Virus record (IMG/VR): IMGVR_UViG_3300006217_000126
Reading direction: 5' to 3' (one strand)
DNA length: 43,401 nt
From: a virus
Shown: in pieces, positions 1-43,401 of the stretch
Layout: each line of letters starts with the position of its first letter
How positions within the stretch are numbered: position 1 is the first letter of the stretch
Notes under the pieces: model-generated
Databases searched by the model: none
Told to the model about the DNA's origin: nothing
Seen by the model: only the letters and a program-made list of their open reading frames with translations
Program-made: the position numbers and the translations under genes

Positions 1-76
1 ATGACGAAACAGAAATTTTATTTTCTCTGTTTTGTCCAAAAATCAATGTGCCCTTAACAGGGTGCTGAACAGTTAC
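1..76 (-). mobile_element. Duplicate image of the right end of the IS66-family element (same bases as 43325-43400)
   Basis: Ends in ...gggtgctgaacagttac at 60-76. This is the reverse complement of the GTAA-type inverted repeat found at 41596. Confidence 0.8.
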
Positions 77-77
77 A
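1..77. repeat. Terminal direct repeat, exact copy of 43325-43401 (circular-contig overlap)
   Basis: First 77 nt (atgacgaaacagaaatttta...ctgaacagttaca) are identical base for base to the last 77 nt. Unique length is therefore 43324 bp. Confidence 0.95.
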
Positions 78-84
78 GAAAAAG
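77..84. repeat. Target-site duplication AGAAAAAG, right copy
   Basis: Identical octamer abuts the other IS end at 41588-41595. Confidence 0.8.
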
Positions 85-173
85 CAGCAAATTCCATAAG
101 CGGTGTTATGGCAGCAGTACAAAGAAAAATCAAGGAATTAAAGGAGGACGGCGACAAATGGCAAAAGGGTTAA
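77..173 (+). pseudogene. 3' fragment of a small early gene split by the IS insertion
   Basis: Joins in frame to 41478-41595 once the IS and one octamer are removed. Reads ..IEK|AANSISGVMAAVQRKIKELKEDGDKWQKG, with stop TAA at 171-173. Confidence 0.65.
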
Positions 174-406
174 AGTTGAATAGAGAACAGTATAAAAGGG
201 TTAAGCGCATGGATCATAAGCAAATGGAAGATTTCATTTGCAATATGTATAACGAGGGTTACGCAGACGGCAAGGCGGCAGCAGAACCGAGGATCAAGCC
301 CTCTGACATTGCAACGGTTTTAGTTGAGATTAAGGGCGTAGGCACGAAGAAAGCCGCCGAGATCATGGCGGCGGTAAACAAATTGTATGAGAGGGGAATA
401 AAGTGA
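158..406 (+). CDS. Hypothetical early protein with helix-hairpin-helix-like C-terminus (IKGVGTKKAAEIMAAV)
   Basis: ATG at 158 is preceded by AAGGAGGA (141-148). The upstream part of track ORF 32..406 runs through the IS end and is not credible. Confidence 0.6.
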   Translation: MAKGLKLNREQYKRVKRMDHKQMEDFICNMYNEGYADGKAAAEPRIKPSDIATVLVEIKGVGTKKAAEIMAAVNKLYERGIK

Positions 407-720
407 TAAACGAGGAAGTTTTAGGACAGATAGAAAAGGCATTTGATATTAAATTGTATGATTGGCAACGCGATTACTTATTAGATAAGCCATTCAAAAC
501 GCCAACGAGCAGGCAGAGCGGGCGCAGCTTTGCTAAAATTATCAAATTGCTTTTAACGACAGAAATTAAAGAGCGAGAAATAAGAAGTTTCGCAAAATAC
601 GAAAGTATTCATAGACAGATTTACTTTGAAAAGCAGGTTTTAGAGATAGATAATAAATTAAAATCGGCGGGCATAAAAACAAAGTTAATTCGGCAAGGAG
701 GAATGAACAATGTTATATGA
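403..720 (+). CDS. Hypothetical protein
   Basis: 105-codon ORF with GTG start overlapping the previous stop. No recognisable motif. Confidence 0.5.
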   Translation: MINEEVLGQIEKAFDIKLYDWQRDYLLDKPFKTPTSRQSGRSFAKIIKLLLTTEIKEREIRSFAKYESIHRQIYFEKQVLEIDNKLKSAGIKTKLIRQGGMNNVI

Positions 721-1144
721 GCAGGTGGAGAAAAGGGAAAAAGAGGCTTGCGGGGGAGTTACGACAGTAACCGGTAGTTGTAAATTTTGCGGGCAGGTGG
801 CAACGCGCAAGGCATTAGAAGAATGGAGCCAAGAGGAAATAGACGAACTGGCAACCGAAACTTGCGAATGTGTGGACGCGCGGATCTATGCACACAAGAA
901 AGGGCAGAAAGAAAGAGCCAATGCCCGCATTGATCTGTTATTCGGAAAAGAAAATAAAAGCGTTACGGTTCCCGATGCAGCAGTTGACCTGCTGCATAAA
1001 GCCGTTTATCCGGTATGCGAAGGTTTCATACAGAGTATGACCGTAGACATTGGAAACGGCGTTAAGGGCAAGATCAACATTACATCAAAGGGAATTATCA
1101 AGGTAGCGCGTACAAAGACAGATACAAGCACATACGAGGCGTAA
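710..1144 (+). CDS. Hypothetical Cys-containing protein
   Basis: 144-codon ORF tightly packed with its neighbours. Contains CKFCG and CEC motifs. Confidence 0.55.
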   Translation: MLYEQVEKREKEACGGVTTVTGSCKFCGQVATRKALEEWSQEEIDELATETCECVDARIYAHKKGQKERANARIDLLFGKENKSVTVPDAAVDLLHKAVYPVCEGFIQSMTVDIGNGVKGKINITSKGIIKVARTKTDTSTYEA

Positions 1145-1156
1145 GGGGGCGTTAAA

Positions 1157-1684
1157 ATGCGTAAGGGCAGGATAATCTGCATTGATATTGAAACAACCGG
1201 ATTAGACCGCACAGAGGACGAGATCCTGCAAGTGGCAATCATAAACGGCAGAGGGAAAACGCTTTATAATTCCTATATCAGACCGGACAAAAAAAGAACG
1301 TGGCAGCAGGCAGAGGCGATCAACAAAATTAACTGGCAGACGGTAAGAGATGCGCCGACAATCCGGCGCGAGAGGCGCAAGATCGAGAGAATATTAAAAA
1401 GAGCCGGTTTGATCGTTGGCTACAATCTGAAAGCGTTCGATTTGCCGTTTATGGCAGCAAAAGGCATCAACACAGCAGTAAAAGCGCAAATATGCGATGT
1501 GATGTTAGAATTTGCGCCGGTGGCGGGAGAGTGGGATCCGGAGCGCGGCGGCTACAAATGGAAGTCATTAAGATTTTGCGCCGATTGGTACGGCTACACA
1601 AATTATAAACCGCATGACGCGCTTGAAGATGTGCGGGCAACGCTGCATTGCTATTATGCGATGCTGAAAGGAGGCAGGCGATGA
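1157..1684 (+). CDS. DEDDh-type 3'-5' exonuclease (DnaQ/epsilon-like)
   Basis: Exo I motif ICIDIETTGL..DEILQ, a central YN..FD motif, and Exo III motif HDALEDV. Confidence 0.8.
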   Translation: MRKGRIICIDIETTGLDRTEDEILQVAIINGRGKTLYNSYIRPDKKRTWQQAEAINKINWQTVRDAPTIRRERRKIERILKRAGLIVGYNLKAFDLPFMAAKGINTAVKAQICDVMLEFAPVAGEWDPERGGYKWKSLRFCADWYGYTNYKPHDALEDVRATLHCYYAMLKGGRR

Positions 1685-2037
1685 ACAGACGGCAGAAAAA
1701 GAAAGCATTTAAAAAGCGTTTCGGTTTCAACCCGCCGCGCGGCATCAGCATAAGGACGGCAACGCGGATCATGGAACACAAGGAAACAATCATAGCGGCA
1801 TTTGAACGGCTGAAAGCTGCAATACTGGACTTGTGGGAGCGGGTAAAGCAACCGGCGTTAGAACTGGCAGAGGCATTAAAGGAAATTCACACAGCTTTTA
1901 TTACATCGGCAGAGAGGCGACGCAGGCAGTATATAGCCGTTGAGGATTTCCAAACAAAATTATTATTGCGGCAGCAGAAAAGAGAGGCGAAACAGATTGA
2001 AAGCAATTCTGACATACACAACCATGATAGACGATAA
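1681..2037 (+). CDS. Hypothetical basic protein
   Basis: ATG at 1681 overlaps the exonuclease stop (ATGA) and follows GGAGG. Begins MNRRQKKKAFKKRF. Confidence 0.55.
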   Translation: MNRRQKKKAFKKRFGFNPPRGISIRTATRIMEHKETIIAAFERLKAAILDLWERVKQPALELAEALKEIHTAFITSAERRRRQYIAVEDFQTKLLLRQQKREAKQIESNSDIHNHDRR

Positions 2038-2278
2038 AGCGGTAGAGCAAACGAGGCTTTTTGACACCACAAAGGCAAAAAAGATATGTGATGTTAAAAA
2101 CAGTTTCAATAACAAGGTGCAGGAAATATACATAACCGATAAAGGTATAGTATTTCTGTATACAACAACCGGCAGCGGGAAATTAGAAGTTGCAAACCAA
2201 AAGCAGGTTAAGAAGTGGATAGGCGAGAATGAGCCGGATAAATATATTAAATTTTTCGGAGAAGTGGAGGAAGGCTAA
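2024..2278 (+). CDS. Hypothetical protein
   Basis: Internal ATG at 2024 gives MIDDKAVEQ... The start is uncertain because there is no clear RBS and it overlaps the previous ORF by 14 nt. Confidence 0.45.
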   Translation: MIDDKAVEQTRLFDTTKAKKICDVKNSFNNKVQEIYITDKGIVFLYTTTGSGKLEVANQKQVKKWIGENEPDKYIKFFGEVEEG

Positions 2279-2279
2279 C

Positions 2280-2852
2280 ATGGCGGTATCAAAAGAGGTA
2301 AAGGAAACCATAGCAACAACCATTGATGAAGTGTTTCGGAAAATGAACAGCATATCATGGTTGGAGCGGCAGAAGGCAATGAAGGACGAGGCATTTAAAA
2401 ACACCGAAAAGATCCTTTATTGTTTCAGCATCTTAAAAGAACACGTTGCAGACGAGGAGGCATATTTAGGCATGATTGGCAAGAAGAAAAGCGGCAGCGT
2501 GGTTAGATACTCTAAAAACAAGGTGGAAAAGCCGGACGAGGATCAATTACTGGAGGATCGCATTGCATCATACCGGCGCAGTAAAAACGATGTGGAGCGC
2601 ACAGAAAAGGCATTGAAAAAGATTGAGGGCAAAAAGGGCTATGAAGTTATACAGATGCGCTATTTGCAGCGTAAGAAGATAACCGAGAACGGAAAACAGA
2701 CGGAGGAAGTTTACACGTTTGAGGAAATAGCGGATATTTTGAGCGGGCAGCAGGGTTATAACGACAATCTGAACGAAAAGACCGTAAGGAATTATAAAAA
2801 TGCGCTTGTGCGCGATATGGCAATTTTTTTATTCGGATCCGATGCGGTATAG
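2280..2852 (+). CDS. Putative late-gene transcriptional activator (sigma-70 region-4-like / ArpU-RinA class)
   Basis: ATG at 2280 follows GGAGGAAGG. C-terminal HTH-like segment reads YEVIQMRYL...TFEEIADIL...EKTVRNYKNALV. It sits directly upstream of the HNH-terminase operon, where such activators normally lie. Confidence 0.45.
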   Translation: MAVSKEVKETIATTIDEVFRKMNSISWLERQKAMKDEAFKNTEKILYCFSILKEHVADEEAYLGMIGKKKSGSVVRYSKNKVEKPDEDQLLEDRIASYRRSKNDVERTEKALKKIEGKKGYEVIQMRYLQRKKITENGKQTEEVYTFEEIADILSGQQGYNDNLNEKTVRNYKNALVRDMAIFLFGSDAV

Positions 2853-2940
2853 CATGGGCGGCGAAAAGCGCGTATTTGCGGCGCATACGGGGCGCAGGCG
2901 GGCAGATATGGGGCTTGACAACACGCCCGATTTGCCGCCC

Positions 2941-2969
2941 TTCACAAGTCCGTTTAACTATGTTATAAT
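2941..2969 (+). promoter_or_regulatory. Candidate late-operon promoter
   Basis: TTCACA (2941-2946), 17-nt spacer, TGtTATAAT extended -10 (2961-2969). Confidence 0.45.
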
Positions 2970-2998
2970 CTTTACAATTTCAAAACTATGCAGATTAA

Positions 2999-3033
2999 AG
3001 CGCGGCGGTTTCCGTTTGGGATCATGCCGCGCT
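2999..3033 (+). promoter_or_regulatory. Leader hairpin upstream of the HNH/terminase operon
   Basis: Perfect 8-bp stem AGCGCGGC (2999-3006) / GCCGCGCT (3026-3033) with a 19-nt loop, followed by atttct. Confidence 0.4.
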
Positions 3034-3057
3034 ATTTCTATATACGGAGGCAGGCGC

Positions 3058-3510
3058 ATGGGGTTAATGAAGTATTGCAACAGAACCGGCTGCAATCGTT
3101 TAGTACCGCAGGGCGTTAAGTATTGCGCGGCGCATACGGTGGGAAAGACGGCAGAGAACCGGCAGAGGCATAAAGAATATGACGCACATTGCCGCAACCA
3201 AACAGCGAAAGACTTTTACAATAGCGCAGAATGGAAAGCTGCAAGGGCGCGGGCGTTGGCGAGAGATACCAACATAGATATTTATTTGTATATCATGGAG
3301 GGCAGGATTGTACCGGCTGACACAGTGCATCATATTGTGGAGTTAATGGAGGACTATTCCAAGCGGTGCGATATGGATAACCTTATCAGCATATCAGAGG
3401 CAACGCACAGCATGATAAGCAAGGCATACAAGGACGCTGCAAAGAAGGCAGCGATGCAGCAGACACTAAGGGAGTGCATAAGAGAGTACAAACGGAGGCT
3501 TGCAGGGTAG
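3058..3510 (+). CDS. HNH endonuclease (terminase-associated)
   Basis: ATG at 3058 follows ACGGAGG. Cys-rich N-terminus (YCNRTGCN..YCAAH) and HNH core (VHHIVEL..DNLISISEATH). It lies immediately upstream of the small terminase. Confidence 0.8.
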   Translation: MGLMKYCNRTGCNRLVPQGVKYCAAHTVGKTAENRQRHKEYDAHCRNQTAKDFYNSAEWKAARARALARDTNIDIYLYIMEGRIVPADTVHHIVELMEDYSKRCDMDNLISISEATHSMISKAYKDAAKKAAMQQTLRECIREYKRRLAG

Positions 3511-3555
3511 GGGGTGCAAAAAAGTTTTGAACCGTTCCTGCCAAGACCGCAGCCC

Positions 3556-3584
3556 CCCTAAATTTACGCAAAAACTCCCTAAAT
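3556..3584 (+). repeat. Two direct CCCTAAAT repeats 21 bp apart (candidate cos/terminase recognition region)
   Basis: CCCTAAAT at 3556-3563 and 3577-3584, in the HNH-terS intergenic region and flanked by G/C runs. Confidence 0.3.
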
Positions 3585-3614
3585 GGACATTTTTCAGAAA
3601 GGGGGTTGCGGGGG

Positions 3615-4124
3615 ATGGCAAGACCGAGACAACCGATTGACTTGATCGCCGCAAAAGGGCGAAAACACTTGACGATTAATGAATACAACGAGCGCAAGCA
3701 ATCAGAGGTTACGGCATCGGCAGACGATGTAAAACCGCCTGCTTTTTTGTTAAAAAAAGAGCGTGAAAAGTTTGAGGAACTGGCAAAACAGTTAATCGAA
3801 TTAAAAATCATGTCAAATCTGGATTGTGATGTACTGGCAAGGTACATAAGAGCGGAAACGGAATACATCAAGGTAACAAAGCAGATACAAAAAATAAAGT
3901 TTTTGCCAGATAAAAAAAGCATGGCTACGGAGGATGCCCAGCTTGCGGAACAATACGCACAGTATAATTATCTTTCCAAGATCCAAAACAGGCTTATGAA
4001 AGCCTGCAATGAGAACGCAAGGGAATTAGGCTTGACAATTTCAAGCCGGTGCAAATTAGTGATACCGAAAGAAAAGGAGGATAAGCCCGAAAACAAGTTT
4101 ATGAAGCATTCAAAACATGCATAG
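3615..4124 (+). CDS. terS: Terminase small subunit, P27 family-like
   Basis: Begins MARPRQPIDLIAAKGRKHLT... and ends ...RELGLTISSRCKL, both typical of the P27 family. Sits before the large terminase. Confidence 0.75.
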   Translation: MARPRQPIDLIAAKGRKHLTINEYNERKQSEVTASADDVKPPAFLLKKEREKFEELAKQLIELKIMSNLDCDVLARYIRAETEYIKVTKQIQKIKFLPDKKSMATEDAQLAEQYAQYNYLSKIQNRLMKACNENARELGLTISSRCKLVIPKEKEDKPENKFMKHSKHA

Positions 4125-5904
4125 ACGTATGAATAGAATATTAAAGACAACGGATCGCATATCACAGTTTGCAGAAAAAAACCTAAGGAATAAAAAAGAG
4201 TTTGGAGAAGATGCCCGGCTTGCGTTTAAGAGACATCTAAACGATCTGAAAAGATCGGAAAAAGACGATCCAGCGTTTCCGTATGTTTTCATACCGGAAA
4301 AGGCAGAGGACATAATAGAGCTTGCGAACAAATTAACGATTGCAGAGGGCGAGGGGGATGAGGAGTTTACCTGCGCCGGTTTCCAAGAGTTTATTTTAGG
4401 TTCGCTTTTTGGCTGGGTACATAAGGAAACCAGAAAACGCCGGTTTACAGATAGCTATGTGCAAGTGGCAAGACAGCAGGGCAAAAGCGTTTTAAATGCT
4501 ATTTTGGGAATCAAGTGCAGCAATTTTGACAATTATAATTACGGCCAAATATATTGTACCGCCACAAAATCAGATCAGGCGCGGATAGTCTTAAATGAAA
4601 TTTCTAAATTCATAAAAGCAGATGCCGACCTGCAGGAATTGTTTGATATAAAGGACTACAAAAGCGAGATAACCGGGAAAATAACCAATACGGCTATCCG
4701 GGCACTGGGACGTGATACCAAGTCAATAGACGGTTTTAGACCGTATTTAGGCATCGTGGACGAATACCACGCGCATAAAGATAACCAGATGTATAAGTTG
4801 CTGAAAGGCGGTACAAGGAAGTTAAAACAATCGCTTATTTCGGTTATCACAACAGCGGGTTTCAATCTGAACGCGCCCTGCTATGAGTTATTCAAGTATT
4901 GCCGCCGAGTGCTTCGGGGAATTGACATCAATGAGCGGCAGTTTATTTACATAGCCCAAATGGACGAAAAGGACAACATTTGGGATCCGAAAAACTGGAT
5001 CAAGTGCTGCCCGTTGACCGGACGCGATCCAGAATTGGTTTCGCAGATGCAGGAAGATGCAAAGAAAGCGAAATCAATGGGCGGCGAGGAATTGCGCGAT
5101 TTTATGACAAAATCGCTAAACATTTGGGTAACAAATGCGGAAACCGCGTTTATTGATTTGGCAGAATGGGAAAAATGCGGCTGCAAAAAAACGCTTGAAG
5201 ATTTCAGAGGCAAGAAAGCAATATGCGGTTTGGATCTGTCAAGCGGCGGTGATCTTACATCGCTTGTTTTGGAATTTCCGTATGAGGACGAAAAGACCGG
5301 TGACAAGAAATATTATATCTATTCCCATTCTTTCATACCAAAGCAACGTATGCAGGAACACATGGATCAAGAGGATAATGCGCCATATGTAATTTGGGAA
5401 CAGGAGGGGCTGCTTACAGTGACAACGGCTGCAGCGGGCATAAAAACTGATTATAAAACGATTTTAGCACACCTGCACTCGTTGGTTGACATATATGAGA
5501 TAGATTTGGGGGCGATTGCATACGATCCGCACAATGCGAGTGCGTTTTTACTGGATCTGGAAGATTTCGGTTGTGATTTAGTGGAGATCAAGCAGAGTGC
5601 AAGGAGCTTAAACGATGCAACCGTGGATTTCCAATTAGAGGTAAAGGCGCACAATATAGAGTATAACGAGCGCAACAAGTTATTAACAAGATCCATGAAT
5701 GACGCTATTTTGTCAGAGCCGAACAGTTTCGGAGAAATTAAGATAGATAAAATGTTGCAGAAAAATCGGATAGATCCCTGTGATGCTGTCATTTGTGCCC
5801 ACAAGGTAGCGATGGGAATAGATGTCATGGAAATAACGACCGATCAAAGTGTAGAGGCGTATTTGAAAATGTTTGAGAAGGAGGCAGGTGCAAGTGTAGA
5901 ATGA
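4117..5904 (+). CDS. terL: Terminase large subunit
   Basis: 595 aa. Walker-A-like VARQQGKS, a VDEYH Walker-B-like motif and a C-terminal nuclease region. Position fits. Confidence 0.9.
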   Translation: MHRRMNRILKTTDRISQFAEKNLRNKKEFGEDARLAFKRHLNDLKRSEKDDPAFPYVFIPEKAEDIIELANKLTIAEGEGDEEFTCAGFQEFILGSLFGWVHKETRKRRFTDSYVQVARQQGKSVLNAILGIKCSNFDNYNYGQIYCTATKSDQARIVLNEISKFIKADADLQELFDIKDYKSEITGKITNTAIRALGRDTKSIDGFRPYLGIVDEYHAHKDNQMYKLLKGGTRKLKQSLISVITTAGFNLNAPCYELFKYCRRVLRGIDINERQFIYIAQMDEKDNIWDPKNWIKCCPLTGRDPELVSQMQEDAKKAKSMGGEELRDFMTKSLNIWVTNAETAFIDLAEWEKCGCKKTLEDFRGKKAICGLDLSSGGDLTSLVLEFPYEDEKTGDKKYYIYSHSFIPKQRMQEHMDQEDNAPYVIWEQEGLLTVTTAAAGIKTDYKTILAHLHSLVDIYEIDLGAIAYDPHNASAFLLDLEDFGCDLVEIKQSARSLNDATVDFQLEVKAHNIEYNERNKLLTRSMNDAILSEPNSFGEIKIDKMLQKNRIDPCDAVICAHKVAMGIDVMEITTDQSVEAYLKMFEKEAGASVE

Positions 5905-7208
5905 GGATATTTGATAAAATCAGAGAATTTTTTAATAAGATGATAAAACCGGCAGTTGGCGCAGATGATGAACGACTGTTAGAATGGTTGGGAATATCGG
6001 GAACGCCGAAAAAGGCTTTAGGAGAAGTAACCTATTTTACCTGCCTTAAAATGTTGTCTGAAACATTAGGGAAGATGCCGATCAAATTCTATCAGCAGAC
6101 GGAGCGGGGGATCGAGGAGGCAAGCATAAATTCGGCGTACAATCTGTTAAGGACGCGCCCAAACCCACAAATGACACCAACGACATTTTGGGGAACGGTG
6201 GAAAACAACCGGAACCATTATGGAAATGCATATGTATGGATCCAAAGGGAATTTAAACGGAAAAAATATGGCGGAGATATAGAAATAAAAAACTTATGGA
6301 TTATGCCGTCAAGCGATACAACGGTAATAGTTGATGATAAGGGCGTCTTTGGCGCCACAGGCGATATTTACTATTGGTATACAGATAAATACAGTGGGGA
6401 AAATTATTGTTTTCCGTCAAGTGATGTAATGCACTTTAAAACTTCCATGTCTTTTGACGGATTGACCGGAGCACCAGTGCGGGATATTCTGAAGGCCACA
6501 ATAGAGGGCAGTATAGAGAGCCAGCACTTTATGAGCAACCTTTATAAAGGCGGTCTGACAGCACGGGCGGCGTTACAGTATGCCGGCGATTTATCCCCAA
6601 AACTGGAAAAGCAGTTAATCAAAAGGTTAGAGGAATATGCCAATGGAGCGAACAATGCCGGCAAATTTATAGCAATTCCGATAGGAATGAAGTTAGAGCC
6701 GCTTAATATTAAGCTGACAGACAGCCAGTTTTTTGAGTTGAAAAAATATAGCGCATTGCAGATTGCAGGAGCGTTTGGAATTAAGCCGAACCAAATAAAC
6801 GATTATGAGAAAAGCAGCTATGCCAACAGTGAAATGCAAAACATTTCTTTTTACATTGACACAGAATTATATATTTTAAAGCAGTATGAGGAAGAAATAA
6901 ATTATAAATTGTTGGAACCAGGTGAAATGACAGAGGGGAAACATTTTAAATTCAATGAAAATGTTATCCTGCGTACTGATGCAAAGAGCCAAGCAACAAT
7001 TTTAACCGGATATGTGCAGAATGGCATATACACGCCAAACGAGGCGCGATCATTTATGAATAAACCGCGTATGGAAGGCGGTGATAATCTGATATGCAAT
7101 GGGAATTATATCAAGGTTGCAGACATTGGGAAAGACCAGGAGGAAGGGGGCAGAGAAAGTGTCGAAAGTTTTAAAATTACAAAAGAAAGACAAAAACAAT
7201 CGATATAG
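5901..7208 (+). CDS. Portal protein (HK97 family-like)
   Basis: 435 aa following terL. Contains the conserved segment ALQIAGAFGIKPNQIND. Confidence 0.85.
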   Translation: MRIFDKIREFFNKMIKPAVGADDERLLEWLGISGTPKKALGEVTYFTCLKMLSETLGKMPIKFYQQTERGIEEASINSAYNLLRTRPNPQMTPTTFWGTVENNRNHYGNAYVWIQREFKRKKYGGDIEIKNLWIMPSSDTTVIVDDKGVFGATGDIYYWYTDKYSGENYCFPSSDVMHFKTSMSFDGLTGAPVRDILKATIEGSIESQHFMSNLYKGGLTARAALQYAGDLSPKLEKQLIKRLEEYANGANNAGKFIAIPIGMKLEPLNIKLTDSQFFELKKYSALQIAGAFGIKPNQINDYEKSSYANSEMQNISFYIDTELYILKQYEEEINYKLLEPGEMTEGKHFKFNENVILRTDAKSQATILTGYVQNGIYTPNEARSFMNKPRMEGGDNLICNGNYIKVADIGKDQEEGGRESVESFKITKERQKQSI

Positions 7209-7983
7209 TGATGTTGGCAGCATTGAGATCCGAAACGAAACAGAAACAACGGCAGATCTTTGCTTTTTTGGAGATATTAACAGCGAAAGTTTGGGGGAAT
7301 GGCAAAAATATTATCCTGAAGATAAAGCCCCGAAAGATGTGCAGGATTTTTTGGATCAGCTTGACGGTATTTCAAAAATCAATGTGCATATTAACAGCGG
7401 CGGCGGATCCGTATTCGGAGGCATTGCCATTTACAATATTTTAAAACGGCATGATGCGGAAATAACCGTATATGTTGAGGGATTGGCGGCAAGCATTGCA
7501 AGTGTCATAGCAATGGCAGGTGATCGGATCATCATTCCGGAAAATGCACAGATGATGATCCACAAGCCGAGTAGCATTACCTGGGGCAACGCAGACGATA
7601 TGAGGAAGGAGGCAGATATTTTAGATGGTTGCCAAAAGGTTATTTTAAACACCTATATGCAGCATACCAAAGAGGGTGTGACATCGGAACAAATAAACGC
7701 GATGATTGATGCAGAAACGTGGAAGAACGGCCAGGAATGGCAGGAATTTTTCAATATTGAGGTATCGGAAAAGAACAATGCAACAGCCTGTACAAGTGAT
7801 TATTTTAAACGGTACCACAACCTGCCGGAAAAGCTGAAAAGAAAGCCGGAGATGCCTAGGGCTGACATTGACAGTATAGCTGATGTGCTGACAGAAAGGT
7901 CAAAAGAAAATCAGATACCGGCAGCAGCCGAGGACAAGGAAAAACAGATAGAGGCAATTTTGGAGGATTTAGATTTGATCTAG
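7159..7983 (+). CDS. Prohead (head maturation) serine protease, ClpP-like
   Basis: Core reads INSGGGSVFGGIAIYNIL..GLAASIASVIAMAGD..MIHKP. The start is taken as GTG 7159 after AGGAAGGGGG. The track start at 7099 would overlap the portal gene by 110 nt. Confidence 0.8.
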   Translation: MSKVLKLQKKDKNNRYSDVGSIEIRNETETTADLCFFGDINSESLGEWQKYYPEDKAPKDVQDFLDQLDGISKINVHINSGGGSVFGGIAIYNILKRHDAEITVYVEGLAASIASVIAMAGDRIIIPENAQMMIHKPSSITWGNADDMRKEADILDGCQKVILNTYMQHTKEGVTSEQINAMIDAETWKNGQEWQEFFNIEVSEKNNATACTSDYFKRYHNLPEKLKRKPEMPRADIDSIADVLTERSKENQIPAAAEDKEKQIEAILEDLDLI

Positions 7984-8023
7984 GTCCTTTTTTAATGCAA
8001 AAAATCAAGGAGGCGTAAATACA

Positions 8024-9394
8024 ATGAATGAAGAATTAAAGAAGATGCTTGACGGTATCAAGGCAAAAAAACAGGAAGTACGGGATTTCTGCAAGGCGGG
8101 TAAGATTGAGGACGCGGCAAAGGCAAAGGATGAGTTGAAAAAGCTGCAGGCACAGTTTGATTTGCTGTATGATTTAGAGCAGGATAGACTGGACGATATG
8201 CAGCAGAAAGCAGTAAACGGAACCGTGAAAAAGATTGTGGATCAGACAAAGAAAATCGCGGGTGCGTTTGTGAACGCAATCAAAGCAGCAGTAGGAAAGG
8301 GCGATTTGTCAGCAGAGGATAAAGAGATCCTTAATTCCATGAACGAAGGCAAGGACGAGGACGGGGGACTTACGGTACCGAAGGACATTAGAACGGCGAT
8401 TAAGGAGCTGAGGCGCTCGGAAGACGCACTGGAAAATCTTGTAAACGTGGAACGTGTAACTACATTAAGCGGCAGCAGGGTTATTGAACGGCACGCTGAT
8501 CAGACACCTTTTGACAATGTAGACGAAGCGGCAGAGTTTCCGGAGGTTTCCACGCCGCAGTTTGAAAAGATTGATTACAAGGTAAAGAAAAAGGGCGGAA
8601 TTTTAAAGGTTACACAGGAACTTTTGAGTGATACCGCCGAAAACATCATTGGTTATCTGAAAAGATGGATTTCTAAAAAAGCAAAGGCGACAAGAAATTT
8701 TATGATTGTTGCCAAAATACGCGAGATTACCAAAGATGCGGAAGTGCCGGTTGCGGGGTTGGACGATCTGAAAAAGATATTCAACATTCTTTTGGATCCG
8801 ACAATCGCGTTAAGCGCGTGTGTCATAACTAATCAGGATGGATACAACTGGCTTGACACCTTAAAAGACAAGGACGGCAAGTATATTATGCAACCCGATC
8901 CGACAAAACCCATGAGTACGCTTTTATTCGGCAAATATCCGGTGAAAAAGGTAGGCAATAAGACTATGCCAAGCGTTGCGGTATCGGGCGGCTATAAGGT
9001 GCCGATTGTGTGCGGCGATCTGAAAGAGGCCATCACGATTTTTGACCGCGAAACTCTGACAATCGACATTTCCAGTACCGCAGGAAAGCTATGGGAAACC
9101 GATCAGACCGGCATCAAGGTAAGGGAGCGTTTGGACATTCGGAGCGTGGATGAGGAGGCGATCATCATGGCGGAGCATTTGATCGAAACATCGGACGGCG
9201 GTGCAGCCGTAGCAAGTATTGAGCCGGAAGAAAAAAGGATTTATACGCAGGCAGAAATTGAAAAGCTGTCACGCGAAAAGATTGTTGCATTGGGAACCCA
9301 ATCAGGGTACGCCATGACAGCAACGGCAGCAGATGAGAAGGCGGCGGTTGTGGCTGATTTTATGCAACAGCAGGCAGCAGCGCAGGGCGAGTAA
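8024..9394 (+). CDS. Major capsid protein (HK97 fold) with N-terminal delta-like coiled coil and a C-terminal extension
   Basis: 456 aa following the protease. N-terminal coiled coil, then GGLTVP..I and other HK97-family segments. Confidence 0.85.
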   Translation: MNEELKKMLDGIKAKKQEVRDFCKAGKIEDAAKAKDELKKLQAQFDLLYDLEQDRLDDMQQKAVNGTVKKIVDQTKKIAGAFVNAIKAAVGKGDLSAEDKEILNSMNEGKDEDGGLTVPKDIRTAIKELRRSEDALENLVNVERVTTLSGSRVIERHADQTPFDNVDEAAEFPEVSTPQFEKIDYKVKKKGGILKVTQELLSDTAENIIGYLKRWISKKAKATRNFMIVAKIREITKDAEVPVAGLDDLKKIFNILLDPTIALSACVITNQDGYNWLDTLKDKDGKYIMQPDPTKPMSTLLFGKYPVKKVGNKTMPSVAVSGGYKVPIVCGDLKEAITIFDRETLTIDISSTAGKLWETDQTGIKVRERLDIRSVDEEAIIMAEHLIETSDGGAAVASIEPEEKRIYTQAEIEKLSREKIVALGTQSGYAMTATAADEKAAVVADFMQQQAAAQGE

Positions 9395-9424
9395 GACGGT
9401 ACAAGGAAAGAAACAAAGATAACG

Positions 9425-9444
9425 GCGGCGGGGGTTCCCGCCGC
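9425..9444 (+). terminator. GC-rich hairpin after the capsid gene
   Basis: GCGGCGGG / CCCGCCGC 8-bp stem with a GGTT loop. Only a short T tract follows, so it may be a partial terminator. Confidence 0.45.
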
Positions 9445-9456
9445 TTATGAAGGCGG

Positions 9457-9759
9457 GTGTGCGGAATGATAATTTCATTGCAGGAAGTAAAAGACTATGC
9501 AAGGATTGATATAGATGAGGACGATCAGTTATTGCAAAATATCCTTATACCGGCAGCGGTTGAATATTTAAAGAATGCAACTGGCAAAGAGTACCCGAAA
9601 AATGATGAGTCGGGTAATGTGATTAACTACACTCTTGAAAAAATCTATCTGCAATTACTTACAGCTTATTGGTACGAAAAAAGAACGCCTGCGGGGGGAG
9701 TTGGGGAAGATTTTAGTTTTATGACAAAATCGTTGATGCTGCAATTACAAAATAAGTAG
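9457..9759 (+). CDS. Head-tail connector (gp6-like DNA-packaging/adaptor protein)
   Basis: Begins LQEVKDYARIDIDEDDQLLQNILIPAAVEYL, the typical N-terminus of this family. Confidence 0.75.
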   Translation: MCGMIISLQEVKDYARIDIDEDDQLLQNILIPAAVEYLKNATGKEYPKNDESGNVINYTLEKIYLQLLTAYWYEKRTPAGGVGEDFSFMTKSLMLQLQNK

Positions 9760-9766
9760 GTGGATT

Positions 9767-10108
9767 ATGGACATAGGGCGAACCAACAAACGGATCACAT
9801 TTTGCAGGTATGAGGAAAAAGAAAACGCATTGTCACAGACAGAACAGGCGTTAACAGAGGTAAAGACGATATGGGCGAGTGTGGAGCCGACAAGGGGCAG
9901 GGAGTACCAAGAAGCGCAGCGGATAAGACCAGAACTGACCTATAAAATAACAACACGATACCACAAAGGCATTACGCCAGATATGTTTATTAAGTGGGGC
10001 AAACGATATTTTAACATCATTACTATTATCAATGTAAGGGAAAAAAACGCGATGTTAGAAATTATTTGTGCTGAAAATTTACAAAATTGTATTGAAGAAA
10101 TACAATAA
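9767..10108 (+). CDS. Head closure / head-tail joining protein
   Basis: 113 aa. Contains IWASVEPTRGREYQEAQ..TYKITTRY, typical of this family. Confidence 0.7.
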   Translation: MDIGRTNKRITFCRYEEKENALSQTEQALTEVKTIWASVEPTRGREYQEAQRIRPELTYKITTRYHKGITPDMFIKWGKRYFNIITIINVREKNAMLEIICAENLQNCIEEIQ

Positions 10109-10177
10109 TCAAAAAGGGGATTGCAGCGAGATAGCGGTGCGGCAATGCTCTTTTTCTGTTTAAAAGGAGGCGTAAAA

Positions 10178-10621
10178 ATGGCTAATAGCTTTGAATTTAG
10201 TTTTGAAGGACTGGAGGAATTTCAAAATGATTTGGAAAAAGCAATCAAAAAGGCCCCTGCACAAGCAGAGGAAACATTGGTAGAACTTGCAATAGAATTT
10301 AAAAATTCTGCAAAAAAGAAAGCAAATGCGGAAATGAAAACTCATAAGTATGCTGAAAGCCAAAAAAGGAAAGCAATCAGAAGAAAATGGGGGCATAAAT
10401 TGGTAGATGATAACTTGGGCGCAGCAGTTTTGATATGGAATAGCGCAAGGCATTTTCATTTAGTAGAAAATGGACATCAGCTTGTGCGCGGCGGTCGGGT
10501 TATTGGTTTTGTACCAGGAAAACACATAATGGAAAAAACGCGGAGTGATTATAAAGATATTGTACCGGAACGTTTTGAAAAAATGGTAGATGATATTTTA
10601 AAGGAGAGTGATCTGAATTAA
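10178..10621 (+). CDS. HK97 gp10-like tail-component protein
   Basis: ATG at 10178 follows AAAGGAGG. Contains the ARHFHLVENGH motif. Confidence 0.7.
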   Translation: MANSFEFSFEGLEEFQNDLEKAIKKAPAQAEETLVELAIEFKNSAKKKANAEMKTHKYAESQKRKAIRRKWGHKLVDDNLGAAVLIWNSARHFHLVENGHQLVRGGRVIGFVPGKHIMEKTRSDYKDIVPERFEKMVDDILKESDLN

Positions 10622-11057
10622 ATTCGTAGAGATTAAAAAGGCAATCAATCGATTACTAAAAAGAAGGTACCCGCCGCCGCAATACAAAATCTATGGGAAA
10701 GAAATTAGGGAGGGATATGATGCCCCCTGCTTTTTCACAGAGATTTTAGACAGAGGCAGCAGGGCAGAAACACGGAATTTTGCGAGGGGCGGCTTTACGA
10801 TTAAGATAATATATTTTCAGACGGAAAAAAACGAATTGGATCAGCTTGAAAAGGTGGACGAAATAAAAGACCTTTTCGGGCTATTTTTTTGTGTCGGAGA
10901 TCGCAAGCTGACAATAAGCGAGTTTTCACATGATTACATCGGGGAGTATCAGGACATTTTGCAGATCAGTATTGAAATTGGTTACAAGGAAAACACGCAA
11001 AAGGAAGATACAGCACCCATAGCCAAGGAAATAGGTATAGAAGTTACGCAGGGTTAA
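10617..11057 (+). CDS. Tail terminator/completion protein (XkdJ-like), non-canonical start
   Basis: The frame is open from 10617, just after an in-frame TGA. It reads IKFVEIKKAINRLLKRRYPPPQYKIYGKEIREGYDAPCFFTEIL... There is no ATG, GTG or TTG before 10836. ATT at 10617 lies 10 nt after AAGGAG (10601-10606). Confidence 0.6.
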   Translation: MKFVEIKKAINRLLKRRYPPPQYKIYGKEIREGYDAPCFFTEILDRGSRAETRNFARGGFTIKIIYFQTEKNELDQLEKVDEIKDLFGLFFCVGDRKLTISEFSHDYIGEYQDILQISIEIGYKENTQKEDTAPIAKEIGIEVTQG

Positions 11058-11089
11058 AAGGAGCGTAAAAAGAAAGCGAGGTAAAAAGA

Positions 11090-12247
11090 ATGGGCGCACC
11101 AAGTATTGACATTAGTTTTATCGAAAAAGGAATATCGGCAATTACGAGGGGCGAGCGGGGAATTGTCATGTTATGGGTAAAGGACACGTTGCCAGAATCT
11201 GCAATCAATCCAGCAACGGTGGTAACAGAAAGTGACATACCGGCGAGCTTATCTGATATGGCAATAGAGCAGATAAAACTGGCCATGATCGGTTATACAA
11301 ATGCACCAAAAAAAGTACTTGTGTATTGTATGGGGATCGCGGAAGATGCAGAAATGGAAGCAGTTGAAACGGGATATAAAAAGGCAATGGAAGCAGCGGA
11401 AACAATCCGTTTTGACTATCTGGCAATCCCAACAGTGGAGACAGACGGCAAAAGTGATGATATTGCTACATGGATTAAATCTATGAGGGCGAACAGAAAA
11501 AAGATGATCAAAGCGGTTTTGCCAAATACAGCGGCTGACCATGAGGGGATTATTAATTTTACAACAGAAAAATGTGTGAAAACAAAAACCGTAGTCCTAG
11601 AGGATGGAACGAAAACGATGGTGGACATGATTTATACAGCAGAGAAGTATTGCGCAAGAATTGCCGGCCTGATCGCAGGTACCCCTATGACGATTGCCTG
11701 CACCTATGCACCTTTGCCAGAGCTATCCGATTGTACACGATTAACGGATCTTGATACACCAGTAGACAGAGGGGAATTAATAATCTTTTACGATGGGGAA
11801 AAGGTAAAGATCGTAAGGGGGGTCAATAGCTTTGTCACAATGATGGACGGAAAGGGTGAAAGTTTTAAAAAAATAAAAATAGTGGAAGCCATGGACATGA
11901 TTAATGATGATCTTGTTAAGGCGGCCCAGGATAGTTATTTGGGAAAATATGCGAATACATACTCAAATAAATGTCTTTTGCTATCAGCGATTAGCAGTTA
12001 TTTCGCCCAAATAAAGAGAGATGGTATCATAACCAGTTATTCCGTTAGCCTGGATGCGGATGCAATCCGTATTTATTTAAAGAGCAGGGGATTACAAGCC
12101 ACATTGGATAATGGGGATGTAAAGGAGGCTGATGAATGCAGCGATGAAGAAATTGTTACAGCAGATACTGGCTCCAGTGTCTTTTTGACTGGAAATGTAA
12201 AAATTTTGGATGCAATCGAGGATATTAAAATGCCCATCTATATCTAG
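11090..12247 (+). CDS. Contractile tail sheath protein (XkdK-like)
   Basis: 385 aa placed before the tube gene. N-terminus reads MGAPSIDISFIEKG..RGERGIV. Confidence 0.85.
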   Translation: MGAPSIDISFIEKGISAITRGERGIVMLWVKDTLPESAINPATVVTESDIPASLSDMAIEQIKLAMIGYTNAPKKVLVYCMGIAEDAEMEAVETGYKKAMEAAETIRFDYLAIPTVETDGKSDDIATWIKSMRANRKKMIKAVLPNTAADHEGIINFTTEKCVKTKTVVLEDGTKTMVDMIYTAEKYCARIAGLIAGTPMTIACTYAPLPELSDCTRLTDLDTPVDRGELIIFYDGEKVKIVRGVNSFVTMMDGKGESFKKIKIVEAMDMINDDLVKAAQDSYLGKYANTYSNKCLLLSAISSYFAQIKRDGIITSYSVSLDADAIRIYLKSRGLQATLDNGDVKEADECSDEEIVTADTGSSVFLTGNVKILDAIEDIKMPIYI

Positions 12248-12259
12248 GAGGTGAAGGAC

Positions 12260-12694
12260 ATGAAAAAATCATTTAAGCCAAGTCAGGTAATCAATGGAAC
12301 TTGGGGAGAGGTGTGGATGGATGGTGAATATCTGGCACAGGTAAAGGCGTTAAAGGTAGAGATTACGATTAAAACAACAGCAATCGGTATGGTCCAGACC
12401 TTAAGAGAAGGACAAAAAATGACAGGAATGGAGCTTAAAGGGGAGATTAAGCTGCATAAGATCAATAGTTTTATAATGAAAAAAATGAGCGAATGTTTTA
12501 GACAAGGTAAGATGATGACCTGTAAGATTGTTAGCAATTTACAGGATCCGGATGCATTGGGTGGAGAACGTGTGGCGTTATATGACTGCATGTTTGATAA
12601 AATTATTCTTGCCGATTGGGAAGAAGGGAAAATGGGAGAGGAGAGCTATAGTTTTACATTTGGGGATTGGGAAATCCTAGAGGCAATTAAATAA
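12260..12694 (+). CDS. Tail tube protein (XkdM-like)
   Basis: ATG at 12260 follows AGGAGGTGAAGG. Contains INGTWGEVWMDGEYLAQVKALKVEI. Confidence 0.8.
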   Translation: MKKSFKPSQVINGTWGEVWMDGEYLAQVKALKVEITIKTTAIGMVQTLREGQKMTGMELKGEIKLHKINSFIMKKMSECFRQGKMMTCKIVSNLQDPDALGGERVALYDCMFDKIILADWEEGKMGEESYSFTFGDWEILEAIK

Positions 12695-12733
12695 AGAGAA
12701 CTATAAAATTTATTCTTGGAGGGAGAGCAGGAA

Positions 12734-13141
12734 ATGAATTTAGTGGAAAAATTATTAGCAGTAGATAAAGGGGAACTTGACAAGATCTCGAAAAAGAAAA
12801 TCGTGAGCAGGCAGTTGTCAAAACTTTTGGGAGCTGATGCGAAAGTAACCATACAAGCGGTAGATGGCGATCTTTTCAGCGGTTTGTCTGCAAGTGGGTT
12901 AGATGAAAGCGGGGAGGTTGATTATGGCAGGGCATTTTCCACAAATGCCAAAATTGCCGCCGCAGGAATTGCGGATCCGGATCTGAAAAACGAGGAATTA
13001 TTAAAGCATTTGGGCGTAGCAACACCGGCAGATGCAGCCAAAAAGATTTTTAAGGGCGAGATCAATCGGATTTCAACGGAAATCGCAAAGTTAAGCGGTT
13101 TTAACGATGAAGAAACAATGGATAAAGAAGTAAAAAACTAA
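12734..13141 (+). CDS. Tail assembly chaperone (XkdN-like), short form
   Basis: Lies between the tube and tape-measure genes. ATG at 12734 follows GGAGGGAG. Ends GTA AAA AAC TAA. Confidence 0.75.
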   Translation: MNLVEKLLAVDKGELDKISKKKIVSRQLSKLLGADAKVTIQAVDGDLFSGLSASGLDESGEVDYGRAFSTNAKIAAAGIADPDLKNEELLKHLGVATPADAAKKIFKGEINRISTEIAKLSGFNDEETMDKEVKN

Positions 13142-13323
13142 TTGAAAGCGATAGAGAGGTACAAATGGATTACCTGCACTATCGCTTTAAAAATTGGAAG
13201 CCGTTTGAGTACATGAGCCTGCCGGAAGGACAAAAACGCATAGCGCGGGCATATATGCGGCAGGAAATGAGGGATAAAGCGGAAGAAAACAAAGAGATAC
13301 AAAAAGTGATCGGGGGCGGTTGA
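12734..13323 (+). CDS. Tail assembly chaperone, -1 frameshift-extended form
   Basis: Slippery heptamer A_AAA_AAC (13132-13138) sits directly before the stop. The -1 frame is open from 13126 to TGA 13321-13323 and encodes ..LIESDREVQMDYLHYRFKNWKPFEYMSLPEGQKRIARAYMRQEM... Confidence 0.65.
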
Positions 13324-13348
13324 TATAGGAAGGGTTATCAGTACGGCG

Positions 13349-15610
13349 TTGCGGTTTATTGACGGATTTACAAAACCTTCAAAAGAAGTCATAAAAAGTA
13401 TGCGCCAAATGGGGAAAGAGGCGATAAAGGCCGGAAAGCAGATACAAAACGCCGGTAAGACAATTTCTAGCACAGGATCTTCACTCACAAAGTCTATAAC
13501 CTTACCAATTACAGGAGTAGCAGCGGCAGCAGTAAAAACTGCTGCTGATTTTGAATCGGCAATGTCAGAGGTTGGGGCTATTTCCGGTGCAAGTGCAAAA
13601 GATATGGCTGAGTTAACTGCAAAAGCTAAAGAGATGGGAGCTACAACATCATTTTCCGCAAGTGAAAGTGCGGAAGCTATGAAATATATGGCTATGGCAG
13701 GCTGGAAAACTGCTGATATGACTAAGGGCATTGCAGGAATTATGAACCTTGCAGCAGCATCAGGCGAGAGCTTAGCGGCAACATCGGACATTGTAACGGA
13801 CGGACTAACCGCGTTCGGAATGGCAGCAAAAGAAAGCGGCAGATTTGCTGATGTTATGGCGGCAACATCATCCAATGCAAATACCAATGTTTCCCTTATG
13901 GGGGAAACCTTTAAATATTGCGCGTCAACAGCAGGAGCAATGGGATATAGCATAGAGGATATTTCCGTAGCAATCGGGATTATGGGAAATGCCGGCATAA
14001 AAGGCAGCATGGCAGGCACAACTTTGAAGAATACCATCGCAAATCTAGCGAAGCCTACAGATGCGCAGGCTGCAGTTATGAAGCAATTAGGGATCAGCCT
14101 GACAGACAGCAGTGGTAATATGAAAAGCTTTGCTGAGGTGATGGACAACCTAAGATCATCGTTTGACGGGTTATCAGAAACGGAAAAGGCAGCAGCGGCA
14201 ACAACTCTAGCAGGTAAACAGAGTATGGCCGGACTTTTAACAATCGTTAACGCGAGCGCAGAAGATTTTAACAAGCTGACAGCGGCAATTAATGGCTCAT
14301 CCGGTTCCGCAGAGCAAATGGCGGCACAAATGTTGGACAACCTGAGCGGTCAGCTTACCCTTTTAAAATCAGCCATAGAGGGAATTGCCATAACATTGGG
14401 AAATAAGCTGATGCCCTATGCAAAATCAGCGGTTTCGTGGGTACAAAAGGCAGCAGATTATATAAATAATTTAAGTGATGCACAATTTGACAATATTGTG
14501 AAATGGGCAGGAATGGCAGCGGCAATTGGACCGGTAATTATGGTTTTTGGAAAGATTGTTACAACAATCGGAACTGCGCAACGTATGTTTGGGACTATCA
14601 CAAAGACAATAGCAAATTTTGGCGGTATTATGGGGATCATTACGAGCCCTGCTGGAATTGTAATAGGAATATTAGCTGGGATCGCCCTGGCAGCCTTTTT
14701 GATCATAAAAAATTGGGATAAGGTAAAAGCCTGCTTCAGCGGTTTCGCCCATTATATCAGCCCATTAATCCAAAGTTTTAAAAAATTCAAGAATATTGGG
14801 GATGTTTTTACTGCATTTACAAATGTAATAAAAAAAGCGCTCTCCAGGAGTGGCGTGGATTTAAATAAATTTAGCGAAACAGTAAATAACATCAAGATAA
14901 GAATAAGCAACATTATTAGTAACGTGAAAACTATAGCAGGTGCGTTGTTTAAAGGGATAGAAAAGAATATCTCATATTTCGTACCTGTGGTTAGCGTGGC
15001 ATTCAATGCAGTACAAAGTACTTTTTTTGCGACGGTTAACACGGTTGTATCACTGGTGGGCAGTGTTATGACGGTTTTAGAAGGGCTGACAACATTTCTT
15101 GCAGGGGCATTTACCGGGAACTGGAGACAGGCATGGGAAGGCATTAAAACGGTATTTAACGGCGTATTTAGCAGTCTTCCAGAGTTGTGCAAAGCACCGC
15201 TAAACGCAGTAATAGCGATTATTAATGGTGCAATTGCCGGAATTAACAGATTGGGACTTACAATACCGGACTGGGTGCCGGGAATTGGCGGTCAGGCATT
15301 TTCCATCAATGTGCCAACAATCCCCATGCTATATAAAGGGACGGATAATTGGAAAGGAGGCATGGCGGTAATTCATGACCGGGGAGGAGAGGTTGTAGAT
15401 CTTCCGAAAGGCTCCAGGGTTTATCCACATGACAAAAGTATAGAAATGGCTCGAAAGGATGGAGCAAAGAATGGTTCTGGAATTGTGCAGATTACAATAC
15501 AAAAGCTGGCAGATAAGCTGGAAGTACGAAATGATGGGGATATAGACCGTATAGCGGAAGCATTGGCTTGCAGATTGAAAAAGGTGGCTTTTAACACTGG
15601 CAGGGCATAG
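13349..15610 (+). CDS. Tail tape measure protein
   Basis: 753 aa. TP901-type core (AMSEVGAISGASAKDM..AMKYMAMAGWKTADM), hydrophobic central segments, TTG start. Confidence 0.85.
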   Translation: MRFIDGFTKPSKEVIKSMRQMGKEAIKAGKQIQNAGKTISSTGSSLTKSITLPITGVAAAAVKTAADFESAMSEVGAISGASAKDMAELTAKAKEMGATTSFSASESAEAMKYMAMAGWKTADMTKGIAGIMNLAAASGESLAATSDIVTDGLTAFGMAAKESGRFADVMAATSSNANTNVSLMGETFKYCASTAGAMGYSIEDISVAIGIMGNAGIKGSMAGTTLKNTIANLAKPTDAQAAVMKQLGISLTDSSGNMKSFAEVMDNLRSSFDGLSETEKAAAATTLAGKQSMAGLLTIVNASAEDFNKLTAAINGSSGSAEQMAAQMLDNLSGQLTLLKSAIEGIAITLGNKLMPYAKSAVSWVQKAADYINNLSDAQFDNIVKWAGMAAAIGPVIMVFGKIVTTIGTAQRMFGTITKTIANFGGIMGIITSPAGIVIGILAGIALAAFLIIKNWDKVKACFSGFAHYISPLIQSFKKFKNIGDVFTAFTNVIKKALSRSGVDLNKFSETVNNIKIRISNIISNVKTIAGALFKGIEKNISYFVPVVSVAFNAVQSTFFATVNTVVSLVGSVMTVLEGLTTFLAGAFTGNWRQAWEGIKTVFNGVFSSLPELCKAPLNAVIAIINGAIAGINRLGLTIPDWVPGIGGQAFSINVPTIPMLYKGTDNWKGGMAVIHDRGGEVVDLPKGSRVYPHDKSIEMARKDGAKNGSGIVQITIQKLADKLEVRNDGDIDRIAEALACRLKKVAFNTGRA

Positions 15611-15613
15611 GGG

Positions 15614-16261
15614 GTGATAAGACTGGAAATCTGGTTAAAACAAGGCGGAACAAAATTCCGTTTTCCGGTTCTACCGGCAGAATATGAAATTACAAGTGAA
15701 AGCAATAACACACAGGTAGTAATCAATGCCATGGGAGAAATGAACTTGATTGGGAAAAGAAAGCTGAAGAATGTTTCTTTCTCATCCTTTTTTCCAAATG
15801 AAAAATATCCATTTTGTCAATACAGCGCTTTCCCGGCTCCCAAAAAGAGTGTAGCTATTATTGAAAAAATGAAAAATCGTGGCACTGTGCGTCTGACTAT
15901 GACGGGAGCTTCCGTAAATATGGATTGTACAATAGAAAGCTTTGTGTGGGGAGAAAATGACGGGACAAAGGATATCAACTTTACATTGGAATTGAAAGAA
16001 TACCGAAGGCCAAAGATAAAAACAAAAACGAAAAAGGAAATCCCACCTCAAAATGTAACGCCGGCAGAAACAGAACGGCCGGCAAAAGAGGTAAAAAGTA
16101 AAACATATACTGTAAAGCAAGGCGACAACCTCTGCAAAATTGCAAAGAATGAAACAGGAAACACGAATAATTGGATGGCGATCTATCAGCAGAATAAGGA
16201 TGTGATTGGGGGAAACCCGGACCGGATTTATGCAGGACAGGTATTGGTGATCAATGTATGA
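15614..16261 (+). CDS. LysM-domain tail protein (XkdP-like)
   Basis: C-terminal LysM domain reads YTVKQGDNLCKIAKNETGNTNNWMAIYQQNKDVIG.NPDRIYAGQVLVI. Confidence 0.75.
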   Translation: MIRLEIWLKQGGTKFRFPVLPAEYEITSESNNTQVVINAMGEMNLIGKRKLKNVSFSSFFPNEKYPFCQYSAFPAPKKSVAIIEKMKNRGTVRLTMTGASVNMDCTIESFVWGENDGTKDINFTLELKEYRRPKIKTKTKKEIPPQNVTPAETERPAKEVKSKTYTVKQGDNLCKIAKNETGNTNNWMAIYQQNKDVIGGNPDRIYAGQVLVINV

Positions 16262-17247
16262 TAATTGAATGGATACGAAAAGCTGGAGAGTATACCTATA
16301 TTACAGATATTACGGAAACGGTTAGTTCTGTGCAATGGAGTGGGAGTGTTGCACAGGCAGCACGTGCCGTAGAGATAACGGTTATTCATGCCCCGGATGA
16401 TAGCAATATAGAAAACCTGCAATTAAATATTGGGACTGGAGATGTGATTCATTTAAATGAGGCTGGGGAAAGCATTTTTTACGGTGAAGTACAGACGGCA
16501 GAAAAATTAAGCCAAAATGGTACAGTTACTTATAGCTGCCTGGATTTGCTAAATCATTTGTTAAAAAGCACAGAAATTTATAATTTTTCGGATACAACAG
16601 CAGAAGATATTACAAGAAAGGTATGTGCAGACTTTGCGATTGAGACAGGGGTCATTGCAGAGACAAAGACTCCTATTAAGAAGATGATTATAGATGGGGA
16701 CACTATTTATGATATTATCATGAAGGCATATACAAAAGCATCGAAACAGACAGGGGATCTTTACATTTGCCGCATGAACGGATATAAATTGTCTGTTGAA
16801 GTAAAAGGGCTCGAGGTTGAAAATTTTGTTTTGGCAGAAGAATACAATATTACAAATAGTACATATCAGGAAACTATTGAAAATATGATAAATGTGGTAA
16901 AGATCTATGACGATACAGGCAGACAGACAGGAGAAGTAAAGCAAGAAGAATGGATTGAAAAATATGGAATCTACCAGCAGATCTATAAGAAAGAAAATGG
17001 GATCAATGAGGTTATAGCGGCCACAAATATGTTTACCGGGATAGAAAAGAAAATCAGTTTAGATGGCATAAATGGCAATCTGAAATGCATTGCTGGAAAT
17101 GCTGTTGAGGTTCAGGATAAAGCAACCGGGCTAAAGGGCATATTCTGGATTGACGCAGATACACATACCTGGGAAAATGGCATTCATATTATGTCTTTGG
17201 ATTTGAATTTCAAAAATATAATGGATAGCAAGGAATCGGAGGAATAA
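16258..17247 (+). CDS. Baseplate hub / late-control-D-like protein (XkdQ/YqbQ-like)
   Basis: 329 aa at the Xkd-order position after the LysM protein. Confidence 0.55.
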   Translation: MIIEWIRKAGEYTYITDITETVSSVQWSGSVAQAARAVEITVIHAPDDSNIENLQLNIGTGDVIHLNEAGESIFYGEVQTAEKLSQNGTVTYSCLDLLNHLLKSTEIYNFSDTTAEDITRKVCADFAIETGVIAETKTPIKKMIIDGDTIYDIIMKAYTKASKQTGDLYICRMNGYKLSVEVKGLEVENFVLAEEYNITNSTYQETIENMINVVKIYDDTGRQTGEVKQEEWIEKYGIYQQIYKKENGINEVIAATNMFTGIEKKISLDGINGNLKCIAGNAVEVQDKATGLKGIFWIDADTHTWENGIHIMSLDLNFKNIMDSKESEE

Positions 17248-17519
17248 TGAATCCATATGAAGAAATATTAACACTTATGAGAAAAGAAGGGAAAAAGGAT
17301 AATACTGAACCGATTCAGATTGGGATCATGGAAAGCGCAGACATTTGCGGAATCGGAAAATTGAAATTATCCGGAAAGGATTTATTAATAGCAGAACATC
17401 TTAAAACCGGCTATAGAAAGGATATGCAAACGTATATTGAACCATTAAAAAGGGGTGATAAGGTAGCGGTATATCGGGTTAGTGATGAAAAATATATCAT
17501 TTTAGAGAGGTTGGTATAG
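17247..17519 (+). CDS. Small baseplate protein (XkdR/DUF2577-like)
   Basis: 90 aa. Called from synteny and size. Confidence 0.45.
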   Translation: MNPYEEILTLMRKEGKKDNTEPIQIGIMESADICGIGKLKLSGKDLLIAEHLKTGYRKDMQTYIEPLKRGDKVAVYRVSDEKYIILERLV

Positions 17520-17520
17520 A

Positions 17521-17949
17521 ATGGGGTTATTTCCAGCATACATTGAAAATGGTATCGGAGCGTCACAGACTAAGGTACATAAAATGCCAAAGGAATATGA
17601 AATTGATTTTGAGACAGGGAAGTTAACGGGAAATGTTGTAGAAGGAAAGGATGCAATCCGGATTTGGATTTGGCTTGTGCTGCAAACACAACGCTACCGG
17701 TATTATGTCTATACCTGGGACTATGGCAATGAATTTGAAGATCTGATAGGCCAGGGATATACAGAAGAATATATAGAGGCGGAAGCCAGACGGATGACGG
17801 AAGACTGCCTGATGGTGAATGAAAATATACAGGATATTTCTGGTTTTTCTGTACGAACAGAGGGTGATAAGCTGATTATATCGTTTACGGTAGATACAAT
17901 ATATGGGAACATAGAATTACAAGATCAGGCAATAGCAAGGCCAATTTAA
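17521..17949 (+). CDS. Baseplate wedge protein (XkdS/DUF2634, gp25-like)
   Basis: Contains IWIWLVLQTQRYRYYVYTWDYGNEFEDLIG, a motif typical of the family. Confidence 0.55.
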   Translation: MGLFPAYIENGIGASQTKVHKMPKEYEIDFETGKLTGNVVEGKDAIRIWIWLVLQTQRYRYYVYTWDYGNEFEDLIGQGYTEEYIEAEARRMTEDCLMVNENIQDISGFSVRTEGDKLIISFTVDTIYGNIELQDQAIARPI

Positions 17950-17961
17950 AGGGGGCTGAAT

Positions 17962-19029
17962 ATGCTATTCGATAATAAAACGTTAAACAATATTATGATT
18001 GACCTAAAAGATACGGTAAAAGGTGATATGGACATCCGGGAAGGCACATTAATTGACCATGCCTTCCGGGGGGCGGCTGCGGAGTTTGAACAAGCTTATA
18101 TTGGTTTAGGGTTAATTGACCAGAATGGGTACGCAGAAACAGCAGACAGGGAACATTTGATTTTACGGGCAAAAGAAAGGGGGATAGAACCATTACCGGC
18201 ATCCAATGCTGTGTGGAAAGCGGAATTTAATATTGATGTAGAATTAAATACCCGTTTTTCAGCAAAAGAATTAACTTATATTTGTACCAAAAAAATCGAA
18301 CCAGGAAAATACAGGATTATGTGTGAACAAAGTGGTACCAGAGGCAATGTAAAGCAAAAAGACCTGATACCGATTGAACATATAGATGGTTTCGAAAGCG
18401 GAGAATTAACAGAGCTTTTAATACCAGCACGGGATGATGAAGGGACGGAAGATTTTCGGATACGTTATATCTCCACTGTTTCAGCGGCACAGGCATTTGG
18501 AGGAAACCGCGCACAGTACAAAGCGGTGATGCATGAAATAGATGGGGTTGGGGCCTGTAAAATATACAGGGTTACACAGAACGAGAGGAGAATAAAAATA
18601 TACTTTCTTGACAGCCAATATAAAACGCCAAGTGATACCCTGGTATCCGATGTGCAGGAAATTATAGATCCCGTTGAAAATCAAGGTGATGGAGCGGGGA
18701 AAGCAGCGATTTTTCATGTTGTGGATATTTACCCATGCATATCAAAAACAGTGGAAATTGAGGCAAACATAATGATAGATACAGGATATCTATGGGAAGA
18801 TTTGTTGTCAGGGATAGAAAAGGAGATCGACCGTTATTTTGGAGAATTGGCAAAGGGATGGGAGAGCGAGGAACATATAATTGTAAGAATATTAAAAATA
18901 AATGCGGCCATTGCAAATGTGACAGGGGTTGTAGATGTACAAAATACAGCTTTAAATGGCAAAAATGAGAATCTGTTATTGGATCCAAATGCAATACCGG
19001 TTAGAGGGGAAATTTTATGCAGACAATGA
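17962..19029 (+). CDS. Baseplate J-like protein (XkdT-like)
   Basis: 355 aa. Called from synteny and the N-terminal REGTLIDHAF..AAEFEQAY pattern. Confidence 0.7.
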   Translation: MLFDNKTLNNIMIDLKDTVKGDMDIREGTLIDHAFRGAAAEFEQAYIGLGLIDQNGYAETADREHLILRAKERGIEPLPASNAVWKAEFNIDVELNTRFSAKELTYICTKKIEPGKYRIMCEQSGTRGNVKQKDLIPIEHIDGFESGELTELLIPARDDEGTEDFRIRYISTVSAAQAFGGNRAQYKAVMHEIDGVGACKIYRVTQNERRIKIYFLDSQYKTPSDTLVSDVQEIIDPVENQGDGAGKAAIFHVVDIYPCISKTVEIEANIMIDTGYLWEDLLSGIEKEIDRYFGELAKGWESEEHIIVRILKINAAIANVTGVVDVQNTALNGKNENLLLDPNAIPVRGEILCRQ

Positions 19030-19904
19030 TATTGAATCACTATCCTTCGGTGATAAAGCAGATTGAGGAAATAAAGCAAATTGCAAATGCAGAAGATATA
19101 GAGTTTTCAAAACTAAATCTATCAGCAGATAAAGTTATAAAAAATATGTTTATTCTGACAGCAGATAAAACAGGGGTAGAAAGGTTTGAACATTTGCTTA
19201 GAATTACCCCAAAGGGAACACAGAGTTTAGAAGAACGAAAAGCAGTGATTTTGTTTCAGGCAAACCGGAGAAAAATGAGTTTAACGGAATTGCAGACCAT
19301 GTTGCTTGATTATCTGCCAGGAGTACAGTTTTTCATTGATAAAGTGGAAATGAAATTAACGGTGACGATAGGTATTGATGCAGGGCGAGTGGAAATTTTA
19401 AGAAACATAATTGATGAGATTCTCCCATTAGAAATTTATTTTATGCTGGGTTATCATGACACTTTTGGTTCAAGTGTGAGACATTCTATGGCAATAACCT
19501 TCATTATGGTTTTCTATCCCCAGTTTAACCTTTCGGAACTTTTCCTAGACGGCCGTTGGGAGCTGGATGGAACACATATGCTTGATGGTTACGATGGAGG
19601 CAGGAGGATCGATCTTCATCCAGTTGGAATAGAGTATTTACCAAAAGTAAAGGAGGTGCTGCAGGAAAAAACCGATATTATATTTTTGATGGAATCTAAA
19701 GAAGTGATAGCAAGTGAACAGGAAATGGAGATACAGGCTTCAGTGGATCATTATGGGACATTTGAAGAAAGCATTACCATACAGATGGAAACAGAGGTTA
19801 GTGTCAGAGTAGGAGAAATTTTGATGGAAAACCAGAATTTTCTGGATGGTGATTGGGCATTAGATGGAAGCAGAGAGTTAAACGGTGGCAGTTATCAGTG
19901 GTAA
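19017..19904 (+). CDS. Baseplate/tail-fibre connector (XkdU/YmfQ, DUF2313-like)
   Basis: 295 aa overlapping the end of baseplate J. N-terminus resembles the family (YPSVIKQIEEIKQIANAED). Confidence 0.5.
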   Translation: MQTMILNHYPSVIKQIEEIKQIANAEDIEFSKLNLSADKVIKNMFILTADKTGVERFEHLLRITPKGTQSLEERKAVILFQANRRKMSLTELQTMLLDYLPGVQFFIDKVEMKLTVTIGIDAGRVEILRNIIDEILPLEIYFMLGYHDTFGSSVRHSMAITFIMVFYPQFNLSELFLDGRWELDGTHMLDGYDGGRRIDLHPVGIEYLPKVKEVLQEKTDIIFLMESKEVIASEQEMEIQASVDHYGTFEESITIQMETEVSVRVGEILMENQNFLDGDWALDGSRELNGGSYQW

Positions 19905-19931
19905 ATTAAAAATTAAGGAGATTTTAATTCT

Positions 19932-20327
19932 ATGGATAATGTAGGAGTGACAACCGCTATAGGGCGAAAGAAATTGTGTATGGCTCATGCTGGGGATGCA
20001 GTTCTCCCAGCAATTACAAAGATGGCTTGGGGGAATGGCGGGATTGATGAAAGCGGGCAGCCTATTGACACAACGGGAAATGAAATCGGATTATATAACC
20101 AGCTTTTGGAAAAAGGTATTGAATCCCATGAGTACAATGATGATTACACAACTTGTTTTTATACTGCTACTTTGGAAGTTGGGGAGTTAGACGGGGAAGA
20201 AATATCGGAAATAGGGCTGTTTGATGCAGAGGGTGACTTAATCGTGTATAGAACCTTTGGACGTAAATGGAAAGATGCTGATATTCCACAGGTCTATCAA
20301 ATGAAAGAGATTTTTCTACCAAAATAA
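19932..20327 (+). CDS. Tail-collar fibre-like protein
   Basis: Contains GRKKLCMAHAGDAVLPAITKMAWGNGG...EIGLFDAEGDLIVY, resembling the phage tail-collar fibre N-terminal domain. Confidence 0.55.
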   Translation: MDNVGVTTAIGRKKLCMAHAGDAVLPAITKMAWGNGGIDESGQPIDTTGNEIGLYNQLLEKGIESHEYNDDYTTCFYTATLEVGELDGEEISEIGLFDAEGDLIVYRTFGRKWKDADIPQVYQMKEIFLPK

Positions 20328-20344
20328 AGAAAGGTAAGATAAAG

Positions 20345-20776
20345 ATGGAATTTATAGAGATTAATAACCCGCCAATTTTTACCCCGGAAATAAGGAAGTG
20401 GTCAAGAAATACGAAAGCGAATGGTGCCGAGATGGCACAGGATATTGGAAAGCTGCTGAACAATGAAATCTACTTAAAGACCGAATTAGAACGCATGGAC
20501 CATGTAGCTTTGGCTGTGCTGCCTGCATCCGGGTGGACAGGCAGCAGCGCTCCCTATATCCAAACTGTAAGCGTGGAAGGCGCGAAGGAAGACCGGGATG
20601 CACGCCTGGTAAGCGTTCTTGCGGACGGGGCTTCTTTGGAGGTGCAGAAAGCCTACATGAAGGCGTTTTCCCTTATCAGCAGCGGGACCGGGGTATTGGG
20701 GGACGGGGTGGCTACCTTCAAGGTGTATAAGAAGCCAGCGACGGATATTACCGTTGGGCTTTTGGGGGTGATGTGA
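20345..20776 (+). CDS. Hypothetical tail-fibre-region protein
   Basis: 143-codon ORF between the collar and fibre genes. Confidence 0.5.
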   Translation: MEFIEINNPPIFTPEIRKWSRNTKANGAEMAQDIGKLLNNEIYLKTELERMDHVALAVLPASGWTGSSAPYIQTVSVEGAKEDRDARLVSVLADGASLEVQKAYMKAFSLISSGTGVLGDGVATFKVYKKPATDITVGLLGVM

Positions 20777-22335
20777 TGGGGAAAATCTATATGGCTGGGG
20801 CAGGCGGAAGCGGCGGGGACTTAGATCTGGTGACGGCGGCTTCCGGGGATATCCTGAAAGGGAAGGTGATTGTCGGGCCGGACGGGGAGCCCCTTACCGG
20901 GACGCTGGCCCTGTCCGGGAATGCGGCGGATTCCCAGGTGCTTTCCGGCAAAACTTATTATAATACGGATGCAAAAACAAAGAGGACGGGCACTATGGCA
21001 AATCAGGGAGCGAAGACAGCCTCTCTAAACTGCGGGGGCAGCTATGCCATCCCCGCGGGATACCATAACGGTTCCGGCAAGGTGACGGCCAACAGCCTGG
21101 CGTCTCAGACAAGCGCCACAGCGGGAGCCGGGGATATCCTGAGCGGGAAGACGGCGTATGTGAATGGGAGCAAAGTGACCGGGACGCTGGCTGTGCAGTC
21201 CATCCTGTCTTTTAAGGCAGCCCCTTCCGGGATTAAAAATGTGGTGTTTACCTGGAAAAACCCGGCAAAAGGGGCGTTCTCCGGGGTCATTATCGTGTAT
21301 AAGACCGGAGGGTATCCGGCGAATATAAACGATGGGACCCGGATATACAAGGGGTCAGGCAACAACAGTGCGGCCAATGGCACATCCAGCGTCACCTGCG
21401 CCATGCCTGGCGAAAGCACGACCTATTATTTCCGTGCGTTTTCCTACGCGGTAAAAGGAGGCGCAGAGTGGATCCATGGCACGACCTATACCGCCACTGC
21501 GGCTACATCCAAATCTTTGTATGTCTTCACCTCATCCGGAAGCTTTACGATTCCTTCCGGGGTGACAAAGGCGGATATATTCTGTGTGGGGGGAGGAGGC
21601 GGCGGAGGAGCCGGAAGGGGAGGAAACGGAACCGGGGCATCCGGAGGATCCCAGAGACAGAACTCCGGGGGAGGAGGCGGAGGCGGGTATACGGCAAGCA
21701 AGTTAAATTATGCGGTAAGCCCGGGAGCCGTGTTTGCAGTGACCATCGGGGCTGGGGGCGCCGGAGGGGAAACGGGCTATGCCACGGTGTCTCCTAAGAC
21801 TGGAGGAACAGGAGGAACCTCAAGTTTTGGAAGCGTGTTAAGCGCATCCGGAGGGAAAGGGGGGCAGGGAGGCCGTGGCTATTCCGAACCTGCCAATGTG
21901 GGAGGCTACGGCGGAGCAGGCGGTTCAGGAGGAGGCGGCGGTAATGGAACAGACGGAACCAATTTAAAAGGCGCATCCGGGGGAAGCAACGGAGGAAACG
22001 GGGCAGCCGGGAGTAAGGCGGGAAGCAAGCATAGCGCAGGAGCCGGGGGAGCCGGCCAGGGGACCACAACAAGGGCCTTTGGGGAATCGTCCAACACGTT
22101 GTATGCCGGAGGAGGAGGTTCGGGGCCTGTGGGGTACAGCGCCTGGGATAGAGATTACTCGGGAGCGGGCGGCTCAGGAGGAGGCGGGAAAGGCTCTGAC
22201 CAGGGAGGCGCCGGCACGGCAAACACCGGAGGCGGGGGAGGTGGATCGGGATGTACCCAGAACGACCTTACCGCATGTCCGGCAAGAGCCGGGGGAGCGG
22301 GCGGATCGGGGGTTGTCCTGGTTCGTCTGAAATAA
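20776..22335 (+). CDS. Glycine-rich tail fibre / receptor-binding protein
   Basis: Three N-terminal repeats of type ILxGKxxxxxxGxxxTGTLA, then an FN3-like segment. The C-terminal glycine-rich domain runs from FTIPSGVTKADIFCVGGGGGGG to GGAGGSGVVLVRL. Confidence 0.7.
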   Translation: MGKIYMAGAGGSGGDLDLVTAASGDILKGKVIVGPDGEPLTGTLALSGNAADSQVLSGKTYYNTDAKTKRTGTMANQGAKTASLNCGGSYAIPAGYHNGSGKVTANSLASQTSATAGAGDILSGKTAYVNGSKVTGTLAVQSILSFKAAPSGIKNVVFTWKNPAKGAFSGVIIVYKTGGYPANINDGTRIYKGSGNNSAANGTSSVTCAMPGESTTYYFRAFSYAVKGGAEWIHGTTYTATAATSKSLYVFTSSGSFTIPSGVTKADIFCVGGGGGGGAGRGGNGTGASGGSQRQNSGGGGGGGYTASKLNYAVSPGAVFAVTIGAGGAGGETGYATVSPKTGGTGGTSSFGSVLSASGGKGGQGGRGYSEPANVGGYGGAGGSGGGGGNGTDGTNLKGASGGSNGGNGAAGSKAGSKHSAGAGGAGQGTTTRAFGESSNTLYAGGGGSGPVGYSAWDRDYSGAGGSGGGGKGSDQGGAGTANTGGGGGGSGCTQNDLTACPARAGGAGGSGVVLVRLK

Positions 22336-22360
22336 AATGAACAGAAAGAAGGGGATCAGA

Positions 22361-22699
22361 ATGACTGTACATGAAGTATATGCGCAGATATGGGAAGGAC
22401 AGGTTCAGAACATCATTGTCTGCGACAATTATGAGATGGCTAACTATTTATCCAGGATGTCTTATGGGGAGGAAGGCTTTGCAGTGGAATGCAGCCGGTA
22501 TGCCTGTACGCTGGGGGATTTCTACCATGATGGGGCATTCTGGAGGCGGGATTCAGAGACCGGGGAGGAAAGTGAGGTAAAGCGTATACCGACGTCCGAA
22601 GAACAGGTAGCGAAATTGGAAGCGGAGAATGCCGTGCTGCTGCAGCAGGTTACAGACACTCAGCTTGCATTATGTGAGGTCTATGAATTAATGGGATAA
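22361..22699 (+). CDS. Hypothetical protein downstream of the fibre
   Basis: ATG at 22361 follows GAAAGAAGGGG. Has a C-terminal coiled segment. Confidence 0.5.
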   Translation: MTVHEVYAQIWEGQVQNIIVCDNYEMANYLSRMSYGEEGFAVECSRYACTLGDFYHDGAFWRRDSETGEESEVKRIPTSEEQVAKLEAENAVLLQQVTDTQLALCEVYELMG

Positions 22700-22713
22700 G
22701 GAGGTGAGGAGAG

Positions 22714-22815
22714 ATGGCGAAGGTGTATGCAGAGTTAATTCGAAAAAAACTAAAGACCCTGGAGGATGTGCCGGAGAAGCTGAGGGCGGCGGTTATGGCT
22801 GTTTTAGCGGAGTGA
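22714..22815 (+). CDS. Small XkdX/CD1375-like protein (33 aa)
   Basis: MAKVYAELIRKKLKTLEDVPEKLRAAVMAVLAE, after GGAGGTGAGGAG. Below the length cutoff of the ORF track. Confidence 0.55.
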   Translation: MAKVYAELIRKKLKTLEDVPEKLRAAVMAVLAE

Positions 22816-22859
22816 AGACGGATGTCTGGTTTTATCCCGGAAGGAGGTGAAAAAAGGGG

Positions 22860-23129
22860 ATGTATGTGGATGCACAGACAGTCATAGCAGCGGCTTCTCT
22901 ATTTGGAGCTGTGACGGTGATTTTTGGAGGAATCTTTGCAGCTTACCGTTGGTACATACGGCAGAATCTTCAGGATGAGGACATCAACGCAATGAAAGAG
23001 GAGATGTGCCTGTTGACTTATGGGGTGTTATCCTGCCTGAAAGGATTGAAGGAACAGGGCTGCAATGGCCCGGTAACGGAAGCAATCGGAAAGATTGAAA
23101 AGCATATGAATCAGGAAGCGCATAAGTAA
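22860..23129 (+). CDS. Membrane-anchored protein of the lysis cassette
   Basis: One N-terminal TM segment (VIAAASLFGAVTVIFGGIFAAY) followed by a soluble Cys-containing tail. Confidence 0.5.
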   Translation: MYVDAQTVIAAASLFGAVTVIFGGIFAAYRWYIRQNLQDEDINAMKEEMCLLTYGVLSCLKGLKEQGCNGPVTEAIGKIEKHMNQEAHK

Positions 23130-23169
23130 ACGACAGCAATACCAGAAAACGGGAGAAAAGAGGGAAAGT

Positions 23170-23496
23170 ATGAACGTAAATGAAATGCTTCAATATGTAT
23201 CGTATCTGTTAATTGCCATTGGGGTGATGGCTTTTATCGTATCCGTGATTACCCAGGTGATAAAGTCCTGGCCAGGTCTGGACAGGCTGCCTACGTCAGC
23301 AGTGGTGATTGTGCTGTCACTGCTTCTATGCCCGGTATCCTTTGTGGCTATGATGTCCTGGATGAAACAGCCAATACAGTGGTGGTATTTGTTTGCCTGC
23401 ATGATAGCGGCGTTTGTAGTGGCTCTGGTATCCATGGATGGCTGGGAGCGGGTGAGGGAAATATGGGAACGTACTGGATATAAAGAAACAGAATAA
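23170..23496 (+). CDS. Holin
   Basis: 108 aa with three hydrophobic segments and a charged C-terminus. Directly upstream of the endolysin. Confidence 0.7.
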   Translation: MNVNEMLQYVSYLLIAIGVMAFIVSVITQVIKSWPGLDRLPTSAVVIVLSLLLCPVSFVAMMSWMKQPIQWWYLFACMIAAFVVALVSMDGWERVREIWERTGYKETE

Positions 23497-23522
23497 TGGT
23501 TGCGATGGTCGCAACTCAAACG

Positions 23523-23542
23523 GGGGCAGGATAACCTGCCCC
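23523..23542 (+). terminator. Hairpin between holin and endolysin
   Basis: GGGGCAGG / CCTGCCCC 8-bp stem with an ATAA loop, then tcatttta. A second 7-bp hairpin (GTTGCGA/TCGCAAC) lies at 23499-23515. Confidence 0.45.
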
Positions 23543-23573
23543 TCATTTTATAGATATAGAAAGGGGGTATTTT

Positions 23574-24350
23574 ATGACAGCCGTAGAGAAATTAATCAGC
23601 ATAGCCAAACAAGAAAACGGATACCTGGAAAAGAGATCAAACAAAGACTTGGACAGCAAGACAGGGAATGCCGGCAGCAACAATTATACAAAATATGCCC
23701 GTGACCTGTATCCTTCCCTGCAGGGGCAGGCATGGTGTGATATGTATGTGGATTGGTGCTTTGTGAAGGCTTTTGGGCAGGTTACTGCCCGTCAGTTGCT
23801 TTGTGGAGGGTTTAGCGCCTACACCCCTACATCGGCCGGGTATTACAAAAATAAGGGGCGGTGGCGCACGTCACCAGAGCCGGGAGACCAGATATTCTTT
23901 AAAAATACTGTCCGGATCTGTCACACCGGCATTGTTACCAGGGTAACATCAAACAAGGTGTATACAATAGAGGGCAATACCAGCGGAGCTTCCGGAGTGA
24001 TTGCCAATGGAGGCGGGGTATGCGAGAAATCTTATGATTTGTCACATTCCGGAATTGCCGGGTATGGAAGGCCGGACTGGAGCATGGCAGAGGATCCATG
24101 GTATGCAGAAGGGTGGCACCATGATCAGAATGGGTGGTGGTACGCAGATACCGAAGGTACCTATCTGCAGTCCTGCTGGCAGGTTATCAATGGGCATAAA
24201 TATTACTTTAACCAGGATGGATATGCCGTGACAGACTGGCAGGAGATTGAGGGTAAGTGGTATTATTTTGAACCACGTGCCGGACATTCATTGGAGTGTG
24301 CGCTTTATGTAACAGATGTGGATGGGGTACAGGCTCCTGGAAAATTTTAA
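23574..24350 (+). CDS. Endolysin: CHAP domain plus C-terminal cell-wall-binding repeats
   Basis: CHAP motifs AWCDMYVDWCF and GDQIFF..HTGIV..IEGNTS. The C-terminus has GWWYAD..YYFNQDGYAVTDWQEIEGKWYYF repeats of CW_binding_1 type. Confidence 0.85.
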   Translation: MTAVEKLISIAKQENGYLEKRSNKDLDSKTGNAGSNNYTKYARDLYPSLQGQAWCDMYVDWCFVKAFGQVTARQLLCGGFSAYTPTSAGYYKNKGRWRTSPEPGDQIFFKNTVRICHTGIVTRVTSNKVYTIEGNTSGASGVIANGGGVCEKSYDLSHSGIAGYGRPDWSMAEDPWYAEGWHHDQNGWWYADTEGTYLQSCWQVINGHKYYFNQDGYAVTDWQEIEGKWYYFEPRAGHSLECALYVTDVDGVQAPGKF

Positions 24351-24358
24351 GAGAAGAT

Positions 24359-24383
24359 AGGCGATAGGATAAGCCTATCGCCT
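24359..24383. terminator. Bidirectional terminator hairpin between convergent genes
   Basis: Perfect 10-bp stem AGGCGATAGG / CCTATCGCCT with an ATAAG loop. Confidence 0.6.
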
Positions 24384-24435
24384 GTTCCGTTACCATACGA
24401 CCTGCATTACCCGGCAGGGACGGGATGAAATCATA

Positions 24436-24702
24436 TTACCGATGGCTTTCAATATCTTCCCTCGTAGGAATCATTGCCTTGAGCGCGCCCAACTGCATTA
24501 AATATTCTGTGTTTGAGATTCTTCTTCTTGCAAGTTTCCCATCACAATCAGCTCTAAGGCAGGAGCTTTCTTCCAGACGGTAACATCTTCCGTTGTATTC
24601 ATCTCTTTCGTAATCTATTCCATCAAGCATGAAATTGTTGTCATTACAGTAGAAATGATTGTTATTATTGCAGATAAGTCCATTCTGTAATTTTATTAAC
24701 AT
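24436..24702 (-). CDS. Hypothetical Cys-rich protein (88 aa), cargo gene
   Basis: The internal ATG at 24702 has the RBS GGAGAAAGAAGGG. Protein begins MLIKLQNGLICNNNNHFYCNDNNF. Confidence 0.5.
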   Translation of the reverse strand: MLIKLQNGLICNNNNHFYCNDNNFMLDGIDYERDEYNGRCYRLEESSCLRADCDGKLARRRISNTEYLMQLGALKAMIPTREDIESHR

Positions 24703-24751
24703 ATTTTCCCTTCTTTCTCCCGGCGCATCCACGCCGGGTGGGTGGTATGGT

Positions 24752-24913
24752 CTATTTATTATGGCACCCAGTTGCTCTTGCGAATGTTTCAAGTGCTAAT
24801 TTAGCGGCCTTGTGCGCTTCTTTAAGTTCTAAATTCTTTGTATCAGCGCAAGAAGCATAAAATAATTTTTCTTCGTTATCTGCTAATAAATTGAAAATTT
24901 CATGATATGTCAT
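24752..24913 (-). CDS. Hypothetical small protein (53 aa), cargo gene
   Basis: ATG at 24913 follows GGAACGGAGGA. Protein begins MTYHEIFNLLADNEEKLFY. Confidence 0.45.
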   Translation of the reverse strand: MTYHEIFNLLADNEEKLFYASCADTKNLELKEAHKAAKLALETFARATGCHNK

Positions 24914-25014
24914 TTTCCATATCCTCCGTTCCTTTGATAGATATACCATACACTATTTTTTATATATTGTCAACACTTTTTTATAAATAATTTTATATAA
25001 AATAAATTAATTAA

Positions 25015-25043
25015 TTGACTAAATATAAAATATAATGTATTAT
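25015..25043 (+). promoter_or_regulatory. Candidate sigma-A-type promoter of the small HTH gene
   Basis: TTGACT (25015-25020), 17-nt spacer, TATTAT (25038-25043). Confidence 0.45.
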
Positions 25044-25063
25044 ATGGGTAAAGGAGGTATAAT

Positions 25064-25282
25064 ATGGACGTGAGGGAATATATCAAGCTATGCTGCGTGA
25101 AAAGAGGAAATATGTCTGAGGCGGAACTTGCCAGACGAACCGGACAGACGCCACAAAACATGAATAATAAATACAAGCGGAATACTTTCAAAATTTCTGA
25201 ACTCGAAAAGGTTGCGGAGGCTCTTGGTGCTGATTTGAGGATTTCTTTCGTGGATAAAGAAACAGGAGAACCAATAATATAA
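25064..25282 (+). CDS. XRE-family helix-turn-helix protein (72 aa)
   Basis: HTH segment reads MSEAELARRTGQTPQNMNNKYKR. Preceded by the RBS AAAGGAGG. Confidence 0.7.
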   Translation: MDVREYIKLCCVKRGNMSEAELARRTGQTPQNMNNKYKRNTFKISELEKVAEALGADLRISFVDKETGEPII

Positions 25283-25322
25283 AAAATAATTTATAAAATA
25301 TAATAAATATTATATAAAACTA

Positions 25323-25351
25323 TTTACAAAATATAAAAAATAGTGTATAAT
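25323..25351 (+). promoter_or_regulatory. Candidate promoter
   Basis: TTTACA (25323-25328), 17-nt spacer, TATAAT (25346-25351). Confidence 0.45.
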
Positions 25352-25403
25352 AGTATTATCAGATGAGGCAAGTAAATCTGATGAACAGAAAGGAGAATAC
25401 AGA

Positions 25404-25571
25404 ATGTTGGAGGTAATGGACGAAATGGCAATTAGCGAAAAGGAAATGAAGTTGCTTATGAACTTTGTAAAAGATGATTTGAAAGAAGCAAGGGACAGCG
25501 AGGATGTAGAAAAGAAAAACAGTAAGATAGACAGGGTACTGGAACACATCCAGCAATACTTGGAGGATTAG
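25404..25571 (+). CDS. Hypothetical acidic helical protein (55 aa)
   Basis: MLEVMDEMAISEKEMKLLMNFVKDDLKEARD..., after AAAGGAG. Followed by a terminator. Below the length cutoff of the ORF track. Confidence 0.5.
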   Translation: MLEVMDEMAISEKEMKLLMNFVKDDLKEARDSEDVEKKNSKIDRVLEHIQQYLED

Positions 25572-25577
25572 AAAAAG

Positions 25578-25605
25578 AGAGCGGAACTTGCCACCGCTCT
25601 TTTTT
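25578..25605 (+). terminator. Rho-independent terminator
   Basis: AGAGCGG / CCGCTCT stem with a 9-nt loop, then TTTTT. Confidence 0.7.
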
Positions 25606-25853
25606 GAGGAAATTTCTTACAACAAAAGATACAGAGATATTATTTCTTAGGAATGGTTCATCTCCATTAACTCGTTGGATATCATAGAGAAGTAAGGATA
25701 TTATGGAAACCATTATTATGATTAATATATTTTTGATATCATTCATACTTAAAATCTCATCTTCTTGTGATAAATAAATGTTTTATGCAATACGACATAT
25801 CATGATTATCAATGAATTTATTATTGTGTATATTTCTCATTCATGCCATTGTA

Positions 25854-25873
25854 TATCACACAAAGTATCACAC
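25854..25873 (+). repeat. Pair of direct TATCACAC repeats, 12-bp pitch (left attP arm)
   Basis: TATCACAC at 25854-25861 and 25866-25873. Confidence 0.6.
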
Positions 25874-25919
25874 GAATTAGGGATAATGGTATAAAATAAA
25901 GGATTATTTCTATATTATC

Positions 25920-25944
25920 GCGGGTTCGAATCCCGTTGTCTCCA
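25920..25944 (+). other. attP core: 3'-terminal fragment of a tRNA gene (T-arm plus acceptor 3' strand)
   Basis: GCGGG-TTCGAAT-CCCGT followed by TGTCTCC-A. No D arm or anticodon arm lies upstream. It sits about 100 bp from the integrase 3' end. Confidence 0.7.
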
Positions 25945-25953
25945 TTTTATTTT

Positions 25954-26002
25954 ATCCTTGGAAATGCTAGATTTATTATTCAATGCTAGTATTTTCAAGG
26001 AT
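25954..26002. repeat. Imperfect palindrome next to the attP core
   Basis: ATCCTTGGAAATGCTAG (25954-25970) pairs with the reverse complement of 25986-26002 at 15/17 positions, with a 15-nt spacer. It contains the direct repeat AATGCTAG twice. Confidence 0.5.
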
Positions 26003-26049
26003 TTCTTGTATATGTACATTTATTATAAACATAGAATTAAATACACTGA

Positions 26050-27093
26050 TTATAAAAAAGTATCACACGGAATATCACACGCGATTTTGTCAAAATGTTC
26101 ATTAATTTTTTTGTTTTGACGCACGGTTTCGATGTCAATCGTATTCCGGTATACTGTTTTCATAACATTATCGCTTGACCACCCTCCACGCTGAAGTATA
26201 TATTGATCGGGTACTCCAATGGCGTGCATAATAGACGCTGCATAATGCCGTAGGTCATGGAATCGGAAGTGGGGCAAGCTGGTTCTTTTTATAGCCCTTT
26301 CAAAACTTCTGGTAATTGCGTCCGGGCTACGGTTAATAATTCTCCCTGTTTTCCCTTTCAGTTTATCTATTACAAAATCAGGAAATTCGATTGTGCGGTA
26401 AGAGCCGTATGTTTTTGGCTGCTTTATGTGCCACTGATGGTCAGAACCCATTACCATGCTTTTTGTAATGGACACTTTGTTTCCGGAAATATCTGAAGCA
26501 TCCAGGGCGCATATCTCACCACGGCGCAAGGGGCCAAAGGCTGCTAATAAAATTGCGATTTCCAAATCGGTGCCGGATACTTGCCTGAGAAGCGTTTTTA
26601 CATCATCATCAGATGGACAATACAGTTCAAGGCGCTTTTTTTCTGGCAATGATACTTTAATATGCAAATCCGGGGCAAACATTTCAATGGCGGCGGACAG
26701 CAGACCATAAAGGTTACGGACAGATTTAGGAGAAAGGTTCTTAGATTTGTTACTAATCCATATCTGTACATCCGTAGTGTTTAACTCATCTAACCATATT
26801 CTTCCAACATCTTTCATATGGCGTTTCTGCATCCCTAAATATTCTTTGATTGTGCTGGGGGAGAGTACGCCCTCCTTAGCCTCAATATAGCGGCTTACAG
26901 CCTCATACAGTGTGATTCTGGACGGTTTTTTTTCAGTCTTACCAGCTTTCCATTGTGCTGCCAAGTACTTTGCTTCTTGCCGAGTAGGAGCTGTGAAAGA
27001 CTTGTAGTGTTTCTTTCCCTCCACATCCGTATAGTCATATACTTGGATCCGAATGTTGCCTGATGGGAGAGCATTTTTTTTCTTTTTTGCCAT
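26050..27093 (-). CDS. int: Tyrosine recombinase / phage integrase
   Basis: Catalytic motifs LRRGEICAL, HDLRHYAAS and GGWSS..MKTVY. Start ATG at 27093 follows AAGGAGGATGG. The longer track ORF start is unlikely. Confidence 0.9.
   Translation of the reverse strand: MAKKKKNALPSGNIRIQVYDYTDVEGKKHYKSFTAPTRQEAKYLAAQWKAGKTEKKPSRITLYEAVSRYIEAKEGVLSPSTIKEYLGMQKRHMKDVGRIWLDELNTTDVQIWISNKSKNLSPKSVRNLYGLLSAAIEMFAPDLHIKVSLPEKKRLELYCPSDDDVKTLLRQVSGTDLEIAILLAAFGPLRRGEICALDASDISGNKVSITKSMVMGSDHQWHIKQPKTYGSYRTIEFPDFVIDKLKGKTGRIINRSPDAITRSFERAIKRTSLPHFRFHDLRHYAASIMHAIGVPDQYILQRGGWSSDNVMKTVYRNTIDIETVRQNKKINEHFDKIACDIPCDTFL
26061..26080 (+). repeat. Pair of direct TATCACAC repeats, 12-bp pitch (right attP arm, inside the integrase 3' end)
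   Basis: TATCACAC at 26061-26068 and 26073-26080. Confidence 0.6.
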
Positions 27094-27287
27094 AGTACCA
27101 TCCTCCTTTAAAATTTTTGGTAAATTTGGGTACAAAAATAACACCATACCTTTGACAGCAGGTGCTAAAAATGATACAATATTCTTGGTGTATGATTGTA
27201 TCATCTGGCGTGCTGTCCAGGTATAGAATCTATGTAAGAACCGTTCCTGTTGGCGCAGGGGCGGTTTTTACATTTTAATTAAATCAT

Positions 27288-27830
27288 TTATAATAAGCCG
27301 GAAATGCATATTTTTAAATCTTCAAAAATACATACAGGAATATCATCGTCAAAGCTGTATTGGCAAGTTCCTTTTTCACCTTCAAAGTCATAGATATTTG
27401 CAGTGTGTGTCAAGGGATTTACTATCCAATATTCTTTTACCCCAGCAGTACGGTATTTAAAAAGTTTTATTCCATAGTCTGTGTGTTGAGTAGATGGGGA
27501 TATGATTTCTATGATCCAATCAGGGGCGCCATGGCAGCCTTTATCATCTATTTTATTATTGTCACAAATAATGGATATATCAGGTTCCACATAATTCAAA
27601 TCATCATCATGTAGGAAAACTGCAAATGGGGCAGTGTATATTTTACATTTTCCTTTTTTACTATCTATATAATTTCTGATTTTATAATAAAGGTTTCCGG
27701 ATATTTCCTGATGTTTTGTACTTGGTGGCGCCATCATATAGAACACGCCATCAATAAGTTCGGCTCTTTGGCCATCTGGAAGGGCATAAATATCTTGGAT
27801 AGTATAAATTCTTTCCTGCAGTAATTGCAT
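27288..27830 (-). CDS. Uma2-family (DUF820) putative endonuclease
   Basis: Contains AELIDGVFYMMAPPSTKHQ.., YVEPDISII.., PDWIIEIISPST.. and GVKEYWIVNP, the PD-(D/E)xK-like pattern of the family. Confidence 0.7.
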   Translation of the reverse strand: MQLLQERIYTIQDIYALPDGQRAELIDGVFYMMAPPSTKHQEISGNLYYKIRNYIDSKKGKCKIYTAPFAVFLHDDDLNYVEPDISIICDNNKIDDKGCHGAPDWIIEIISPSTQHTDYGIKLFKYRTAGVKEYWIVNPLTHTANIYDFEGEKGTCQYSFDDDIPVCIFEDLKICISGLL

Positions 27831-27907
27831 AACTATTCCTCAATCTTTCCTTAAAACTTTTCCAACAAGTATTTATTTTGTTTGATAATAAACTTTTCAA
27901 AATTTAA

Positions 27908-28378
27908 TTATGAATACTTTTCAATCACAGCCAATGAAGGCTCAAATATGATGAAGTAATTATCAAATTCAACTTTAACGCCATATTTTTCCCTATAACA
28001 TTCAAGGGCTTCTTGAAGGAAATCCTCTGTTACATTTAAGCATTCTGCCAATTCATAGCTATTTTGGCAGTGGGCATGGTATCCCTGGATAATTCCACAT
28101 AAACCAATTTGTTTGTCATAAGCCCACATCCGTCCGGCACGTTCTATTTTTCTGTTTATAATTGTTTCTTGGTTTAAGATATCATATGTATTGGTATGGT
28201 AATGTCCGATTTCTTCTGCAAGTACACAAGCTTTTTCTGTCAGGGTGGGAATGCTCTGCCTAATAGCAATTCTTTTTCCTTTAATCCTTCCCTTGCTTAC
28301 TGGAAGATTTTTTTCTTTCACAACAAGCCCGGTATTGTCTGCTTCTAGCAAGAGTTCATCATAACTCAATAGTATCAC
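27908..28378 (-). CDS. ImmA/IrrE-like metallopeptidase (anti-repressor protease candidate)
   Basis: Family-like N-terminus and the motif CVLAEEIGHYHT, where the first His of HExxH is Glu. Adjacent to the XRE repressor. Confidence 0.6.
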   Translation of the reverse strand: MILLSYDELLLEADNTGLVVKEKNLPVSKGRIKGKRIAIRQSIPTLTEKACVLAEEIGHYHTNTYDILNQETIINRKIERAGRMWAYDKQIGLCGIIQGYHAHCQNSYELAECLNVTEDFLQEALECYREKYGVKVEFDNYFIIFEPSLAVIEKYS

Positions 28379-28386
28379 TCCTTGGA

Positions 28387-28653
28387 TCAGGTGATTTTCT
28401 CAATACGTTGTTTTAATCTTCTAACCTCATTTTCCAGATTGGTCACACGTAAGAGTAACATTTCTTTCTGATTTTCCACTTTTAAAGCATCATCCAGTTT
28501 GCGTGAAAGGTCAAGGTGGCCTTCAGCAATACTACGGATTTCTTTGTTGGTTTCATTTTCTAATGTCATTCGGACTTCAGTAACCTTATTTTCTAGTTTT
28601 TTTATTTCTTCCCATATAGGCTCATTGGATTCCCTTATCGTTTTAGCAATCAT
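28387..28653 (-). CDS. Coiled-coil protein
   Basis: 88 aa, heptad-rich (LENEVRRLKQRIEKI). Lies between the ImmA-like and repressor genes. Confidence 0.5.
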   Translation of the reverse strand: MIAKTIRESNEPIWEEIKKLENKVTEVRMTLENETNKEIRSIAEGHLDLSRKLDDALKVENQKEMLLLRVTNLENEVRRLKQRIEKIT

Positions 28654-28700
28654 TTCTAAATTTTTTTCATCTAATATGTCTTGTTCACCTCCTTTTCGTT

Positions 28701-29210
28701 TTAAAAATTCTCATCATCCATAATATCTTCCTCTAATTGCTTGAGATCGTCTGGAGCATGGATGTAATCATCAGCATGGGCAGCAGTGGGCAAAGGGTTT
28801 TTGATTTCTTGTTTTATAGAAAGGATATTATCGGCTTTAGTGTATTTTTCATCTAATGTAAGAAGTCGCACCTGTTCAGTAGCAATTTCTTTTCCATAAG
28901 TGTTTAGTCTATTATAAAATGTCATAATTCGAAGTGATTCACTAATACTATTTTTCTTGTCACTTCTTTCCATAGGCACATCAAATCCCATGAGCCATGC
29001 TTCATTAACATTCAATGCCAAACCTAAAATAGTAAGTTTTTCTTGTCCAGGTTCAACTTTGCCATTAACATATTGGCTTAAATCATTACGCCCTAATTTT
29101 ACATGAAACTTTTCGCAAAATGGTTTACATTTTTGTAAAATATCGGTTTGTCTAAGGTTTCTTTCTTTCATAATTTGTTTTAGCCGAATAGCAGTGCTTT
29201 CCTTTTTCAT
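28701..29210 (-). CDS. CI-like XRE-family repressor
   Basis: N-terminal HTH (IRLKQIMKERNLRQTDILQK...LSQYVNGK..P). Divergent from the cro-like gene. Confidence 0.8.
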   Translation of the reverse strand: MKKESTAIRLKQIMKERNLRQTDILQKCKPFCEKFHVKLGRNDLSQYVNGKVEPGQEKLTILGLALNVNEAWLMGFDVPMERSDKKNSISESLRIMTFYNRLNTYGKEIATEQVRLLTLDEKYTKADNILSIKQEIKNPLPTAAHADDYIHAPDDLKQLEEDIMDDENF

Positions 29211-29234
29211 AATTTGTACCGCCTTTCTGATTAT

Positions 29235-29263
29235 ACTATATCATGGATTGAACAAAAGTTCAA
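29235..29263 (-). promoter_or_regulatory. Candidate repressor promoter overlapping operator O1
   Basis: On the minus strand: TTGAAC (29263-29258), 17-nt spacer, TATAGT (29240-29235). Confidence 0.4.
29248..29263. promoter_or_regulatory. Operator-like palindrome O1
   Basis: TTGAAC-AAAA-GTTCAA is a perfect palindrome. It shares GTTCAATATAA (29258-29268) with O2 and O3. Confidence 0.55.
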
Positions 29264-29303
29264 TATAAAAATACAAATGTACAAAAAAAATGAGCAGATC
29301 ATA

Positions 29304-29332
29304 TTGACAGAGCATTAGCGATATGGTATCAT
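29304..29332 (+). promoter_or_regulatory. Candidate rightward early promoter
   Basis: TTGACA (29304-29309), 17-nt spacer, TGgTATCAT extended -10 (29324-29332). Confidence 0.55.
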
Positions 29333-29338
29333 GAAATT

Positions 29339-29355
29339 GTTCAATATAATTGAGC
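29339..29355. promoter_or_regulatory. Operator-like site O2
   Basis: GTTCAATATAATTGAGC matches O3 at 16/17 positions and lies just downstream of the -10. Confidence 0.55.
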
Positions 29356-29371
29356 GAATGGAGGTGATGAT

Positions 29372-29596
29372 TTGGCATATGATTACAGAAAACTACGTGG
29401 AAGAATTATAGAGAAATATGGAACGTTGAAAGGCTTTGCAGCAGATATGAAATGGTCAGAAAGAACACTGAGCCTTAAAATGAATGGTAAAGTATTCTGG
29501 AAACAACCTGAAATTACAAAGGCAGCAAAGCTTCTCGATATTCCTACTAATGAAATAATGGGATATTTTTTTAAACAAACTGTTCAATATAATTGA
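29372..29596 (+). CDS. Cro-like / DUF739-type HTH protein
   Basis: TTG start follows GGAGGTG. Contains YRKLRGRIIEKYGTLKGFAADMKWSERTLSLKMNGK. Confidence 0.7.
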   Translation: MAYDYRKLRGRIIEKYGTLKGFAADMKWSERTLSLKMNGKVFWKQPEITKAAKLLDIPTNEIMGYFFKQTVQYN

Positions 29597-29598
29597 AC
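29582..29598. promoter_or_regulatory. Operator-like palindrome O3
   Basis: GTTCAAT-ATA-ATTGAAC is a perfect 7-3-7 palindrome overlapping the cro-like stop codon. Confidence 0.55.
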
Positions 29599-29657
29599 TT
29601 TCTGGAGGGATATAAATCAACAGTAATAGCCAATCAATAAAGGGGAAGTGAGAGAAG

Positions 29658-29804
29658 GTGAAAGATTTAATAGAATTAGCATATGAGATACATGAAAAGA
29701 GCAGAAAGAAGTTTGAATGCAACGAAAGCTATGTAGAAAAGAACAGGAAGATCAGGAAAAGACAAGGGCAGCAGCCCATGAATAAAGGAGTCGGGAAAAT
29801 ATGA
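29658..29804 (+). CDS. Hypothetical small basic protein (48 aa)
   Basis: GTG start, MKDLIELAYEIHEKSRKKFECNESY... Its stop overlaps the next ATG (ATATGA). Below the track cutoff. Confidence 0.35.
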   Translation: MKDLIELAYEIHEKSRKKFECNESYVEKNRKIRKRQGQQPMNKGVGKI

Positions 29805-29956
29805 AAGATATGAAACAAATGCCAGCCGGAAAGGTATACCTACCCCCCGGCCAGAGGCAAGCCCGGTATATCCGGATGCTGGAGCGGTGGGTATTGGTCT
29901 TGTGGAGTGTCTGTATTGCTCTAATGGTTTTGGTTTGTTTACTGATTTTGAAGTGA
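29801..29956 (+). CDS. Hypothetical small membrane protein (51 aa)
   Basis: MKDMKQMPAGKVYLPPGQRQARYIRMLERWVLVLWSVCIALMVLVCLLILK, with a C-terminal TM helix. Preceded by the RBS AAAGGAG. Confidence 0.4.
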   Translation: MKDMKQMPAGKVYLPPGQRQARYIRMLERWVLVLWSVCIALMVLVCLLILK

Positions 29957-29970
29957 GAGGGAGGGGCTGT

Positions 29971-30450
29971 GTGGATTACAAATTCACATCAAAAAACGGG
30001 TTATGCCCTCAGTGTATAGCATTTGGAAAAAGATACTGGATACAAGATAAACATATCGGTGGAGATGCTTATGAGTATTGTCTCATGTCACTTCCGGCTG
30101 TAAGGAAAAAAACAGAGTTTCAAAATAAAATAGAACTGGCAAGTTGGATTAACGGGCATGACATGGAAAGAGAAATCCAGGACGACACGAAAAGAAATGA
30201 ACTGGCAGATTTTGTAATTAGCAGCAAAATCGTCCATGATTTACGGTTCTGCTTTGAAGATTGTAAGTTAGTTAAAAATAAAGGAAGAAAATTTGTTTTA
30301 TACAAAGATTCAACGATAAAAGAATACATAGATCCAACCCAGGAAACCGGGTGGTTCCAGACTTATCTGGAATGTTTAAATGTATCAAAAGAGATTTTAA
30401 GGAGGAGTCAGGTAAAAAGGGAAGGGGAGCAAATGCGGATTTTTAAGTAA
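29971..30450 (+). CDS. Hypothetical protein
   Basis: GTG at 29971 follows GGGAGGGG. The 5' part of the track ORF overlaps the small TM ORF. No recognisable domain; contains CPQC. Confidence 0.5.
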   Translation: MDYKFTSKNGLCPQCIAFGKRYWIQDKHIGGDAYEYCLMSLPAVRKKTEFQNKIELASWINGHDMEREIQDDTKRNELADFVISSKIVHDLRFCFEDCKLVKNKGRKFVLYKDSTIKEYIDPTQETGWFQTYLECLNVSKEILRRSQVKREGEQMRIFK

Positions 30451-30513
30451 TGCAGGCATTTTAACTTTTCGGGATAAAAAAATCAAGGGCAAATCCGGGA
30501 AAGGGGAAGGAAA

Positions 30514-31200
30514 TTGAACAACTATTGTTTAAAAAACACATTAAGCCTGCGGGACGTGCACCGGGTCTTTTTAAATAGCAACGTATTCGGATTGGCGCCG
30601 GCATTGGAGGACTGCACGCTGATTCCAACAAGGCGTCAGAACCAGTACATGATGAGCTTTTCGGATCCCGGCCATGCATACCGCGTTCTGTTCGGCCAGT
30701 TCTGCTACGGCGGAGGCTTCTGGATGCAGCTGCTGAGGGAGGAGGAATACCAGGAAGGCCAGGACTATTTTTTAAACATCAGCATGGGGCTCTTTGAGAA
30801 ATCCCTGTTCCCCTGGATGCCTGTTTCGGAAGCGTTCCTTCTGGAACACGACATGCTCCGGAAGTTAAAAAGAAAGAAAACCGCCTTCCGGTGCCGGCTG
30901 AAAGAGGGACTGTCCAAGGAAACGGTCTATGAAACCGCATCCAGGCACAACCATACCGGGTTGGACCTGCCGCCGTTGGATCGGATGGAATTTCAGGGGT
31001 CCGGGAGCTGCTACCGCCTGACCTTTTGCGTTGTCTTTCAGGAGCCGGCCTTCTGTACGCTCCTGCTTTCTGACAACCGCCATGGGTGCGGGTTGAAAAT
31101 CACGGTGCGTACCAGCGATGGGAACGAGGCAGAGTATCAGCGCCAGATGCACGAAGGATATCTGAGGGAGCAAGGGGCGGTATGGGAAGAAATGCTGTAA
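30514..31200 (+). CDS. Hypothetical protein in a GC-richer cassette
   Basis: 228 codons, TTG start after AAAGGGGAAGG. No recognisable motif. Confidence 0.5.
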   Translation: MNNYCLKNTLSLRDVHRVFLNSNVFGLAPALEDCTLIPTRRQNQYMMSFSDPGHAYRVLFGQFCYGGGFWMQLLREEEYQEGQDYFLNISMGLFEKSLFPWMPVSEAFLLEHDMLRKLKRKKTAFRCRLKEGLSKETVYETASRHNHTGLDLPPLDRMEFQGSGSCYRLTFCVVFQEPAFCTLLLSDNRHGCGLKITVRTSDGNEAEYQRQMHEGYLREQGAVWEEML

Positions 31201-31211
31201 GCCCAGGAGCG

Positions 31212-31235
31212 GGCAGGCCCCGGCCGGGGCCTGCC
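31212..31235. terminator. 24-bp perfect GC-rich palindrome (hairpin)
   Basis: GGCAGGCCCCGG|CCGGGGCCTGCC. No adjacent T tract on the + strand. Confidence 0.4.
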
Positions 31236-31272
31236 AAAACAAAGCTTTTGGATTGGAAAGGAGCGTGAGAGA

Positions 31273-31689
31273 GTGAAGACAAGAGGAGAAGCCATCCTTG
31301 CCTATTCTGAAGCGTTTAAAAGAGAAAACGGAGATAGGGAAGCCGCTGCTATTTTATACAAAAAAATGAAATGGCTGTTTTCCTCAGATTTTATAAGTGA
31401 GGAAATAAAAATCCGGTGTATCGCAGAAGAAATGGATCATATTCTTTGCGCAAGCCGGGAAGCCGGCCATGCAGGGGAATGCGTTTCTGGACGTTAAGGA
31501 CAGAAGCGGGCCAAAAACAGAGTAACATTCCTGCATGATAGAATCCGTCTTGGAAAGATCGAGAAACCAGAACTGCACGATATAATCCCAGGTGCTTTTG
31601 GGAAGCACAAAGGGATCCGGGTAAAATTTAAGGAACTGGGATACAAAAGTATCCTGAAAGGCGGCATGACCGCCAGGGTTATAAGGTAA
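31273..31689 (+). pseudogene. Hypothetical gene interrupted by an in-frame TAA (74 + 63 codons)
   Basis: GTG at 31273 follows AAAGGAG. TAA at 31495-31497 is followed by 63 more sense codons in the same frame (GQKRAKNRVTFLHDRIRLGKIEKPELHDIIPGAFGKHKGIRVKFKELGYKSILKGGMTARVIR), ending at TAA 31687-31689. Hairpins and a T tract follow. Confidence 0.45.
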
Positions 31690-31733
31690 CATCAAAAATC
31701 GCCTCCAATCAAAAAATGTACTTTTTGATCAAG

Positions 31734-31755
31734 GGCGCGAAGCGCCGCATTTTTT
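31734..31755 (+). terminator. Rho-independent terminator candidate
   Basis: GGCGC-GAA-GCGCC hairpin, then gcaTTTTTT. It is preceded by an AT hairpin, ATCAAAAA/TTTTTGAT, at 31708-31729. Confidence 0.5.
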
Positions 31756-31769
31756 GACTGGTTTGTCAA
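31754..31769. promoter_or_regulatory. Operator-like inverted repeat upstream of the HTH-like gene
   Basis: TTGAC-tggttt-GTCAA. Confidence 0.3.
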
Positions 31770-31878
31770 GTGTTTTAGAGAAAAAGGTGGGTGATTTTTG
31801 AAAAATGGGTTCTGAAAGCCCCATGAAATAAGGGCTGAAGATTCCAAGAAGTTATCATTTAGAATAGGAGGAAATATT

Positions 31879-32127
31879 ATGGCGGCGAAAAAGACACCGT
31901 ACCAGCAAGCGCATGAGGATATAAATGCCATCATAGCGGAGCTTAAGTCCAGGAAAAGCTGGACTGACAAAGAAATAGGGAAATATATAGGGGAAAATGG
32001 AATAAAGGCTACCAGCGTTCAGCACAAACGCGATCAAAAAGCATTTCCTAAGATCAGGTTCTGTGATCTTTCTCTAATACTGGATCTGGCAGGATATGAC
32101 ATTAAATTTATAAAAAGAGGAATTTAG
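31879..32127 (+). CDS. Small HTH-like protein
   Basis: Preceded by the RBS TAGGAGG. Contains WTDKEIGKYIGENGIKATSVQHKR. Confidence 0.55.
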   Translation: MAAKKTPYQQAHEDINAIIAELKSRKSWTDKEIGKYIGENGIKATSVQHKRDQKAFPKIRFCDLSLILDLAGYDIKFIKRGI

Positions 32128-32145
32128 CACAGTGGAGCAGAGGAA

Positions 32146-32442
32146 ATGGCCAAGGTAAAAGTAACGATGGATTATGATACCAATGGTGTGAGATATTACA
32201 GGCTGGAAAAGAAAAAGGGGAAAATTTCCCAACGGGAAGCGTATGAGGCTATGGAATCAGAATGGCAGTTTGGAAGTTTTTTATTGGATTTTCCAGTGCC
32301 TCAAGATGTGCCGTTTGAGCTTTATGACCCGGGGGACTGTTGGATCCTATATAAAACAGAGGATCTTTTGGGAGAAAAAGCAGAAGATGAGTTTCATAAA
32401 GGCTATGAGGCATGTTTAAGAGATTATAGTCTGGAAAAATAA
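32146..32442 (+). CDS. Hypothetical protein
   Basis: 98-codon ORF with an RBS. Confidence 0.55.
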   Translation: MAKVKVTMDYDTNGVRYYRLEKKKGKISQREAYEAMESEWQFGSFLLDFPVPQDVPFELYDPGDCWILYKTEDLLGEKAEDEFHKGYEACLRDYSLEK

Positions 32443-32478
32443 TTGAGCCACATAGGAATCAAGGTTTAGGGGAGGCAG

Positions 32479-32643
32479 ATGATGGGATTAAAAGCAGAAG
32501 TGCCTGAAAACAGGAAGAAGCTGCAGAAAAGCATAGAGGCATTGGAGTGGCAGTTGACACAGGATAAAAGAGAAGAAGACAGAGCGATTCACCAAGAGGC
32601 ATTGGAACAAATGAAAAAGAAACGAAAGGAGGCTGCTGATTAA
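32479..32643 (+). CDS. Hypothetical coiled-coil protein (54 aa)
   Basis: MMGLKAEVPENRKKLQKSIEALEWQL..., after GGGGAGG. Below the track cutoff. Confidence 0.45.
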   Translation: MMGLKAEVPENRKKLQKSIEALEWQLTQDKREEDRAIHQEALEQMKKKRKEAAD

Positions 32644-32647
32644 ACCA

Positions 32648-32968
32648 ATGAAGCAATATGAATTTATGCAGATTAGTCCGGAAGTGCTTCCGATTGCCAA
32701 AAGCAATGCCTGGAGCCTGGACAATATGGATGCACATGAAGCAGGAGGGAGAGCAGTTGAATACATAGGAAGTCAGGTGTCTGGTTTTTTGGATAATGAC
32801 CAGCATAAGGGAAAGTTAATATTTGATTACTATCAAGACAACACAGGAGCCTACTGGTTTAAAAACAGGGCAATGCTTCCAAGCGGAGCCATCGTGAGCA
32901 TGGACTTTTATCTTTTCGGGAAGGAATCAAAGAGAAAACTGAGCCGCAGGCAGAAGAAAAAATGGTAA
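32648..32968 (+). CDS. Hypothetical protein
   Basis: 106-codon ORF with a basic C-terminus. Confidence 0.55.
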   Translation: MKQYEFMQISPEVLPIAKSNAWSLDNMDAHEAGGRAVEYIGSQVSGFLDNDQHKGKLIFDYYQDNTGAYWFKNRAMLPSGAIVSMDFYLFGKESKRKLSRRQKKKW

Positions 32969-32974
32969 AGAAAT

Positions 32975-33001
32975 AGCCGTTGCGCCGGAATCGCAGCGGC
33001 T
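32975..33001 (+). terminator. Hairpin after the early operon
   Basis: 10-bp stem AGCCGTTGCG / CGCAGCGGCT with one G-T pair and a 7-nt loop. Followed by an A run rather than a T run. Confidence 0.4.
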
Positions 33002-33013
33002 AAAAAATTAGTA

Positions 33014-33061
33014 CAAATGCAATAAATAAACCCATAGAAATTATACCATTTATTGCGTTTG
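33014..33061. repeat. Long stem-loop upstream of the Rep candidate
   Basis: CAAATGCAATAAAT (33014-33027) pairs with ATTTATTGCGTTTG (33048-33061) over 14 bp, including one T-G pair. The loop is 20 nt. Confidence 0.6.
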
Positions 33062-33173
33062 GCGTCAACACGAAATGCCGGTAAAAGCCGGCTTAAGACT
33101 TGATTAAACTATTAACTTTAGGATCTGAAGCAGACTTCTGAAGTAAAAATAACGCAAAAGAAGGTGTAATGGA

Positions 33174-33911
33174 ATGGGATATTTTAAAACATCTGTAAAA
33201 GCAGGGGCCACGATTGAGGTTACAAAAAGTTATACAAAAAGGATCGGTGTGAAAGTAAGGGGAAAGAAACGGAAGCCCACTGCAGAGGAGATTGAGAAGG
33301 TCAATCAAATGAATGCAGAGCGCACATTAAGATTGAAAATCAATGCAAATTTTGGAGTTGATGATCTTTATATTACTCTGACATATAGAAAGGACGAAAA
33401 ACCAAAACCGGCGCAGGCAAAGAAAGACATCAAAAAGCTGATTGATGGGTTAAGAAAAAGGTTTAAACAGTTAGGGAAGGATTTGAAATGGGTATGTGTG
33501 ACAGAATACTTAAACAAAGCAATCCACCACCATCTGGTGATTAACCATATAAAAAATGTTGATGTTGCAAAGATGGTCAGGACCCTTTGGAAATTTGGAA
33601 GGCCGTATTTTCAGTTTTTTGATGATACCGGGCAATACAAGAAGCTGGCAGCGTATCTGATAAAAGAAACATCAAAGACCTATAAGGCGAAGGACGGAGA
33701 GAAAAAGCAAAGGTATAGTTGCAGCCGTAATCTAATCATGCCAGCACCAAAAACCGAGATCGTTAAAAAGGCCAAAAAGTGGCTTCCGGATCCGAAACCA
33801 ATGAAAGGATACTACATTGATAAAGATACCATATATAACGGCGTGGATCCTTTCACTGGAAGGGCATATCAGAAATATACAATGGTACGCATTCCCCATA
33901 GCGGAGGATAA
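33174..33911 (+). CDS. Putative HUH-type rolling-circle replication initiator (Rep)
   Basis: The three RCR motifs appear in order: LYITLTY (motif 1), AIHHHLVIN (motif 2) and LAAYLIKETSK (motif 3, catalytic Tyr). Confidence 0.55.
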   Translation: MGYFKTSVKAGATIEVTKSYTKRIGVKVRGKKRKPTAEEIEKVNQMNAERTLRLKINANFGVDDLYITLTYRKDEKPKPAQAKKDIKKLIDGLRKRFKQLGKDLKWVCVTEYLNKAIHHHLVINHIKNVDVAKMVRTLWKFGRPYFQFFDDTGQYKKLAAYLIKETSKTYKAKDGEKKQRYSCSRNLIMPAPKTEIVKKAKKWLPDPKPMKGYYIDKDTIYNGVDPFTGRAYQKYTMVRIPHSGG

Positions 33912-33949
33912 ATTGTGGATATTGTGGATAATGTGGATAACCTGGATAA
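33903..33949 (+). repeat. Tandem DnaA-box-like 9-mer array (candidate origin iterons)
   Basis: GGAGGATAA, a 2-nt gap, then contiguous TGTGGATAT, TGTGGATAA, TGTGGATAA and CCTGGATAA (33914-33949). TGTGGATAA is the reverse complement of TTATCCACA. Confidence 0.65.
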
Positions 33950-34008
33950 AGGAGCCGTCCCGCCTAATATTTATTGGGTGAAAGGCTGATTGGAGGAAGG
34001 AGGGTAAG

Positions 34009-34431
34009 TTGGAAGTAGGAATATATATAAAAAGCTGTTTTAGAGGAAATCCAAGAGGGGCAGGAGAGGCAGCAGCAATTATTGAGTATATAGATGGATC
34101 TGGCAAGAGCCATATCAGAACCAAACAATTTCAGATCGAAAATGACACGAGAAATGCCTTGTACTTGAAAACCAGCATAGCAGCTATGCGGATATTGTTA
34201 AAACCATGTTATGTCACAATTTATGTGGATTGTGATTATATGGCAAATACATATAGATTAGGATGGTTAAACAAATGGCATGATGATGGCTGGAGAAAGG
34301 CTAACAGAGAACCACCGGCTAATGTGGAAGATTGGAAACAGTTCTTTATGCTGACACAGATCCACACCATAGTATTTGCAGAGTATGACAACAGACATGA
34401 TGAAGAATTAGAAAGAAATTTAAGGAGGTAA
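34009..34431 (+). CDS. RNase H-like protein with apparently degenerate catalytic residues
   Basis: RNase HI-like segments SCFRGNPRGAGEAAAII, TRNALYLKTSIAAMRIL and VTIYVDCDY..GWLNKWHDDGWRKA. TTG start follows GGAGGAAGGAGGG. Confidence 0.5.
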   Translation: MEVGIYIKSCFRGNPRGAGEAAAIIEYIDGSGKSHIRTKQFQIENDTRNALYLKTSIAAMRILLKPCYVTIYVDCDYMANTYRLGWLNKWHDDGWRKANREPPANVEDWKQFFMLTQIHTIVFAEYDNRHDEELERNLRR

Positions 34432-34438
34432 GGAAATA

Positions 34439-34924
34439 ATGGATAAGGTACACTTTAGCACCGGTAAAGATGATTGGGGAACACCGCAGGATCTTTTCGA
34501 TGCACTCAACAAAGAATTTGGTTTTACATTGGATCCATGCGCCGATGATAACAACCACAAATGCGCCAAGTATTACACAGTGGAGCAGGACGGTTTGGCG
34601 CAATCATGGGCGGGCGAAACGGTATTTTGTAACCCGCCGTATAGCCGGAAAACAAAATCAAATTCCGGTCAAATTGCATGGGTGGAAAAGTGCTATAAAG
34701 AGGCGCAGGGGGGGATCATCGTGGTTATGCTGATACCCGCCCGCACAGATACAATAATGTTTCACGATTTCATTTTAGGCAAAGCAGAAATACGGTTTAT
34801 CAGAGGGCGGCTTAATTTTGAGGTAGACGGAGAGAAAAGCAAGGATCCGGCACCATTCCCAAGTATGATCGTAGTATTCAGAGGCGGGCAGCCAACAAAT
34901 GAAGTAAAGAGCATAACGGCATAG
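34439..34924 (+). CDS. Phage-type DNA N6-adenine methyltransferase
   Basis: Contains DDWGTPQDLFDALNKEFGFTLDPCA, CNPPYS, and PARTDT..FHD. Confidence 0.8.
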   Translation: MDKVHFSTGKDDWGTPQDLFDALNKEFGFTLDPCADDNNHKCAKYYTVEQDGLAQSWAGETVFCNPPYSRKTKSNSGQIAWVEKCYKEAQGGIIVVMLIPARTDTIMFHDFILGKAEIRFIRGRLNFEVDGEKSKDPAPFPSMIVVFRGGQPTNEVKSITA

Positions 34925-34937
34925 CAAAGGAGTTTAT

Positions 34938-35051
34938 ATGGTGGAACTTTTGACACGCGAAATAGCCTATACATACAGAGATAGAGCGAAAGCTCTGCCG
35001 TATAACGGTATACAGGACATAGGCAGGCAGTATGACAGGAGGCAATATTGA
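34938..35051 (+). CDS. Possible small ORF (37 aa)
   Basis: MVELLTREIAYTYRDRAKALPYNG..., after AAAGGAG. Support is weak. Confidence 0.3.
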   Translation: MVELLTREIAYTYRDRAKALPYNGIQDIGRQYDRRQY

Positions 35052-35234
35052 AAATCAAGAAACTTTACATTATCAGACCGGAAATAGAAATAGAGTACAT
35101 CAAACACCCATTATTAGGGCGGTTATATATCCTATTCAACTATTGGCGATTTATAAAAATCGGTTTTTATTGGGTATATGTATACAAGGTTTATTATATT
35201 ACATTTCCGAGGATATACAGAAAGGCGGCAGATT

Positions 35235-35531
35235 ATGGAAAAAACAAAAAGCATTGTAACAGAGCATGAAGGAATGTGTTTCTTTTGTGGCAGACCGGCA
35301 GAGTGCGAACATCATTTATTATTTGGCAACGGCATTAGAGAACTGGCAGAGCAGGACGGTTTGAAAGTACCCGCCTGCAATAACTGTCATAACATGGGAA
35401 GGACAATCGAGCGCGTACATGATAACCCTATGGCTGAAAAGTTATCAAAGATTTTAGGGCAGGCAATGTACGAGGCAAAGATCGGCAGCAGGGAGGAATT
35501 TCGGGCGCGTTATGGCAAGTCTTATTTGTAG
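35235..35531 (+). CDS. Small HNH-type zinc-binding nuclease-like protein
   Basis: Contains CFFCGRPAECEHHLLFGNG...VPACNNCHN. ATG at 35235 follows AAAGGCGG. Confidence 0.55.
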   Translation: MEKTKSIVTEHEGMCFFCGRPAECEHHLLFGNGIRELAEQDGLKVPACNNCHNMGRTIERVHDNPMAEKLSKILGQAMYEAKIGSREEFRARYGKSYL

Positions 35532-35541
35532 GGGGCGTTAT

Positions 35542-35841
35542 ATGGCTATGACAGAGATCATAAAGCAGCTTGAAAAAGAGATTTTGCAGCAGCGGACGGA
35601 CGAACAGAAGTTAAAAAATGAGATTGCGGCGGTAACTACTTTAGAATTTGCAGAGCGGGCAGCAGGCGCACTGGATCCAAAGAAACATTTATACAGTTTT
35701 GAAGGCTATCTGTCATTGCTGCAAATGCTGAAAACGGTATTATATGCGGGTATGCCGCCCAATGATGCGTTAGACGCGGTACAAACCGGTTGGAGCGCAG
35801 AAAAGATTTTAGAAATATGGAGGTATTCACAGTATGAATAA
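35542..35841 (+). CDS. Hypothetical protein
   Basis: ATG at 35542 follows TAGGGGG. 99 aa. Confidence 0.5.
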   Translation: MAMTEIIKQLEKEILQQRTDEQKLKNEIAAVTTLEFAERAAGALDPKKHLYSFEGYLSLLQMLKTVLYAGMPPNDALDAVQTGWSAEKILEIWRYSQYE

Positions 35842-36229
35842 ATGTCATTTCATGGGGCGGTTGGTACGCGATCCCGAAATTCGTTACACGCAAGGCGATC
35901 AGCCGGTGCCGGTAGCGCATTACACTTTAGCGATTGATCGCAGGATAAAGAGGCAGGGCGAGCCTTCGGCAGATTTCTTAGATTTTGTCGCATACGGAAA
36001 AGCGGCAGAGTTTACGGAAAAGTATTTAAAGAAAGGTATCAAAGTTGTGGTAACGGCGCGTTGCCAACGCCGCAGCTATGAAAAGGACGGTAAGAAAATC
36101 TATGTAATTGAATTTATCATAGAGGATCAAGAGTTTGCGGAAAGCAAGCGGGCAGCAGAGGGCGAACCGGCAGGCAATGATTTTATGCAGATACCGGACG
36201 GAGAGCAGGGCGAATTGCCATTTAATTAA
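35834..36229 (+). CDS. ssb: Single-stranded DNA-binding protein
   Basis: OB-fold N-terminus (MNKCHFMGRLVRDPEIRYT) and an acidic C-terminal tail (DGEQGELPF). Confidence 0.9.
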   Translation: MNKCHFMGRLVRDPEIRYTQGDQPVPVAHYTLAIDRRIKRQGEPSADFLDFVAYGKAAEFTEKYLKKGIKVVVTARCQRRSYEKDGKKIYVIEFIIEDQEFAESKRAAEGEPAGNDFMQIPDGEQGELPFN

Positions 36230-36249
36230 ATTTCAAGGAGGATTAGCAA

Positions 36250-37032
36250 ATGCAAACAATTTCAATCATCAGCTTAAAAGGCGGCGTAGCAAAGACCACA
36301 ACGGCGGTAAACATGGCGTACATACTGGCAGCAGTACACAAGAAGAAAGTGCTTGTTATCGACAATGACAAGCAGGGTAACGCCTCTAAAGCGTTTGACC
36401 GGTACGACACCGAGGACAAGAACACCATAGCGCGGGCAATGTTGGAAAGAATTTTTGATGTTTCTGATATTATCAAGAAAACAAATTATGAGGGTATCGA
36501 CATTATAACCGCAAACATGGATCTACTGGAGGCGAACCTTAGAACCGTAGTAGATACCGGCAGACAGCAGCAGACCAGATTTAAAAAGGCACTGGCAGCA
36601 GTAAGCAGCAATTATGATTTCTGCATCATTGACAACGCGCCGGATATTAACATGAGCATCATTAACGCGCTTGTAATGACAAATGATGTGATTATACCGA
36701 TCTTTATGGACCGGTATTCATTTGACGGTTTAAACATTCTGCTAGAGCAGATCGGACAAGCGCAGGAAGATTTCAACGAAACACTGAATTTTGCCGGTTG
36801 CCTTGTGACGCAGTACCAAAACAACGATGTGAATAATTTGAACATTCAAAAGCTGCAGGCGCGTGGGCTGCCGATGTATACACAGAAGATCCGCAGAACG
36901 GAAAAGAAAGTAAGCGAAAGCACGTTTGCAAAAATGCCGCTTGTGGAATATTCGGTAAGATGCGGCGCAGCGCAGGACTATAAAAAGTTTGTCTTAGAGT
37001 ATTTGGGAGGTGCGGATCATGCAGATGATTAA
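36250..37032 (+). CDS. parA: ParA-family partition ATPase
   Basis: Deviant Walker A motif SLKGGVAKTTTAVN, and IIDNAPD. Confidence 0.85.
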   Translation: MQTISIISLKGGVAKTTTAVNMAYILAAVHKKKVLVIDNDKQGNASKAFDRYDTEDKNTIARAMLERIFDVSDIIKKTNYEGIDIITANMDLLEANLRTVVDTGRQQQTRFKKALAAVSSNYDFCIIDNAPDINMSIINALVMTNDVIIPIFMDRYSFDGLNILLEQIGQAQEDFNETLNFAGCLVTQYQNNDVNNLNIQKLQARGLPMYTQKIRRTEKKVSESTFAKMPLVEYSVRCGAAQDYKKFVLEYLGGADHADD

Positions 37033-37228
37033 ATTTAAAGCCAAATGCCCTTATGAGATAGGTGATCGGGTGCGGTTTGAAAAGGGCGGCGAAATGCAGA
37101 TTATGGAAATTACCGACATTCTGACACAGATTAGCGCAAAGACCGGACATATTAAATTTGTTTTGGAGTTGGACGGTTGGTATAAATTAGATATGGATTT
37201 ACACGAGGTAGATATGCCGCGCTCCTAG
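37019..37228 (+). CDS. Hypothetical small protein between parA and parB
   Basis: ATG at 37019 follows GGGAGGTG. 69 aa. Confidence 0.5.
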   Translation: MQMIKFKAKCPYEIGDRVRFEKGGEMQIMEITDILTQISAKTGHIKFVLELDGWYKLDMDLHEVDMPRS

Positions 37229-37275
37229 TAAATACTGGATGAGTACCCAAGTAAGGTACAAAGAGAGGGGATAAC

Positions 37276-38730
37276 ATGGGCTTTAATATCAATGACTTTT
37301 TGAATGCGGAAAGCAAGAAAAACCTAAAAAGTGATTGGAAACCGGTTAAGGTAAGCGTAAGAAAGTTAAGACCGGCGCCGGATAAAACAAATTTCTATCA
37401 TGCAGAGGACAAGGAGATAAAAGATCTTGCGGAAAGTATAGAGTTGATCGGGTTACAGCAGTACCCCGTAATCAGACCGGTAAAGGATACAGATGAATAC
37501 GAGGTTATAGCCGGACACAAACGGCGGCTTGCGATCCTCCAATTACTGGACGAAGGCAAAGCTGAATATGAAATGATTCCCTGCAAGGTGGAAACGCCGG
37601 ACGATATAAGAAACGAATTGATTTTGATCTTCACAAATTCGACACAGCGGGAAAGAACGGATTATGAGAAGATGCGGGAAATTGAGCGGGTGCGGGAACT
37701 TTTAAAGGAGTACCAGAAAACGTATAAATTGACTGGACGGAAACAAAGCATTATTGCCGAAATTTTAGGAACCAACAAAACTAAAGTAGGAACGCTTGAC
37801 AACATCAATAATAATCTGATCGCGCCGTTTAAGGAAGAATTTGCAGCGGGGAAAATCAGTACAAGCGCAGCAAATGAGATCGCTGGTTTAAAGCCGGATG
37901 CGCAGCAGGCATTATATGAAACATACAAGGCAACCAGATCTCTGAACGCAAAGGACGCAAAAGCCCTTAAAGAAGCATTTCCCGATGATTTACCGGAAGA
38001 ACTGAAAACAGAGGCAAGACAGTACGCGGCAGGAAGCGGCATCAGCTTAAAAGATGCAGGAGGCGTTATATCAGAATGCCACAAGAGGGAGCAGAAAATG
38101 CAGCAGGAACTGCCGAAAGAGGCAGAGACGATAGAAAACACGCCTGATCCGGAAAAAGGGCAGGAAGCGGCGCAGAACGAGCCGGAAACCAAAGTAACCT
38201 ATAACGCACCTGCACCGGATAATACAGACCGAAAAAGCCTTATCATTAACGGCAAAATCAATATGCACAAGGAATATAACGGCATGGCGGTTAAGTATTT
38301 CATGGGCGCGGTGATCGGTTCGGATTTTTTCGGCGTGGAGTTTTGGCAGGGATGGAAAAAATGCGATAGCGGAAATAGGGTAAACCAGCGAGTTTTATAT
38401 CTTATGAATTACGCCGGAATTGCAGCCACATACACCGTACAGACCGATACAACCGAGAAATGCACAGCAGTATTGATTGATAGGGGGTTAAATGTGATAC
38501 GGGAGGCAGCAGGACAGAGGGCAATTATCAGCTATGAAGAACTGGCAGAACTGATCGACATTATGATCTATACGAAGGTAATTGAGATTAAAACCATTGA
38601 AAGCGATATGAAATATTGGGCGGCGTGTACTGTTAAGGAGTTGGTATCAGTAAGTAATTATTTAACCGAAAATGAAATTTATATGTTGCAGGATCTTATG
38701 ATGCGCTGCAAAGAGAGGGCAGTAAAATAA
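37276..38730 (+). CDS. parB: ParB-like protein (ParB/Srx N-terminal domain) with a long uncharacterised C-terminal half
   Basis: Contains VSVRKLRPAP..., LAESIELIGLQQYPVIRP and YEVIAGHKRRLA. Confidence 0.75.
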   Translation: MGFNINDFLNAESKKNLKSDWKPVKVSVRKLRPAPDKTNFYHAEDKEIKDLAESIELIGLQQYPVIRPVKDTDEYEVIAGHKRRLAILQLLDEGKAEYEMIPCKVETPDDIRNELILIFTNSTQRERTDYEKMREIERVRELLKEYQKTYKLTGRKQSIIAEILGTNKTKVGTLDNINNNLIAPFKEEFAAGKISTSAANEIAGLKPDAQQALYETYKATRSLNAKDAKALKEAFPDDLPEELKTEARQYAAGSGISLKDAGGVISECHKREQKMQQELPKEAETIENTPDPEKGQEAAQNEPETKVTYNAPAPDNTDRKSLIINGKINMHKEYNGMAVKYFMGAVIGSDFFGVEFWQGWKKCDSGNRVNQRVLYLMNYAGIAATYTVQTDTTEKCTAVLIDRGLNVIREAAGQRAIISYEELAELIDIMIYTKVIEIKTIESDMKYWAACTVKELVSVSNYLTENEIYMLQDLMMRCKERAVK

Positions 38731-38836
38731 GTATATGGCATAGAGGGGCGGCCGGCTTTATCACAACCGGCACCAAAAACAAGAAGAATTTTGTAGAGAA
38801 TAAAAGAGTATTTCAAAGGGAGGCGACATATACAGG

Positions 38837-39664
38837 ATGAATCAAAAGGGAAGAAAGAGGATGGGAGCAATTATAAAGTATCCCGGAAGTAAGTGGAGCC
38901 TTGCGCAATGGATTATCAGCTTGTTTCCAGAGCATCACAGTTATCTGGAGCCATTCTTTGGCAGCGGCGCTGTATTGTTTAATAAGCCCCGTTCCCATAT
39001 CGAGACTATAAATGATTTGGATGGCAATGTGATAAATTTGTTTGAATGGATTAAAAGGGATCCGGAGCAGTTAGCATATAATCTCTATTGTACGCCATAT
39101 GCAAGGCAGGTGTATGATGATGCTTTTAACCGTTTTCCTGAGAATGGTTTAGAAAAGGCTGTGAATTTCTACATACGCATGAATATGGGACACGGGACCA
39201 GGACTACCGGAGAAAAAAGTGGTTGGAAGAATGATGTACAAGGAAGGGAGAGGGCATATGCGGCAAAAGACTGGTGCCGTTTACCTGAGAAGATATTCCA
39301 GGCGGCAGAACGGCTGCGGGGAGTGCAAATTGAGAGTATGCCAGCAGTGCAGCTAATAAAGAGATTTAACTATCCCAAAGTGCTGATTTATGCAGACCCA
39401 CCCTATATTCTTGGTACCAGGCATGGAAAACAGTATCGCTGCGAGATGAAAGAGGAAGATCATGAGGAATTGCTGGCTGTACTGTTAGAGCATAAAGGAC
39501 CGGTATTGATTTCTGGATATGACAGTGATCTATATCAGAATCGTCTGCAGGGATGGCATCAGGAATCCACGAGGAGCCGTACACATAGCGGAGTAATGAA
39601 AAAGGAAATCGTGTGGATGAATTTTGAGTTAGAAGGGCAGATGAGGATGAGGCTAGAGAAGTAA
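38837..39664 (+). CDS. D12-class (Dam-like) DNA adenine methyltransferase
   Basis: Contains KYPGSKWSLAQWI, YLEPFFGSGAV and IYADPPY. The start may instead be ATG 38861. Confidence 0.85.
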   Translation: MNQKGRKRMGAIIKYPGSKWSLAQWIISLFPEHHSYLEPFFGSGAVLFNKPRSHIETINDLDGNVINLFEWIKRDPEQLAYNLYCTPYARQVYDDAFNRFPENGLEKAVNFYIRMNMGHGTRTTGEKSGWKNDVQGRERAYAAKDWCRLPEKIFQAAERLRGVQIESMPAVQLIKRFNYPKVLIYADPPYILGTRHGKQYRCEMKEEDHEELLAVLLEHKGPVLISGYDSDLYQNRLQGWHQESTRSRTHSGVMKKEIVWMNFELEGQMRMRLEK

Positions 39665-39684
39665 TGAAGGGGTGTTAAGATGTC

Positions 39685-40023
39685 ATGTATCATCAGATGG
39701 AAATATTTGATCTCATAGAGAAGCCTCAAAAAATCGAACAGAAACCACCACAATCACAGTTTGATCAGTTGTTTGAAAAGGTACAGGACCCGGTATGTTT
39801 ATGTGCTAACTGCTTATGTGAGTATTGTGTGAATAATGCGGAGCAATCACGGGATAAAGTTAACTCTGAGGAAATGCAGGAATCATGTTTTAATTGTGAT
39901 GAATGTCGGGTATATGATGGAGATTGCCGGAAAAAAAATCAGCGTAAAGAGGAATGTGTGGATTTTATTATGTCTGATTATGGAGCCAAAAGAAACAGGA
40001 AGAAAATAAAAATTATGATTTAG
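39685..40023 (+). CDS. Hypothetical Cys-rich protein
   Basis: Several CxxC-type motifs (CLCANCLCEYC, CFNCDEC). Confidence 0.5.
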   Translation: MYHQMEIFDLIEKPQKIEQKPPQSQFDQLFEKVQDPVCLCANCLCEYCVNNAEQSRDKVNSEEMQESCFNCDECRVYDGDCRKKNQRKEECVDFIMSDYGAKRNRKKIKIMI

Positions 40024-40045
40024 AAGAAAACGGGGGAGGAGATAT

Positions 40046-40240
40046 ATGATTTATAGGGTGTCTTACAAGAGGAAAACAGCTCCCAAAACAGCGCCGGCAT
40101 CGGAGGTTTTTGTGAAGGCATATTCTGAAGGTGATGCAAAAAGACGGGTGGAAGAAAATCTGGATACAAGAATCTATAAGGTTTTAGATGCTGTTGAATC
40201 ACAGGGCATAGGAAGCATTAAAGGGATTATTAAGATTTGA
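40046..40240 (+). CDS. Hypothetical small protein
   Basis: 64 codons, preceded by the RBS GGGGGAGGAG. Confidence 0.5.
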   Translation: MIYRVSYKRKTAPKTAPASEVFVKAYSEGDAKRRVEENLDTRIYKVLDAVESQGIGSIKGIIKI

Positions 40241-40297
40241 TGGAGAAAAAAATGGTTAATTCAGAAGAAACTAAAAGAGAGAAGGCAAAACGGCTCA

Positions 40298-40598
40298 GAT
40301 ATAGAAAACCAATAGTCAAAGATTTGAACTGCCGCCCTATACCCAGGTAATACAGCCCTATGAGTTTGGGCACCCATACAGTAAGAGGGCTTGCCTTTGG
40401 CTGAAAGGATTGCCGAAACTGAAACCGACCGAAATATTGGAATACCATGAACCCTATGTGAATGGTGGCTGTAAGGATGCACACGGGAATTATAGAAGGT
40501 TCCAGGGAAGAAAAGAAAGAGAAGCCAAGATCAGGGTAAAGACATTTCCTGGAATTGCAAAGGCTATGGCAGAGCAATGGGCAGGAAAAGTCAACTAA
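40298..40598 (+). pseudogene. 5'-truncated, frameshifted remnant of a phage DNA-methyltransferase-like gene
   Basis: Frame B reads ..QVIQPYEFGHPYSKRACLWLKGLPKLKPT....KTFPGIAKAMAEQWAG. A DIEN (ENP-like) motif lies 34 nt upstream in another frame. No N-terminal half is present. Confidence 0.45.
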
Positions 40599-40625
40599 AC
40601 TGAATTTTAACAAAAAGGAGGAAGC

Positions 40626-40826
40626 GTGGCAAGATTATCAAAAGCAAGGAAAAGGAACAGCGGTGAGATTGCAAAATCGAGGCAGGCTCAGTATGACAGC
40701 ATCCTAGAAGCAGCGCCATGCAGAACATGGTCTGCCCGGATGCCGGCATATTGTTTCACGGTATTGTGCCCGGATGCGCGGTATCGTCCGGAGGGAGGGA
40801 AGTACATAAAATGGCAAAAGAAGTAA
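40626..40826 (+). CDS. Hypothetical small protein
   Basis: GTG start follows AAAGGAGGAAG. 66 codons. Confidence 0.4.
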   Translation: MARLSKARKRNSGEIAKSRQAQYDSILEAAPCRTWSARMPAYCFTVLCPDARYRPEGGKYIKWQKK

Positions 40827-41185
40827 AACCTTCAAAGCATTTGGAGGATTTTCTGAATTTCCTTGATCAGTGCGAAAGAGAGTATCAATACGCCTTTGAG
40901 AATATGTCTACAGAGGATAAACGCCTGCAGGATCTCTTGCATGAGCTTGAATTTGCAGCGGATAAGGCAGAGAGAAACCGCGTGGCCACAAGTCTCCAGA
41001 GAAGTCGCAGGGAACGCAGAAAGAGCAAGGATATGGTGAAACTTTATGAACGGATTGTAAAGTTTAAGGAAGATCAAAACAACCGGCGTACAATCAATCT
41101 GCTGCGTCAGCTTCTAGGACAGCAGAGAAAAGAGGAGGAGTACCTGCGAAGCAACCGGACATATAAGAAAAGAGTGGAGGATTGA
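40811..41185 (+). CDS. Hypothetical coiled-coil protein
   Basis: ATG at 40811 follows GGAGGGAGGGAAG. 124 aa. Confidence 0.55.
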   Translation: MAKEVKPSKHLEDFLNFLDQCEREYQYAFENMSTEDKRLQDLLHELEFAADKAERNRVATSLQRSRRERRKSKDMVKLYERIVKFKEDQNNRRTINLLRQLLGQQRKEEEYLRSNRTYKKRVED

Positions 41186-41188
41186 TTT

Positions 41189-41488
41189 ATGATTCATGCA
41201 TTGAAAATAGAGTCATTATATTTTGAAGCGGCAAGAATAAAAAATTTTGAAGTCAGGGTGGAAGATCGTCCATATGAGCCAAACGATTATGTAGCATTGA
41301 ATGAATGGAATGATGAAAAATACACTGGCAGATGCATATTAAAAAAGATTGTTTATATTCTGTCTAATCCAGAATATTGCAAGGAAGGCTATATAATTTT
41401 AGGGTTGGAACCATGTGCGATCAGAACGCGGGGAGAAATGCGGGAGCCTATTTCATGCTATAAAGAGGTGCCGGTATATGAAAGATAA
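41189..41488 (+). CDS. DUF3850 / ASCH-like domain protein
   Basis: Contains MIHALKIESLYFEAARIKNFEVRVEDRPYEPNDYVALNEW...YTGR, typical of the family. Confidence 0.65.
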   Translation: MIHALKIESLYFEAARIKNFEVRVEDRPYEPNDYVALNEWNDEKYTGRCILKKIVYILSNPEYCKEGYIILGLEPCAIRTRGEMREPISCYKEVPVYER

Positions 41489-41595
41489 TAAAGCAGAGGA
41501 AAGCCTGCGGGAATTGTTAAACGGAGATCCGGATCTGAAAGCAGCCTTTAAAGAAACCATAGAGGAAATGCAAAAACCGGAAAACATAGAAAAAG
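41478..41595 (+). pseudogene. 5' fragment of the small early gene split by the IS insertion
   Basis: MKDNKAEESLRELLNGDPDLKAAFKETIEEMQKPENIEK, then the reading frame runs into IS sequence. The chimeric tail GNYSEPPLFKDEIRMT ends at 41645. Confidence 0.65.
41588..41595. repeat. Target-site duplication AGAAAAAG, left copy
   Basis: Identical to 77-84. Confidence 0.8.
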
Positions 41596-41612
41596 GTAAC
41601 TATTCAGAACCC
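41596..41612. repeat. IS terminal inverted repeat (transposase-distal end)
   Basis: GTAACTATTCAGAACCC. Confidence 0.75.
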
Positions 41613-41615
41613 CCC

Positions 41616-43061
41616 TTATTCAAAGATGAAATCAGGATGACCTGAGATTACATTTCTGATTGCTTCATAAGCATTGTATCCCTGCTTATGTGCTGTACCA
41701 ACATAGGACATGATTTTTAGATAATCTCTGGCACCTTCCTCAGTTCGGAAGCATCCGGATACTTTGGTTTTCACCTTTATCATCCGCAGATCTCGTTCCG
41801 CCTGGTTGTTATCAAACGGGACATGGAAGTTATGGATAAAAAGGCAGACTGAGGCCTTGTAATTCGCAAGGCGTTCTGCCAGGGCAAGGATTTTTCCTTT
41901 TTTCTTCCGTCCACGTTTTTTCTCCGTGGTTTCGGGAAGTGGATTTTCCTTCCGGGCCTGTTCGATAAGTTCATCATACTTCTTATCGAACTTATGATAA
42001 TGATAATAGCTCAGAGAGTCCTTTCCCTTCTCTACAGCTTTCTCTTTGGCCTTTTTCATTTCCAGTAAAAGGTCTATAAATGCAGATGCCCACTTCTGAT
42101 CCGGATGATTTTCATCAATCCCCGTTAATTCACGGAGAAGATGGGCACAGCAGACTGCATGCTGAATATCCGGATAATTCCAGTAGGAAGCCCAGCAGTC
42201 ATGCATGGCAATCCCTTTGAATTCCGGAAGAACGCCGCATTGCTCCATACCTGCAGTTCCACGTTTGGGACTGATATCAAGATAGGTGTATTCACAGTTT
42301 GAGGCGCCATGAACCCACCAGAGTTTTTTATCCACTCTGGTTCCGGTTTCGTCGAAATGTCCAAGCGCAGAACCGATCATCTTATCCTTGATCTTACCTA
42401 CTGTTTCACTCAGACTGTCAGCGCATCTTTTTACCATGCTGCTGACCGTTCCTGTTGCAATCGGAATGTTAAATACTCCGGAAAGAATCTCATGGGTACG
42501 TTTGATGCTGACTGCGCCTACGGTATTTAGTGCAACAGCTAATGCCTGAAGGTTTTCACCATACTGTACGGTTGCTTTTACGTCAGAAGGGAAAGCACCT
42601 GTGCGGGTATCTCCATGCAGCATACAGACTGGAAGTTCCAGTGCCTGATGCTCCGTTACATTGACTGTAACAACCGCGTCAATAACATGGCGTTTCTGCG
42701 CAATACATGCAGTGCCTTTGCATATCTGATAATGCTGGCATCCTTTACATGCGGAGGGCATATGTTTGACTATTTCATCCGGAGCTGTTATTACCGCTAA
42801 ATGTATCCCCTGATGTCCATCCTGTCCACCGACCTTTTTTCCGGATGGTTTGCGCAGACTCTTAGGAGCAGGTTTTTTATAGCCGTCACTTGAAGGTGGT
42901 TTGGAACTGTTTTTGGAGTTCTTATTAAGCTGTCCCTTCAGTTCCTGTATGGTCTGATTTAACTCAGCAATAGTTGCTGTGAGAATTTCATTTTGCCTGA
43001 GCAATGAAGCATTCTGTTCAAGCAATTGCTGAACCATTTCAAGTGTAACATTTACTGGCAT
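41616..43061 (-). CDS. IS66-family transposase (TnpC-like)
   Basis: 481 aa. N-terminal heptad/leucine-zipper region, Cys cluster CKGCQHYQICKGTAC, and the motifs HFDETGT, MHDCWASYW and CCAHLLREL. Confidence 0.85.
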   Translation of the reverse strand: MPVNVTLEMVQQLLEQNASLLRQNEILTATIAELNQTIQELKGQLNKNSKNSSKPPSSDGYKKPAPKSLRKPSGKKVGGQDGHQGIHLAVITAPDEIVKHMPSACKGCQHYQICKGTACIAQKRHVIDAVVTVNVTEHQALELPVCMLHGDTRTGAFPSDVKATVQYGENLQALAVALNTVGAVSIKRTHEILSGVFNIPIATGTVSSMVKRCADSLSETVGKIKDKMIGSALGHFDETGTRVDKKLWWVHGASNCEYTYLDISPKRGTAGMEQCGVLPEFKGIAMHDCWASYWNYPDIQHAVCCAHLLRELTGIDENHPDQKWASAFIDLLLEMKKAKEKAVEKGKDSLSYYHYHKFDKKYDELIEQARKENPLPETTEKKRGRKKKGKILALAERLANYKASVCLFIHNFHVPFDNNQAERDLRMIKVKTKVSGCFRTEEGARDYLKIMSYVGTAHKQGYNAYEAIRNVISGHPDFIFE

Positions 43062-43324
43062 TCAGACCACCTTCTTCCGTTAAATTTGATACTTCTATTT
43101 TAACGGAAAATGGTCCAAAAAGCGAATCGTGTCGTTTTGATATACTGTCAAAATGACGGTGGATAAACAGTAAAAAACAAGAGCTAATTGCCGGTAACAC
43201 TCGGATAAAATCCACAATTACTCTGTTATCTGTGATACAACTGGGGAATTATGTTTCAGTAATCCACAACCCAAAAGCACTTGGCAGTTATACTAGAAAG
43301 TTATCCACTTTTTACACTAAAGCA

Positions 43325-43401
43325 ATGACGAAACAGAAATTTTATTTTCTCTGTTTTGTCCAAAAATCAATGTGCCCTTAACAGGGTGCTGAACAGTTAC
43401 A
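43325..43401. repeat. Terminal direct repeat, exact copy of 1-77
   Basis: Same 77 nt as the window start. Confidence 0.95.
43384..43400. repeat. IS terminal inverted repeat (transposase-proximal end)
   Basis: The reverse complement reads GTAACTGTTCAGCACCC. Confidence 0.75.

Follow-up and report, generated by a model that had tools for sequence, protein, structure and literature searches.

A gapless cluster of DnaA boxes behind a phage rolling-circle rep gene is probably an expanded host-DnaA site and not the replication origin

The window analysed here, the whole 43,401-nucleotide stretch of viral DNA under IMG/VR record IMGVR_UViG_3300006217_000126, encodes a predicted rolling-circle initiator (rep), behind which four 9-mers lie end to end ahead of an RNase H gene (Table 1). 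The first-pass annotation had proposed the rep product as an HUH-type initiator, and the proposal holds. The protein matches Pfam PF23343 (REP_ORF2-G2P) at 1.1e-17, above the cutoff, as well as phrog_3584 ('replication initiation protein', 5.7e-53) and phrog_3419 ('rolling circle DNA replication initiation', 6e-13). Motif I (LYITLTY), the HUH motif (HHHLVI) and Y161-x-x-K164 occur in the order I, HUH, Y. E111, H120, Y161 (the predicted catalytic tyrosine) and K164 are invariant in an alignment of eight divergent homologues, across which the motif-I-like LTY segment is mostly conserved. No solved structure is related to Rep by sequence, and its only plasmid relatives are phiSM101-like C. perfringens episomes.

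Table 1. Features of the rep locus and its surroundings (positions in the window).
Feature	Position	Strand	Basis or remark
Leftward promoter-like site, TTGACG-17-TGgTATAAT	33040-33068	-	11/12 matches, with TG; just upstream of the candidate origin hairpin
Candidate double-strand origin (dso) of Rep	33077-33125	+	Conservation with the Rep family
GC hairpin of candidate dso	33077-33092
Nick-type motif CTTGATT of candidate dso	33099-33105		Predicted nick after G33102
Invariant core of candidate dso, AAACTATTAACTTTAGGATC	33106-33125
rep, putative 245-aa HUH-type rolling-circle initiator	33174-33911	+	Pfam, PHROG, residue conservation
Box-like 9-mer, GGAGGATAA	33903-33911	-	2 mismatches; spans the last two Gly codons and the rep stop TAA (33909-33911)
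DnaA-box cluster, gapless 4 x 9 nt	33914-33949	-	Sequence, repeat search, box scan
Array copy 1, TGTGGATAT	33914-33922
Array copy 2, TGTGGATAA	33923-33931
Array copy 3, TGTGGATAA	33932-33940
Array copy 4, CCTGGATAA	33941-33949
Inverted repeat / weak hairpin, CGCCTAAT-ATTT-ATTGGGTG	33961-33980		Between array and RNase H gene
Degenerate box, GGAGGGTAA	33999-34007	-	3 mismatches; in the RNase H gene ribosome-binding region
RNase H gene, next in replication module	34009-34431	+	Pfam PF00075, 2.5e-10
ParA gene	36250-37032		Downstream of array
ParB-like protein gene	37276-38730		Downstream of array

The array can be read directly from the sequence as four units with zero spacer, beginning 2 nt past the rep stop codon. 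Tandem Repeats Finder reports it with period 9, 4.0 copies and a score of 51, and a second repeat search recovers the same family. We counted as a DnaA box a 9-mer matching TTATCCACA / TTWTNCACA. On the minus strand, copies 1 to 4 differ from TTATCCACA at 1, 0, 0 and 2 positions, respectively, the single mismatch of the first copy being at position 1. The contiguity of the four 9-mers and the presence of two perfect boxes with one single-mismatch box, both claimed from a first inspection, are thus confirmed, and these 9-mers are canonical DnaA boxes. In the whole window three perfect boxes are observed against 0.33 expected, two of the three being the adjacent pair in the array, which places the array far beyond chance. 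The fourth copy (TTATCCAGG) and the 9-mer upstream (TTATCCTCC) each carry two mismatches to the consensus. The latter had been counted as a fifth related repeat, and it does exist, but it is coding sequence (Gly-Gly-stop) and its equivalent in relatives, GGCGGTTAG, is box-like in none of them. Its resemblance to a box is probably incidental. A promoter scan found no plus-strand promoter inside the array.

Between the array and the RNase H gene lies an inverted repeat that is conserved as a pairing: in alignment A1, 89% of cells are paired (slid controls 20-52%) and three pairs show compensatory changes. Its folding energy is weak and no better than that of shuffled sequences. The AT-rich stretch previously noted after the array corresponds to a real 11-nt A/T run, but this run is the centre of the inverted repeat, and the surrounding 59 nt 3' of the array have a GC content of 50.8% (genome, 42.4%). 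The hairpin was considered as a second nick site and rejected: a minus-strand ACTTGAC occurs there in some relatives and is not conserved in the window or in relatives with one box. In relatives, a second box-like 9-mer lies ~69 nt beyond the first, with the conserved inverted repeat between the two. This counterpart, GGTGGATAA, has one mismatch and is invariant at this place in the relatives; in the window it has been lost and reads GGAGGGTAA. Its conservation could equally reflect a Shine-Dalgarno function.

The RNase H gene also matches the NCBIfam ribonuclease HI model at 5e-19, a score under the curated cutoff of that model. By synteny, the spacer with box and hairpin is present only where an RNase H gene follows rep with a spacer. 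The phage carries replication genes for Rep, RNase H and SSB, and none for a helicase, primase or loader was detected in the window or among the downstream genes of relatives. Additional genes in the relatives encode methyltransferases and a MazF-like toxin.

On the other side of rep, a hairpin followed by CTTG(A/T)(T/A)N4-5RTATTAACTTANNGAC stands just 5' of the gene in every close relative, those without a box included. The same hairpin and motif are found in eight other phage lineages whose Reps are only 25-44% identical (Arawn, phiCs5676-1, phiSM101, PhiS63, two Latilactobacillus phages, L179 and L185), the most divergent copy being CTCGAT in L185. Across nine lineages, the element that co-varies with Rep is the hairpin with CTTGAT..TATTAACTT..GAC upstream of rep. 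CTTGATA is the conserved nick site of Rep_1/pC194 (PMC10378824), and by its sequence the upstream motif is a nick motif of the pC194/phiX174 type. A nick motif, a recognition core and a hairpin that accompany Rep wherever it occurs are what would be expected of a rolling-circle double-strand origin, and positions 33077-33125, in a region of 27.6% GC, combine all three. At the array and at the downstream hairpin this combination is absent, and no CTTGAT-type motif is conserved. Positions 33077-33125 are thus likely the double-strand origin of this phage, and its rolling-circle origin most likely lies ~800 bases from the array, upstream of rep. Immediately beyond the hairpin, the leftward promoter-like sequence is strong and conserved in relatives. 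Together with a hairpin at 32976-33000 that has a minus-strand T-tract, it could give rise to an RNA of ~65 nt. No known RNA family was significant between 32700 and 34200.

The history of the box itself was followed in ~55 Lachnospiraceae prophages with Reps 72-85% identical, which were recovered via the Rep protein; nucleotide similarity searches around the locus gave no match to deposited phages. At the same site these relatives carry either a single perfect TGTGGATAA or two boxes in an 8-nt register. Of 27 different sequences between rep and the RNase H gene, drawn from ~50 relatives, 26 keep a perfect TGTGGATAA in place while the flanking bases vary, a pattern of purifying selection on the intact box. 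The simplest interpretation is thus that the site recruits host DnaA. Copy number at the site ranges from zero (L009, which has a degenerate copy) through one and two (8-nt register) to four, and the four-copy array is private to this window. Array number and phase are thus not kept among related phages, no relative exceeding two copies. Two relatives, L005 and L018, lack both the box and the RNase H gene and retain an 80%-identical Rep with the upstream element, so the site is dispensable for Rep-driven replication. In the eight other lineages with this Rep family there is no enrichment of boxes near rep, with one perfect box in ~25 kb.

On sequence comparison, this pattern of copy numbers is that of a slippage-prone site and not of a fixed origin architecture. 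The array would then be a local duplication, in this phage alone, of one conserved DnaA box, and would form a cluster of host-DnaA sites that is an accessory element of the replication module and not its origin, with Rep acting upstream. We give this explanation as a whole a probability of roughly 0.6. The extra copies could also be functionless, the product of neutral slippage of one box or a compensation for the decayed box at the RNase H ribosome-binding site. The restriction of more than two copies to this genome, the divergence already visible in the outer copies (one and two mismatches), the 8-nt-register pair that marks the site as slippage-prone and the loss of GGTGGATAA downstream are all compatible with this. 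We nevertheless consider it unlikely, because the two inner copies are still perfect and the single ancestral box is clearly conserved, so that at least one copy would be functional.

The array had been described as the likely replication origin. In that scenario it would be the origin or an essential part of it, where host DnaA opens the DNA or recruits the replisome and Rep acts at the same place or adjacent to it. Perfect boxes do adjoin rep, the box is kept at this spot in most relatives, and the two box-like 9-mers that bracket the inverted repeat there would suit such a role. However, it is the nick-type element upstream of rep that tracks Rep in nine lineages, eight of them with no box cluster near the gene. 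The four-copy array occurs in no relative, an outcome that the first inspection had itself named as refuting its reading, and two relatives keep Rep with no box at all. DnaA-trios, taken as at least three [T/A]A[G/A] triplets lying 5' of TGTGGATAA with a short GC cluster in between, are absent by pattern test from the 40 nt upstream of the array, where the sequence is rep coding sequence. The GC composition of the flanks reveals no AT-rich unwinding element beside the array, the spacer being 51% GC. An oriC-like unwinding module, with trios, GC cluster and AT-rich element, was accordingly rejected for this locus. Lacking also a conserved CTTGAT-type nick motif at the array or the hairpin, the locus is quite improbable as an origin. 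Nor does the absence of gaps set the array apart from usual origins, as had been suggested: oriC unwinding modules most often have their tandem boxes 0-3 bp apart, and the 18-mer formed by two boxes is widespread in viruses.

A further suggestion was that the 9-mers are Rep iterons that mimic DnaA boxes, comparable to the 'bind' locus of pMV158 or the Rep-binding element of AAV, their match to the DnaA consensus being a coincidence. Direct repeats bound by an HUH initiator are often found close to the site that it nicks (in pMV158 the bind locus is 84 bp away; PMC1851628), and the repeats here abut rep. The repeat unit, however, is exactly the DnaA consensus, for which the prior chance of an arbitrary 9-mer is ~1 in 130,000. 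Iterons should co-occur with Rep and lie near its nick site, whereas this unit varies from zero to four copies with no matching change in Rep, is missing from L005 and L018, has no copy around the conserved nick motif, which is 810 bp from the array, and is not found near rep in the other lineages with this Rep family. We regard this alternative as highly improbable, since array and Rep are not coupled.

Plasmid centromeres are often built of gapless head-to-tail repeats. With ParA and ParB-like genes downstream, the array might be bound by these proteins, or it might be an operator, TGTGGATAAC(TCACAA), for a phage regulator; the recurrence of the extended motif TGTGGATAACTCACAACG in unrelated viral contigs would be in keeping with a protein other than DnaA. 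We consider this very improbable, as the DnaA-consensus match would again be a coincidence. A centromere for ParA/ParB was rejected on synteny: the ParA of L018 is 91% identical, yet no box or array lies within 6.7 kb around its rep; parA is 2.3 kb from the array with four genes in between; and relatives with one or two copies do not carry a parS-like array, a single box being unusable as a repeat centromere.

With Rep acting upstream and DnaA at the array, the following mechanism may be envisaged. Rep would most likely nick the plus strand at CTTG|ATT (~33102), in the AT-rich hairpin element just 5' of its own gene, and leading-strand synthesis would then proceed rightward through rep with host helicase and polymerase. 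The boxes, ~810 bp downstream of the nick, would be met by both the fork and transcription. DnaA binding at the array is predicted here from sequence alone. Since the phage has Rep, RNase H and SSB and no detected helicase, loader or primase, we infer that DnaA at the array serves as an accessory host-factor site. By analogy with pBR322, its more likely role would be to load the host replicative helicase and primase on the displaced strand, leading to double-stranded concatemers; alternatively, it could be a roadblock or regulator that depends on DnaA and stands between rep and the replication genes that follow. In pBR322 a DnaA box reportedly acts behind the leading-strand start. In the ABC primosome helicase loading and priming are guided by a DnaA box at a place other than oriC (PMC6127211). 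E. coli and Firmicutes, clostridia included, share the DNA-contacting residues of DnaA (PMC7561715), and the box consensus should accordingly be the same in this host group. Against an accessory role stand the absence of the site in L005 and L018, whose Rep and upstream element are retained, the lack of box enrichment near rep in the eight other lineages and the nick-to-box distance, which is long compared with pBR322.

A more specific version, which we consider unlikely, is a hybrid replicon in which the HUH Rep starts at a pC194-like origin and DnaA, via DnaD/DnaB/DnaI, loads helicase on the displaced strand. DnaA would then be the lagging-strand ('single-strand origin') factor of a rolling-circle replicon, and the number of boxes could tune the helicase-loading step or the titration of host DnaA.

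DnaA boxes are also frequent in phages at large. At least 120 viral contigs, belonging to ~65 families, contain TGTGGATAATGTGGATAA as an exact 18-mer, and several viral contigs carry TAGTAGTAG-GGGGC-TGTGGATAATGTGGATAA, again with zero gap. Gapless pairs are found in many phage contexts unrelated to replication genes, such as lysin, integrase and scaffold genes, and a box cluster alone is therefore no indication of a role in replication. A search of the literature on phage rolling-circle Reps paired with DnaA boxes returned nothing specific. A conserved box adjoining an HUH initiator is a small oddity, and a function in replication would make it a case of the rolling-circle mode borrowing the host initiator. 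It more probably joins the other phage DnaA-box cases, which on the scan of viral contigs are common and mostly unexplained. For the annotation or engineering of gut Lachnospiraceae phages, the origin should be sought upstream of rep (hairpin with CTTGAT..TATTAACTT..GAC) and not at the array. This upstream motif is common to tailed-phage Reps of phrog_3584, including those of Butyrivibrio Arawn, Clostridium phiSM101, PhiS63 and phiCs5676-1 and Latilactobacillus phages, and it provides a directly testable nick site.

Among known systems, the candidate origin, and not the array, resembles the double-strand origins of pC194/pUB110 (Rep_1) and phiX174, in which a hairpin stands by a CTTGAT(A) motif directly 5' of rep. 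The initiators of those replicons have a single catalytic Tyr and a conserved Glu, as does Rep (PMC10378824; PMC5703833). However, Rep matches PF23343 and not PF01446, the window has CTTGATT where pC194 has CTTGATA, with a nick predicted from the sequence, and the replicon is a 43-kb tailed temperate phage in place of a small plasmid or microvirus.

For the array, the oriC basal unwinding system (BUS) offers a parallel in spacing, same-orientation boxes with a 0-3 bp gap being the commonest there, at 57% (PMC8287927). The window differs in having no [T/A]A[G/A] triplet run, no 5' GC cluster and no AT-rich unwinding region; trios and GC cluster are missing 5' of the boxes because that side is rep coding sequence. 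The pBR322/ColE1 box, the P1, F, pSC101 and RK2 origins and the A-site of the ABC primosome share with this locus consensus 9-mers in the replication module of a mobile element, and boxes proposed to bring the host initiator and helicase to an element without a helicase. In the ABC primosome a single box suffices away from oriC (PMC6127211). An A-site hairpin, which would hold the box in its duplex stem on the displaced strand, was rejected here, as single-stranded folds of either strand leave the array unpaired and no inverted copy lies nearby; the proposed mechanism in its ABC-primosome form is thus a poor fit. A review of staphylococcal plasmids reports that no DnaA boxes were detected on plasmids there (PMC5703833). 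Moreover, the replicons with boxes begin by theta or R-loop mechanisms with iteron-binding Reps or RNA II, whereas here the initiator is a putative HUH nickase, and the boxes are ~810 bp from the presumed nick and dispensable in two relatives.

The pMV158 bind locus, geminivirus iterons and the AAV Rep-binding element are, like the array, short same-orientation repeats near an HUH rep gene. In those systems each repeat is specific to its own Rep and is found no more than ~100 bp from the nick, in contrast to a host DnaA consensus 810 bp away that varies or vanishes independently of Rep. In E. coli datA and the DnaA-box clusters of B. subtilis, consensus boxes lie outside unwinding elements and are thought to titrate DnaA or to serve another use of DnaA that does not involve opening. 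Titration or a non-opening use of DnaA has likewise been proposed for the boxes of T5-like phages (bioRxiv 10.1101/866236). The array is similar to all of these in being a cluster of consensus boxes outside any unwinding element, but it is far smaller, with three good boxes, and it lies within an operon of a temperate Clostridia phage.

The four contiguous 9-mers that the first-pass annotation placed right after the rep stop codon and took for DnaA boxes were confirmed in the sequence and by repeat search (period 9, 4.0 copies and score 51 in Tandem Repeats Finder; a second search returned the same family), and their match to the consensus holds. The array starts 2 nt past the TAA stop of the 245-codon rep open reading frame. 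Perfect boxes number 3 in the 43.4-kb window against 0.33 expected, two of them forming the adjacent pair in the array, and boxes with at most one mismatch number 23 against 12.4 +/- 4. Three one-mismatch boxes inside 150 nt follow a transposase-like gene (phrog_688) near the right end of the window. We treat a 'fifth' 9-mer as incidental because it has two mismatches, encodes the Gly-Gly-stop of rep and lacks a box-like counterpart in the relatives.

Features of the window and upstream elements of other lineages with this Rep family (box mismatches are counted against TTATCCACA on the minus strand)
Feature	Position	Sequence	Remark
Terminal repeat	1-77; 43325-43401		exact
attP-like core	25920-25944	GCGGGTTCGAATCCCGTTGTCTCCA	
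Integrase	26050-27204		minus strand
9-bp GC hairpin	32976-33000		
Inner inverted repeat	33014-33027/33048-33061		
Outer inverted repeat	33040-33059/33151-33170		
Predicted leftward promoter	33040-33068	TTGACG-17-TGgTATAAT	minus strand, 11/12 matches
GC hairpin	33077-33092		upstream of rep
Nick-type motif and core	33097-33125	GACTTGATTAAACTATTAACTTTAGGATC	after GC hairpin
End of core	33120-33125	GGATC	
rep	33174-33911		
'Fifth' 9-mer	33903-33911	GGAGGATAA	
9-mer copy 1	33914-33922	TGTGGATAT	1 mismatch
9-mer copy 2	33923-33931	TGTGGATAA	0 mismatches
9-mer copy 3	33932-33940	TGTGGATAA	0 mismatches
9-mer copy 4	33941-33949	CCTGGATAA	2 mismatches
Spacer inverted repeat	33961-33980		
RNase H gene	34009-34431		rightward early operon
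Dam-family methyltransferase	34439-34924		rightward early operon
Transposase-like gene	41616-43061		minus strand
One-mismatch boxes	43158; 43260; 43301		region 43158-43309
Butyrivibrio phage Arawn		ACTTGATAAAAGTATTAACTTACCGAC	upstream of rep
Clostridium phage phiCs5676-1		ACTTGATAAGAATATTAACTTAAGGAC	upstream of rep
Clostridium phage phiSM101		CCTTGTACTAGATATTAACTTAACGAC	upstream of rep
Clostridium phage PhiS63		GCTTGTAATAGGTATTATCTTAAGAAC	upstream of rep
Latilactobacillus phage (L188)		GCTTGTTTCAGGTATTAACTTAGCGAC	upstream of rep
Latilactobacillus phage (L189)		GCTTGTATGCTGTATTATCTTTACGAC	upstream of rep
Metagenome contig L179		GCTTGATAAGAGTATTAACTTACCGAC	upstream of rep
Locus L185		CTCGAT	upstream of rep, more divergent copy

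No deposited phage matched the locus at the DNA level. Relatives were gathered via the Rep protein (72-85% identical; 9 viral, 13 genome and 39 metagenome contigs), and the genome contigs come from MAGs and isolates of Lachnospiraceae, Acetatifactor and related groups. The end of rep is covered by about 50 of these loci, which give 27 distinct rep-RNase H spacers; in 26 of them a perfect TGTGGATAA stands at one fixed place, either as a single box (e.g., TTAATATTGTGGATAACTCACAA) or as two boxes that share one base, in an 8-nt register (e.g., TTGTGGATATGTGGATAACTCA); the L009 lineage has AGCAGATAA there. Because no relative exceeds two copies, the four-copy array in a 9-nt register is private to the window among the loci compared. 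At the 3' end of the spacer, relatives carry AAGGTGGATAA(G/A)TTG, where the RNase H gene has its ribosome-binding site and its start codon; this sequence includes a one-mismatch box in the same orientation as the conserved one; its counterpart in the window has decayed to GGAGGGTAA, with 3 mismatches. The extra copies in the window may be neutral slippage products, or may instead compensate for this decayed box.

An inverted repeat after the box is conserved in all rep-RNase H spacers, and the AT-rich stretch noted in the first-pass annotation is the centre of this palindrome. Its folding energy is weak; 89% of cells pair, with compensatory change at three pairs, against 20-52% in slid controls (13 distinct sequences). 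Loci of this clade that have a single box read TGTGGATAACTCACAACG, and this extended motif is also present in unrelated viral contigs, followed by nnnTCGGGCGTGTC (loci L191, L194-L198, L207, L210, L212 and L214). In this extended motif TTGTG...CACAA forms a small palindrome about the box, which may reflect a DnaA flank preference or another factor.

Three points argue that the 9-mers are real DnaA sites: the exact consensus match, the fixation of one perfect box in place while its flanks drift, and the conservation of the DNA-reading residues of DnaA in Firmicutes, clostridia included (PMC7561715). We rate their binding in vivo as likely, with a probability of about 0.7. The site appears to be accessory rather than core, since it is missing from the other lineages with this Rep family and is dispensable in two relatives, L005 and L018. 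Their Rep proteins are 79-80% identical, the downstream gene differs, and box, hairpin and RNase H gene are all absent downstream of rep.

The proposal that the array itself is the replication origin did not hold. An oriC-type module has tandem boxes with a short GC cluster on the 5' side of TGTGGATAA and DnaA-trios beyond that cluster (PMC8287927). That side of the array is rep coding sequence without DnaA-trios, and the opposite flank is 51% GC, so an unwinding module was rejected. A nick site was likewise rejected, there being no conserved CTTGAT-like motif in the array, and an A-site-type single-strand hairpin was discarded because the boxes are unpaired in single-stranded DNA folds. The suggestion of Rep iterons fails because the boxes are gained and lost independently of Rep and lie ~810 nt from the nick motif. 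A link to the partition genes was rejected since L018, whose ParA is 91% identical, lacks the array in the 6.7 kb covered around its rep. Neither a promoter-like site nor a known RNA family was found within the array.

Nor is the gapless layout unusual, as had been supposed: tandem boxes separated by 0-3 bp form the commonest layout (57%) among the unwinding modules predicted at origins across bacteria (PMC8287927), and at least 120 IMG/VR contigs (loci L026-L145) contain the exact 18-mer TGTGGATAATGTGGATAA. Among the matches listed, these contigs fall into ~65 sequence families, thirty with further boxes within 40 nt and five with the canonical DnaA-trio/GC-cluster pattern, and the genes near the pairs vary (lysin, integrase, RusA, Rad52-like, scaffold). 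Given this spread, phage genomes seem to carry DnaA boxes and box pairs commonly, in roles still largely unexplained.

A better candidate for the origin lies upstream of rep. The rep product matches Pfam PF23343 (REP_ORF2-G2P, 1e-17, over its cutoff), phrog_3584 ('replication initiation protein', 6e-53) and phrog_3419 ('rolling circle DNA replication initiation', 6e-13). When Rep is aligned with seven homologues from phages (25-44% identity), E111, H120 (of HHHLVI), Y161 and K164 are invariant and a motif-I-like LTY segment is largely kept, a residue pattern that marks Rep as an HUH single-tyrosine rolling-circle initiator. The AT-rich non-coding stretch 5' of rep (27.6% GC in the window) is conserved in every relative, L005 and L018 included. 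Eight other phage lineages show the same hairpin and motif layout directly before rep; their Rep identity is 25-44% in alignment A3 of Rep homologues and up to 60% in metagenome contig L179. The phiX174 gene A protein cuts ACTTG/ATA, which is related to the motif CTTGATA. Origins of the Rep_1/pC194 type have CTTGATA as their conserved nick site (PMC10378824). Because it is kept with a divergent Rep family, sits beside a hairpin and has a known nick consensus, the upstream element is the best candidate for the double-strand origin, with a predicted nick on the plus strand after G33102. This family-wide candidate is the more useful by-product of the analysis.

Several features surround the candidate origin. 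A putative near-consensus leftward promoter, kept in all relatives, lies just upstream of the candidate-origin hairpin, and ~35 nt to its left a 9-bp GC hairpin is followed by a T-rich tract on the minus strand. The RNA of ~65 nt predicted from this pair has a polarity that could fit a countertranscript or a complementary-strand primer. Two conserved inverted repeats flank the candidate origin. In the outer one, the leftward-promoter region pairs with the ribosome-binding site of rep (AAGAAGGTGTAAT); this stretch of 146 nt folds more stably than shuffles (z = -2.2), and the repeats may serve translational control of rep or form an origin cruciform. In the window and most close relatives GGATC closes the invariant core, and the phage encodes a Dam-family methyltransferase; origin methylation by this enzyme is conceivable. 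Among the other lineages, Latilactobacillus phage TMW 1.1381 P1 (L188) alone has a perfect DnaA box close to rep (locus position 415); the box precedes its CTTG..TATTAACTT..GAC motif by ~100 nt and, as a single case, is not significant.

The terminal repeat of 77 nt is what a k=77 assembly leaves on a circular contig, and the window is thus a complete circular genome of about 43,324 bp, not a fragment. It is a temperate tailed phage, with structural genes in the left half and metalloprotease, repressor and integrase genes. The attP-like core lies ~100 nt from the integrase gene and resembles a tRNA T-arm and acceptor 3' end, and ARAGORN found no tRNA gene in the window; it is probably the core for integration into a tRNA gene. 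The rightward early operon encodes Rep, RNase H, a Dam-type methyltransferase, a small HNH-like protein, SSB, ParA and a ParB-like protein. The replication module showed no sign of a helicase, a helicase loader or a primase. Some relatives (L010, 4246-6452; L160, 3745-4970) carry an insert between the RNase H and Dam genes, with a D12-class adenine methyltransferase, a MazF/PemK-like toxin and a C5 cytosine methyltransferase; the window does not have it, and the replication module is therefore mosaic. Among 'plasmid' records, this Rep family occurs solely in phiSM101-like Clostridium perfringens elements (H16-H20, 37-40 kb), which suggests that some members persist as episomal prophages; the window itself has both an integrase and the ParA and ParB-like genes.

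We favor a mechanism in which Rep would nick at the upstream element and leading-strand synthesis would proceed rightwards through rep, arriving at the array after ~810 nt. There, DnaA at the boxes would help load the host replicative helicase and primase on the displaced strand, and rolling-circle replication would give duplex concatemers for packaging. This is preferred because the phage contributes no more than Rep, RNase H and SSB, and because the boxes lie downstream of the nick along the fork direction. The main alternative use of DnaA sites located between rep and the downstream genes would be a DnaA-dependent roadblock or regulator.

According to a review, no DnaA boxes have been detected on staphylococcal plasmids (PMC5703833). 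Our literature search found no published case of phage rolling-circle replication with DnaA boxes. The array falls in a class already known, DnaA-box clusters on mobile elements, and the HUH-initiator neighbor is slightly unusual. For DnaA-assisted helicase loading at the array there are two precedents. One is pBR322, in which a DnaA box reportedly lies behind the leading-strand start, in work attributed to Seufert and Messer in 1987 and Parada and Marians in 1991. The other is the ABC primosome, where a single box is enough for DnaB loading and priming (PMC6127211).
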